Position numbers and translations under genes: made by a program. From Anabaena cylindrica UHCC 0172 (lineage in GTDB: Bacteria; Cyanobacteriota; Cyanobacteriia; Cyanobacteriales; Nostocaceae), in assembly GCF_034931625.1 (NCBI RefSeq), contig NZ_JAYGGY010000091.1, positions 20,647-52,646 on the forward strand: a stretch of DNA of 32,000 nt. Direction: 5' to 3'. Below, in pieces: positions 1-32,000 of the stretch. Below the pieces are notes generated by a model. It did no database searches. It was not told where the DNA came from and worked only from the letters and a program-made list of their open reading frames with translations. How positions within the stretch are numbered: position 1 is the first letter of the stretch; the number at the start of each line of letters is the position of its first letter.

Positions 1-740
1 AGCGCATATTAATTGAACTTTTGCGCCGTAGACGCAGCTTAATTTTTTGGAGTATTTTCCCAATTTCCATCTTAATTCTCAACGGATTTATTTTGGCAGA
101 ACGGGCAAAACTCACAATGGCTGTAGCTTTTGAAAATGCTGCACCTTCAACTTTAGTAGGCGCAGCACTGTTTTTTAGCTGTTTGGGTGGGAGTGTAGCT
201 ACTGTAGTTGCAGAACGAGAACAGCAAACCCTAAAACGCTTGTTTATTTCTCCATTAAGTGGCACATCTTACTTTTTAGGAATTTTTCTTGCTCATAGTT
301 GCATTGGTATCGGACAAACGCTATTAGTTTATACCATAGCCGCTTTTTGGGGTGCGACATTTAAAGGTTCCATTTTATTAGGAATTATCATCATTTTATT
401 AAGTATCATTGCTTATGTTGGCTTAGGGTTTATTTTGGGTACACAATTAGCCCGACGAATTGAAGATGTTAATGCTTTAGTAGCTGCTTTTGGAGTACCT
501 TTATTAATTTTAGGCGGGGCATTTTTACCAACTTCCTTATTTCCCCAAACTCTCTTAAACATTGCCAAATATAATCCAATATATCACATGAATGAAGCTC
601 TATTAGGAGTTTCAGCCAATGGATATAAAATTGGTGATATTACATCACATTTTTGGTTTTTACTTGTGTTTGCAATGATTATGTTAGGTTGTGGATGGTT
701 ATCTTATCGACGGATGTTGATGGTAGAAAGAAGACTTTAA
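1..740 (+). CDS. ABC-2 type transporter permease, 5' end off-window (partial)
   Basis: Frame 3 is open from nt 3 (..RILIELLRRRRSLIFW..), so the TTG at 21 is unlikely to be the true start. Multiple hydrophobic segments and an ABC-2 permease-like pattern (FISPLSG, NPIYHMNEAL). Stop TAA 738-740. Confidence 0.75.
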   Translation, partial: RILIELLRRRRSLIFWSIFPISILILNGFILAERAKLTMAVAFENAAPSTLVGAALFFSCLGGSVATVVAEREQQTLKRLFISPLSGTSYFLGIFLAHSCIGIGQTLLVYTIAAFWGATFKGSILLGIIIILLSIIAYVGLGFILGTQLARRIEDVNALVAAFGVPLLILGGAFLPTSLFPQTLLNIAKYNPIYHMNEALLGVSANGYKIGDITSHFWFLLVFAMIMLGCGWLSYRRMLMVERRL

Positions 741-806
741 ATAAGTTATTAAGCAGTTCCCTGATTTCTTTGAAAAATTGGGATCTATCTGTATTTTTCA
801 GAAAAA

Positions 807-1859
807 CTATAGATTGGGGAAGAGTAATTGGGCGATATATTCTGCATTTCTTTTTTCTCGCCAAATCCAATGATTATCCTGACCTTTTTCTCGAACATGA
901 ATAATTGCCGCCTCAATTACTTGGTCTAAATCATCTAAACTAGAATAGGATGAACCTATAGAAACTGGCCAGGTAATTTGATGCTTTATCACAGGATAAT
1001 TTGGTGCGATAATATAACACCCACAAGATCCTGCGTCACTTATCACCCCACTAGCTCGATAATAATAACGATCTTGATCAAAATCAGTAACTAAAATATC
1101 TAATTGTTGTAATGCTTGCAAATAATCTTGGTCTTTCGTGGTATCAATAAAAGTAATATCTGAGCAATTTTCTAGATATTTAGGTTTTTGATTAATAGGT
1201 GTACCAATAACTAATTCTAGTTGCTGGGAATGTTGCAATACATAATATCTGACTTTTTCCAAAATCTTATTAATAGGCTTATCTTCACGAATAATTCCTA
1301 TAATACCAATTTTAATTTTCTCATCTTGTTTCAATCTTTTTCCTGGTGTTAATTTCGGAGTAGTTTCACTGATTATAGGATGGGGAATAACAATTTTAGA
1401 AGATGCGGTAAATTTAAACTTATCGCTGATATAATCGTCATCTAATTCTAAAAGAACTACTTTGAATTTAGGATTAAATTCTAGAAATTTTTTAAAATAA
1501 ATAAATCCCCAATATTTTATTTTATTTTCTTGAGCAAATAATTGATTACCATGAATACCTAAAAATACTTTTTTTCCTGTTGACACCAACATAGGTAACA
1601 GAGCTAAAAGATGTTGATTATAAATTTCCATTACATAAATACTATCAACATCTTGAAGAGATAAAGCTTGTAATCCCATTGAAAAATGGCGATATTCACG
1701 CCGTAATTGTAATCCCACTGAATAACTAGGAATTGCTTGAGTGAATTTTTTAAACCATTCAGGAATCGGTCTTTCTATGGTAACAAAGCCGATTTTATGA
1801 TTAGATAGGTGGTGATTTATTAGTAAAAGCTCTCTCAGTCCTGGGTGAAATAGTTGCAT
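807..1859 (-). CDS. Hypothetical protein, weakly glycosyltransferase-like (GT-B style two-lobe pattern)
   Basis: 350-aa uninterrupted ORF with ATG start, convergent with the permease. The C-terminal lobe (IGIIGIIRE.., ASGVISDAGSCGCYIIAPNYPV) loosely resembles GT-B nucleotide-sugar binding lobes. No strong named motif. Confidence 0.45.
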   Translation of the reverse strand: MQLFHPGLRELLLINHHLSNHKIGFVTIERPIPEWFKKFTQAIPSYSVGLQLRREYRHFSMGLQALSLQDVDSIYVMEIYNQHLLALLPMLVSTGKKVFLGIHGNQLFAQENKIKYWGFIYFKKFLEFNPKFKVVLLELDDDYISDKFKFTASSKIVIPHPIISETTPKLTPGKRLKQDEKIKIGIIGIIREDKPINKILEKVRYYVLQHSQQLELVIGTPINQKPKYLENCSDITFIDTTKDQDYLQALQQLDILVTDFDQDRYYYRASGVISDAGSCGCYIIAPNYPVIKHQITWPVSIGSSYSSLDDLDQVIEAAIIHVREKGQDNHWIWREKRNAEYIAQLLFPNL

Positions 1860-1897
1860 AGTTGATTAAATGTATATTTAATAATAAGTATATCGGC

Positions 1898-2207
1898 AAA
1901 ATTAATTGGGTGCGGCTCTTTTAGGAAGAAAAGATATTACATTCGTATTACACGGATCTAACCCAACTATCTCTACATTGTTGGTTTCTAACCTAAAAAT
2001 AATAAGGGTGCGATCGCATAAAAATCAAACAAAAAACCTCTTTTCACCGTGTAACACAATACTACAAAAAAGATGTAATCTTGATTTTGAGACCTGAGCG
2101 AACCATTTTTGGAATTCCTAAAACTTAAAATTCCTACCCTGTATAAACTATGGGCTTTATGCCAGGATTAAAGTTGTCTTTTCAAAAGAGCCGCACCCAA
2201 ATTAATT
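1898..2207. repeat. MITE-like element bounded by about 24-bp imperfect inverted repeats
   Basis: aaattaattgggtgcggctctttt (1898-1921) versus aaaagagccgcacccaaattaatt (2184-2207). The 16-nt core is perfectly complementary. The interior has no credible ORF and carries a HIP1 site. Confidence 0.5.
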
Positions 2208-2513
2208 AGAATATTCCGAGTAAAAAAATGCCCAATTGTCATTGCGAATGGGACAAAGCGGAATGAAGCAATCTCTGGTTTTGGAGCATTTATTATTTGG
2301 AACACTCTTAAAGGATGTTTAAAAAGTCTTTGGTGATGTATCAAAAATCGTTTGCGCCCTAAATCCCTCTTAAAAAGAGGGAATACGGGTATCAAATACT
2401 ACATAAGGAAAATTTTTAAACATCCTCTTATACAAGGTTTATTCTTGCCAGATATGAGCTTGGCTCATTTTGATTTACTATATATAAGTAACAATACTAC
2501 CATATATCAGTCA

Positions 2514-3704
2514 ATGATAATATCTCAACCTACAATCACTGAGGAAAATCAGGAAATCTCTGTCTCAGCTAGAGTAGCGTTAGACAATCAAAGAAATCAA
2601 GCTCCCGACACTTTGTGGTTTAAATTTCCTTCGCACTATCGAAATTATGTCACTGATCGTTCTGATGGCTTTATAGTAGGTCTACTGCCTTCAGCTATGG
2701 CATTAGGAGAAAAGGTTATAGTTGAAGGGATAACATCACCCCGTCTTGCCTACGGACTGCGTGAATATCAGCAAATTCTCAATGCTTGGTGGCCTAAAAA
2801 ATTCAAGATTGTAGACATCCAATACGATCGCCTTCAAGAATCAAGTTCATGCGATTCTGAGTATGGGGCAGGATCTGCATTTTCCGGTGGAGTGGATTCC
2901 TTTTATACCTTGTGGAAGCATCTGCCAGATCATGAAGAACTAGAGAAATACAGAATAACCCATTGTTTGATGATTAATGGTTTTGACAAGGATATAGATT
3001 TAGATGATACAGGTGCTTTTCGCCAATTATATGATATTTACGAGCCAATGATGCAGAAGCTAGGAATAACTCTGCTAAGGTCACGCACTAACCTACAGAA
3101 ATTTAGACTAGCGTCCATAAATTCCTCCGATCTTCACCTTACATTTGGTGCGCCAATTACAGCTTCTACCCTGGTGTTGGGCAATTTATTTTCCCGTTTT
3201 TACATACCAGCCTCTCATAGTTATGCCTATGAAACCTTAATTCCTATGGGGGCGCACCCTATTCTAGATCACCTACTAAGCACAGAAACTTTGCAGTTGA
3301 TCCATGATGGAGCAAATGCTTCGCGTACAGAAAAAATAGCCACTATTTCCCAGTGGAATGAAACCTATTCAAGATTGCGTGTCTGTTTGCAGAAGGCTAA
3401 ATATGATGAAAATACAGGGCAGATTGAAAATTGCGGTAATTGTATAAAATGTATTAATACCATGCTTTCTCTAGATATATTGGATGTTCTACCTATGTAT
3501 GCTACATTTCCCCATTCTTTAAAAAGTCAACAGATATGGAAAGCTAGAAATTTGACAAAATTCCGCTATAAGGAACATCTAAGCTTTGCTCATCAACAAA
3601 GTCGAAAAGATCGTATATTTGACTTATACTGTTATTTTTTACAAAACGATGTAATTTATCCTATCTATGCCAAAATTCGTAATTTATTCAGAGTATTTAG
3701 TTAA
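2514..3704 (+). CDS. PP-loop ATP-pyrophosphatase-like protein with C-terminal Cys cluster (paralogue 1), family unassigned
   Basis: FSGGVDS PP-loop motif and a C-terminal LRVC..x..NCGNCIKC cluster. Full-length collinear similarity to 4881-6068. ATG 2514 gives 396 aa, matching the 395-aa paralogue. The TTG 2352 and ATG 2454 extensions run into repeat DNA. Confidence 0.7.
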   Translation: MIISQPTITEENQEISVSARVALDNQRNQAPDTLWFKFPSHYRNYVTDRSDGFIVGLLPSAMALGEKVIVEGITSPRLAYGLREYQQILNAWWPKKFKIVDIQYDRLQESSSCDSEYGAGSAFSGGVDSFYTLWKHLPDHEELEKYRITHCLMINGFDKDIDLDDTGAFRQLYDIYEPMMQKLGITLLRSRTNLQKFRLASINSSDLHLTFGAPITASTLVLGNLFSRFYIPASHSYAYETLIPMGAHPILDHLLSTETLQLIHDGANASRTEKIATISQWNETYSRLRVCLQKAKYDENTGQIENCGNCIKCINTMLSLDILDVLPMYATFPHSLKSQQIWKARNLTKFRYKEHLSFAHQQSRKDRIFDLYCYFLQNDVIYPIYAKIRNLFRVFS

Positions 3705-3784
3705 TTACATATATAAGGAAAGTTGATAGATATTTGAATTCTTTTTTTAATCTATTTAGTTGACTAAAAACACCTGTTTAAGCT

Positions 3785-4888
3785 ATGAAAAATACCACAC
3801 CACAGTTAATTAAAGAAGAACTACACAAAGCTTTGGGGCAATTGGATAGTTTTGAATCATGTGCATTACTGAACTATCCAGATTATCTAAATTTGGGAGA
3901 TCATTTGATCTGGTTAGGGACTGTAATGTACCTGACTGATGTACTAAAAACAAAAATTAAATACGCCTCCAGCATTGCAGATTTTTCTCCGACAGTAATG
4001 GAAGAAAAAATTGGTAAAGCTCCCATATTCCTTCAAGGAGGAGGCAATTTAGGAGATATTTGGCGTGTTGATCAGCAGTTTCGAGAGCAGATTATTGCTA
4101 AGTATCAAGATCGCCCAGTTATTATTCTTCCACAAAGTGTTTTCTTTTCCAAGCCAAATAATCTCCAAAAAACAGCAAATATCTTTAATTCTCATCCTAA
4201 TTTAACTATATTTGTCCGTGATGATCGTAGCTATCAAATTGCACAAGAATCTTTTCATAAATGCCGAGTAATTAAATCCCCGGATATGGCTTTTCAATTA
4301 CTGAATTTACCAGGTGTATCTACCAATTGCAAATCAAAATCATCAATTCTCTTTCTTTGTAGAAAAGACAAAGAATTAAATCAGGAATTTTCGGTAAATA
4401 ATGTTAAAATTCCTAATTTAGTGGTTGAAGATTGGGTTTCCTTTCCATGGGTATTAGGACTTCGTTCTCAAATGGTAAAACGTTTTGCAACACAAATGTT
4501 TAGGGAAGTTTGGCAAAGGGGTTTAATGACTCCATTGGAGTGGATATATCGACAAAAATGGCAATCTTCTTACTCTAATGCTGATAAATTCAACCAGATG
4601 TATAACCCTTTTATACATAAGCTGTTATGGAATTTTATGTCTAGTGGAATTTATCAATTTCAGCAACATCAACTAGTGATTACAAATCGGTTGCATGGAC
4701 ATATTCTTTGTATCCTTTTAGGCATTCCTCATGTTTTTTTACCTAATGCTTATTACAAGAATGAATCTTTCTATGAAGCATGGACAAAAGATATTCCATT
4801 TTGTAGATTTGTTAAAAACACTACCCAAATTGAATCGGCGGTACAAGAACTATTAGAGATAAGTAAATCAGGTAAGTTAAATGTCTAA
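3785..4888 (+). CDS. Polysaccharide pyruvyl transferase family protein (PF04230-like; WcaK/CsaB type)
   Basis: NLGDHLIW and GGGNLGD glycine/aspartate motifs, and C-terminal ITNRLHGHILCILLGIPHVFL (the R-x-H motif typical of the family). 367 aa. Confidence 0.75.
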   Translation: MKNTTPQLIKEELHKALGQLDSFESCALLNYPDYLNLGDHLIWLGTVMYLTDVLKTKIKYASSIADFSPTVMEEKIGKAPIFLQGGGNLGDIWRVDQQFREQIIAKYQDRPVIILPQSVFFSKPNNLQKTANIFNSHPNLTIFVRDDRSYQIAQESFHKCRVIKSPDMAFQLLNLPGVSTNCKSKSSILFLCRKDKELNQEFSVNNVKIPNLVVEDWVSFPWVLGLRSQMVKRFATQMFREVWQRGLMTPLEWIYRQKWQSSYSNADKFNQMYNPFIHKLLWNFMSSGIYQFQQHQLVITNRLHGHILCILLGIPHVFLPNAYYKNESFYEAWTKDIPFCRFVKNTTQIESAVQELLEISKSGKLNV

Positions 4889-6068
4889 AACCCATCTGTG
4901 GCAGGAAGAAATTACAGAATCTGAAGGCTCAATTACTATCAGCATTACTATTGAAGATCATCAACAAACTCGCACTCGTCTTTGGTATAGTCTTCCTTCT
5001 GAATATAGAGAATTAGTTACCAATAGTTGTGATCCTTTCGTTTTAGCAACTGTTTTAATGGCAATGAACCAGTCAACTAATTTAATTGTACATGGGGAAG
5101 TTTCTCCATCTTTGCTGCAAAATTTGACAGAATTTCAAGCAGCTTGGAATTCTTGGCTGCCCAATAATTACAGCTTAATTAACATTATTGCAGACGTTGA
5201 AAAAGAACAAATTAATAATCAATCGTCAGACAAAGTAATTGCGGCATTTTCTGGTGGAGTTGACAGTTGTTTTACAATGTTCCGTCATCGTACAGGCAGT
5301 TGTGGAAGATGGCAACGTAATTTAACAGCAGGTTTAATGGTGCATGGTTTTGATATTCCCTTAAACCAGAAAGAAATATTTGACAGTGCTGCCCAAAGAT
5401 CCAAGATTATGCTATCCAGTCTAGGTGTAGAATTGATTCCCTTAGCTACTAATTTCCGCCAAGTTATCAAAGTTAATTGGGAAGAAACATACGCGACCGC
5501 AGTTGCCTCTTGTCTGTTATTATTACAGCGTGGCTTTCAAGCAGGTTTAATTCCCAGTGCATATCCTTATAACGAACTTCATTTTCCCTGTGGTTCTAAT
5601 CCAATAACAGATAATTTACTATCAAGTTATACGTTTCAATCTATTCATGATGGTGCAGCTTTTGGTCGGTTTGCAAAAATCAGAGAAATTTCTAATTGGC
5701 CAGAAGCTTTACAAAATTTGAGAGTTTGTTGGCAAGGTTCTCAAAAAGATCGTAACTGTTGTCGTTGTGAAAAGTGTATTCGGACTATTCTTAATTTTCG
5801 GATTTTAGGGATAGATTTACCATCTTGTTTTGAACAAGATGTTACAGATAATCAGATATTAAACCTGAAGTTACCGTCAGGGGGACCACTTAATTCGCTA
5901 AGAATTACTCTAAAAGCTGCAAAAAAAGCTGGTATTTCTGAATCCTGGGTAAATGCAACAGAAATATGTATCAAGCGTAGTAAAATAGAAAATACATTAA
6001 AAAATAATTTATCTCCTACTATCAAAAAGAGATTAATTCAACTCAGAACACTAATAGCTAAAAAATAA
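4881..6068 (+). CDS. PP-loop ATP-pyrophosphatase-like protein with C-terminal Cys cluster (paralogue 2), family unassigned
   Basis: FSGGVDS motif and LRVC..x..NCCRCEKC cluster. The ATG overlaps the pyruvyl-transferase stop by 8 nt (4881-4888), implying translational coupling. Confidence 0.75.
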   Translation: MSKTHLWQEEITESEGSITISITIEDHQQTRTRLWYSLPSEYRELVTNSCDPFVLATVLMAMNQSTNLIVHGEVSPSLLQNLTEFQAAWNSWLPNNYSLINIIADVEKEQINNQSSDKVIAAFSGGVDSCFTMFRHRTGSCGRWQRNLTAGLMVHGFDIPLNQKEIFDSAAQRSKIMLSSLGVELIPLATNFRQVIKVNWEETYATAVASCLLLLQRGFQAGLIPSAYPYNELHFPCGSNPITDNLLSSYTFQSIHDGAAFGRFAKIREISNWPEALQNLRVCWQGSQKDRNCCRCEKCIRTILNFRILGIDLPSCFEQDVTDNQILNLKLPSGGPLNSLRITLKAAKKAGISESWVNATEICIKRSKIENTLKNNLSPTIKKRLIQLRTLIAKK

Positions 6069-6134
6069 TTTATTCACATAATATAAATTATCTCAAAATT
6101 GTATCAAATTACAAATAACAAAGGCTTTTAAGTA

Positions 6135-6890
6135 ATGTTTGAAGATTACAAAGATATATTTAACCAAAGAGCTATATATTATCATCAAGCGATGGTAGAT
6201 TTTCCATCTGCTAGAGAAGAGGAATTTTATCATGTACTTAACATAGCTGATATCTCCCAGGGAAATATAATTTGCGATATTCCAGCAGGTGGTGGCTATT
6301 TAAATCATTTTGTTCAATATGAAACCAAAATAATTTCTGTAGAAACTTCAACCGAGTTTCTCAGATTTTATGAAGATAAAGGTATTCATGAAACCATTAT
6401 TTGCAATAGTATGAGTGAAATACCTTTAGCATCGACAAGTATTGATAGAGTAATTAGCTTGGCAGCTTTGCACCATGTAAGTAACAAAAAAGCTTTTTAT
6501 CAAGAGTCATTGCGTTTACTCAAATACAAAGGTATACTCTGTATTGCTGATGTTTTTACAGGAACAGGTGTAGCTGATTTTTTAAATATCTTTGTTGACA
6601 AATATAATCCGATGGGACATAAAGGAGATTTTTTAAATAAAACTACTAAAGCTGACTTAGAGTCTCTTAGTTTTCAAGTTTTATCCGCTGCACAGATTGG
6701 GTTTAACTGGAAATTTGATTCTCTAGAAGATATGGTTCGCTTTTGCAAATTATTATTTTATATTAACGATGCTAATGATAGACAAATATTAGCAGGAATA
6801 CAAAAGTATTTAGGTTATAAAGTAGTAGATAATCAATATTGTTTGCCATGGGAATTGTTTTTCTTAAAAGCTAGGAAAATAAGAGGTTAA
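6135..6890 (+). CDS. Class I SAM-dependent methyltransferase
   Basis: Motif I variant ICDIPAGGGYL and a Methyltransf_11-like DRVISLAALHHV. 251 aa, same strand as the preceding three genes. Confidence 0.7.
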   Translation: MFEDYKDIFNQRAIYYHQAMVDFPSAREEEFYHVLNIADISQGNIICDIPAGGGYLNHFVQYETKIISVETSTEFLRFYEDKGIHETIICNSMSEIPLASTSIDRVISLAALHHVSNKKAFYQESLRLLKYKGILCIADVFTGTGVADFLNIFVDKYNPMGHKGDFLNKTTKADLESLSFQVLSAAQIGFNWKFDSLEDMVRFCKLLFYINDANDRQILAGIQKYLGYKVVDNQYCLPWELFFLKARKIRG

Positions 6891-6940
6891 TATAATTTTT
6901 ATTTATACAAAAATGTTCATGTTGATTGCCTATATGTTTT

Positions 6941-7879
6941 TTATTTTTTAGCTAATTGTTGCCAATGATAAAAAGGACTAAGAGCAAGATTTATAAGTAG
7001 TTCCATTTCTCCAATAGCAACAACATCTGTTTTTAAAGTGTTTCTGTTTTTAATATAAAAATAAATGGCTTTTCGGAAATCATTAACCATATATATAAGA
7101 CTAATTATAGGTTGTTGCCAAGGTTGATAATTCAACATTCTATAATAATATCGACATATTCCATTTTGACGAAAAAATCTTCTTAAATATTCCTTCTCAA
7201 ACCTTGATTTAGGAATCAAATGATCTAATTCCATTTCAGCATTAAACCATAGTTGCCACTTTTTTTGCCAAATATAATTTAACATTTCTAAATCTTCATT
7301 TGTTTGTGGCAATAAAGGATGTTCAGGAATACTTTCTAACCAAGCTTGATTACGAATGACTATTCCTGCTCCTGGAGGAAACATTCTTTTTTTAGTTGAC
7401 TGATATTTTTCGTTATAGCAATAAGTTTTTTTGCCTTCTATGATTGCAAAAAAGCGAGCTATTCTTTCAAATCCCGGAGGGGGTTCAACATCAAATTTGC
7501 CATGAATTTGTCCCCCATAAGCACCAGCATTTGCATGAGTTTGACCAAATTTATAGGCCTCTGTTACCCAGTTAGGATAGGGTAAATTATCATCATCCAG
7601 AAATCCGATTAAATCACTTTTCGCTTCTCGGATAGCGCATATGCGAGCAAAAGCAAGTCCTTGTTTAGCTTCAAAGCAATATTTAAGAGGATAAATTTCA
7701 CTCCAATTAGATAGATGCTTTTGTACTACTTTGGCAGTATTATCAGTGCTATTATTGTCAATAATCAGAATTTCCCAGGAAATCTCCTCTGTCCCAACTT
7801 GCGATCGCAATTTCTCTAGAACATCTAATATGCGGTTTTCTCCGTTATAGGTACAGATAGCCACTGTAAAATCAACCAT
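6941..7879 (-). CDS. Family 2 glycosyltransferase
   Basis: N-terminal FTVAICTYNGENRI, IIDNNSTDNT and the FLDDDN (DxD) motif. 312 aa. Confidence 0.85.
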   Translation of the reverse strand: MVDFTVAICTYNGENRILDVLEKLRSQVGTEEISWEILIIDNNSTDNTAKVVQKHLSNWSEIYPLKYCFEAKQGLAFARICAIREAKSDLIGFLDDDNLPYPNWVTEAYKFGQTHANAGAYGGQIHGKFDVEPPPGFERIARFFAIIEGKKTYCYNEKYQSTKKRMFPPGAGIVIRNQAWLESIPEHPLLPQTNEDLEMLNYIWQKKWQLWFNAEMELDHLIPKSRFEKEYLRRFFRQNGICRYYYRMLNYQPWQQPIISLIYMVNDFRKAIYFYIKNRNTLKTDVVAIGEMELLINLALSPFYHWQQLAKK

Positions 7880-7931
7880 AAGCCCTTGGTGGTGTTAATT
7901 TTGTGAATTAATCTGCTCTGAATGCGCTAGT

Positions 7932-8070
7932 GATTAGAAAATTCAGGCTCATACGTAATTATCCTTATTCATATCACACAAAATCCTATTTAGCATAGTA
8001 TCTTGATTAAAAAATTCAGCTTCATACGTAATTATCCTTAGTCATATCGCATAAAATCCTATTTGGCAAT
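7932..8070. repeat. Tandem duplication (period about 73 bp) of an upstream-region motif; third copy at 9712-9777
   Basis: gattagaaaattcaggctcatacgtaattatccttattcatatcacacaaaatcctatttagcat (7932-7997) is repeated at 8005-8070 and again at 9712-9777 with a few substitutions. Confidence 0.8.
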
Positions 8071-8080
8071 CTATATACCT

Positions 8081-8113
8081 AGTCAGGAGAAAGAAGGAGT
8101 CAGGAGTCAGGAG
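8081..8113. repeat. Degenerate STRR heptamer array (caggagt family)
   Basis: agtcaggagaaagaaggagtcaggagtcaggag. The same heptamer occurs at 15660-15694 and 30991-31018. Confidence 0.7.
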
Positions 8114-8244
8114 AAAAAAGGAAGAAGGAAGAATATTTTCTCTTCTGTTGCCTATTCAGCGATGAAAGGGCTAAGATGTACCTCATAAAAGCGGTTTCCG
8201 CTGTATCAAATATTCTGTATCCTGAATCCTCACTGTCATGGTAG

Positions 8245-9195
8245 TTATTTTTGATTAAATTTTTTCAGAAAAATCCAGAAAGATTGAGCTTTTTTTCCAG
8301 GTAAAACAATTCCTAATATACTTTTTATAACTGCAATTAAAGTTATTTTCCTTCTATTCCAAGCGATAGCCGGCTGATATTTAAAAGTTTTTCCCAGTAA
8401 CTTAAGAGCTACTAAGCTTTTTTGCGGTTTTGGATAACCTTCTAGAGATTTTAGAGTCAGAAACATATATAAATTTGCTAAACTCTGGTTTTTTAAAGAC
8501 TGTAAATCTTGAGGTGCTTGACAAAAGGCTTTGTTGATAATTTTTAAGCCTGCTTCCTCCATTTTATTTATATTGGTGGACATTGAGCTATTTGATACTC
8601 TATATAAAATTTGTGGTGTAGGGACACAGACAAAAGGATAATCAGCAGCTAATCGCAGATACATATCCCAATCAGCGGAACGTTCTAAAGATTCATCAAA
8701 GCCTCCTAAATCTCTTAAAGCTTGAGTCAAGAATAAACCATTAGATCCATTTTCTAAAAAATTAGTGAATAATAGCTTTGGTAAAGCATAACCATTAACA
8801 GTAATATATAAACCTGAACGCAAAAATTGACTAGATTCATCAATATAATCAGTCCAACTATAAGCAACAGCAGCCGTAGAATTTTTAATTAAGGCATTTA
8901 ATTGAGCTTCTAGTTTATCAGGAGTCCATATATCATCGGCATCCATAAAAGAAATGTATTTTCTATTAGCAATTTTTAATCCACGATTTCGACTACTTGC
9001 TAGTCCAGCATTGGGATAAGAAAATATTTTTATTCTGATATCTTTGATCTGATCAATTATGTCTAAAGTTGTGTCTTTTGACCCATCATTGATCACAATG
9101 ATTTCAAAATCAGTAAATGTCTGTTTGAGAATAGATTGAATAGTTTCTTGAATTGTTTTTTCGCCATTATAAACTGGGATGACAACAGAAATCAT
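8245..9195 (-). CDS. Family 2 glycosyltransferase
   Basis: MISVVIPVYNGEKTI, VINDGSKDTT and the FMDADD (DxD) motif. ATG 9195 is preferred over the upstream GTG 9207 because GT2 proteins normally begin a few residues before the VVIPxYN strand. Confidence 0.85.
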   Translation of the reverse strand: MISVVIPVYNGEKTIQETIQSILKQTFTDFEIIVINDGSKDTTLDIIDQIKDIRIKIFSYPNAGLASSRNRGLKIANRKYISFMDADDIWTPDKLEAQLNALIKNSTAAVAYSWTDYIDESSQFLRSGLYITVNGYALPKLLFTNFLENGSNGLFLTQALRDLGGFDESLERSADWDMYLRLAADYPFVCVPTPQILYRVSNSSMSTNINKMEEAGLKIINKAFCQAPQDLQSLKNQSLANLYMFLTLKSLEGYPKPQKSLVALKLLGKTFKYQPAIAWNRRKITLIAVIKSILGIVLPGKKAQSFWIFLKKFNQK

Positions 9196-9248
9196 AAATT
9201 TAAGCACTCTTTTCTAAACTAAAGCATCTCTATATTTTTTATAAAACG

Positions 9249-9384
9249 TAAGGTAAGGATTCAGGATAGAGAATACTCTAAGTCAGGAGAATAAAGACTT
9301 TTCGAGTCAAATTTAATGATTTTGCTAAAATCTCGCTTCTCTCTATATCTTCATTTCATAAGCATTCTGAATCCTGAATTCTTA
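9249..9384 (-). repeat. Dispersed element of about 135 nt, same family as 28195-28323
   Basis: The reverse complement of 9249-9384 aligns along its whole length with 28195-28323 (aagaattcagga.tcagaatgctta...aaatcat.aaa.ttgactcgaaaag.ctttatt...gagtattctcta.cctg.at.cttac), roughly 80 percent identical by eye. Confidence 0.7.
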
Positions 9385-9429
9385 CTATAAAACTAAGTTT
9401 TTTAAGCGCAGAGTACAGGTGTAGCCTAC

Positions 9430-9656
9430 AGAAATCAAAATTTTCCTCTGTCCCAACTAGTAGTCTGTCAAGAACTAATTGACGGGTAAATAAATTTTCT
9501 TTCTTCCTTCTCCCTTCTTCCTATCCCTACGGGACGCTACGCGAACGCGGTTCGTTTCTTCTTTATCCGTCAAAATATATTTGACAGACTACTAGCGATC
9601 GCAGATGCGGTTTTCTCCTTTATAGTTACAGATAGCCACTGTAGAATCAACCAGAA
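9430..9656 (-). pseudogene. Relic of the 5' end of a GT2 gene (paralogous to 6941-7879), disrupted by a MITE
   Basis: The reverse complement of 9604-9654 reads LVDSTVAICNYKGENRI, versus MVDFTVAICTYNGENRI in the intact gene, and the start codon is lost (CTG). Similarity resumes at ttcctctgtcccaa (9443-9456) on the other side of the 9457-9595 insertion. Confidence 0.75.
9457..9595. mobile_element. 139-bp MITE with perfect 15-bp terminal inverted repeats
   Basis: ctagtagtctgtcaa (9457-9471) and ttgacagactactag (9581-9595) are exact reverse complements, with subterminal ttgacgg/ccgtcaa. The element interrupts sequence that is contiguous in the paralogous copy at 7786-7830. Possible CTAG target duplication. 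Confidence 0.75.
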
Positions 9657-10007
9657 GCCTTTTGTGATGTCAATTTTGTAAATTAATCTGCCTTAAATGC
9701 GCTGGTATCTTGATTAAAGAATTTCGGCTAATACGTAATTATTCTTAGTAATATCGCACAAAATACTATTTGGCAATCAGTATAATATATATGTCTCTAT
9801 TGTCACTTTAGGGAAGTTCGTGATGAAATAAATCGTCACCGAAACAGTATTGATGTGTGAATTCCAACAAATGACTACAGATTACCTTAAAATCAAGCTA
9901 GTTACTTAGTAATTTTAGTTGCTCACTCAAAGCTTATTAGCTTTCAATTACTGCTATCAGACAGTCAAGTTGATATTCAAAAAATTTAAAATTTATGAAT
10001 TGGAAAT

Positions 10008-10907
10008 ATGCTGAAAATTAAAAACTTAAACAAGTCTTACGGCAGCAGAAAAGTTCTCCAGGACTTGCAATTACATATTGAATCAGGGGAAATTTATGGC
10101 TTATTAGGTGCAAATGGAGCGGGTAAAACTACAACAATCAATATTATTTGTAATCTCCTCAACACAGACAGCGGTGATGTTATAATTAATAATCAATCTG
10201 TTTCAGAAGCGACCAAAAAATTAATTGGGATTGCACCTCAAGAAAATCTGTTGTATAAGACTCTATCTTGTGAAGAAAATCTCAATTTTTTTGCTGCTAT
10301 TTATGGTTTAGATCGTCAAACACGCCAGAAACAAGTAAAAGCAACTCTCACGGCTGTTAACTTATTAGATAGGGCTAAAAGTCCTGTAGAAACTCTTAGT
10401 GGTGGAATGCAAAGACGGTTAAATATTGCTGTGGCTTTAGTACATCAGCCGCAATTAGTAATTCTTGATGAACCGACTACAGGCTTAGATATTGAAGCAA
10501 GATATGAAATCTGGGAATTAATTCGCCAACTTAAAAATCAGGGCATGACGATTTTATTAACAACACATTTATTAGATGAAGCTGAAAGACTGTGTAATAG
10601 AATTGGGATTTTGAAAAATGGTAGAATTTTAGCTGAGGGGAGTTTATCTGAGTTAAAAACCTCAATTCCGGCTCAAGAAATTATCGTGTTACAAACTACA
10701 CAAGAAGAAGAAGCGATCGCACTAGCTGATAAATATGGCTTTACAACCCGGCGTTATGGGAGCGATTTAGCTTTTTGGTTGCCAGAAACGCTAGAATTAA
10801 AAGAAATCATTGCCAAGTTTGACAGTATACCCATTGATTCAATTTCACGTCAGCCTGTGCGGTTAGAGCATATTTATGTAGAAGTAACTCAAGGTAATGA
10901 GTATTGA
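10008..10907 (+). CDS. ABC transporter ATP-binding protein (ABC-2/DrrA-like with C-terminal extension)
   Basis: Walker A GANGAGKTT, signature LSGGMQRRL, Walker B LVILDEPTTGLD and H-loop TTHLLDE. 299 aa. Confidence 0.9.
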   Translation: MLKIKNLNKSYGSRKVLQDLQLHIESGEIYGLLGANGAGKTTTINIICNLLNTDSGDVIINNQSVSEATKKLIGIAPQENLLYKTLSCEENLNFFAAIYGLDRQTRQKQVKATLTAVNLLDRAKSPVETLSGGMQRRLNIAVALVHQPQLVILDEPTTGLDIEARYEIWELIRQLKNQGMTILLTTHLLDEAERLCNRIGILKNGRILAEGSLSELKTSIPAQEIIVLQTTQEEEAIALADKYGFTTRRYGSDLAFWLPETLELKEIIAKFDSIPIDSISRQPVRLEHIYVEVTQGNEY

Positions 10908-10940
10908 GTACCGAGTACCGAGTACCGAGTATCGAGTAAA
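10899..10940. repeat. STRR heptamer array (gagtacc, 6 units) overlapping the ABC ATPase stop codon
   Basis: gagtatt gagtacc gagtacc gagtacc gagtatc gagtaaa. The TGA stop (10905-10907) is formed at a unit junction. Confidence 0.9.
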
Positions 10941-10976
10941 AAGCTCTAATTTTTGACCCATTACCTATTACCTATC

Positions 10977-11366
10977 ATGGATATTATTGAAATTCTCAAA
11001 GCCGACTATCAAAGATTTCCAGTCAATCAAACTTACAGTATTTATGCGTCAGATGTTTATTTTCAAGATCCGGTTTTTAAATTTCGTGGTTTAGAACTTT
11101 ATAAATGGATGATTAAATTTATCCAGACTTTCTTCCTCAATCTGAAAATGGATTTACATAATATTCAACGCCAAGAAGACACAATTAAAAGCGAGTGGAC
11201 ACTTAGTTGGAATTCCCCTCTACCGTGGAAACCCCGCATTTCCATATCTGGTTGGAGTGAACTACTTATCAACGCTGATGGTTTAATAGTTTCCCACATT
11301 GATTATTGGCATGGTTCTCGATTAGATGTCTTAAAGCAACACCTATTTTCCTTAAACAACGGATAA
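10977..11366 (+). CDS. DUF2358-like conserved cyanobacterial/plant protein
   Basis: YASDVYFQDPVFKFRGLELYK matches my recollection of the DUF2358 core. ATG 10977 is preferred because the TTG 10953 lies inside an attacc heptamer repeat. Confidence 0.55.
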   Translation: MDIIEILKADYQRFPVNQTYSIYASDVYFQDPVFKFRGLELYKWMIKFIQTFFLNLKMDLHNIQRQEDTIKSEWTLSWNSPLPWKPRISISGWSELLINADGLIVSHIDYWHGSRLDVLKQHLFSLNNG

Positions 11367-11409
11367 TGTAAATAAATGTAAACAAAATTAAAGCAGGACA
11401 GAATCATCC

Positions 11410-12597
11410 ATGCGTGTAATTTTAATGACAGGTAAGGGTGGCGTGGGTAAAACCTCAGTCGCCGCAGCAACGGGACTTCGTTGTGCAGAACTCGGCTACC
11501 GAACACTAGTTTTAAGTACAGACCCTGCTCATTCTCTAGCAGACAGCTTTGATCTAGAATTGGGACATGATGCTCGACAAGTACGCCCAAATTTGTGGGG
11601 TGCTGAACTCGACGCATTGCAAGAATTAGAAGGTAACTGGGGTGCTGTAAAGCGTTACATTACCCAAGTTTTGCAAGCACGGGGTTTAGACGGGATACAG
11701 GCGGAAGAATTGGCGATTTTACCAGGCATGGATGAGATTTTCGGCTTGGTAAGGATGAAACGTCACTATGATGAAGGGGAATTTGACGTTTTGATTATTG
11801 ATTCTGCCCCAACTGGTACTGCACTACGCCTATTGAGTTTACCGGAAGTTGGCGGCTGGTATATGCGGCGTTTTTACAAACCTTTTCAAAACATCTCTGT
11901 AGCACTTCGACCTCTGGTTGAACCTATTTTTAGGCCAATTGCTGGTTTTTCTTTACCAGATAGAGAAGTGATGGATGCGCCTTATGAATTTTATGAACAA
12001 ATAGAAGCTTTGGAAAAAGTATTAACTGATAATACTCAAACCTCAGTCCGTCTTGTCACCAATCCAGAAAAAATGGTGATTAAAGAATCTCTCCGCGCCC
12101 ATGCTTATCTAAGTTTATATAATGTGGCGACAGATTTAATTGTAGCTAATCGTATTATTCCTCAAGAAGTTAAAGATCCATTTTTCCAACGGTGGAAAGA
12201 GAATCAAGAACAATACCGTCAAGAAATTCATGATAACTTCCACCCTTTACCGGTGAAAGAAGTACCTCTTTATTCTGAAGAAATGTGCGGTTTGGCAGCA
12301 TTAGAGAGACTTAAAGAAACTCTTTACCCAGATGAAGATCCAACTCAGATTTATTACAAAGAAACAACTATTAGAGTTGTACAAGAGAATAACCAATACA
12401 GCTTAGAACTTTATTTACCTGGCATTCCTAAAAACCAAGTGCAACTCAGTAAAAGTGGTGATGAATTAAATATTACTATTGGTAATCATCGCCGTAATTT
12501 GGTTTTACCCCAGGCTTTAGCAGCACTGCAACCATCAGGTGCAAAGATGGAAGATGATTATCTGAAAATCCGCTTTGCTGAGATTGTGAAAGTTTAG
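11410..12597 (+). CDS. GET3/TRC40/ArsA-family ATPase with C-terminal HSP20/alpha-crystallin-like domain
   Basis: Deviant Walker [10 protein letters not shown] and STDPAHSL. The C-terminal roughly 80 aa ([38 protein letters not shown]) has an HSP20-like beta pattern. Confidence 0.85.
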
Positions 12598-12618
12598 GTG
12601 ACAGGTGACAGGTGAAGA
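12598..12618. repeat. STRR heptamer array (ggtgaca, 3 units) immediately after the ArsA-family stop
   Basis: ggtgaca ggtgaca ggtgaag starts 1 nt after TAG 12595-12597. A complementary gtcacctgttacc lies about 100 nt downstream (12708-12720). Confidence 0.8.
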
Positions 12619-12894
12619 AAAAGCTATCAGTTATCAGTGGCAATAGGTAGGAGTTTTTAATTTTTGTGAATGTGACCTACCGGAAGCACTATTTTGAATT
12701 GTTTTTGTCACCTGTTACCTTTTAAGAGTTCCCTGGCTATAATTTTGTGGAAATTGATGATCAAAATAATGATTTTTGCCTCCAGTTAGGATGTGACCGT
12801 ATACTTACTGTGGGCAAAGCTCTCAGGAAAACCTTTAAATATTATTAAGCTCAAGAATCGACTATAGTAAGATATTAATTATTGTATAAAAAAG

Positions 12895-15654
12895 ATGGTT
12901 TCTATCCCTCCACTAAACCAGAGAGCAGGTATGTCTCAAGAAACCTTACTGCGTTGGATTACAAATCGCATCCGGCAGTCTTTAGAGTTGAAAGATATTA
13001 TCACAGCGACAACGGCGGAAGTTCAGTCTTTACTGGGAACTGACCGAGTAATGATTTACAAATTTCATGCTGATGGCAGTGGTCAGGTTATTGCTGAATC
13101 CATTTATGAAAATCGGATACCATCCTTATTGGGGTTGAATTTCCCTGCTGATGACATTCCGCCTCATGCGCGTGAAATGTTTATGAAGTCGCGGGTGCGT
13201 TCTGTCGTGAATGTTGATTCCAGGCAGATTGGTCAAAGTCCTCAGCGTGATATGGAAACAGGGGAAATTATTTCTGAAGAGATTCTTTACCGTTCAGTAG
13301 ATCCATGTCATGTGGAATATTTAACGGCTATGGGGGTTAAGTCTTCTGTAGTTGCGCCGATTATTCATGAAGATCAATTGTGGGGATTGTTAGTATCTCA
13401 TCATTCTGAAGCCCGTGATGTGGCAGAATATGAACTAGAAGCGATGCAGATGGTGGTAGAGCAGTTGTCTGTTGCGATCGCACAAAGTAATCTCCTCAAC
13501 CAGGCCCGTACCAAAGCCGAACGAGAAACCATTATCAACCGTATTGCTACCCTCCTCCATTCACTGCCAACAATTGTCTTACAGCCAGCTTTAGAAGCCA
13601 CAGTTGCTGCTTTTAATGGTGTTGGTGGCAGGTTATGCATCAGACACAATGCCTTTGACTTCCAACATAGTAGCTTTCAATCTTTAACAAAATGTTTAAT
13701 TCCTGGGAGCAATTGTCTTCGGCTTTATGTATGTGGACAGCAACCTGTTATTTCTGAACAAAATATATATCCACTGTTAGAGCAGTATAGCGTCTGGCAA
13801 GAACATTACAAATCTGGTCAATACGACATTTGGGCAATTTCTGATATCTACCAAAATTCTAATTTACGCATTGTCCAACTTGCTTTTAAACCTACAAAAA
13901 TCCGCAGCATTTTAATGATTCCCCTCCACTATCGACAAGAATTAGTGGGTTATTTAAGCATTTTTCGCAACGAAATAGACACAGAAACCCTTTGGGCTGG
14001 TAAATTTGACCCAGACAACAGACAACTTTATCCCCGTCTATCTTTTGACTTGTGGAGCGAATCTAAACAAGGACAAGCCCAAAAATGGACAAATGAAGAA
14101 ATTGAACTAGCTAGAGAAATTAGTAAACACTTTGCTTCTGCTATTCAGCAATATGAACTTTACCAACAGGTACAAAGTTTTAATGAAAATTTAGAAAAAC
14201 AAGTCCACAAGCGGACATTAGAAATGCAAAGGACTGCTGAACAACAACAAGCTGTATTTGGAGTTATTAACAAAATCCGCCAGTCTCTTGATACCGAGGC
14301 TATTTTTAAAACCACCACAAAGGAAGTTTGTCAATTAATCAAAGCAGATCGTGTTTCTGTTTATAAATTCAGTGCTGATTGGGGTGGGGCATTTGTGGGT
14401 GATTTTGAAGCTGCTAGTCCCAACTGGTTCAATGAATCTAAACTTGGTATTAATACAATTTGGAATGATACTTATTTACAAGACACTGAAGGAGGAAGAT
14501 ATCGTAATAATGAAACCTTTGCCGTAGATGATATCTACCAAATGGGATTTACACCCTGTCATGTCGATAATCTAGAACAGTTTCAAATTCATGCTTTTGT
14601 ATTAGCTCCTATTTTAATTAGAAAAAAACTTTGGGGTTTACTTTGTACTTATCAACATACAGGTCCGCGTCAATGGAAACCATCTGAAGTTAATTTTATC
14701 AGTCAGATCGCAGCGCAACTTGGAGTAGCAATTCAACAAGCTGAATTGTTGGTAAAAACTCAGCAACAAGCAGAACAACTCACACAAACTCTGCATGAAC
14801 TACAAGCTACTCAAACCCAACTTATTCAAACTGAGAAAATGTCTTCTTTAGGGCAACTTGTGGCAGGTGTAGCCCATGAAATTAATAATCCAGTTAACTT
14901 TATCTCTGGCAACCTCATTCATATCAATGAATATGCTGAAGACTTACTGAGTATGCTCAATCTCTATCAGCAAAAATGCCCAGAACCAAGCCAAGATATT
15001 TTAGAACTGGCAGAAGAATTAGATTTAGAATTTTTGATCAAAGATTTACCTAAAAGTTTATATTCCATGAAAATTGGAGTTGAGCGCATTCGGCAAATCG
15101 TCTTATCTTTGCGAAATTTCTCGCGACTTGATGAATCTGAAATGAAGGAAGTTAATATCCATGATGGCATTGATAGTACTTTGCTGATTTTGCAGCATCG
15201 GTTAAAAGCCAGACCTGAATTTCCTTGTATTAAAATAATTAAAGAATATAGTGATTTACCGTTAATAGAGTGTTATGCTGGGCAACTAAATCAAGTATTT
15301 ATGAATATTTTGAGTAATGCGATTGATGCCTTAGAAAGTTACAAAACATCCACCGCAGAAACTCCCACAATATGGAACATTACTATTTCTACTACTATTA
15401 AAGAAGTAAATAGCAATCTTAAAAATGTAGTGATTAGAATTAGTGACAATGGACCAGGAATGCCAGAAACTGTCAGGACAAGAATATTTGACCCATTTTT
15501 CACTACTAAGCCAGTAGGTAAAGGGACTGGCTTGGGGTTATCAATTAGCTATCAAATTGTGGTAGAAAAACACGGTGGTTTGTTGAAATGTAATTCGCAA
15601 CCAGATAGGGGTACAGAATTCTTGATTGAAATTCCAATTAAGCATTTGGTGTAA
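12895..15654 (+). CDS. Knotless-phytochrome (GAF-PHY) plus cyanobacteriochrome GAF sensor histidine kinase
   Basis: GAF1: FPADDIPPHAREMF and DPCHVEYLTAMGV (Cys138, tgt 13306-13308). PHY tongue motifs: LWAGKF, PRLSF, WSE. GAF3: IWNDTYLQDTEGGRY and TPCHVDNLEQFQ (Cys555, tgt 14557-14559). Kinase: H-box AHEINNP, N-box NILSNAIDAL, G1 DNGPGM, G2 GKGTGLGL. Confidence 0.88.
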   Translation: MVSIPPLNQRAGMSQETLLRWITNRIRQSLELKDIITATTAEVQSLLGTDRVMIYKFHADGSGQVIAESIYENRIPSLLGLNFPADDIPPHAREMFMKSRVRSVVNVDSRQIGQSPQRDMETGEIISEEILYRSVDPCHVEYLTAMGVKSSVVAPIIHEDQLWGLLVSHHSEARDVAEYELEAMQMVVEQLSVAIAQSNLLNQARTKAERETIINRIATLLHSLPTIVLQPALEATVAAFNGVGGRLCIRHNAFDFQHSSFQSLTKCLIPGSNCLRLYVCGQQPVISEQNIYPLLEQYSVWQEHYKSGQYDIWAISDIYQNSNLRIVQLAFKPTKIRSILMIPLHYRQELVGYLSIFRNEIDTETLWAGKFDPDNRQLYPRLSFDLWSESKQGQAQKWTNEEIELAREISKHFASAIQQYELYQQVQSFNENLEKQVHKRTLEMQRTAEQQQAVFGVINKIRQSLDTEAIFKTTTKEVCQLIKADRVSVYKFSADWGGAFVGDFEAASPNWFNESKLGINTIWNDTYLQDTEGGRYRNNETFAVDDIYQMGFTPCHVDNLEQFQIHAFVLAPILIRKKLWGLLCTYQHTGPRQWKPSEVNFISQIAAQLGVAIQQAELLVKTQQQAEQLTQTLHELQATQTQLIQTEKMSSLGQLVAGVAHEINNPVNFISGNLIHINEYAEDLLSMLNLYQQKCPEPSQDILELAEELDLEFLIKDLPKSLYSMKIGVERIRQIVLSLRNFSRLDESEMKEVNIHDGIDSTLLILQHRLKARPEFPCIKIIKEYSDLPLIECYAGQLNQVFMNILSNAIDALESYKTSTAETPTIWNITISTTIKEVNSNLKNVVIRISDNGPGMPETVRTRIFDPFFTTKPVGKGTGLGLSISYQIVVEKHGGLLKCNSQPDRGTEFLIEIPIKHLV

Positions 15655-15658
15655 GAAT

Positions 15659-15694
<36 letters not shown>

Positions 15695-15696
15695 TT

Positions 15697-15908
15697 CCTC
15701 GTTCCCATACTCTGTATGGGAATGAATTTCAAAAGGCTCTACCTTTAGTTACAGCACTTTTCTTATTAAAGTGCCACACTTAAGTGTACAAAAGGTTTAT
15801 GGTGAAAGGATTATAGGATTTCATTTTGTACCAAACGGTTGAGCAAAGTGCTGTATATTAGAGCCAGAGGCTCTATGATGACATTCCCAGTTAGAAACTG
15901 GGAACGAG
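15697..15908. mobile_element. MITE-like long hairpin element between convergent genes
   Basis: Left arm cctcgttcccatactctgtatgggaatg...aggctct (15697-15740) is complementary to right arm agaggctct...cattcccagttagaaactgggaacgag (15866-15908). Inner pair: acagcacttt / aaagtgctgt. Confidence 0.55.
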
Positions 15909-15943
15909 ATAACGAGATAAAATCCTAATTAAACATAGTACTG

Positions 15944-17092
15944 CTAATTTCTCAGTTGTACAGGCATTGCTAAATAAGTCATTTTTAAACCACCTAAAGG
16001 CGTAAAAATTACTGGAGTTAAGCTTTGATTTAAGTGCATTTGAATTTCTGTAGATGGTAACTCTTTCAAGCCTTCCATTAAATATTTAACATTAAAGGCA
16101 ATATCTATATCTTCACCAGATATTTGTGCTGACATTGATTCTGTGCCACTACCCACATCTTGAGCTTCACAAGATAGGGTAATTTCTTGATTGGCGTTAT
16201 CAATGCTGACTTTGACAATATTATTTTTCTGGTCAGCTAACACAGCAATTCGCTCTAAGGTGCTGATAAATTGTCGCCGTTCTAATGTTACTTGTCGCTC
16301 AAATTGACGGGGTATTAGTTGGCGATAAGCGGGATATTGACCTTCTAAAGTGCGGCTAGTTAAACGTTGATTTTGCCAAGCAAATACAACTTGACCTTGA
16401 TCAAAATATAAGGCTACAGTTTCTTCTGATGAGCTATGAGCTAACATTCTTTGCAGTTCGCGTAATGCTCTTGCTGGTACTGTGACTTCTAGTTGATTGC
16501 TACCATCTAGAGGACGCTCATTAGTGGTTTCCAGCACAGCTAGGCGATGTCCGTCCGTAGCTGCAAATTCTAAAGTATCTTCTTTAACTGTTAGATGTAC
16601 GCCGGTGAGGACTTGTTTAGTTTCATCTGCGCTGGTAGCGAATAATGAACCGCGTAAGCCTTCAATGAGTGCAGCGGTGGTGAGTTGAATGGCTTCAGAA
16701 TTTTCAATGATTGGTAATTCGGGAAATTCTTCTGCTCCCATAGCGCGGACTTGATACTTGCCGTTTTTGGGTTTGAGGGTGACTATTAAGCCTTCTCCGG
16801 TAGAGTCTGCTGATTCGTCATCTAGGGTGATTTCGCCTTCTGGAAGACGAGAGGTGATATCTACAAGTAGTCTAGCAGGAAGTGCGATCGCTCCCCCTTC
16901 AATTACATCGGCACTAAAACTGCTACGGATACCCAAGCTGAGATCAAAGGCTGTTAAGCTAACTTGGTTAGTTTGAGCATCGGCTTGTAGCAGTATATTG
17001 GCAAGTATAGGATGAGTTGGCCTTGATGGTACTGCACGACTAACGAGTGAAAGATTGGTACTAAGATCGCTTTGAGCGCAAACTAATTTCAT
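15944..17092 (-). CDS. dnaN: DNA polymerase III subunit beta (sliding clamp)
   Basis: 382 aa, N-terminus MKLVCAQSDLSTNLSLVSRAVPSRPTHPILANILL, three-domain length, located next to the DnaA boxes and dnaA. Confidence 0.95.
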   Translation of the reverse strand: MKLVCAQSDLSTNLSLVSRAVPSRPTHPILANILLQADAQTNQVSLTAFDLSLGIRSSFSADVIEGGAIALPARLLVDITSRLPEGEITLDDESADSTGEGLIVTLKPKNGKYQVRAMGAEEFPELPIIENSEAIQLTTAALIEGLRGSLFATSADETKQVLTGVHLTVKEDTLEFAATDGHRLAVLETTNERPLDGSNQLEVTVPARALRELQRMLAHSSSEETVALYFDQGQVVFAWQNQRLTSRTLEGQYPAYRQLIPRQFERQVTLERRQFISTLERIAVLADQKNNIVKVSIDNANQEITLSCEAQDVGSGTESMSAQISGEDIDIAFNVKYLMEGLKELPSTEIQMHLNQSLTPVIFTPLGGLKMTYLAMPVQLRN

Positions 17093-17170
17093 ATAGCAGG
17101 GAACAGGGTTGAAAAAATAATCCTAACTTATTATCTTGCTCTAAGGACTAGGAATCTGGAGACTAGCATC

Positions 17171-17391
17171 TGTGGAAAACTTGTGGAAAACTAGGCTGGT
17201 TTTTCCACAGAGTAATTATACTCAAGAGAATTTACTGGAAAAATCTTGACGTTTTCCACAGTTTTTTCCACAAAAGGTAATTATTTCTCCACAATTGTAG
17301 TTAAATTTAACAATTTTTTATACTTAGCTTAATATTGCTGCTGAAATACTCAAATATCAAGACTATCAGTTTGGCTGTTGGTTGTGGAAAA
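17171..17391. other. Candidate oriC: cluster of cyanobacterial-type DnaA boxes (TTTTCCACA)
   Basis: Perfect 9-mers at 17171-17179, 17182-17190 and 17383-17391 (as tgtggaaaa), and at 17201-17209, 17252-17260 and 17264-17272 (as ttttccaca). One-mismatch box ttctccaca at 17285-17293. An AT-rich stretch at about 17294-17360 lies inside the cluster. Confidence 0.8.
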
Positions 17392-17446
17392 CATTGTTAA
17401 TTCGTAATTCTTAATTTTATCCTCTACCCTTCTGCTTCCTCTGCCT

Positions 17447-17561
17447 TATTTTTGAGAACGACTATTCATGTGAATGCGATCGCTGCGCTCGCCGTATCCC
17501 TTACGGAACCGTAGGAAAGACATCGCTCAATTGGCGTAAAGTTGGGATTAAAGTCCTGTCT
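17447..17561 (-). pseudogene. Displaced duplicate of the last 72 nt of dnaA (including the stop), with a 43-nt insertion
   Basis: 17447-17484 matches 18783-18820 at 37/38 positions. 17528-17561 matches 18821-18854 at 30/34. The extra 43 nt (17485-17527) are absent from dnaA. Confidence 0.8.
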
Positions 17562-17599
17562 CTTGGCGCTAAACCATAACTCCTTTGATTTGTAAATAG

Positions 17600-18559
17600 C
17601 TATTTTGTAAACCTATTTAATAAATCTGCACGAGATAAATTTAAAAGTAAGGGAGTAAATTCTTCCCTAGACATGGTAATTACTTGATCAATAATTTTCA
17701 CCAACTCAGGATCAATTTGTCCAAAACGTACTTGCAAAATACTTTCAACCATAGCGCGACGTTCTCTTTGTATCCCTCTATCAATTCCTATTAATTCTCC
17801 TTCTTGTCGCCCTTCTTGTCGTCCTTGTTGCCTTTGTTCTTCTTTGAGTTCTTCTAATAATTGTTGATACATTTCTGATAATTTCATAATCAACTCCTGA
17901 TCATCTTGATCAATATCTTTTTCTTTTTGTTGACGTGCTGATAACATCGCAATTAGGTCATGTACTAATTTTATAACATTCTCCAAGAATGGATTATTAT
18001 TAGCTAGTGCTTCTAATTCTTCCACTGCTTGTCTTTGTACCTTCCCTCTACCTAATACCCTCAAAAACAGTGTTTCTGGTGTACTTGGTAATTGATGTAT
18101 GACCACAACGCCAGTTTTTAACACTTTCCCCAGGAAATAAACTCCTTGACCCCATGTTTCTATATCTACAGTAGCATTACAACCTGCTAGAATGTCTTCT
18201 GATGCAGTCGGAGTGAATATCCATAAATGCGGTAGTTCGGTTTCATTAATTCGCGTATCGTTGCGTTTATATTTTCTTTCTGTTTCTGCATGGATGTCAA
18301 ATAGTTTACCCATGCAACTACGAATTTCACTTTTGCTGACTGCATTACGGAATGGTTCAAATATTACTGAGGCTGCATAAGTCCCCATTTTTCCTAACAG
18401 TCCTAATTCTTCTATATTTTCAGGAGATGTAGGAGTAAAAAATACGTCAATTTGTCTCACTTCTGAAGTGATATCCTTACTCATCTCTACTTGGCCGTAA
18501 GGTGTGAAGAGTTCTGTCAGATATTGTTTAGAAAATTGGTCATGGATAAAGCGTGTCAT
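17600..18559 (-). CDS. Rpn-family / PD-(D/E)XK-like putative recombination nuclease (DUF2887/DUF4351-type cyanobacterial protein)
   Basis: N-terminal HDQFSKQYLTEL...EVRQIDVFF pattern, central charged coiled coil (QRQQGRQEGRQEG) and a C-terminal DUF4351-like ILQVRFGQIDPELVKIIDQV...LLNLSRADLLNRF. gagga lies 4 nt upstream of the ATG. Confidence 0.6.
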   Translation of the reverse strand: MTRFIHDQFSKQYLTELFTPYGQVEMSKDITSEVRQIDVFFTPTSPENIEELGLLGKMGTYAASVIFEPFRNAVSKSEIRSCMGKLFDIHAETERKYKRNDTRINETELPHLWIFTPTASEDILAGCNATVDIETWGQGVYFLGKVLKTGVVVIHQLPSTPETLFLRVLGRGKVQRQAVEELEALANNNPFLENVIKLVHDLIAMLSARQQKEKDIDQDDQELIMKLSEMYQQLLEELKEEQRQQGRQEGRQEGELIGIDRGIQRERRAMVESILQVRFGQIDPELVKIIDQVITMSREEFTPLLLNLSRADLLNRFTK

Positions 18560-18781
18560 TTTTCCTCAATTTACAAAGATTGTGGCAAATTATAGCCATA
18601 ACATAAGGTGTCAATTCTAGAGTATCTTTTTTTGACCCTTAAATCCCCCCAATCTGAGGGACTTTGAAAATTCTTTTCCCCTCATAATCGAGAATTAGGT
18701 ATGGAGTGGAACTTTTGCAGGAAGTCTAAGAAATATCTCTAAAAGGGTAAGATTTTCAGATATCCTCATCCTCATAAACTC

Positions 18782-20161
18782 CTATTTTTGAGAACGACTA
18801 TTCATGTGGATGCGATCGCTCAATTGGCGTATAGTTTGAATTAAAGTCTTGTCTGTCTCTAGCAATTGGGTAATCTTCTCGCAAGAATACATCACCGTTG
18901 TATGGTCTTTACCACCAAACTCCTCACCAATTCTCGGTAAACTCAAGCCTGTATGTTGTCGCATTAAATACATTCCTATCTGCCTAGCCCAACTAATTTC
19001 TCGTTTGCGGGAATTACTTTTTAAGTCTTCAATGGAAATATCAAAAGTCTCCCCTATCACTTTTAAAATTACCTCTGGTGTCACTTCTAGCTTTTGATTA
19101 GAAGCTCCTAAAACTGGGGTAATATTTTCCACAGTCATAGCTAAACCCCAAATAGAAATATAAGCTAAAGCTCGAATTAAAGCCCCTTCCAACTCCCGAA
19201 TATTAGAAGTATAATTACAAGCAATATATTCAACTACATCTCTAGGTAAACGAATATTTTCATACTCAGCTTTTTTTTGTAAAATTGCCATTCTGGTTTC
19301 TAAATCAGGGGATTGAATATCTGCAATCAACCCCATCGAAAACCGTGAACACAGCCGTTCTTGCAAACTAGGAATCTGATTAGGAGGACGGTCAGAAGCA
19401 ATGACAACTTGTTTGCCAGACTCATGTAAAGTATTAAAAGTATGAAAAAACTCTTCTTGAGTATATTCCTTCCCTTCCAAAAACTGAATATCATCAACTA
19501 ACAAAACATCAGCAGCCCGATAATGCTCCCGAAAACTTTGCATACTATCATTACGAATAGCAGTAATTAAATCATTAGTAAACTGCTCAGTCGAAACATA
19601 AAATATTTTAGAATTAGGATAAATTTCCCAACGATAATTACCAATAGCTTGCATTAAATGAGTTTTACCTAAACCCACACCACCGCATAAAAATAAAGGA
19701 TTAAATTCCCTGCCTGGATATTCTGCCACTGCCAAAGAAGCCGCATGAGCCATCCGATTATTAGCACCAACCACAAACCTTGAAAAAACGTACTTGGGAT
19801 TTAATTCTGTAGTTTTTTGTTGATTTTTGGATACATTGGGGAAAATAGGATTAACTGCTGGCAATTCCCAAGCAACTTCTTGTTTACCCAATGGAGAAAC
19901 TTCATCACCTTGAGCAACAGTAATGTAAATTTCTACTGGATAACCCAAAATATCTTGCACAACATGAGCGATCGTATTGATGTAATATTTCTGGAGCCAA
20001 TTGCGAGCAAAAGGGTTAGGAGTCCGAATGACCAAGCAATTATTTTCTAATTGCTCTGCACTAGCAGTTTTAATCCAAGTTTCAAAGGTGGGACGGGATA
20101 GCTCTAGCTGTAAGCGCTCTAGCACCTGACTCCACAGACTGTCAATGGGAATTTCCATCAT
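18782..20161 (-). CDS. dnaA: Chromosomal replication initiator protein DnaA
   Basis: Walker [11 protein letters not shown], Walker B LLVDDIQF, and a C-terminal DNA-binding domain with [15 protein letters not shown]. 459 aa. Confidence 0.95.
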
Positions 20162-20298
20162 CTACCACCTTTGCTGCTAATTGCCACAATAGAAGATATG
20201 AGCCAGCAATAATTTAACTTTAAACTGTAATTAATCTGGCATAAACCAGGTAGCCAATATCCTATCACCCAGTGACTAACACGGAGAGAAAAGTACAC

Positions 20299-21510
20299 AT
20301 GACGACAAATAATCATAAACTAGTGCAACAAAGAAGAGGGTGGATGCTAATCACTGGATTAGCCGCAGTGCTGCTGAGTAGCTGTTCTAGCCTCAATAGT
20401 AAGACCTTAGAGGCTGAACAAAGTATTACTCAAGCCCAAAATACCACCACACCGACTTCGGTATTTGCACCCCCTCCTATCATCGCTGCCACAGGTGATC
20501 CTAATTTTGTAGTTGGAGTAGTACAAAAGGTAGGAGGTGCAGTTGTTCGTATTGATTCTGCTAGAACTGTTACATCTCAAGCACCAGATCAATTTTCAGA
20601 TCCATTTTTTCGTAGGTTTGACAGAGTACCACAGGAAAGACAAAGGGTAGAAAGGGGTAGTGGTTCTGGATTTATTATTAATTCTGCCGGTCAAATTTTG
20701 ACTAATGCTCACGTAGTTGATGGTGCTGACCAAGTTACAGTTACACTCAAAGACGGTCGGACTTTTGACGGTAAAGTATTGGGAGAAGACCAAGTTACAG
20801 ATGTGGCAGTCATCAAAATTGAAGCCAATAATCTACCTACCTTAGCTTTAGGCAATTCCAATGTGTTGCAACCAGGAGAAGCAGTCATTGCCATTGGTAA
20901 TCCTTTAGGTTTAAATAATACGGTCACATCTGGAATTATCAGTGCTACAGAACGTTCTAGTAGTGCTATTGGTGCTAGTGATAAGCGTGTGGATTATTTA
21001 CAAACAGATGCAGCAATTAACCCTGGTAACTCTGGCGGACCATTGCTAAATGCTCGTGGTGAAGTGATAGGAATGAACACAGCAATTATCCAAGGCGCTC
21101 AAGGTTTAGGATTTGCAATTCCTATTAATACTGTGCAGAAAATTTCCCAAGAATTAATTGCTACAGGTAAAGTAGATCATCCATATTTAGGCGTGGAAAT
21201 GATAACGCTAACACCAGAAATCAAAGAAAGAATTCTTAGTAGATCTCGCGGACGAGTAAATTTAGTTGCCGAGCAAGGAGTTTTATTAGTTAGGATAGTT
21301 TCTAACTCGCCAGCTGCAATTGCTGGATTCAAACCAGGGGATGTAATCAAAACTATTAACAATCAACCTGTGAATAAAGTGGAGGAAGTCCAAAAGCTTG
21401 TAGAAAATACCAAAATTGGTAATCCTCTCCAAATTCAAGTAGAACGTGATGGAAAAGTGGCTCAATTAATAGTTAAGCCTGCGCCTTTACCAGCGCGTTC
21501 TGAAAACTAA
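20299..21510 (+). CDS. HtrA/Deg-family trypsin-like serine protease with one PDZ domain
   Basis: Catalytic residues in NAHVV, DVAVIKI and GNSGGPL, with a C-terminal PDZ (GFKPGDVIKTINNQPV). ATG 20299 has ggagag 11 nt upstream; GTG 20272 is an alternative start. The N-terminal LLSSC looks lipobox-like. Confidence 0.88.
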   Translation: MTTNNHKLVQQRRGWMLITGLAAVLLSSCSSLNSKTLEAEQSITQAQNTTTPTSVFAPPPIIAATGDPNFVVGVVQKVGGAVVRIDSARTVTSQAPDQFSDPFFRRFDRVPQERQRVERGSGSGFIINSAGQILTNAHVVDGADQVTVTLKDGRTFDGKVLGEDQVTDVAVIKIEANNLPTLALGNSNVLQPGEAVIAIGNPLGLNNTVTSGIISATERSSSAIGASDKRVDYLQTDAAINPGNSGGPLLNARGEVIGMNTAIIQGAQGLGFAIPINTVQKISQELIATGKVDHPYLGVEMITLTPEIKERILSRSRGRVNLVAEQGVLLVRIVSNSPAAIAGFKPGDVIKTINNQPVNKVEEVQKLVENTKIGNPLQIQVERDGKVAQLIVKPAPLPARSEN

Positions 21511-21561
21511 TTGTTTATTTATTTTTCTGCATTTACCATTACCTAAATAATTTTTTCTTCC

Positions 21562-22083
21562 ATGATTGAGACAGTACCAATTATTCAATTAGGCAATCCG
21601 ATATTACGCCAAAAATCAGCTTGGGTGGAAAATATTCACAGTGAGCATATCCAAAAACTCATTGATGATTTAATAGCTACTGTTTCTCAGGCGAATGGTG
21701 TGGGAATTGCCGCACCCCAAGTAGCAGAATCTCATCGTTTATTTATTGTTGCTTCTCGTCCCAATTCCAGATATCCTGATGCCCCAGAAATGGAACCAAC
21801 GGCGATGATTAATCCAAAAATTATTGCTTGTTCAACTGAGGTTGTTAAAGGTTGGGAAGGTTGTTTAAGTGTTCCGGGAATTAGAGGTTTAGTTCCTAGA
21901 TATAGGACAATTGAAATTGAATATACTGACCGCTATGGTCAAATTAAAAAGCAAGAGTTATCAGATTTTATTGCTCGTATTTTTCAACATGAGTATGATC
22001 ATCTTGAAGGGAAAGTATTTTTAGATAGGGTAGAATCTACTTATGAATTAATGACAGAAGCTGAATTCCAAAAGCGGATATAG
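21562..22083 (+). CDS. def: Peptide deformylase
   Basis: All three signature motifs are present: GVGIAAPQV, EGCLSVPG and QHEYDHLEG. 173 aa. Confidence 0.93.
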   Translation: MIETVPIIQLGNPILRQKSAWVENIHSEHIQKLIDDLIATVSQANGVGIAAPQVAESHRLFIVASRPNSRYPDAPEMEPTAMINPKIIACSTEVVKGWEGCLSVPGIRGLVPRYRTIEIEYTDRYGQIKKQELSDFIARIFQHEYDHLEGKVFLDRVESTYELMTEAEFQKRI

Positions 22084-22115
22084 GACTAATAACGTAAGTT
22101 GCTAGTTAGAGAAAC

Positions 22116-22378
22116 TGTCTGAATCAGGATTTCCAGGATTTAAGGATTTTCAGGATGAAGTCTGGGATTTGATCACCTTTTTCCCAATTACCCATTACCA
22201 ATTACCAATTACCAACCTCAACTAGATAACTAGCAACTTGGGTTAATACAGCTTGGGATAATTCGTAATTATTAAAACACCCCACCCCCAACCCCGCAAG
22301 CGAGGAGGGGACTATGATGTATTTCATGCAAGTGCATACCGCTATATCCTTAAATCCTGGAAATCCTGATTCTGACAG
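22116..22378. repeat. 33-bp inverted repeat pair enclosing STRR and GC-hairpin repeats (MITE-like composite)
   Basis: ctgtctgaatcaggatttccaggatttaaggat (22116-22148) is complementary to atccttaaatcctggaaatcctgattctgacag (22346-22378), with 1 mismatch. Related arms occur at 28113-28155, 28375-28417 and 28535-28582. Confidence 0.7.
22185..22219. repeat. STRR heptamer array (caattac family)
   Basis: caattac ccattac caattac caattac caacctc. Confidence 0.85.
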
Positions 22379-22424
22379 TTATACTATAATATGGACAAAA
22401 ATGATACTTTAAAACATATCACAG

Positions 22425-22865
22425 ATGGAACCATTAACTACTGGTGCTGTTGCTCTTGCAACTGTACTGGCTACCAAAGCACTAGAAAAAATTGGCGAAA
22501 ACATCGGAGATGGTTTATCAAACAAGACTAAGCAGTTTTTGGAATCGTTGAAAAAACAATCTTCTGCAACAGTCACCGCTATTGAAAAAGCACCACAACA
22601 ACCCCTCGATTATGGCAAGGCTGTACTGGAAATAGAAGCCGCAGCTAAAACAGACCCTCACGTTAATCAGTCTATCCAGGAATTAGCCCAGTTAACAGAA
22701 ACTAACCCACCGGCGAATTTAGCGGAAATTCTCAAAGAGATTCAAGCAGCTTTTGCAAACTCTCAACACCCCCAGGCGACAATTTTTAATCAAAACATCC
22801 AAAAAGCTATCAACGCCGCGCAAAATCAAAATATTGACCAAAGAGGAAGTACGTTTAATATTTGA
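22425..22865 (+). CDS. 146-aa helical protein; probably the detached N-terminal (effector/adaptor-like) module of the downstream NB-ARC protein
   Basis: ATG start, hydrophobic first helix MEPLTTGAVALATVLATKAL, a Q/N-rich tail, ending at TGA 22863-22865. It is in the same frame as 22980-25076 with no other stop between them. Confidence 0.55.
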   Translation: MEPLTTGAVALATVLATKALEKIGENIGDGLSNKTKQFLESLKKQSSATVTAIEKAPQQPLDYGKAVLEIEAAAKTDPHVNQSIQELAQLTETNPPANLAEILKEIQAAFANSQHPQATIFNQNIQKAINAAQNQNIDQRGSTFNI

Positions 22866-22979
22866 CAGCACTCGTCTGACGGGGAACGGACAAAGTTAAC
22901 CCCCACTAAACATATACCCTATCGTGGTTCTAGGCATTTTGTTGGACGAGAAACAGAACTGACAACTATCCATGAAGAT

Positions 22980-25076
22980 TTGCGACGGGGAAATTATGTA
23001 GCGATAACTGGAATGGGTGGTTTGGGTAAAACGGAATTAGCCACCCAATATGCAACACAATATCAAGATGAGTATGGGGGCATAATTTGGTTTAATGCTA
23101 GAGAAAGCAGACTCGCAGCGGAAGTATTGGAGTTTTTTAGCTTACAGTTGGGTTTAGAAATTCCCCAAGAACGAGGAGGACAACTGCTAAATTTACAAGA
23201 ACAGGTGGCTTGGTGTTGGTTGCAATATCCACAGACAGATTTACCTGTTTTAATTGTTGTTGATGATTTAACTGATTTAGCACATCTGCGAGAAATTGTC
23301 CCCAGTCTGCCACGGTTTCGGGTGTTGATAACAACTCGGCTGCAAAATTTAGATCCTAATTTTATTCAACAACTACTTTTAGATGTTCTCTCACCAGAAA
23401 AAGCATTAGAACTTTTACAAAAGCAACTGGGGGAAAAAGATAAACGAGTTTTCAAAGAACCAGAAGCTGTAACTGCAATATGTAAATCTTTAGAATATTT
23501 GCCTTTGGGGATGATTTTAGTTGGTGGTTATTTATTAAATGACCCTGGACTGTCTCTAACTGAGATGTTGGCACGGTTGCAAAAAGGTAAGTTAGCAGAA
23601 GCAGCTTTACAAGAACGGGAAACTATCAATAAAACTCAACTGGGAGTTAAAGCCGCATTTAATTTAACTTGGGAAACACTAGATAATCAAGCTCAACAAC
23701 TGGGCGCATTTTTAAGTTTATTTTCTCCTCAGTTGATTGTTTGGGATTTGGTAGTTGAGATAGTTAAGTTTGAAGTAGAAAATGAAGAGAAACAACTAAT
23801 TTGGACAGACGAAGAATTAAAAGCAGCAAAATTGCAACTTTATCAACGCAACTTATTACAACTGGCAGAATCACCAGAAGAAGCTTATAAAATACATAAT
23901 TTGGTGAGGTGGTTTTTGCAAGAACAGTTAGCCGAATACAGAGAAATGCAGCCAGTTTTAGAAAGAACTTTTATTAATCCGATGATAGCCCTTGCTCAAG
24001 CACTTTCTCAGTCACCCACCTCTGAAGATATTGGAAATTTTCAGTTTATTGTTTCTCATTGGGAAGCTTTGGGACAACGTTTAATAGATAATATAAAGGA
24101 AAAAACAGAAATAGAGGCCAATTTACCTGTATCCATCCTTACAGATGAGTTTATCTGGGTTTTTGTGGGGCTGGGCATATTTTACGAAAGAAAGGCATTA
24201 TATCAATTAGCAGAACCTTGGCGGAAGGGATGCGTAAAAGTTTACAAGGCGTTGTTTACAGGCAACCATCCTGATATTGCTGCAAGTTTGAACAATTTAG
24301 CATATCTATACGATAGCCAAGGGCGGTATGGTGAAGCCAAACCTCTCTATATTGATGCTTTGCGAATGTATAAGCGACTATTTACAGGCGACCATGCTGA
24401 TGTTGCTTCTAGTTTGAGCAATTTAGGCGTACTTTACCATAAGCAAGGGAAGTACAGTGAAGCCGAATCTCTCTACATTAAAGCTTTAGAGATGAGAAAG
24501 CGGCTATTTACAGGTGACTATCCTGATATTGCTAATAGCTTGAATAATTTAGCCTTACTCTACAAAAGTCAAGGGAAGTACATTGAAGCCAAACTTCTCT
24601 ACCTTGAGGCTTTAGAGATGAGAAAGCGGCTATTTACAGGCGACCATCCTGATGTTGCACAAAGCTTGAACAATTTAGCAGTATTCTACCATGAACAAAT
24701 GTGGTACAGTACAGCCGAACCTCTATACATTAAAGCTTTAGAGATGAGAAAGCGGCTATTTATAGGCGACCATCCTGATGTTGCTAATAGCTTGAATAAT
24801 TTAGCTGACCTCCACAAAAGTCAAGAGAATTACAGTGAAGCCAAACTTCTCTTCCTTGATGCTTTAGTTATGTTGGAACGGGTGTTAGGAGTTAATCATC
24901 CCCATACAATAACCGTTCGAGAAAATTTACAACTTTTGCAACAGCAACTCACACCTCGTTCTGCTCCTAAAACTCTGTTACGTGATCCATTAGCTATATT
25001 AGCTTTACCGTTCTATCGTTTGTGGTTATTGATTAAACGTATTGTGATCTTTTGCTTGCGTTTGTTCCGACATTAA
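22980..25076 (+). CDS. NB-ARC (STAND) NTPase with TPR repeats, NLR-like; homology extends upstream to 22866, so the gene is interrupted or read through
   Basis: Walker A GMGGLGKT (23010-23033), Walker B LIVVDDL, RVLITTR and the LPLG motif. About 5.5 kinesin-light-chain-type TPR units and a hydrophobic/basic C-tail. The conserved lead-in RHFVGRETEL lies before the first available start (TTG 22980). Confidence 0.8.
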   Translation: MRRGNYVAITGMGGLGKTELATQYATQYQDEYGGIIWFNARESRLAAEVLEFFSLQLGLEIPQERGGQLLNLQEQVAWCWLQYPQTDLPVLIVVDDLTDLAHLREIVPSLPRFRVLITTRLQNLDPNFIQQLLLDVLSPEKALELLQKQLGEKDKRVFKEPEAVTAICKSLEYLPLGMILVGGYLLNDPGLSLTEMLARLQKGKLAEAALQERETINKTQLGVKAAFNLTWETLDNQAQQLGAFLSLFSPQLIVWDLVVEIVKFEVENEEKQLIWTDEELKAAKLQLYQRNLLQLAESPEEAYKIHNLVRWFLQEQLAEYREMQPVLERTFINPMIALAQALSQSPTSEDIGNFQFIVSHWEALGQRLIDNIKEKTEIEANLPVSILTDEFIWVFVGLGIFYERKALYQLAEPWRKGCVKVYKALFTGNHPDIAASLNNLAYLYDSQGRYGEAKPLYIDALRMYKRLFTGDHADVASSLSNLGVLYHKQGKYSEAESLYIKALEMRKRLFTGDYPDIANSLNNLALLYKSQGKYIEAKLLYLEALEMRKRLFTGDHPDVAQSLNNLAVFYHEQMWYSTAEPLYIKALEMRKRLFIGDHPDVANSLNNLADLHKSQENYSEAKLLFLDALVMLERVLGVNHPHTITVRENLQLLQQQLTPRSAPKTLLRDPLAILALPFYRLWLLIKRIVIFCLRLFRH
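24243..24872 (+). repeat. Five tandem 126-bp (42-aa) TPR units with near-identical scaffold segments
   Basis: Units start at 24243, 24369, 24495, 24621 and 24747. agaaagcggctatttacaggcgaccatcctgatgttgc recurs almost unchanged in units 3-5, while the central part of each unit differs. Confidence 0.9.
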
Positions 25077-25200
25077 CAATAGCTTGCTCAACTTTGATAA
25101 AGTATCGCCATACAATCTTATTGTATTGGACTACAAAGCTAAGTTAGCGGTTAACAGAGTTAATGTAGTTGCGGCTTTTTCAATAAGCTTAGTGGAGAAT

Positions 25201-25305
25201 CTCGTAGTTTGTTGAATTTTGACGGATAAAGAGGAATGAACCGCAAAGACGCAAAGAGCGCGAAGGAAGAAGGAAGAAGGTTTAATAGTCGAACAAAGTA
25301 TGATG
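25201..25305. mobile_element. MITE-like element related to the 9457-9595 element
   Basis: The reverse complement contains ..cttcttccttcttccttcgcg..gcggttcattcctctttatccgtcaaaat.., matching the core of the 9457-9595 element. The termini are imperfect (tagtttgttgaa / tcgaacaaagta). Confidence 0.45.
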
Positions 25306-25355
25306 GGGTTAATGGATAAGGAAGCATCACCTGCAATGTTTTTGTCATAGAAATT

Positions 25356-26429
25356 ATGAAAAAGCTAATTAATCAAGCCGATGACTTTGTTAGAGAAAGT
25401 TTAGCAGGAATGGCTGCTGCTCATGGCGATTTAATTAAGGTCAATTATGAGCCGACTTTTGTTTATCGAACCGATGCACCTATACAGGGAAAGGTAGCAA
25501 TTATTTCTGGGGGTGGTAGTGGTCATGAACCTATGCACGCTGGCTTTGTCGGTATGGGAATGCTTGATGCGGCTTGTCCTGGGGAAGTTTTCACCTCACC
25601 AACTCCTGACCAAATGTTAGCAGCAGCGCAACAAGTAGATGGTGGTGCGGGTATTATTTATATCGTTAAAAATTATAGCGGTGATTTGATGAATTTTGAA
25701 ATGGCGACGGAGTTAGCCAGAAGTGAAGGCATCCGCACGCTCAATATTATCATTGATGATGATGTGGCGGTGAAAGATAGTCTGTATACCCAAGGGAGAA
25801 GAGGTGTAGGTGTAACAGTGCTGGCGGAAAAAATTTGTGGTGCAGCAGCGGCAGCAGGTTATGATTTGCAGCAGGTAGCAGATTTGTGCAGAAAGGTAAA
25901 TCTGCATGGACGTAGTGTAGGAGTTGCGCTCAGTTCTTGTACAGTTCCAGCTAGGGGAACACCGACTTTTGCTTTGGGGGATAACGAGATAGAATTAGGG
26001 ATTGGCATTCATGGAGAACCGGGAATAGCCAGGGTTTCTATGCAATCAGCAGATGAGATTACAGAGATTTTAGTGCGATCGCTCATTGATGATCTTCCCT
26101 ATAATCGCACAGTTAGGGAGTGGAATGAAGCCACAGAGGGATGGGTAGATGTGGAACTGTTAAATAAACCCCTGCAAAAAGGCGATCGCATTCTGGCTTT
26201 TGTTAATAGTATGGGTGGGACTCCCATTTCTGAACTCTATCTCGTCTATCGCAAACTAGCAGAAATCTGTGCCAGGGAAGGATTGCAAATCGTGCGAAAT
26301 CTAATTGGCCCCTACATTACATCATTAGAAATGCAAGGTTGCTCCATTACTCTGCTAAAATTAGACGACGAAATGCTCAAGTTATGGGATGCACCAGTCA
26401 AAACAGCAAGTTTACGCTGGGGAGTGTGA
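25356..26429 (+). CDS. dhaK: Dihydroxyacetone kinase, DhaK (substrate-binding) subunit
   Basis: GGGSGHEP motif and GIHGEPG with the substrate-binding His. 357 aa. Confidence 0.92.
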
Positions 26430-26430
26430 G

Positions 26431-27084
26431 ATGGTTACTCAGGTGCAGATTGTCGAATGGTTACACGTATTTTCTTCTGTGATTGAGCATCATAAGGAAG
26501 ATTTGACGGAATTAGATGCGGCTATTGGTGATGCTGATCATGGTATCAATATGGATCGTGGGTTTAAAAAGGTCAACAGTATTTTACCGAGTATTGCCGG
26601 CAAGGACATCAGCAGCATTTTCAAAAACGTCGGTATGACTTTAATTTCCAGTATTGGCGGTGCGAGTGGACCTCTGTATGGAACTTGGTTTTTAAAAGCT
26701 AGTTCGGCTACTGCTGGGAAACAAGAATTATCTCAAGACGATGTCTTAAAGTTACTTCAATCTGGTTTAGATGGAGTGCTGGAACGGGGGAAGGCGCAGT
26801 TGGGAGATAAGACAATGGTGGATGTACTTTCCCCGGCTGTAGTGGCTTTTGAGCAAGCTGTGGGTGAAGGGATGATGGGGACTGTGGCAGCCTTGGAAGT
26901 GGCTGTTTCGGCTGCGGAACAAGGGTTAAAGGCAACTATACCCATGTTAGCAAAGAAAGGTAGAGCGAGTTATTTGGGCGATCGCAGTATAGGACATCAA
27001 GATCCCGGTGGAACTTCTGCTTATTGGATGTTGCGGAGTTTGTTGGAAGTACTAAAAGGCTCTAATGCAATTCGTAATTCGTAA
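26431..27084 (+). CDS. dhaL: Dihydroxyacetone kinase, DhaL (nucleotide-binding) subunit
   Basis: DAAIGDADHGINM motif. ATG 26431 lies 1 nt after the dhaK stop; the longer 26389 start would overlap dhaK by 41 nt. Confidence 0.9.
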   Translation: MVTQVQIVEWLHVFSSVIEHHKEDLTELDAAIGDADHGINMDRGFKKVNSILPSIAGKDISSIFKNVGMTLISSIGGASGPLYGTWFLKASSATAGKQELSQDDVLKLLQSGLDGVLERGKAQLGDKTMVDVLSPAVVAFEQAVGEGMMGTVAALEVAVSAAEQGLKATIPMLAKKGRASYLGDRSIGHQDPGGTSAYWMLRSLLEVLKGSNAIRNS

Positions 27085-27088
27085 TTAT

Positions 27089-28075
27089 TTATTTTCTTCT
27101 TTGTTTCCCTGTCAACTCCAATAACTTAACACTGGCGTAAAGTGCATCAATATGAGGCGTGGGTGTTTGCGTAAGTTTACTTAATTCTACCACTGCACCT
27201 GCGATCGCTTCTATTTCTGTTGGTCGTCCGGCTTCAATATCTTGTAACATTGATGTTTTATGAGCGCCAACTTTTTCTGCACCATTAATCCGCTGTTCTA
27301 AACTAATGCCAAATTTAATACCTAAGTTTTCGGCGATAGTTTGTGCTTCTAACATCATTTGTCTTGCTAGTTCTCGGCTGGGAGGGTATTGAGCAATGGC
27401 TTCTAGGGTTGCACCAGTTAAGGAACTAATGGGATTAAATGCGATATTTCCCCATAATTTCACCCATATTTCTGTTCTAATTTGATTCCGTACAGGAGCT
27501 TTAAATCCTGCTTTTTTTAAGGCTTGGGCTAATAATTGGATACGTTCAGTTTTAGAACCGTCGATTTCTCCGAGTGTAAATCTTTCCCCTTCCAGATGCT
27601 GAATTACTCCCGGTGCTACTATTTCCGCAGCAGGATAGACAACACAGCCAATCACCCTGTCAATATCAATGTTGTTTTCAATAATACCATCTGAATCAAG
27701 AGAATTTAAACGTGTTCCTTCATATTCCCCACCATGTTTGCGGAAATACCACCAAGGAATACCATTTTGAGCAGTGACTACCATTGTTTGCTCATGACAG
27801 AGTTGAGGAAGAAAAGGTGCGATCGCACTCACACTATTAGATTTTACTGCTAAAATCACTACATCTTGAGGTTCAATTGCTGTAAAATCACTAGTAGCTA
27901 AAACCGGGTTAGCAACTTGGCTAGAACCATCAGCTAATATGATTTTTAGTCCATTTTTTTGAATTGCTTCTAAATGGGAACCGCGAGCAATTAAAGTTAC
28001 CTCTTCACCACTTAAAATTAACTTAGCACCCAGATAACCACCAATCGCACCAGCACCAACAATACAGATTTTCAT
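27089..28075 (-). CDS. panE: 2-dehydropantoate 2-reductase (ApbA/PanE) family oxidoreductase
   Basis: N-terminal Rossmann motif MKICIVGAGAIGGYLG and a C-terminal HKTSMLQDIEAGRPTEIEAI ketopantoate-reductase signature. Physiological substrate not certain. Confidence 0.7.
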   Translation of the reverse strand: MKICIVGAGAIGGYLGAKLILSGEEVTLIARGSHLEAIQKNGLKIILADGSSQVANPVLATSDFTAIEPQDVVILAVKSNSVSAIAPFLPQLCHEQTMVVTAQNGIPWWYFRKHGGEYEGTRLNSLDSDGIIENNIDIDRVIGCVVYPAAEIVAPGVIQHLEGERFTLGEIDGSKTERIQLLAQALKKAGFKAPVRNQIRTEIWVKLWGNIAFNPISSLTGATLEAIAQYPPSRELARQMMLEAQTIAENLGIKFGISLEQRINGAEKVGAHKTSMLQDIEAGRPTEIEAIAGAVVELSKLTQTPTPHIDALYASVKLLELTGKQRRK

Positions 28076-28194
28076 AACAGCTATTACTAAAATTATGCAA
28101 AAATTGAAAATGTCTGAATCAAGATTTTCAGGATTAAAGGATTTACAAGATGTTTATTTACATTTGTTGTGTGAAAACTAATTAAAAAAACATA

Positions 28195-28323
28195 AGAATT
28201 CAGGAGTCAGAATGCTTATAGAATAAGGAATAGAAAGAAGTGATACTTGCTCAAAATCATCAAAATTGACTCGAAAAGCCTTTATTTTCTTAACTTGGAG
28301 TATTCTCTAGCCTGGATACTTAC
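28195..28323 (+). repeat. Dispersed element of about 135 nt (same family as 9249-9384)
   Basis: See 9249-9384. A partial further copy lies inside the tandem duplication at 28451-28525. Confidence 0.7.
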
Positions 28324-28615
28324 AGAAAAACAAATAATTACAATCCTGATTCAGACAAATAAAGAAATAATCACCATCCTGTAAATCTTTAAATCCTGAA
28401 AATCCTGATTCAGACAGATATTTATTTTATCCAATATCCAACAATTTCGCAAAATCATCAAAATTGACTCGAAAAGCCTTTATTTTCCTGACTTGGAGTA
28501 TTCTCTAGCCTGAATACTTACAGAAAAACAAATAATCACAATCCTGTAAATCTTTAAATCCTGAAAATCCTGATTCAGACAAATATTTATGTTATCCAAT
28601 ATCCAACAATTTCGC
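28253..28615. repeat. Tandem duplication (units of about 197 and 165 bp) that includes the last 24 nt of the acyl-CoA synthetase gene
   Basis: aaaatcatcaaaattgactcgaaaagcctttatttc...ttatccaatatccaacaatttcgc occurs at 28253-28450 and 28451-28615. ttatccaatatccaacaatttcgc (28427-28450) copies the CDS end at 28592-28615. Confidence 0.8.
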
Positions 28616-30085
28616 CATTGCTAAACGTTGTAACTTACCCGTAGCACCACGAGGTAAAGCTTCTAAAATGTGAATTTGTTTAGGTACTTTAAAATCTGCT
28701 AATGTATTTGAGCAATATTGCTGAAGTTCTTTTTCACTAACTTCTAATTTCAGCACCACAGCAGCGTGAATTTCTTCACCTAGATTTTTGTGAGGTACAG
28801 CAAAAGCTAAAGCTTCCGCAACCGCAGGATGACGTAATAAAACATTATCTACTTCTAAAGGTGAAATTTTTTCCCCACCCCGGTTAATTAATTCCTTAAT
28901 TCTCCCAGTTAAATGCAGATATCCATCAGCATCTATTATCCCTTGATCTCCGGTGCGAAACCAACCATTTATAAAAGCAGTCGCGTTAGCATCTGGGTTA
29001 TTTTCATAACCATCAATCACATTTGCACCCTTTACTACCACTTCACCCAAACTACCTTGAGTTAACAAATTACCTTCATCATCCATAATTCCCACATCTA
29101 CATTAAAACCATAACCCACAGTTCCTGGTTTACGAATTTTTGGTGGTAAGGGGTTGGTTGACATTAAGTGGGCTGCTTCCGTCATACTGTAAGATTCTAA
29201 AACGGGAGAATTTAAGGTTTTCTCCATTTGTTCGATGATAACTGGCGCTAAAGATGCACTACTAGAACGAATGAAGCGGAAGGGGTTATTTTTAACAATT
29301 TCTTGATTACGAATTGCCCGTGCTAGAATTGTTTGATGCATGGTAGGCGCGGCTGAATACCAAGTAGGTTTGTAAGTTTCTACGAGTTTCCAAAATTCCA
29401 ACGCATTAAAACCATTGGGACAAATTAAAGTCCCTCCTGATGCAAGAGTTGCTAATAAACATCCTACCAATCCATGAATATGGAAAAGTGGCATTAGACA
29501 AAGTGTAATATCAGCAGATGTGAGTGAATAAGCAGCGATGATATTATTAGCGGAAGCGATTAAGTTACGATGACGAATGGGTACACGTTTAGGACGACTG
29601 GTAGTACCACTAGTATGTAAAATCATCGCCACATCATCAGCGTTGGGTGATTCAGAATTGATGGTTGCTGTTGATATCGGTTTAGCTAATTCAAAGTTTA
29701 AAGTTCCATTTTTATTGATTTTAGCATTAATTAACATCATATCTTGTGTAACACCTTTAATAGCTGCTTCAGGAGTTTCCGATAATGTAATTAGCGCTTT
29801 AGCTTGAGTATCTTCGTAATAAAAAGCAAATTCGTCTTGTTTATATTTAGGATTTAATGGTGCAGCCGTCCCACATAATGCAGATGCTAAAAAGGTAATA
29901 GCCATTGGGACACCATTAGTCATGGCGATGGCGATACGATCTCCTTTTTTTAAACCAAAGCTATGCAGTTGAGATGTTAACTCAGTTATATTTTCACGTA
30001 ACTGCTGATAAGTAATTATAGAACCATCAGGAGTGATTAAAGCTGAATGATTGTTTGTTCCTGTTAAAAGATCAAATAAATTCAT
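28592..30085 (-). CDS. AMP-dependent acyl-CoA synthetase/ligase (possibly Pcs60/AAE3-like oxalate-CoA ligase clade)
   Basis: AMP-binding signature LHTSGTTSRPK, plus GWFRTGD and a C-terminal GKLQR. The PLFHIHGL segment resembles AAE3/Pcs60 from memory only. Confidence 0.85.
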   Translation of the reverse strand: MNLFDLLTGTNNHSALITPDGSIITYQQLRENITELTSQLHSFGLKKGDRIAIAMTNGVPMAITFLASALCGTAAPLNPKYKQDEFAFYYEDTQAKALITLSETPEAAIKGVTQDMMLINAKINKNGTLNFELAKPISTATINSESPNADDVAMILHTSGTTSRPKRVPIRHRNLIASANNIIAAYSLTSADITLCLMPLFHIHGLVGCLLATLASGGTLICPNGFNALEFWKLVETYKPTWYSAAPTMHQTILARAIRNQEIVKNNPFRFIRSSSASLAPVIIEQMEKTLNSPVLESYSMTEAAHLMSTNPLPPKIRKPGTVGYGFNVDVGIMDDEGNLLTQGSLGEVVVKGANVIDGYENNPDANATAFINGWFRTGDQGIIDADGYLHLTGRIKELINRGGEKISPLEVDNVLLRHPAVAEALAFAVPHKNLGEEIHAAVVLKLEVSEKELQQYCSNTLADFKVPKQIHILEALPRGATGKLQRLAMAKLLDIG

Positions 30086-30126
30086 TGTTGATTCCTTATT
30101 ACGTTATTGACAAAATTACTTTTTTC

Positions 30127-30322
30127 TAGGACTTACGCACTGTAAAAACTTCATGATATGTATGAACGAAATTACTTAGTTTCAGGTTTTTGAAATAGCC
30201 TATTAGTGCGGTGCGTCAGATAGAGAAAATCTGGTGTGTACTAAATTAGCGGGTCTGACGCACCCTACAAGAGATAAAATCCATAATCCATATTTAATAG
30301 ATTTTGTCAATGTGTAAGTCCT
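30127..30322. repeat. MITE-like nested inverted repeats in the divergent promoter region
   Basis: Outer pair taggacttacgcac (30127-30140) / gtgtaagtccta (30311-30322). Inner pair gtgcgtcaga (30211-30220) / tctgacgcac (30255-30264). Confidence 0.5.
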
Positions 30323-30486
30323 ATTTTCTTAATTTTCCTCTGTCACCTGTTCTTGACATTTTAAAGCCAAAGCAATAGTTTTATTCTATAGGTAGGGGTT
30401 GAGTAAGTATTTATCTGTTTTATGATTCCTATAATGGGAATTAGTCTTCGGAAATAATTAATATAGCTAAATCAATAGGATTTTTT

Positions 30487-31020
30487 ATGAACACATCCAC
30501 ATCCTTAAAACAGTTAAAGGCAGAATTGATTACGCCGGAAAATTTTCAGCGTTATGGACAGGTGATATTTTCTAGTGGAGACGGAAAAGCTTTTGATGCT
30601 GAAGATGCACATTTAAATTTACAAAATGGCATTCCTCGCTTTTATATTATGCGATTGCAGAAAAATGGGAATAAGTTCCATAAAATTACTCGACATATTC
30701 AATGTACTCAATGTTTGGGTTCTTTGGCAGGGAAAGATTGGTTGATGGCAGTTTGTCCACCTGATAATGCAATTAATGAACCTGTGTTAGCTGAACTTGC
30801 TGCTTTCCGTATTCCGGGAAATTGTTTTATTAAATTAGAAGTGGGAACTTGGCACGCGGGACCGTATTTTGACCATGAGTTTGTCGATTTTTATAATTTG
30901 GAATTAAGTGATACAAATGTGGTGGATCATTTCACTCATGATTTTCTCAAAAGTCATCAATTAAAGTTTGAAATGATTTACAGCAGAATTCAGGAGTCAG
31001 GAGTCAGGAGTCAGGAGTAA
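30487..31020 (+). CDS. Ureidoglycolate lyase (AllA, PF04115)-like protein
   Basis: The N-terminal LKAELITPENFQRYGQVI resembles the family start (L.PLT.E.F.PFG.VI). 177 aa, and the last 9 codons are encoded by an STRR array. Confidence 0.5.
   Translation: MNTSTSLKQLKAELITPENFQRYGQVIFSSGDGKAFDAEDAHLNLQNGIPRFYIMRLQKNGNKFHKITRHIQCTQCLGSLAGKDWLMAVCPPDNAINEPVLAELAAFRIPGNCFIKLEVGTWHAGPYFDHEFVDFYNLELSDTNVVDHFTHDFLKSHQLKFEMIYSRIQESGVRSQE
30991..31018. repeat. STRR heptamer array (caggagt, 4 units) forming the 3' end of the preceding CDS
   Basis: caggagt x4 is translated as QESGVRSQE. The TAA stop at 31018-31020 straddles the array end. Confidence 0.9.
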
Positions 31021-31146
31021 AACTGCCTTGGTGTCTAGGTTTCAATTTAGATTCTGTACCTCATTGATCTGCAATCTGCTGTATTAGGAAGAAGATGATA
31101 GCAAAAATATATAGATAGCGTTTCTTTGGTTAAGTTGAGTTACAAG

Positions 31147-31197
31147 AACCCCACCCCCAACCCCCTCCCCGAAACAGCGGGGAGGGGACTATGATGT
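31147..31197. repeat. Dispersed GC-rich hairpin repeat (second copy at 22279-22320)
   Basis: aaccccacccccaaccccctccccgaaacagcggggaggggactatgatgt versus caccccacccccaaccccgcaagcgaggaggggactatgatgt. Stem: cccctcc / ggagggg. Confidence 0.75.
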
Positions 31198-31232
31198 CTC
31201 TCCCTCATCTCCCTCATCACCTCTCTCACCTT

Positions 31233-32000
31233 TTATTGACAAACTTCGGCTAAGGTGTTGGTAAAGTTGGGATAGGAAATAGCAGCGGCTTCTGCACGGT
31301 GAATGGTGGTTGTACCGGTGGCGTTGAGAGCTGCGATCGCTAAACTCATTGCTATACGATGGTCTGTATGGCTGTCTACGTCGGTTCCTACTAGGGGAGT
31401 ACCACCAATAATTTCCATGCCATCGGCTAATTCGGTGATTTTAGCGCCCATTTGATTGAGTTGTTGCGCCATCACGGTAATGCGATCGCTCTCTTTCACT
31501 CTCAACTCGGCTGCATCCCTAATAATAGTAGTACCTTCAGCGAATACCGCCGCTACTGCCAAAATGGGAATTTCATCAATTAATCTCGGTATAATATCTC
31601 CAGCAATGGTGCAGCTTTTTAACCGACTCGAACGCACCCGCAAATCAGCAACTGGTTCCCCAGCGACTTCCCGCTGATTTTCTAGCTGGATATCTGCTCC
31701 CATCATGGCTAAAGCTTCTAAAATCCCCGTGCGCGTTGGGTTCACACCGACATTTTCCACCAGCAAATCTGAACCAGGAACAATAGATCCTGCAACTAAC
31801 CAAAAGGCTGCTGAACTAATATCACCGGGAACAACCACTTTTTGACCGTATAACTTAGCATTACCCATCACAGTCACACTATGGGTTTCCGGGTCTATAC
31901 TCAATTCTGCCCCAAAAGCCCTTAACATTCGCTCACTGTGATCCCGTGATAAAGCGGGTTCGGTGACGGTAGTTTTCCCTTCGGTGTTTAAACCCGCTAA
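31233..32000 (-). CDS. aroA: 3-phosphoshikimate 1-carboxyvinyltransferase (EPSP synthase), N-terminus off-window (partial)
   Basis: The frame stays open to nt 32000 ([30 protein letters not shown]...). C-terminal [13 protein letters not shown] motif. Confidence 0.92.

Follow-up and report, generated by a model that had tools for sequence, protein, structure and literature searches.

The window analysed here, a 32,000-nt stretch of the Anabaena cylindrica UHCC 0172 genome, contains an operon in which two paralogues, hereafter A and B, enclose a polysaccharide pyruvyl transferase gene (PyrT) and are followed by a methyltransferase gene (table below). The initial annotation had described this layout, with the PyrT stop overlapping the ATG of B and a SAM methyltransferase next on the same strand, and profile searches together with the reading frames bear it out. 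The ATG assigned to A fits the MII... N-termini of its homologues. The 8-nt overlap between PyrT and B, read from the sequence, predicts that the two genes are translationally coupled. Assignment of this PyrT as CsaB was considered and rejected (35.9 bits vs 213). The HpsE-type GT2 gene is convergent to the operon, and the second GT2 gene lies within another strain-specific segment (8082-9604); it has no counterpart in a sister A. cylindrica genome (L001), which carries an HpsE duplicate at that site. The methyltransferase gene after B is also kept in the sister genome, as is the gene for the 350-aa protein (92% nucleotide identity), whose product has no match in Pfam, NCBIfam, PADLOC or PDB sequences.

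Table. Features of the A/PyrT/B locus and its surroundings (positions in the window).
Feature	Position	Strand	Basis or remark
350-aa protein, no family assignment	807..1859	-	divergent to the operon
Strain-specific 1.9-kb segment carrying A	1861..3784	.	blastn vs L001
Paralogue A, VB713_20020, 396 aa	2514..3704	+	ORF list; 100% match to P0121
PP-loop FSGGVDS of A, aa 123-129	2880..2900	+	S124, G125, G126 and D128 invariant in 40 sequences
Cys cluster of A, C291-x15-C307-x2-C310-x2-C313	3384..3452	+	all four Cys invariant
PyrT, polysaccharide pyruvyl transferase PF04230, 367 aa	3785..4888	+	127 bits vs cut-off 25.3
PyrT stop / B start overlap, 8 nt, ATGTCTAA	4881..4888	+	B ATG 4881-4883, PyrT TAA 4886-4888
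Paralogue B, VB713_20030, 395 aa	4881..6068	+	ORF list, alignment, AlphaFold model, gene context
PP-loop FSGGVDS of B, aa 123-129	5247..5267	+	invariant alignment columns
Cys cluster of B, C283-x9-C293-x2-C296-x2-C299	5727..5777	+	aligned by HMMER to QueC profile positions 182-201
Class-I SAM methyltransferase, 251 aa	6135..6890	+	Methyltransf_11, E 1.2e-11; 66 bp past B
HpsE-type GT2 glycosyltransferase (hormogonium polysaccharide)	6941..7879	-	NF038302 EPS_HpsE, 441 bits vs cut-off 300
Second GT2 glycosyltransferase	8245..9207	-	PF10111 + PF00535

A and B are collinear and share 34% identity over 338 aa (BLASTP, E 3e-52), close to the ~30% initially estimated. The blocks first seen in both proteins (LW..P..Y...VT, G..SP.L, FSGGVDS, GFD at aa 156-158, HDGA and LRVC...NC..C.KC) were all recovered, and are invariant or near-invariant in 34-40 family members. 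The reading of both as PP-loop enzymes with a QueC-like Cys site likewise holds, since profile, PDB-sequence and fold matches agree; the site has four Cys and is probably a zinc site. The N-terminal domain, in contrast, had been put at ~170 aa, but only ~120 aa precede the PP-loop. As the N-terminal helix and strand of the GMP synthetase ATP-pyrophosphatase domain find their counterpart in residues ~76-120, the piece without assignment amounts to only ~75 aa. At the other end, both proteins carry a helical extension of ~85-95 aa.

As the initial annotation had proposed, the proteins fit no nameable family: profile searches with A, B and 34 relatives gave nothing above threshold in Pfam or NCBIfam. 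Marginal matches of family members are limited to PP-loop families (LarE, QueC, GMPS, NadE and QatC), with LarE the commonest in NCBIfam and QatC matched by one member. Similarly, a search of PDB sequences with the family profile retrieved only GMP synthetase PP-loop domains (E 0.018). Confident AlphaFold models (pLDDT 92.5 for B and 92.6 for A) yielded PP-loop proteins as sole Foldseek matches, all of them partial (TM-query 0.3-0.4); no PDB match reached E 1e-3. The best meaningful ones were QueC (E 9.5e-5, prob 1.0) and Cap9 (prob 0.97 and 0.91; TM-target 0.62 and 0.59), with TilS, NcsA, ThiI and GMPS as further matches. The N-type ATP pyrophosphatases that recur among these folds (GMP synthetase, NAD synthetase, TilS, LarE) have the PP-loop and the preceding helix in common with A and B; however, only the ~75-residue nucleotide-binding core aligns, and substrates and accessory domains are unrelated. 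DUF6395 (PF19932), itself an uncharacterised family, was matched below threshold by 18 of the 34 members (best E 8.4e-5), but only over profile positions ~26-66 of 174, the stretch with the Cys motif, and at a score of 15.9 against a gathering threshold of 25. The closest comparison is with QueC (PF06508/TIGR00364), which, like Cap9, QatC and DpdC, shares the SGGxDS PP-loop, and whose profile aligns with the C-terminal four-Cys motif (TM-target of the models 0.55-0.63). Nevertheless, the QueC profile score is far under threshold (9.5 bits vs 22), and A and B are almost twice as long. They are members of a large unnamed family in the PP-loop ATP-pyrophosphatase (adenine-nucleotide alpha-hydrolase) superfamily, counting 9322 clusters at 50% identity in many bacterial phyla, and built from a QueC-like core (the SGGxDS loop and the C-terminal four-Cys site) with family-specific N- and C-terminal parts.

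The genomic context of the family was surveyed in 79 loci, one per species, using crude gene calls and a PyrT HMM iterated on those same loci. A PyrT gene lies within 10 kb of the family gene in 33 loci, at no more than 3.6 kb in 32 of them and as the direct neighbour in about 21-23, so that the linkage decays steeply with distance; in the other 46 none was found within the DNA covered for each. Among immediate neighbours in diverse genomes, PS_pyruv_trans is the commonest Pfam family (14 of 136 crude gene calls). Furthermore, P0263 and P0337 are family-PyrT fusions, a GT2-PyrT-family fusion occurs in an Akkermansia MAG (L071), and in four loci (L040, L042, L052, L078) a GT2-PyrT fusion immediately precedes the family gene. 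Annotated records show PyrT followed by the family gene in EPS loci of Gloeothece PCC 7822 and PCC 7424, the PyrT of the latter being 48% identical to that of the present locus, and in A. brasilense Sp7 p3 the two genes form a stand-alone cassette. Among adjacent pairs, the distances of PyrT and family protein are correlated (r 0.51, Mantel 0/2000). The pair is a conserved cassette in cyanobacteria, Alphaproteobacteria, Acidobacteriota, Planctomycetota and Verrucomicrobiota, often with a GT2 glycosyltransferase preceding or fused to it. Its wider neighbourhood consists of surface-polysaccharide machinery (GT2, GT4, Wzx, ABC_tran with Wzt_C), and other fusion partners (GNAT, O-methyltransferase, ABC ATPase) are glycan-tailoring. 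A methyltransferase is fused to the family protein in P0290, and a Methyltransf_11 gene follows another member in L089. What is conserved is the combination of PyrT with a B-type protein, to which a GT2 or a Cys-less AsnB-like protein is often added; the clade of B, a cyanobacterial one, shows linkage to PyrT, to AsnB-like genes and to hps loci.

By analogy with QueC, the family is expected to convert a carboxylate into an amide, and possibly into a nitrile, at the expense of ATP. Our best explanation, which we put forward tentatively, is that the family would use ATP in the cytoplasm to activate a carboxylate on a glycan, that of a pyruvate ketal being the likeliest, and would then amidate it. 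We infer ATP use, substrate, nucleophile and step order as follows. Both A and B would be soluble and cytoplasmic, B acting as partner of the PyrT encoded just upstream. On a lipid-linked repeat unit, a glycosyltransferase would first add a sugar, PyrT would then install the 1-carboxyethylidene group (pyruvate ketal) from PEP, and B would adenylate the new ketal carboxylate, turning ATP into acyl-AMP and PPi. Displacement of AMP by ammonia or another amine would leave a neutral carboxamide, a second ATP-dependent step, dehydration to the nitrile, being conceivable from the QueC precedent. The methyltransferase might contribute further decoration. Because an HpsE glycosyltransferase gene lies next door, the polysaccharide made in this genome is probably of the hormogonium or EPS type. 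Amidation of the adenylated pyruvyl carboxylate appears the most economical reading by analogy; the literature searched, among it a review devoted to glycan pyruvylation, yielded no amidated or cyano pyruvate ketal.

In an alternative and rather unlikely scenario, the family would activate another glycan carboxylate, such as a uronic acid, and join it to ammonia or an amino acid, with PyrT a mere co-tailoring enzyme of the repeat unit. Over half of the loci lack a nearby PyrT, and the A clade shows no linkage to it; thus, the family cannot have a pyruvate ketal as its substrate in every case. Many cyanobacteria couple the family gene to one for a Cys-less AsnB-like adenylating enzyme (N-terminus MANF..., SGGLDS). 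This gene lies upstream of B-clade genes, in translational coupling, in other cyanobacteria and in one MAG each of Phycisphaerales and Luteitalea, and is absent from the window. AsnB-like synthetases without the Cys2 nucleophile (of the beta-lactam synthetase and lasso-peptide cyclase type) also adenylate carboxylates and form amides, although A and B differ from them in domain layout and show no PF00733 match. This coupling, together with a Lyngbya locus combining the family gene with sulfotransferases and no PyrT, leaves room for other carboxylates or a two-enzyme reaction. One A-clade relative is found amid amide-forming enzymes (CapK_C, ATP-grasp, FemAB-like, BKACE), another relative with Mur_ligase, O-FucT and GT2, and the GNAT and methyltransferase fusions point the same way. 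However, no other neighbour comes close to PyrT in enrichment, its linkage declines steeply with distance, and the PyrT fusions and the Azospirillum cassette are hard to reconcile with unrelated target groups.

Paralogue A has a separate history. Synteny with the sister A. cylindrica genome (~90%, blastn) stops at 1860 and restarts at 3785, the intervening segment standing in place of a 422-bp intergenic region; PyrT, B and the methyltransferase are present there at ~90% nucleotide identity, and A is missing from the gene list. A and B fall in different deep clades, the sampled contexts of the A clade are without pyruvyl transferases, and the gene for the closest relative of A (77% identity) stands alone, flanked by putA and a NUDIX gene. 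In our reading, A is an additional member of the family, acquired independently and from a different clade. It most probably works on some other carboxylate or substrate rather than in obligate pairing with B. The initial annotation had treated the paralogue pair bracketing PyrT as a module, possibly heteromeric, and had asked for conserved linkage to pyruvyl transferase or glycosyltransferase genes in other genomes. This linkage stands for the B type, across phyla and in fusions, whereas linkage to PyrT fails for A in the contexts sampled for its clade; the bracketing pair is not conserved. That A and B form one heteromeric enzyme is improbable. Such an assembly would suit their placement on the same strand around a single PyrT, in a stretch that lacks a convincing terminator between the two, the 2-4 family copies found side by side in 13 of the 79 loci, and the fact that PP-loop enzymes are commonly dimers. 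Yet the strain-specific presence of A and its clade without PyrT linkage make an obligate heteromer unlikely, and every catalytic-looking invariant residue is kept in both proteins, so neither resembles a degenerate regulatory subunit.

WbpG, PseA and WbuX (TIGR03573) are PP-loop enzymes, comparable in size to A and B, which modify surface sugars by forming C-N bonds at the cost of ATP. They match A and B in superfamily, length (~380-400 aa) and polysaccharide context, but it is very unlikely that A and B are acetamidino-forming N-acetyl-sugar amidotransferases of this kind. A match to this family, which the initial annotation had named as incompatible with its proposal, was sought by profile, and neither A nor B nor any of the 34 members produced one at E <= 1; their gene partners differ, with no nonulosonic-acid or diacetamido-uronic-acid genes seen among the neighbours. 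About as improbable is an Fe-S cluster bound by the Cys residues and serving sulfur insertion (thio-modification), the chemistry of TtuA/NcsA-type PP-loop thiolases. The fold matches include NcsA and ThiI, and LarE leads the marginal NCBIfam ones, but the invariant Cys number four and not three, their C-x9-C-x2-C-x2-C spacing is aligned by HMMER with the QueC Zn site, and sulfur-relay genes were not seen nearby. A QueC/Cap9/QatC-like nucleobase or defence role unrelated to glycans is disfavoured as extremely unlikely despite QueC and Cap9 being the nearest folds and the marginal QatC match, as PADLOC returned no matches, no que (queD, queE), folE, CBASS or Qat genes lie nearby, and neighbours and fusion partners are instead glycan enzymes. 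The adjacency to PyrT, and the fusion with it, across phyla point to an undescribed chemical modification of pyruvylated sugars.

The genes around the window PyrT are listed in the table. A and B are collinear paralogs (34% identity over 338 residues, E = 3e-52, in a BLAST-type alignment), in line with the roughly 30% estimated by eye in the initial annotation, which had also placed both open reading frames and the methyltransferase that follows B correctly. As it had further proposed, a PF04230 gene lies between them, with a TAA stop that overlaps the ATG of B (ATGTCTAA, 4881-4888). By its match to the model this gene is a pyruvyl transferase with a predicted PEP-dependent activity; its assignment as a CsaB equivalog can be ruled out (35.9 bits vs. 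213). A promoter and terminator scan of positions 1700-7100 detected fewer promoter-like sites than in shuffled sequence. The methyltransferase gives a weak mad2 match (PADLOC, E = 2e-7) confined to the SAM-binding region, which most likely reflects generic methyltransferase similarity rather than a defence gene.

Genes of the A-PyrT-B region in the window, and AsnB-like genes in other genomic loci (L numbers)
Feature	Position	Description
A	2514-3704	396 aa, 100% identical to NCBI protein VB713_20020, annotated hypothetical
Polysaccharide pyruvyl transferase PF04230 (PyrT)	3785-4888	127.2 bits vs. cut-off 25.3, profile positions 1-278 of 280
B	4881-6068	395 aa, 100% identical to NCBI protein VB713_20030, annotated hypothetical
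Class-I SAM methyltransferase	6135-6890	3' of B
HpsE hormogonium-polysaccharide glycosyltransferase NF038302	6941-7879	441 bits vs. cut-off 300, full length
AsnB-like proteins	L003 3949-5751 and 8211-10004; L004 8196-10001; L005 7899-9698	about 600 aa
AsnB-like proteins (about 600 aa), further loci	L009; L065; L006	

A, B and the 34 diverse relatives examined all score below the curated thresholds of the Pfam and NCBIfam models, which bears out the earlier impression that the two proteins fit no nameable family. The marginal matches of family members fall into two sets, those confined to the PP-loop (LarE, GMPS and NadE) and those confined to the Cys motif, at positions 182-201 of the QueC profile and about 26-66 of DUF6395. 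With PF06508 (QueC), B reaches 9.5 bits against a cut-off of 22, A has no match and the best E-value among the 34 members is 0.0032; with TIGR00364 (QueC) the best E-value is 0.063, likewise short of the threshold. Neither A nor B matches PF00733 (asparagine synthase), which does recognize separate AsnB-like partner genes in other genomes. Single-sequence searches of PDB sequences gave no match, and the family profile aligned to the PP-loop of GMP synthetase (E = 0.018) as the sole PDB sequence match. Scored on alignments of 34 and of 40 family members, the motif blocks quoted in the initial annotation proved invariant or nearly so, including FSGGVDS (aa 123-129 in both A and B), GFD (residues 156-158) and HDGA, as well as one invariant Lys. 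All four Cys of the cluster are invariant in B (C283-x9-C293-x2-C296-x2-C299) and in A (C291-x15-C307-x2-C310-x2-C313). They align to positions 182-201 of the QueC profile, so that the proposed likeness to the C-terminal QueC site holds at the sequence level; by analogy with QueC, the predicted metal is most likely a structural zinc. As judged from these alignments, every invariant residue of PP-loop enzymes is kept in both A and B.

The AlphaFold models, built on family alignments (pLDDT 92.6 and pTM 0.91 for A; pLDDT 92.5 and pTM 0.89 for B), are confident, and both display the PP-loop strand-loop-helix. Foldseek comparison of the full-length models with the PDB gave no match at E <= 1e-3; the sensible fold matches are all PP-loop proteins, namely Cap9, YcfA, TilS, NcsA and GMP synthetase, with the QueC-like Cap9 at prob 0.97 and 0.91 (TM-target 0.62 and 0.59). 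Acetyl-xylan esterases and flippases among the top rows are noise (TM < 0.15). Among predicted viral proteins the best match is a QueC (E = 9.5e-5, prob 1.0), followed by ThiI, more QueCs and TilS. Invariant motif, GMPS profile alignment and fold matches thus uphold the reading of FSGGVDS as a PP-loop, and place A and B in the PP-loop ATP pyrophosphatase/adenine-nucleotide alpha-hydrolase superfamily, with ATP cleavage itself a prediction. Given the marginal profile matches and the fold matches, they constitute a distinct family of this superfamily with a QueC-like core. QueC is a single domain of about 220 aa, whereas A and B add to the core about 75 beta-rich, family-specific residues at the N-terminus and a helical extension at the C-terminus. 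The N-terminal domain of about 170 aa originally proposed needs revision, the region before the PP-loop being about 120 aa, in the second half of which the initial helix and strand of the GMP-synthetase ATP-pyrophosphatase domain can already be aligned. Since neither protein has a signal peptide or membrane segment by inspection, both should be cytoplasmic.

The family is large and widespread. An exhaustive profile search recovered 9322 clusters at 50% identity (E <= 1e-3), 4285 of them at E <= 1e-30. With one genome per species, the phyla include Cyanobacteriota, Desulfobacterota, Chloroflexota, Planctomycetota and Acidobacteriota; Verrucomicrobiota (including Akkermansia MAGs), Gemmatimonadota, Spirochaetota and others also carry it, as do Actinomycetota (Streptomyces, Arthrobacter) and Alpha- and Gammaproteobacteria (Azospirillum, Hyphomicrobium, Psychrobacter). 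Every name recorded in the source annotation is "hypothetical protein". Family copies lie side by side in 13 of 79 loci, four at most. Tandem arrays of two to four paralogs are found in Chloroflexota, Pseudomonadota, Phycisphaerales and Thermoanaerobaculia MAGs (L047 9896-14911, L075, L026, L062), and the clustering of the copies of one array in the tree indicates local duplication. The proteins P0242 and P0247 are internal tandem duplications of the family.

The neighbourhood of these genes was surveyed in the same 79 diverse genome loci, using a crude GC3-aware gene caller that leaves gaps, so that neighbour counts are lower bounds. PS_pyruv_trans is the commonest Pfam family among immediate neighbours (14 of 136), with GT2 at 8 and Asn_synthase at 3, and the second shell holds GT2, ABC_tran with Wzt_C, ABC2_membrane, Wzx flippases, GT4 and further PyrT genes. 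The general setting of the family is surface-polysaccharide assembly. Six-frame ORFs of the loci themselves, searched with a PyrT HMM that was iterated on them, showed a PyrT within 10 kb in 33 of the 79 loci, in 32 of these within 3.6 kb, figures that are lower bounds because many contigs are short. PyrT is the directly adjacent gene in about 21-23 loci, mostly on the same strand, and the association decays steeply with distance, given that a single PyrT lies 3-10 kb away. Gene fusions are independent support for this linkage: P0263 (854 aa) and P0337 (1182 aa) join the family to PyrT, in four unrelated MAGs the family gene is immediately preceded by one for a GT2-PyrT protein of about 724 aa, and an Akkermansia MAG encodes a GT2-PyrT-family triple fusion. 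In annotated records, PyrT precedes the family gene in EPS loci of Gloeothece verrucosa PCC 7822 and G. citriformis PCC 7424 (48% identity of the window PyrT and 51% of B to the PCC 7424 proteins), and plasmid p3 of A. brasilense Sp7 carries the two as a stand-alone cassette. Furthermore, the distance matrices of PyrT and the family correlate over 23 adjacent pairs (r = 0.51, attained in 0 of 2000 Mantel permutations), partly owing to shared organismal history. The B gene is firmly tied to that of a pyruvyl transferase. Other fusion partners were also observed: an O-methyltransferase in P0290 (592 aa), a GNAT acetyltransferase in P0281 (625 aa) and an ABC-transporter ATPase in P0384 (768 aa), where the family domain takes the C-terminal place of the glycan-binding domain of Wzt proteins.

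A second partner, missing from the window, recurs with B-clade genes. In filamentous cyanobacteria, next to hpsA, family genes of the B clade show translational coupling to AsnB-like genes, and a PyrT, AsnB-like and family trio is also present in a Phycisphaerales MAG and a Luteitalea MAG. The AsnB-like protein starts with MANF and is thus devoid of the Cys2 glutaminase nucleophile; it retains SGGLDS, and resembles glutamine-independent, amide-bond-forming AsnB relatives. Together with the family it represents an unstudied pair of enzymes, both predicted to adenylate.

In QueC, NAD synthetase, Asn synthetase and TilS, a carboxylate or carbonyl is adenylated before attack by nitrogen. This established PP-loop chemistry is the basis for the adenylation and amidation reading that we put forward here. 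At the cytoplasmic face, PyrT would furnish a lipid-linked sugar with a 1-carboxyethylidene ketal, the new carboxylate of which the family enzyme would adenylate; ammonia or an amine would then displace AMP to yield a carboxamide. Conversion of the amide to a nitrile, as in the second step of QueC, is formally possible. The GT2-PyrT-family fusions are in keeping with three steps taken in succession on a single residue. We consider it highly probable that B is a tailoring enzyme of the PP-loop type whose function is coupled to the pyruvylation of glycans. Carboxylate amidation, argued from analogy, is a serious if tentative candidate for the reaction of B. The full proposal, in which the pyruvate-ketal carboxylate of a lipid-linked sugar becomes a carboxamide, a QueC-style nitrile or an amide of another amine, a modification chemically undescribed, is a more speculative possibility, about which some doubt is warranted.

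The comparison of strains and clades separates A from B. In the complete genome of a sister A. cylindrica (about 90% nucleotide identity across the region), the order is 350-aa gene, PyrT, B, methyltransferase and HpsE, and A is absent. Synteny with the window breaks off exactly at 1860 and is restored at 3785; where the window has the 1.9-kb segment with A, that genome thus has a 422-bp intergenic region. The A-PyrT-B arrangement is strain-specific. A second strain-specific segment (8082-9604), with a GT2 gene on the minus strand (8245-9207), replaces an HpsE tandem duplicate, so that cassette exchange affects the glycan island at no fewer than two points. No plasmid match to the A-carrying segment was found, and the only mobile-element trace around A is an imperfect 34-nt inverted repeat upstream of it, inside the segment (1899-1932 and 2174-2207, 79% complementary, arms 241 nt apart), which could be a small MITE-like remnant and occurs nowhere else in the window (by chance, 0 copies would be expected). 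The 350-aa protein (807-1859, minus strand), divergent from the A-PyrT-B-methyltransferase genes and 92% identical at the nucleotide level in the sister genome, has no match in Pfam, NCBIfam, PADLOC or PDB sequences. Direct comparison showed that it is not homologous to the 333-aa gene at a comparable place in Gloeothece PCC 7424. Genes for an ABC-2 permease and an ABC ATPase (21-740 and 10008-10907), on the same strand, flank the 9-kb glycan island, an arrangement likewise seen in the sister genome.

Neighbour-joining places A and B in different deep clades. The B clade consists mostly of filamentous cyanobacteria (Okeania, Lyngbya, Oscillatoria, Potamolinea, Symploca, Kastovskya), three of which share the order ClpB, (GT2/PyrT/sulfotransferase/fucosyltransferase), AsnB-like, family, HtpG, L28, HpsA and HpsB, the identity of the last two being confirmed with NCBIfam in one of them (L004). 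The A clade is mostly non-cyanobacterial, and no PyrT occurs in its sampled contexts. The relative with 77% identity to A stands alone between putA and a NUDIX gene; other members reside with CapK_C, ATP-grasp, FemAB-like, BKACE, GT4 and Wzx genes, adjoin an NRPS/PKS, precede a Methyltransf_11 gene, or belong to a glycan locus with Mur_ligase, O-FucT and ABC-2 genes. The initial expectation that linkage to PyrT or glycosyltransferase genes would recur elsewhere stands for B-type members, in view of the 33 loci and the fusions; in the A clade, as sampled, it does not extend to PyrT. A different carboxylate, for example that of a uronic acid, is a plausible substrate for PyrT-less members and the favoured one for the A clade, and A probably performs related chemistry on another substrate. 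The suggestion that A and B act as a heteromer is disfavoured by the sister genome devoid of A and by the split between their clades.

Fe-S-dependent thiolation would also employ a PP-loop and Cys residues, but the four Cys have QueC spacing and sulfur-relay neighbours are absent. WbpG-like acetamidino formation has no sequence support: the WbpG-type family had been named at the outset as an example of a characterised family to which full-length matches of both proteins would speak against the module, and TIGR03573 (WbpG/PseA/WbuX N-acetyl sugar amidotransferase) gave no match at E <= 1 in A, B or the 34 members. A nucleobase or defence role of QueC/Cap9 type lacks supporting context, as QueC is tied to 7-deazaguanine genes while the family neighbours PyrT, GT2, AsnB-like and ABC/Wzx genes, PADLOC matches neither A nor B, and the partner genes of Qat and type IV CBASS, anti-phage systems with QueC-like proteins, are absent from the window.

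The superfamily and its general chemistry are already known. In the literature and libraries searched we found no description of the family, its architecture or its systematic partnership with PyrT; nor did the literature searched yield amidated pyruvate ketals or a PP-loop partner of pyruvyl transferases, or place the family among the named hps genes hpsA-U, and a dedicated review of glycan pyruvylation makes no mention of a derivatised pyruvate carboxylate. The family is a concrete, widespread and experimentally tractable lead, the chemistry of which we infer, and it warrants its own Pfam/NCBIfam model, since the members found here are all annotated as hypothetical. To enzymology it would add a new QueC-like PP-loop branch acting on a non-nucleobase substrate. 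Pyruvate ketals are a source of negative charge on bacterial surface polysaccharides, ligands for SLH-domain proteins and lectins, and immunodominant epitopes. If the proposal is true, an anionic decoration would be switched to a neutral or conjugated one, and this ATP-dependent derivatisation would alter EPS, CPS and O-antigens in their charge, metal binding, rheology and recognition. "Hypothetical" genes in thousands of glycan loci, including those of Akkermansia, Azospirillum, Psychrobacter and most filamentous cyanobacteria, would find an explanation as well. With the cassette in thousands of genomes from more than 10 phyla, this would amount to a widespread hidden surface-polysaccharide chemistry, possibly including that of cyanobacterial gliding slime. 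In cyanobacteria, where the family gene adjoins hpsA or hpsE, it would therefore provide a new candidate for the incompletely defined hormogonium-polysaccharide pathway.

Follow-up and report, generated by a model that had tools for sequence, protein, structure and literature searches.

Integrase-driven islands and prophages insert at the 3' end of a gene for a tRNA, a tmRNA or a protein, and bring a replacement end with them. Insertion-duplication (a Campbell-type single crossover) and homology-facilitated illegitimate recombination are processes of naturally transformable bacteria, described mainly from laboratory constructs and selection. A third point of comparison is provided by the rpn genes (RpnA-E in E. 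coli), which encode recombination-promoting nucleases and constitute RpnL-RpnS gene-within-gene toxin-antitoxin defence genes (PMC5350276, PMC10400941). Surveys of rpn genes describe horizontal gain and loss of single genes, with no target duplications or defined ends, and judge the genes to be non-autonomous (PMC10400941, PMC5350276). One of these surveys found rpn genes to be without target-site duplications, while noting tandem duplications around them, as well as four-residue repeats that begin 8-20 residues downstream of an internal start (PMC10400941).

Here we analyse a 32,000-nt stretch of DNA (hereafter the window) that contains a gene for a 319-aa Rpn-like protein. Unlike the rpn genes surveyed in PMC10400941, this gene and a second family member, at locus L130, each lie between the 3' end of the gene upstream and a long duplicate of that end.

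Organisation of the dnaA-oriC interval

The host of the window is a filamentous cyanobacterium, in which a nuclease-type gene sits between dnaA and the replication origin. The features of the interval are as follows, with A denoting the proximal and A' the distal copy of the dnaA 3' end.

15944..17092, minus strand: dnaN (beta clamp), an ORF 93% identical to dnaN of L001 and L002
17171..17391, no strand: oriC DnaA-box cluster, six exact TTTTCCACA and one near-match, from a box scan
17392..17445, minus strand: spacer between A' and the first DnaA box, starting GGCAGAGG... on the dnaA strand
17446..17561, minus strand: A', the last 72 nt of dnaA with stop codon TAA at 17446-17448, a non-coding relic
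17485..17527, no strand: insert of 43 nt in A', beside a GCGATCGC palindrome, with an ATCGCT direct repeat at its bounds
17562..17599, minus strand: junction of 38 nt between the gene's stop codon and A', occurring once in the window
17600..18559, minus strand: 319-aa Rpn-like gene, with PD-(D/E)XK-like N-terminal domain, long helix and DUF4351/RpnS-like helical bundle
17600..17887, minus strand: candidate internal frame for a short RpnS-like antitoxin, M225 to K319, ATG at 17885-17887 with AGGAG 6 nt upstream
17795..17830, minus strand: four-residue repeats QGRQ EGRQ EGEL, beginning 19 residues past M225
18560..18781, minus strand: spacer from the dnaA stop to the gene, of which 18616-18774 is missing in some relatives (joints in runs X1-X4 and X18)
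18775-18781, minus strand: GAGTTTA (dnaA strand), native dnaA-downstream sequence
18782..18854, minus strand: A, the working dnaA 3' end with stop codon TAG at 18782-18784, from ORF and repeat finder
18782..20161, minus strand: dnaA, an ORF whose product is 91% identical to L001 DnaA

Between A and A' there is no further ORF longer than 62 aa besides the 319-aa gene, as a preliminary description of this DNA had claimed, and a scan of ten neighbouring ORFs, all within approximately 10 kb to either side, likewise detected no domain of an integrase or a transposase. A scan of positions 17000-19000 against Rfam returned no RNA family, no terminator-like sites were found, and promoter-like sites were at background level. 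The six exact TTTTCCACA boxes at 17171-17391 confirm that, if the cassette were removed, dnaA would abut oriC and dnaN. The DnaA-box region can be aligned with those of L001, L002 and the sequencing runs X3 and X23, whereas the spacer at 17392..17445 resembles that of L002, an empty site, and could not be aligned with run X3 or X23.

The duplicated end of dnaA

The duplication was initially described as a repeat of the last 72 nt of dnaA (18783-18854) at 17447-17561, split by a 43-nt insert, and both a repeat finder and BLAST bear this out. The repeat finder resolves a first block of 38 nt (17447-17484 against 18783-18820, 97%, 37/38 identical) and a second of 40 nt (17522-17561 against 18815-18854, 90%, 36/40 identical); the latter is equivalent to the 30/34 given earlier, since its initial 6 nt, ATCGCT, overlap the first block. 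In a BLAST search within the 1-kb flanks the two blocks obtained E-values of 4e-14 and 2e-11. The insert in the distal copy (17485-17527) is flanked by the 6-nt direct repeat ATCGCT, occurs nowhere else in the window or in any fetched locus, and its fold is unremarkable. Judged by eye, homology between A and A' probably extends for another 8-11 nt (AGAGACAG) past a 3-nt indel.

At its other end the distal copy does not carry the TAG of dnaA, as had been supposed, and instead ends in TAA (17446-17448). Similarity between A and A' in the window stops at the dnaA stop codon: the tails that follow, TAA GGCAGA in A' and TAG GAGTTT in A, differ at most positions, whereas the neighbouring 38 nt differ only once. 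Conservation between hosts similarly ends at the stop codon of the host gene, both in the window and at L130. Beyond the stop, A' continues into the spacer that precedes the DnaA boxes, in a form similar to the empty site of L002 (TAA GGCAGA...), while A completes the working dnaA, in agreement with the original view of the proximal copy as the functional end and the distal copy as a displaced relic. Synonymous and nonsynonymous counts between A and A' gave an uninformative pattern, as did a sliding-window scan of dnaA, which revealed no clear recombination breakpoint. The possibility that TAG GAGTTTA is borne by the cassette was rejected, as the empty-site runs X23-X25 also read TAG GAGTTT; consequently, the GAGTTTA that follows the proximal stop belongs to the clade's native sequence and is not specific to the cassette.

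Empty and filled sites in relatives

The runs X1-X4, X18 and X23-X25 are assembled contigs of sequencing runs, from which assembly drops rare forms. Among 80 Nostocales dnaA loci compared, most lack the gene, and in Nostocales outgroups dnaA adjoins the DnaA boxes with no gene between them. Comparison of relatives, proposed earlier as a check, recovered empty sites in L002, where dnaA and dnaN are 400 nt apart, and in organism G (runs X23/X24), where approximately 115 nt separate the dnaA stop from the first DnaA box. L001 and L002 are sister taxa, yet L001 possesses the gene, placed as in the window after TAG GAGTTTA and without a second dnaA end; an 11-nt match 3' of the L001 cassette was considered as native sequence and rejected, as it lies within a MITE. 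In L081 and L082 a near-identical gene is located beside def. Two cassette variants with different upstream flanks (the window type and the L001/L082 type) occur at one and the same point after TAG GAGTTTA.

The arrangement A-gene-A' is present in run X3 within a single contig of 2201 nt (covering dnaN, oriC, A', the gene and A) and in runs X2 and X4 in separate contigs, while in run X1 only the left block of A' is covered, from 17517. The 38-nt junction between gene and A' is kept in runs X1-X4, with one change. At the point of A' that holds the 43-nt insert in the window, runs X2-X4 possess another insert, of approximately 63 nt, and in these runs both A and A' run past the stop with GAGTT(T/A)A. 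The junction of cassette and A' is common to the window and X2-X4, but the sequence following A' is TAA GGCAGA... in the former and TAG GAGTTAATGCCC... in the latter, a combination to be expected if homology drove the joining to different hosts independently or more than once. No excised circle or emptied junction was seen in the assembled contigs, which drop rare forms.

Organism G possesses no cassette, but the last 30-39 nt of its dnaA occur at 5-6x depth, and short contigs join copy to copy via a CAA/TACAA linker, which points to a tandem array with a period of approximately 45 nt and indicates that the dnaA end can duplicate in the absence of any cassette.

Divergence of the cassette and its flanks

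In a tally over aligned pieces, the window differs from runs X1-X4 at 88/2254 positions of the cassette (3.9%), compared to 345/4100 in dnaA (8.4%) and 283/3905 in dnaN (7.2%). Synonymous divergence of the gene is 0.29 between the window and L001 and 0.126 between L001 and L081, while that of dnaA, dnaN, htrA and def is 0.46-0.80. At synonymous sites the gene is thus 2-4x less diverged than these four flanking core genes, at a ratio that is not constant, although the gene tree and the host tree have the same shape over the four taxa compared. The approximately halved divergence relative to the flanking dnaA and dnaN implies that the gene has been exchanged horizontally, and by this measure of sequence divergence the cassette is younger than its flanks. 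Part of the reduction could stem from gene-within-gene constraint.

The 319-aa protein and its family

Against Pfam and NCBIfam the protein falls below the thresholds for DUF4351 (E=1.3) and Rpn, it has no match at all to DUF2887, and no PADLOC model matches it; weak matches to FliH and FapA were dismissed as due to a charged coiled helix. Of the initial label of DUF2887/DUF4351-type, the second part agrees with the C-terminus of the family, which is DUF4351/RpnS-like. Indeed, 9/40 family members match PF14261 (DUF4351; best 1.5e-20), which places an RpnS/DUF4351 C-terminal helical domain in the family of the 319-aa protein, and profile-profile comparison of the family with the RpnA C-terminus by hhalign gave 76% probability (E=2.2e-5). 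PF04754 and TIGR01784 match neither the 319-aa protein nor any of 40 family members at E<=0.01. For the N-terminal domain, hhalign against RpnA aligned only an HD..FK motif, without significance, and the profile-profile run against RpnA aligned no N-terminal region.

The AlphaFold model (pLDDT 91) predicts a long helix at residues 218-279, followed by three short helices. The best Foldseek matches in the PDB are PD-(D/E)XK enzymes (EndoMS/NucS, SduA, Cap4, Can2 and restriction enzymes) at E values of only 0.02-0.3, matches to viral structures were weak and nuclease-like, and a PDB sequence search with the family profile returned nothing. Within the family, residues D7, E33, D38, E68 and K85 reach a conservation of 90% or more, and may correspond to the catalytic D11, D63, E82, Q84 and R94 of RpnA. 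The family is concentrated in cyanobacteria, and viral contigs scanned with the family alignment contained no relatives. The dN/dS of the gene is 0.12-0.24.

The number of four-residue repeats varies among close homologues, from approximately 1 unit in P0002 and 3 in the window to approximately 10 in P0003, and the L001 homologue exceeds 25 units of 12 nt, its repeats containing an assembly gap; in this region the difference between the window and runs X2 and X3 amounts to one 12-nt unit. M225, a Met that the family conserves, falls in the alignment on the E-x-L-M motif conserved among RpnA proteins, and a predicted internal start with AGGAG could plausibly give rise to a short RpnS-like antitoxin from this residue. 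The distance of 19 residues from M225 to the repeats is inside the 8-20 range described in PMC10400941.

The PF14261 matches in the family, the hhalign result for the RpnA C-terminus, the PD-(D/E)XK-like predicted fold and the variable repeats uphold the earlier description of the gene as Rpn-like. The gene most likely represents a divergent member of the Rpn (YhgA-like) group, a defence gene that combines a toxin with an intragenic antitoxin, and its role in defence may be expected on this basis. It shares with Rpn (YhgA-like, PF04754 / COG5464) the DUF4351/RpnS-type C-terminus seen in its family and the long helix with a variable four-residue repeat. Further likenesses may be a candidate internal start, where a Shine-Dalgarno sequence precedes a Met 19 residues ahead of the repeats, and the predicted PD-(D/E)XK-like fold of the N-terminal domain, in which a D...D...E...K/R pattern is conserved. 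It differs in that its N-terminal domain is more compact and is missed by PF04754/TIGR01784, and in having E-P-F-R in place of the E-x-Q of RpnA. These sequences define a large cyanobacterial Rpn-like family, whose predicted nuclease domain is missed by current domain libraries.

Family members at other sites

At L130, a family member with 35% identity is bracketed in like fashion: a glycosyltransferase gene lies upstream, and 194 nt of its 3' end recur on the other side at 95% identity. The duplicate ends at the stop codon of this upstream gene, and its distal copy adjoins the RBS and ATG of the next gene. The proposal that other family copies lie beside duplicated gene ends holds for L130, but not for the family at large: a flanking repeat is absent at 39/46 other family loci, and among these 46 only L130 has a clear duplicate of a host gene end. 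The 7/46 positive loci compare with 5/313 in controls, and the flanking repeats of L128 and L132 were rejected as target duplicates, being MITE pairs. The rpnA gene of E. coli has no flanking repeat. Homology among cassette copies is limited to the ORF and 5-80 nt upstream, with no conserved ends, and close homologues are found at many unrelated sites without duplications. As in Rpn, the family exhibits horizontal movement of a single gene without inverted ends, together with tandem arrays.

A proposed mechanism

We suggest, with a probability of approximately 0.5, that a horizontally moving Rpn-like gene was added at the dnaA 3' end by homology-anchored, insertion-duplication recombination. 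This proposal draws on the duplication, on the occurrence of alleles with and without the gene, on the lesser age of the cassette, on its Rpn-like features and on the second, independent case at L130, while we infer the mode of recombination, and any circular or linear intermediate. Under this proposal the 319-aa gene would be foreign to its position between dnaA and oriC, having been gained by horizontal transfer; homologous recombination would have linked it to the chromosome, with the conserved dnaA 3' end as anchor. The mode would be one of addition (insertion-duplication, Campbell-like or one-sided) and not replacement, leaving the anchor behind twice, so that the essential dnaA is completed by one copy, the proximal, while the distal one decays as a relic before oriC. 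A and A' may subsequently act as portable homology arms for the exchange of the cassette among related genomes, and in principle the same copies could permit its loss. Neither an integrase nor a transposase would be necessary for the joining, and the flanking copies of the dnaA end suggest themselves as a scar of spread via ordinary recombination.

As in insertion-duplication, an anchor is duplicated on either side of the added DNA, one homologous anchor would suffice, no dedicated recombinase would be involved and the insert could be lost through recombination between repeats; the difference is that the cassette is known from sequence comparison. The preliminary description had likened the geometry to that of integrative elements, and the direct repeats, the empty sites and L130 agree with this, but site-specific machinery and conserved cassette ends are absent. 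As in integrase-driven islands, the direct repeats derive from the 3' end of the target and the copy nearest the gene body restores function; moreover, similarity stops at the gene end in the window and L130, and relatives of the window strain have empty sites. Unlike such islands, the cassette has no tyrosine or serine recombinase and a single gene as cargo, and its repeats are 72-194 nt long with no att core common to the window and L130. It also differs from insertion sequences and transposons in having no transposase and no shared ends beyond the ORF, as well as in the length of the duplications (72-194 nt).

One alternative, which we consider unlikely, is that a long target-site duplication arose at insertion: following a break near the dnaA stop, template-switch repair (microhomology-mediated and replication-based) would copy a foreign gene and re-copy approximately 80-90 nt of target, with an Rpn-type nuclease possibly initiating the process. 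Primer-template switching has been proposed for RpnA-stimulated, RecA-independent recombination (PMC5350276), the cassette lies exactly between A and A', and L130 has a similar geometry. The passage of both copies beyond the stop in X2-X4 is also what a duplicated target would produce. A random staggered break, however, does not predict ends at the stop codon in both the window and L130, nor tails that mostly differ in the window beside 38 nt with a single difference, and by itself such a duplication leaves unexplained the halved divergence of the cassette relative to its flanks.

It is equally improbable, in our view, that the dnaA end was duplicated earlier, by local tandem duplication near oriC, and that the insertion of the gene, at a favoured point after TAG GAGTTTA, came later, such that the repeat is incidental. 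The tandem array in the cassette-less organism G lends itself to this explanation, as do the L001 gene, inserted after GAGTTTA with no second copy, and the tandem duplications around rpn genes (PMC10400941). Nevertheless, the cassette would have to fall exactly at the boundary of two copies of 72-83 nt, the unit in organism G comprises only approximately 31 nt of the coding end and has different boundaries, and the 194-nt duplicate at L130 is left unexplained.

More ambitious proposals assign an active role to the nuclease, which the preliminary description had named as a candidate for mobility. That Rpn-like genes are mobile genes free of transposase and integrase, which use a host-gene 3' end as a homology arm while the nuclease breaks empty alleles and triggers copying-in, is a speculation to which we attach little credence; were it true, the long duplications of host gene ends in the window, X2-X4 and L130 would be the signature of self-promoted spread. 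A self-mobilising, site-specific element, in which the nuclease recognises the dnaA 3' end (or conserved gene 3' ends), cuts empty alleles and drives its own copying-in with a replacement end, much as homing endonuclease genes do, is highly doubtful. The geometry of L130 and the conserved acidic residues of the predicted nuclease fold are compatible with it, two independent insertions of rpnC between panC and panD are on record (PMC5350276), and two cassette variants occupy one point after TAG GAGTTTA, although this recurrence of the insertion point, as read from the sequences, is the sole likeness to homing endonuclease genes. Against it stand the close homologues at unrelated sites without duplications, the near-identical L081/L082 gene beside def, and the little sequence specificity of RpnA and judged non-autonomy of rpn genes (PMC5350276, PMC10400941).

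Finally, the idea of an old, vertically inherited resident of the dnaA-oriC interval, lost in several lineages and accompanied by a chance local duplication, is disfavoured and extremely improbable, for despite gene and host trees of the same shape over four taxa and a structure that is stable across the window and X1-X4, the gene's synonymous divergence is lower than that of the core genes, at an inconstant ratio, outgroups have dnaA beside the DnaA boxes with no gene, the sisters L001 and L002 differ in its presence, and L081/L082 have it elsewhere.

Under the favoured insertion-duplication reading, the window and L130 constitute two independent natural insertions with readable junctions, which bear on how rpn genes move; in both, a host gene has its 3' end present twice, as far as the stop codon. 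The movement of rpn genes thereby becomes a testable model of homology-anchored addition, whether nuclease-aided or not. The insertion in the window adjoins both an essential gene and the origin of replication, and the dnaA-oriC junction of Nostocales can be remodelled repeatedly.

Structure of the duplicated locus

We find that the 319-aa Rpn-like gene of the window is a single-gene unit, and that its insertion scar consists of a long second copy of the 3' end of the gene upstream. All genes concerned lie on the minus strand, and in the direction of transcription the locus reads as follows.

Layout of the dnaA-dnaN region of the window
20161 to 18782, minus: dnaA, stop TAG
222 nt, minus: spacer from the dnaA stop to the 319-aa ORF
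18559 to 17600, minus: 319-aa ORF
38 nt, minus: junction from the 319-aa ORF to A'
17561 to 17446, minus: A', the second dnaA end, stop TAA
54 nt: spacer from A' to the DnaA boxes
17391 to 17171: DnaA-box cluster, six exact TTTTCCACA
17092 to 15944, minus: dnaN

The working dnaA end (A) and the distal copy (A') match in two blocks, of 38 nt at 97% and 40 nt at 90% identity with 6 nt common to both, and a BLAST of the 1-kb flanks gives these blocks E values of 4e-14 and 2e-11, while no other match to the repeat, spacer or insert was found anywhere in the window. The duplication noted in the preliminary description is real and more than chance, its block sizes and identities being confirmed by repeat finder and alignment. 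In A' the blocks are split by a 43-nt insert (17485-17527), bounded by the direct repeat ATCGCT and lying beside a GCGATCGC palindrome of HIP1 type; in the public runs X2-X4 of relatives this point is occupied by another insert, ~63 nt long. Since the split from run X3, A has changed at ~3 positions and A' at ~5-6 plus indels, counts that are consistent with A being a constrained coding end and A' a free-running relic. Because of the insert, the homology between the two now comes in separate stretches (38 and 34 nt). Recombination of A with A' could in principle excise the cassette precisely, though probably only rarely, and no excised form was seen among the assembled contigs of the runs.

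Empty and occupied sites in relatives

A DnaA scan with one genome per species yielded 80 loci, and in many Nostocales the DnaA boxes and dnaN come ~50-600 nt after dnaA. In a Nostocales MAG (L002; DnaA 90% identical) the order is dnaA-TAA-GGCAGAAGGAGG, DnaA boxes and dnaN, in 400 nt total and without the gene. The isolate behind runs X23/X24 (organism G; dnaA ~7% diverged from the window) is likewise empty, with one contig in which ~115 nt separate the dnaA end (TAG GAGTTT) from the first DnaA box. As the site is empty in these relatives, the gene was inserted. Conversely, Anabaena sp. UHCC 0451 (L001; DnaA 91%) has an orthologous gene at the same place, in the order dnaA-TAG-GAGTTTA, gene, oriC; it lacks a second dnaA end, and in none of the other 80 dnaA loci is the local dnaA end duplicated. 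The cassette is present in runs X1-X4, 4-10% diverged from the window: a single 2201-nt contig of X3 starts in dnaN, crosses oriC, A' and the gene, and reaches A; both A' blocks are present in X2 and X4, on separate contigs, and the contigs of X1 reach the left A' block only. Insertions recur in the origin region, and the dnaA-oriC location of the cassette is unusual.

Age and movement of the gene

Synonymous divergence of the gene (Nei-Gojobori) is 0.29 between the window and L001, 0.34 between the window and L081/L082 (L081 being from Sphaerospermopsis), and 0.126 between L001 and L081, compared with 0.46-0.80 for dnaA, dnaN, htrA and def in the same pairs. Tallied over contig pieces of X1-X4, the cassette differs from the window at 88/2254 positions (3.9%), dnaA at 345/4100 (8.4%) and dnaN at 283/3905 (7.2%). 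On these divergences, the gene's apparent history is different from, and younger than, that of its flanks. Its dN/dS is 0.12-0.24, and it is therefore under purifying selection.

In L081/L082 a near-identical gene has another location: it lies ~2 kb away on the other side of dnaA, where the stretch from a GUN4 gene to def is variable, and Dolichospermum homologues (73% identical) occupy unrelated loci amid toxin-antitoxin genes. Among 49 metagenome loci with relatives of the gene, none has it next to dnaA. Cassette copies have in common the ORF and 5-80 nt upstream only, and their homology ends 0-3 nt past the stop codon. Two family members stand in tandem on the same strand in L111:127-1980 and L126:1039-3037, an arrangement also known from rpn genes, for which tandem arrays have been described.

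The preliminary description called for a search for family members bracketed by duplicated host-gene ends, and this search comes out positive. Of the other family loci whose flanks were long enough (46), 7 have direct repeats of 30 nt or more on both sides; in a rough control this was so for 5/313 ordinary 250-500-aa ORFs of the dnaA loci. In one family locus, L130, a family member of 306 aa (35% identity to the window protein) lies downstream of a gene for a 975-aa family-2 glycosyltransferase. The final 194 nt of the glycosyltransferase gene, with its stop codon, are found again 36 nt behind the family member at 95% identity, and this distal copy directly adjoins the start region (GGAAAATAA-ATG) of the following gene. 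This is a clean parallel to the window duplication. The geometry originally proposed, a replacement end with a displaced relic, is supported by this recurrence and by the empty sites. The flanking repeats of L128 and L132 were rejected as target duplicates, being pairs of MITE-like elements.

What the gene encodes

The 319-aa protein has no significant match in Pfam, NCBIfam or PADLOC, so the DUF2887/DUF4351 label first given to it is not directly verified; the family assignment is nonetheless right in kind. Of 40 diverse family members, 9 match Pfam DUF4351 (best 1.5e-20). The family is large, with 1608 representatives in a 50%-identity clustered library (E<=0.001). In a profile-profile comparison with relatives of E. 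coli RpnA, residues 216-303 match the C-terminal part of RpnA at 76% probability (E=2.2e-5), including a conserved E-x-L-M. AlphaFold predicts, at pLDDT 91, that an alpha/beta domain at the N-terminus is followed by a helix of 60 residues and then by a small bundle of helices. Structurally, the N-terminal domain is closest to PD-(D/E)XK nucleases (EndoMS/NucS, SduA, Cap4, Can2, restriction enzymes), at weak E values of 0.02-0.3. D7, E33, D38, E68 and K85 are at least 90% conserved, a pattern resembling D11, D63, E82, Q84 and R94 of RpnA (PMC5350276), with presumed residue equivalence. Because the PF04754 test failed, the N-terminal domain is not filed under that family.

The long helix contains four-residue units (QEGR-like) whose number differs among close relatives, with ~3 in the window, >25 in L001, and ~1 and ~10 in the homologous proteins P0002 and P0003. 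The L001 orthologue is an extreme case: its run of 12-nt units, each encoding GRQE (L001:9190-9470), is interrupted by an assembly gap of Ns. An in-frame ATG at M225 (window 17887) has AGGAG upstream, and the repeats begin 19 residues on. In Rpn proteins, a separately translated DUF4351-type C-terminal domain is the antitoxin RpnS, with four-residue repeats that start 8-20 residues past the internal start and differ from strain to strain; toxicity is described for the full-length nuclease, and protection against phage for at least one Rpn (PMC10400941). Given the DUF4351-type C-terminus, variable four-residue repeats and candidate internal start that this family shares with them, the gene probably works like an RpnL/RpnS unit.

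How the duplication arose

Genes of the rpn family are described as gained and lost singly, without inverted ends or target duplications, with variable ends, and as probably not autonomous (PMC10400941); the cassette fits this description except for its flanking duplicate. In both the window and L130 the similarity between copies ends at the stop codon, a boundary that is expected if the copies come from, or recombined within, conserved coding sequence of hosts with differing intergenic DNA. The junction of gene and A' (…GCGCCA joined to AGAGACAG…) and an insert at the palindrome are common to the window and X2-X4, whereas the tail after A' differs: TAA GGCAGAGG… in the window, like the empty L002, and TAG GAGTTAATGCCC… in X2-X4. 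The GAGTTTA behind the proximal stop is native rather than cassette-specific, since the empty-site runs X23-X25 also read TAG GAGTTT. Given these features, together with the L130 case and the younger cassette, homology-anchored addition appears to fit best. Incoming DNA would have comprised the gene plus a dnaA end and recombined inside the recipient's dnaA end in insertion-duplication fashion, so that the junction of gene and A' would travel along with the cassette and the tail past A' would be the recipient's own; later, A and A' could serve as arms for further exchange or loss. A role of RecA is inferred, as is the intermediate, which would be circular or else a linear fragment whose arms overlap in a polyploid cell.

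Target duplication coupled to insertion by template switching, a process put forward for RpnA-stimulated recombination (PMC5350276), would account for the exact bracketing of the cassette and for GAGTT after both copies in X2-X4. However, it leaves unexplained the stop-codon boundary, which a random staggered break does not predict, as well as the divergent A' tail of the window and the divergence dip of the cassette. A pre-existing tandem duplication of the dnaA end gains weight from organism G, where the final 30-39 nt of the dnaA coding end, together with TAG GAGTTTA, stand at 5-6x neighbouring depth (X23/X24 on window 18775-18816) and short contigs join dnaA-end copies via a CAA/TACAA linker, which indicates that this cassette-free genome has a tandem array of period ~45 nt before oriC. 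Yet its unit and boundaries are unlike those of A and A', and L130 is left unexplained; the unit also begins at the GCGATCGC palindrome. Support for a self-mobilising, site-specific element consists of an insertion point that two cassette variants share, along with the precedent of panC-panD (PMC5350276), and a role of the nuclease in the gene's mobility, as initially suggested, is conjectural and not favoured by the literature. Ancient residence with losses is contradicted by the synonymous divergences and by the outgroup states. Homology-anchored addition, with its insertion scar, would offer a concrete, testable model for the movement of Rpn-like genes.

Other variation around the origin

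In the spacer that leads from the dnaA stop to the gene, ~159 nt (window 18616-18774) are missing from some relatives, and the spacer therefore contains a recent strain-specific insertion: an X1 contig joins 18615 to 18775, X3 and X4 skip 18689-18774 and have 10 other letters instead, and X18 has 56 nt where the window has 214. A MITE-like element of ~130-165 nt (CTAG followed by TACCGCACGGCGTAAATAAAC ... GACTTCCGCGCAGCAGTACTAG) lies within the last dnaA codons of a Nostoc MAG (L037:8365-8498) and a Rivularia MAG (L080:~8349-8460), where it provides both a new stop and a new C-terminus (...TARRK*); the original end, now displaced, comes after it in L037, and in L001 (~9688-9850) a copy directly follows the Rpn-like gene. 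The same Nostoc MAG has an insertion of ~4 kb between the DnaA boxes and dnaN (L037:8735-12860), which encodes a DUF4365 protein and contains three ORFs without Pfam match (229, 490 and 138 aa), and at several other Nostoc loci the distance from dnaA to dnaN is 2-6 kb. Heptamers (GGAGTCA, TTTTGAC) form short tandem repeats between genes around dnaN/oriC (window 15648-15682, L001:9753-9842, L002:3170-3205). The stretch beyond def also differs between relatives (window 22425-25076; L081:1-5835), containing in the window a 146-aa ORF without domain match and a 698-aa NB-ARC/TPR (STAND-type) protein, and in L081 a KAP NTPase gene, the GUN4 gene, a Y1 (IS200-type) transposase and the Rpn-like gene.

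Follow-up and report, generated by a model that had tools for sequence, protein, structure and literature searches.

A 32,000-nucleotide stretch of the Anabaena cylindrica UHCC 0172 genome (contig NZ_JAYGGY010000091.1, positions 20,647 to 52,646; hereafter the window) contains an NLR-type locus in which a small effector and a large sensor are probably made from one open reading frame by programmed readthrough of a UGA codon, a reading to which we assign a probability of about 0.7. The UGA is conserved across related loci and is followed by a hairpin and a probable pseudoknot, a combination that suggests occasional programmed readthrough.

Results

Layout of the locus

The first ORF starts at ATG 22425, encodes a 146-aa N-module and ends at TGA 22863-22865, with C (22866) as the next base. 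The NB-ARC/TPR frame (22866-25076) is in frame with this ORF, and the TGA is the sole separator between the two; translated in one frame, 22425-25076 comprises 884 codons with a single internal stop and ends at TAA 25074-25076 (Table 1). Retranslation thus confirmed the claims of an earlier note on this DNA, made from the sequence alone, that the two parts share a frame with TGA 22863-22865 as the only stop, and that a fused product would measure about 883 aa.

Pfam searches of the downstream frame returned NB-ARC over post-stop residues 37-224 (E 7e-14), TPR_10 (E 1e-57), and an AAA_16 match that begins at post-stop residue 25, the FVGRE motif. The NB-ARC domain and roughly 5.5 TPR units described earlier are therefore recovered, the latter as five full 42-aa units and a partial sixth, and the reported hydrophobic/basic tail was located from 24978. 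The first canonical in-frame start after the stop, TTG 22980, is post-stop codon 39; as the earlier note had it, the FVGRExEL lead-in (FVGRETEL, 22938-22961) lies upstream of this start, which precedes the Walker A motif GMGGLGKT by 10 codons. Gene callers nevertheless start the protein at TTG 22980 and truncate the conserved domain start, a choice also made in PCC 7120-like genomes.

Table 1 Features of the locus (window coordinates)
Feature	Coordinates	Strand	Basis or remark
N-module ORF: putative Bell-type all-helical domain and C-terminal Q/N-rich motif	22425..22862	+	termination product, 146 aa
N-terminal hydrophobic helix MEPLTTGAVALATVLATKAL, 'MEPIS'-type, acidic residue at position 2	22425..22484	+	
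Candidate amyloid signalling sequence ATIFNQNIQKAINAAQNQNIDQRGSTFNI, C-terminal BASS5-like motif	22776..22862	+	alignment in A1
Conserved in-frame UGA, +4 C (22866)	22863..22865	+	
Element of ~42 nt, conserved at the nucleotide level	22863..22904	+	
Stem 1 hairpin: 22874-22878 / 22887-22891 (GUCUG/CGGAC), loop 22879-22886	22874..22891	+	RNAalifold, covariation
Proposed stem 2, H-type pseudoknot: GGGG 22881-22884 / CCCC 22901-22904	22881..22904	+	pairing
A-rich loop 3 of the proposed pseudoknot	22892-22900	+	
Linker and first NB-ARC/AAA_16 residues, including FVGRETEL (22938-22961)	22866..22979	+	upstream of any canonical start
TTG, first canonical in-frame start after the stop	22980..22982	+	
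NB-ARC NTPase domain, Walker A GMGGLGKT 23010-23033	22974..23537	+	Pfam PF00931, E 7e-14
TPR_10/TPR_12 repeat sensor: five 42-aa units and partial sixth	24219..24950	+	Pfam, repeat coordinates
Hydrophobic/basic C-terminal tail (from 24978) and TAA stop	24978..25076	+	

Conservation of the stop codon and its frame

Elsewhere in this genome TGA is an ordinary stop: it ends 2 of the 21 long ORFs in the window, in both cases with a short post-stop frame, and its normal use at the end of other genes rules out a global reassignment of UGA. As a control, 49 other TGA-terminated ORFs (≥250 aa) were taken from the whole of the DNA retrieved: past their stop codons the median open stretch is 10 codons and the longest 49. 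The 736 open codons that follow TGA 22863-22865 are more than chance. Of 52 related loci whose N-module ends in TGA, 44 continue in frame 0 without a stop for 384-1230 codons, and wherever a Walker A motif was detected downstream of such an N-module, it lies in frame 0. Because the downstream frame is 0 and not +1, a prfB-like +1 frameshift at UUU UGA C is ruled out.

All 50 class-A junctions have TGA, and the +4 base is C in 41, G in eight and A in one. The codon directly after the stop is CTG (21), CTA (13) or GTG (6-7), with CCA, CCG, CAG, GAA and ATC among the others; the window has CAG. UGA is therefore followed by CUG or CUA in 34 of the 50 junctions, and UGA with a +4 C, as well as UGA-CUA, are the leakiest contexts known (reviewed in PMC7026636). 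Two further loci matched by the covariance model described below also have UGA, and so do the loci of PCC 7120 and PCC 7424. In total, about 70 loci of three orders of cyanobacteria have TGA at this codon, among them loci in two finished genomes, that of a PCC 7120-like strain (CP183817.1) and that of PCC 7424. Conservation extends over Nostocales, Pleurocapsales/Chroococcales and Oscillatoriales and holds for the stop, its identity as TGA, the C at +4 and the continuation in frame 0. The orthologue alignment that the earlier note had called for hence shows a conserved split, and its suggestions of a pseudogene or an error fall away, for the family as for this locus.

The sole exception to TGA is TGG (Trp), found in two Dolichospermum sequences (P0121 and L001). 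P0121 reads through an intact junction into NB-ARC as one continuous protein, and it was the only sequence to span the junction among the 120 matches listed in a junction-profile search for sense-codon fusions. The rarity of the TGG forms suggests that the stop is selected; the 505 homologues of the N-module described below, nearly all of ~146 aa, likewise speak for a stop that is ancient and under selection. Visibly decaying copies of the locus occur as well (L005, L053, L093 and L001).

An RNA element downstream of the stop

The stop codon is the first codon of an element with the consensus TGA CTG NAG YCG YCY GAA SGG GAA CGG RYA AAG TTA AMT CCC, whose conservation is at the level of nucleotides and not of the peptide. 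Third codon positions are conserved at least as well as first and second positions, and synonymous to non-synonymous codon differences stand at 60:383 for codons 1-13 after the stop versus 413:436 for codons 15-38. This pattern indicates that codons 1-13 are constrained as RNA. A covariance model of the element (R1) matched 67 sites, none of them in two-gene loci, and a blind metagenome scan that required neither a TGA nor an N-module returned 17 matches, all 17 with TGA in register and all 17 with an N-module beginning MEP... upstream and an NLR downstream. An Rfam search of 22300-23300 at a permissive threshold gave chance matches only, and the element has no Rfam family. Viral contigs searched for the element gave no match, and a cyanophage origin was accordingly rejected. 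The TGA and frame 0 are kept without the canonical element in two loci (L016, L020) and with a partial element in three (L080, L026, L036).

Stem 1 of the element, a 5-bp hairpin separated from the UGA by 8 nt, was predicted independently by RNAalifold. Its positions are paired in 98.7% of cells across 62 sequences, against at most 55% in slide controls. One pair occurs as UA:35, CG:25 and UG:2, a second switches from GC to CG, and G-U wobbles are frequent; the compensatory changes and the many G-U pairs in the hairpin argue for a structure in the plus-strand RNA. The main covariation (UA/CG) tracks two NLR subfamilies and may thus represent few independent events. Stem 2 (GGGA/UCCC), paired in 93.5% of cells over the same set of 62 and with a single compensatory change, GC to AU in L024, probably forms an H-type pseudoknot with the hairpin, with weaker support than stem 1. 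Folded as a single sequence, the segment 22863-22912 does no better than its shuffled versions (z = 0.12 for the hairpin of the window); the case for structure is a comparative one. A mini-palindrome that spans the stop, GACUNNAGUC, was rejected as a stem since its loop is too small and its +3 C to G changes are uncompensated. The 8-nt spacing of the hairpin matches that of known recoding stimulators.

The N-module and the Bell/BASS5 family

Bell-type proteins are short (~120-140 aa), with an all-helical domain of ~100 aa and a C-terminal Q/N/G-rich motif of ~25 aa that belongs to a BASS family; beside them lies a collinear gene for NB-ARC or NACHT with TPR, WD or HEAT repeats. Homology searches with the N-module recovered 505 homologues, nearly all of ~146 aa and stand-alone. 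In the A1/A4 groups M1 E2 P3 L4 T5 are nearly invariant. The hydrophobic N-terminal helix MEPLTTGAVALATVLATKAL has an acidic residue at position 2, in line with the acidic position 2 or 3 of Bell proteins, and this 'MEPIS'-type motif has been described for Bell, Hell and Avast2 (Ibarlosa 2024, bioRxiv 10.1101/2024.11.07.622273). The candidate C-terminal motif (residues 118-146) aligns, by homology, with IEKIVNFAQRDIN... variants, in A1 with 'IEKIVNFAQRDINxxxQNISI' variants, and these correspond to bass_05 all_07 in Table S2 of Dyrka et al.; sister proteins of 132 aa carry the bass_05 motif KLADKIG.... Sister loci of the N-module family are themselves BASS5 Bell/NLR pairs in that table (Dyrka et al. 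2020), a result that supports the earlier guess of a Bell-like module. Pfam and PADLOC gave no match to the N-module. An AF2 model is all-helical, with seven helices at pLDDT 78, in keeping with the helical module proposed from the letters, but Foldseek of this model and a PDB sequence search yielded only designed helical bundles or E >1. With nothing significant from PDB or Foldseek, assignment to the Bell fold rests on sequence and family evidence, which places the N-module among the amyloid-signalling proteins of the Bell/BASS5 family. Amyloid or prion formation, templating and Bell killing have been shown experimentally for BASS1, BASS3 and BASS11 only (Dyrka 2020; Ibarlosa 2024).

Downstream frames and two-gene relatives

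The sensors joined in frame to the N-module are of many types (NB-ARC-TPR, other NB-ARC, NACHT-HEAT-NCC-H/NCAB1, NACHT, CHASE2, FGE-sulfatase, and TPR only), so that by domain content the C-terminal parts behind the common junction are non-homologous. Most loci have no canonical start ahead of the conserved FVGR motif, which in the window lies at post-stop codon 25, ahead of the first start at codon 39, and only seven loci have GTG directly after the stop. A search of the orthologues for a bona fide start and RBS of a shorter NB-ARC protein thus left the reading of a single interrupted gene standing. Codons 15-38 differ at 0.145/0.086/0.254 per site at codon positions 1/2/3, close to the values of codons 39-70, a pattern by which this segment, although upstream of the first canonical start, evolves as coding sequence.

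Where the N-module ORF is closed by TAA or TAG instead, the NLR is encoded by a gene of its own, which starts at its own ATG and may lie in frame 0, 1 or 2. In two-gene sister loci the NLR has its own N-terminal motif (for example KLADKIGQVVMPGGTGNI / KFADKIGAYAAPGG..., a BASS5 pair), and close NB-ARC paralogues with their own start likewise carry an N-terminal BASS motif (P0131, L046/L048/L059), which suggests that the readthrough N-terminus stands in for that motif. In the window the 38 post-stop codons contain no copy of the motif, and an NLR with its own N-terminal BASS copy on a separately initiated protein was not found at this locus; the comparison marks the locus as a variant and not a canonical Bell/NLR pair. 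All-in-one relatives of the N-module recovered by an exhaustive profile search (P0239, P0275, P0283, P0208) have neither a BASS motif nor the element.

Discussion

Alternatives to readthrough

The layout could also arise from two separately translated proteins, with the NLR produced by termination-reinitiation at the codon after the UGA, at TTG 22980 or at a non-canonical codon; the hairpin would then serve coupling, pausing or mRNA processing, and frame 0 would be a by-product of a start abutting a stop. Two-gene Bell and NLR genes are often overlapped or coupled (Dyrka 2020), gene callers sometimes start at the post-stop codon (P0122), and GTG in 7 of 50 loci and CTG in 21 could support coupled re-initiation. 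Yet the window has CAG at this position and 13 loci have CTA, with CCA, CCG, GAA and ATC in others, none of them start codons, and no conserved SD lies where it could serve the codon after the stop. A start at TTG 22980 would cost the NLR its conserved FVGRETEL, a stretch with coding-type evolution, and would leave it without a BASS motif to reach its effector, unlike every two-gene relative. The TGG variants, moreover, are a continuous ORF. We therefore consider separate initiation unlikely, and still less probable a dedicated decoding of the UGA, either as selenocysteine with the hairpin as SECIS or by a suppressor tRNA or a tRNA with a 4-bp anticodon stem. Such decoding would account for a hairpin immediately 3' of an in-frame UGA, as in bacterial SECIS elements, and UGA-reading tRNA-Trp variants do exist in bacteria (PMC13092985). 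The site, however, lies in an inter-domain linker and not at a redox centre, its natural replacement is Trp (TGG) and not Cys, and the conserved apical loop AASGGGAA starts with AA where a SECIS would have G. The only cyanobacteria in an early survey, Prochlorococcus and Synechococcus, were classed there as not decoding Sec (PMC1273633), the element has no Rfam match, and a tRNA search of the window found none.

The shared junction in front of many unrelated C-terminal parts, the several paralogous loci per genome with tandem copies and frequent decay, and an element 3' end (KLTPTK / KLNPP) common to two-gene NLRs would all fit a DNA recombination site that shuffles N-modules and sensor cassettes, comparable to polymorphic toxin borders. 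The TGA would then be no more than the end of the effector gene, with the downstream frames translated in some other manner or kept as silent spares. Such a site needs neither a TGA in register nor frame 0, the compensatory and G-U pairs indicate a structure in the sense-strand RNA, and open frames of 400-1200 codons with coding-type substitution ahead of any start point to cassettes expressed through the junction. As the main function of the 42 nt, recombination is accordingly improbable, although as an additional role it is compatible with readthrough. That a nonsense mutation in this strain killed an N-terminal-Bell NLR, or that the stop is an assembly error, would suit a single in-frame stop in a family with clearly decaying members (L005, L053, L001); with TGA at the same codon in ~70 loci of three cyanobacterial orders, the finished CP183817.1 and PCC 7424 among them, and with both halves intact in the window, this is hardly credible.

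Proposed mechanism

Programmed readthrough is thus the reading that we develop here, and we infer its occurrence and efficiency, the inserted amino acid, the amyloid templating and the role in defence. The locus would be one translational unit for Bell/BASS-NLR regulated cell death, probably antiphage or abortive-infection. Most ribosomes would terminate at UGA 22863-22865 and release the 146-aa Bell protein with its BASS5-like motif as the effector. A minority, aided by the weak UGA-C(UR) context, the hairpin from 8 nt downstream and its probable pseudoknot, would decode the UGA, most likely as Trp by a near-cognate tRNA-Trp, and make a Bell-BASS-NB-ARC-TPR sensor of ~883 aa. Triggering of the TPR sensor would lead the NB-ARC domains to oligomerise and bring the BASS motifs together. 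These would seed the amyloid fold and act as a template for the free effector, and the N-terminal helix of the effector would then attack the membrane; the Bell domain of the fusion itself may also act directly.

UGA is read only by RF2. A speculative extension, which we regard as doubtful, is that readthrough is itself a regulatory input, with termination efficiency as the infection or stress signal that arms or triggers an amyloid-amplified cell-death switch: with lower RF2 activity or more frequent decoding of UGA, more of the Bell-NLR fusion would be made, and candidate inputs would be phage suppressor tRNAs, stop-recoded phages, translational stress and induced tRNA operons.

Significance

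Structure-stimulated readthrough is so far a textbook mechanism of RNA viruses and retroviruses. Our literature search on readthrough, recoding, Bell, NLR and cyanobacteria found no earlier description of this system, and no precedent for structure-stimulated programmed readthrough of a cellular bacterial gene. If correct, the reading would make this the first family-wide, RNA-structure-stimulated programmed stop-codon readthrough in cellular bacterial genes, and would define a new class of cis-acting RNA that is absent from Rfam. It would also explain the expression of a whole branch of cyanobacterial NLRs, which are now mis-annotated as N-terminally truncated proteins beside 146-aa "hypothetical proteins". 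For amyloid immune signalling it would add a third wiring of effector and sensor, between the two-gene and all-in-one forms, in which the ribosome sets the stoichiometry from one ORF. The model strain Nostoc/Anabaena PCC 7120 has the locus (BAB74487.1 and the frame downstream), and the junction would offer synthetic biology a compact, portable bacterial readthrough cassette.

Comparison with known systems

The closest relatives are the Bell/BASS-NLR pairs of Dyrka et al. 2020 (bioRxiv 10.1101/2020.01.06.895854), where BASS5 represents the same N-module family. Pairs and locus have in common the MEP... hydrophobic helix, the ~100-aa helical domain, the C-terminal Q/N/G-rich motif, the taxa, and a collinear NB-ARC/TPR or NACHT partner directly downstream. 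Unlike in the pairs, the NLR here has neither a start codon nor an N-terminal copy of the motif, and continues the Bell reading frame beyond a conserved UGA that an RNA element follows; the 'DQRGS' motif type is not in the pair table of that study, which makes no mention of stop codons or readthrough. The Bab/Agp system of E. coli (BASS11) likewise has a Bell-type effector with a MEPIS-like helix 1, which is activated through amyloid templating by its partner in antiphage abortive infection (Ibarlosa et al. 2024, bioRxiv 10.1101/2024.11.07.622273), and gives the family experimental support for a role in cell death and phage defence. It differs in that its two proteins come from separate genes, no NLR joined by recoding acts as the partner, and the fold of Bab is the shorter 'Babybell'. 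Foldseek gave no PDB match for the model of the N-module.

As an effector, NOD and repeat sensor in one chain, the readthrough product would have the architecture of all-in-one STAND/NLR proteins (Avs, bNACHT and the Bell-NLR fusions of Dyrka 2020), and the TGG variant P0121 is a constitutive all-in-one fusion; in contrast to these proteins, the effector would here also be released on its own. The earlier comparison with Avs holds for architecture alone, as PADLOC matched no Avs or bNACHT model and gave only a generic TPR and two weak candidate-system matches (E 1e-4 and 4e-3). The prfB (RF2) gene, with CUU UGA C, likewise exploits poor termination at UGA-C with an RF2-dependent outcome (PMC5009743), but through a +1 frameshift and an upstream SD-like stimulator, whereas here the frame is 0 and the candidate stimulator lies 3' of the stop.

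Viral readthrough offers a parallel to the proposed mechanism. The pseudoknot of MuLV lies ~8 nt after its stop, as does the structure here, and in Q-beta bacterial ribosomes read UGA as Trp. In MuLV gag-pol (UAG), Sindbis and other alphaviruses (UGA-C) and Q-beta coat/A1 (UGA), an abundant short and a rare extended product are made, with readthrough of ~5% in Q-beta, and the only bacterial example in the table of the same review is B. subtilis SacB (PMC7026636). The locus described here differs from the viral cases in belonging to a cellular, chromosomal bacterial gene family and in an element whose sequence is unrelated to theirs.

A single open frame across a TGA codon

Translation of the window from the start of the N-module ORF, a Bell-type helical domain with a C-terminal BASS5-like motif, uncovered no second stop in its frame after the TGA until a TAA 736 codons on. 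The earlier note was therefore correct that this ORF and the NB-ARC frame form one frame with the TGA as the sole stop between them. The post-stop part contains an NB-ARC domain (Pfam, E 7e-14), an AAA_16 match beginning at FVGRE, and TPR_10/12 repeats; five complete units and part of a sixth were located, in agreement with the roughly 5.5 units counted before. The first in-frame ATG, GTG or TTG after the stop is a TTG 14 codons beyond the start of FVGRETEL, and the placement of this lead-in upstream of any possible start likewise holds. As a control, 49 further ORFs that end in TGA and span 250 aa or more were taken from all DNA fetched and read past the stop; the median open stretch is 10 codons and the longest 49, versus 736 at the window locus. 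Two other long ORFs in the window have normal TGA endings. Together these results indicate that the standard code is in use and that the continuation did not arise by chance.

The locus lies close to the replication origin, surrounded by housekeeping genes, with no recognisable defence island.

Features of the window locus and its surroundings
Feature	Position	Strand	Remarks
N-module ORF	22425-22865	+	ATG start, 146 codons, TGA end, +4 base C
Stem 1	22874-78 / 22887-91	+	8 nt past stop; RNAalifold
Loop 3	22892-22900		AAAGUUAAC; unpaired, A-rich
FVGRETEL	22938-61	+	upstream of first canonical start
TTG	22980		first in-frame ATG/GTG/TTG post-stop
Hydrophobic/basic tail	24978-25073		LRDPLAILALPFYRLWLLIKRIVIFCLRLFRH; NLR end, past last partial TPR; may be a membrane anchor or what is left of a truncated repeat
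TAA	25074-76		end of frame
Neighbours	15944-22083, 25356-27084		dnaN, dnaA, HtrA-like protease, peptide deformylase, DhaK/DhaL
Histidine kinase	12895-15654		919 aa, phytochrome-like, GAF/PHY; upstream of dnaN; unrelated to finding

The stop and its register are conserved across loci

A search with the 146-aa product recovered 505 homologues, nearly all stand-alone and about 146 aa long, from Nostocales, Xenococcaceae and Gloeothece PCC 7424; one (P0001) is 100% identical, and identity falls to 55% with the C-terminus the same. When 80 genomic loci were fetched and each translated past its first stop, the N-module ended in TGA in 52 (window included). The split is conserved among these related loci, with frame 0 open for 384-1230 codons in 44/52, and all Walker A motifs detected in those continuations lie in frame 0. 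The same arrangement occurs in two finished genomes, the PCC 7120-like chromosome CP183817.1, whose 146-aa product is identical to PCC 7120 BAB74487.1, and Gloeothece citriformis PCC 7424. In a sister subfamily of 132-aa proteins the stop is mostly TAA or TAG, and a distinct gene, which starts from an ATG of its own and may lie in any of the three frames, encodes the NLR.

The frame-0 continuations include NB-ARC-TPR, other NB-ARC, NACHT-HEAT with NCC-H or NCAB1, another NACHT, a CHASE2 domain, an FGE-sulfatase domain, and TPR only. Such unrelated continuations behind one junction indicate that the N-module and junction were joined many times to different sensors, always in frame across the TGA. 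Copy number of the 42-aa TPR unit is itself polymorphic at one locus in three PCC 7120-like strains (L098, L099 and L100, post-TGA frame from 4942; 800/968/842 codons after the stop), resembling the hypervariable NLR repeats of fungi.

A metagenome scan with the pattern AGTCGNCNGAACGGGAACGGNNAAAG, which requires neither stop nor N-module, identified 17 loci. In 17/17 a TGA lies exactly 7 nt upstream, preceded in frame 0 by a MEP... N-module and followed by an NLR; the N-modules represent several subfamilies with differing Q/N/G-rich C-termini. Run over ~733 kb of fetched DNA, a covariance model of the post-stop element matched 67 sites, all outside two-gene loci, and no element was found in viral contigs. 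Two contigs from the covariance search carry two complete systems in tandem (L081, 3995-4063 and 9639-9707; L084, 6321-6389 and 10399-10467), each comprising N-module, TGA, element and NLR, with differing N-module C-terminal motifs.

Two junctions keep TGA-C and frame 0 and lack the hairpin element (Okeania L016, junction 3862; Dapis L020, 4439); their post-stop frames of 49 and 180 codons encode a TM helix and a TPR-like region. Three further loci (L080, L026, L036) retain the element only in part. These departures may reflect a different or degenerate signal.

A conserved RNA element downstream of the stop

Aligned from the TGA onward, the junctions need no gaps and yield the consensus TGA CTG NAG YCG YCY GAA SGG GAA CGG RYA AAG TTA AMT CCC. 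Third codon positions in this element are conserved at least as well as first and second positions, and its variable sites (+6, +12, +18, +27, +28 and +37) are first or second codon positions. Substitution patterns indicate that the first ~42 nt are constrained as nucleic acid and the stretch behind as translated protein.

Substitutions after the stop in the NLR subfamily to which the window locus belongs (14 loci)
Codons post-stop	Syn:non-syn	Per-site, positions 1/2/3
1-13 (element)	60 : 383	0.188 / 0.129 / 0.164 (flat)
15-38 (before any start)	413 : 436	0.145 / 0.086 / 0.254
39-70 (undisputed coding)	614 : 471	0.12 / 0.061 / 0.255

RNAalifold independently predicted a 5-bp hairpin at +11..+15 / +24..+28 (stem 1). 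Across 62 sequences 98.7% of its cells are paired; one pair covaries (UA in 35, CG in 25, UG in 2), another changes from GC to CG, and a U-G has become U-A in PCC 7120. About 30 G-U pairs place the structure in the sense RNA, because their complements on the opposite strand could not pair. On these comparative grounds we regard the predicted hairpin as established. The loop GGGA is able to pair with a conserved UCCC at +38..+41, giving an H-type pseudoknot whose third loop is A-rich. This stem 2, at 22881-84 / 22901-04 in the window, is paired in 93.5% of cells (sliding controls ≤55%) with one compensatory GC to AU change; the pseudoknot is probable, with limited independent support. Loop 3 is conserved as strongly as the stems (88-94% per position); it may engage stem 1 in a minor-groove triplex or make contact with the ribosome. 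The element matched no family in Rfam.

The N-module is related to Bell/BASS effectors

The N-module had no match in Pfam, PADLOC, a PDB sequence search or Foldseek, and its AF2 model is all-helical (pLDDT 78). Its relatives are more informative. At their C-terminus the 132-aa sister proteins read ...NLEKLADKIGQVVMPGGTGNIQNMSF, and the NLR encoded by the next gene opens with MPEDSGKFADKIGAYAAPGGQVNIGTQ...; the two form BASS5 Bell/NLR pairs tabulated by Dyrka et al. 2020 (Table S2), e.g. BAZ70468.1/BAZ70469.1 and AFW94442.1/AFW94441.1. The C-terminal motif of the window's N-module (residues 118-146) can be aligned to the 'IEKIVNFAQRDIN' variant, which the table also places under BASS5. At the other end, MEPLT... 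conforms to the 'MEPIS' motif in helix 1 of Bell, Hell and Avast2, a motif whose cell-death and antiphage role has experimental support in E. coli Bab/Agp (bioRxiv 10.1101/2024.11.07.622273). Membership in the Bell/BASS family is clear through these relatives, which lends support to the Bell-like assignment first guessed from composition.

Two-gene loci (P0131, L046, L048, L059) encode an NB-ARC near-identical to the window's; there the NLR starts independently and bears a BASS motif at its N-terminus. The window NLR has neither such a start nor the motif, so passage through the UGA would be its sole route to a BASS motif or to the conserved N-terminus.

Fused forms also occur. In the closest orthologous locus, from a Dolichospermum MAG (L001), TGG replaces TGA, the element is intact and a TAA follows further on; an independent partial Dolichospermum protein (P0121) runs uninterrupted as ...GSTFNF-W-QHSSDGERTKLNPTKY...FVGRETEL...GMGGLGKT. 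Near-cognate decoding of UGA would be expected to insert Trp. The great rarity of sense variants, confined to one lineage among ~70 junctions, points to a need for termination as well. Other proteins (P0239, P0275, P0283, P0208) fuse a Bell-type N-module directly, with no BASS motif or element, to dynamin-like GTPases (G..GAGKST) or HEAT-repeat proteins.

Alternative explanations and a proposed mechanism

We put programmed readthrough of the UGA, yielding an effector and an effector-sensor fusion from one ORF, at a probability of roughly 0.7. Independent initiation of the NLR, or termination-reinitiation, is unlikely: it fits the 7 loci in which a GTG directly follows the stop, but not the post-stop CAG of the window or the CTA, CCA or GAA of other loci, and the conserved FVGRETEL and coding-type evolution all lie upstream of the first start. 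Decoding of the UGA as Sec or by a dedicated tRNA is highly improbable, since the codon sits in a linker, its natural substitute is Trp and the sequence of the loop speaks against it. We give equally little credence to a purely DNA-level recombination junction, which leaves the TGA register, frame 0 and G-U covariation unexplained, although recombination may be an added role of the junction beside readthrough. Pseudogenisation or sequence error, raised by the earlier note for the in-frame TGA, is excluded by conservation of the stop across loci.

The readthrough case is weakened by L016 and L020, where TGA and frame 0 persist but the element does not, and by the many copies in decay (L005, L053 (= L089), L093, L001, L029; protein P0127). 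Some of these copies carry extra in-frame stops, e.g. TGA CTG TAG in Brasilonema angustatum; P-loop and stem 2 are both broken in L029, and in Scytonema a deletion has fused the first 15 N-module residues to the linker.

Under readthrough, most ribosomes would terminate and release the Bell-BASS effector, while a minority would read UGA-C(UR) as sense to produce Bell-BASS-NB-ARC-TPR, helped by the hairpin/pseudoknot sitting at the mRNA entrance while the UGA occupies the A site. Ligand-driven NLR oligomerisation could then bring BASS segments together, seeding an amyloid fold that converts free effector and leads to insertion of helix 1 in the membrane; these post-translational steps are modelled on the BASS and HET-S literature.

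Comparison with known systems

We found no published description of a Bell/BASS-NLR joined across an in-frame UGA. Stop codons and readthrough go unmentioned in Dyrka et al. 2020 (bioRxiv 10.1101/2020.01.06.895854), and a 'DQRGS' entry is absent from its paired-motif screen. A review of recoding (PMC7026636) describes one bacterial readthrough case, SacB. As judged from sequence, the window locus is a Bell/BASS-NLR system predicted to be expressed by readthrough at a recoding signal of the kind that viruses use.
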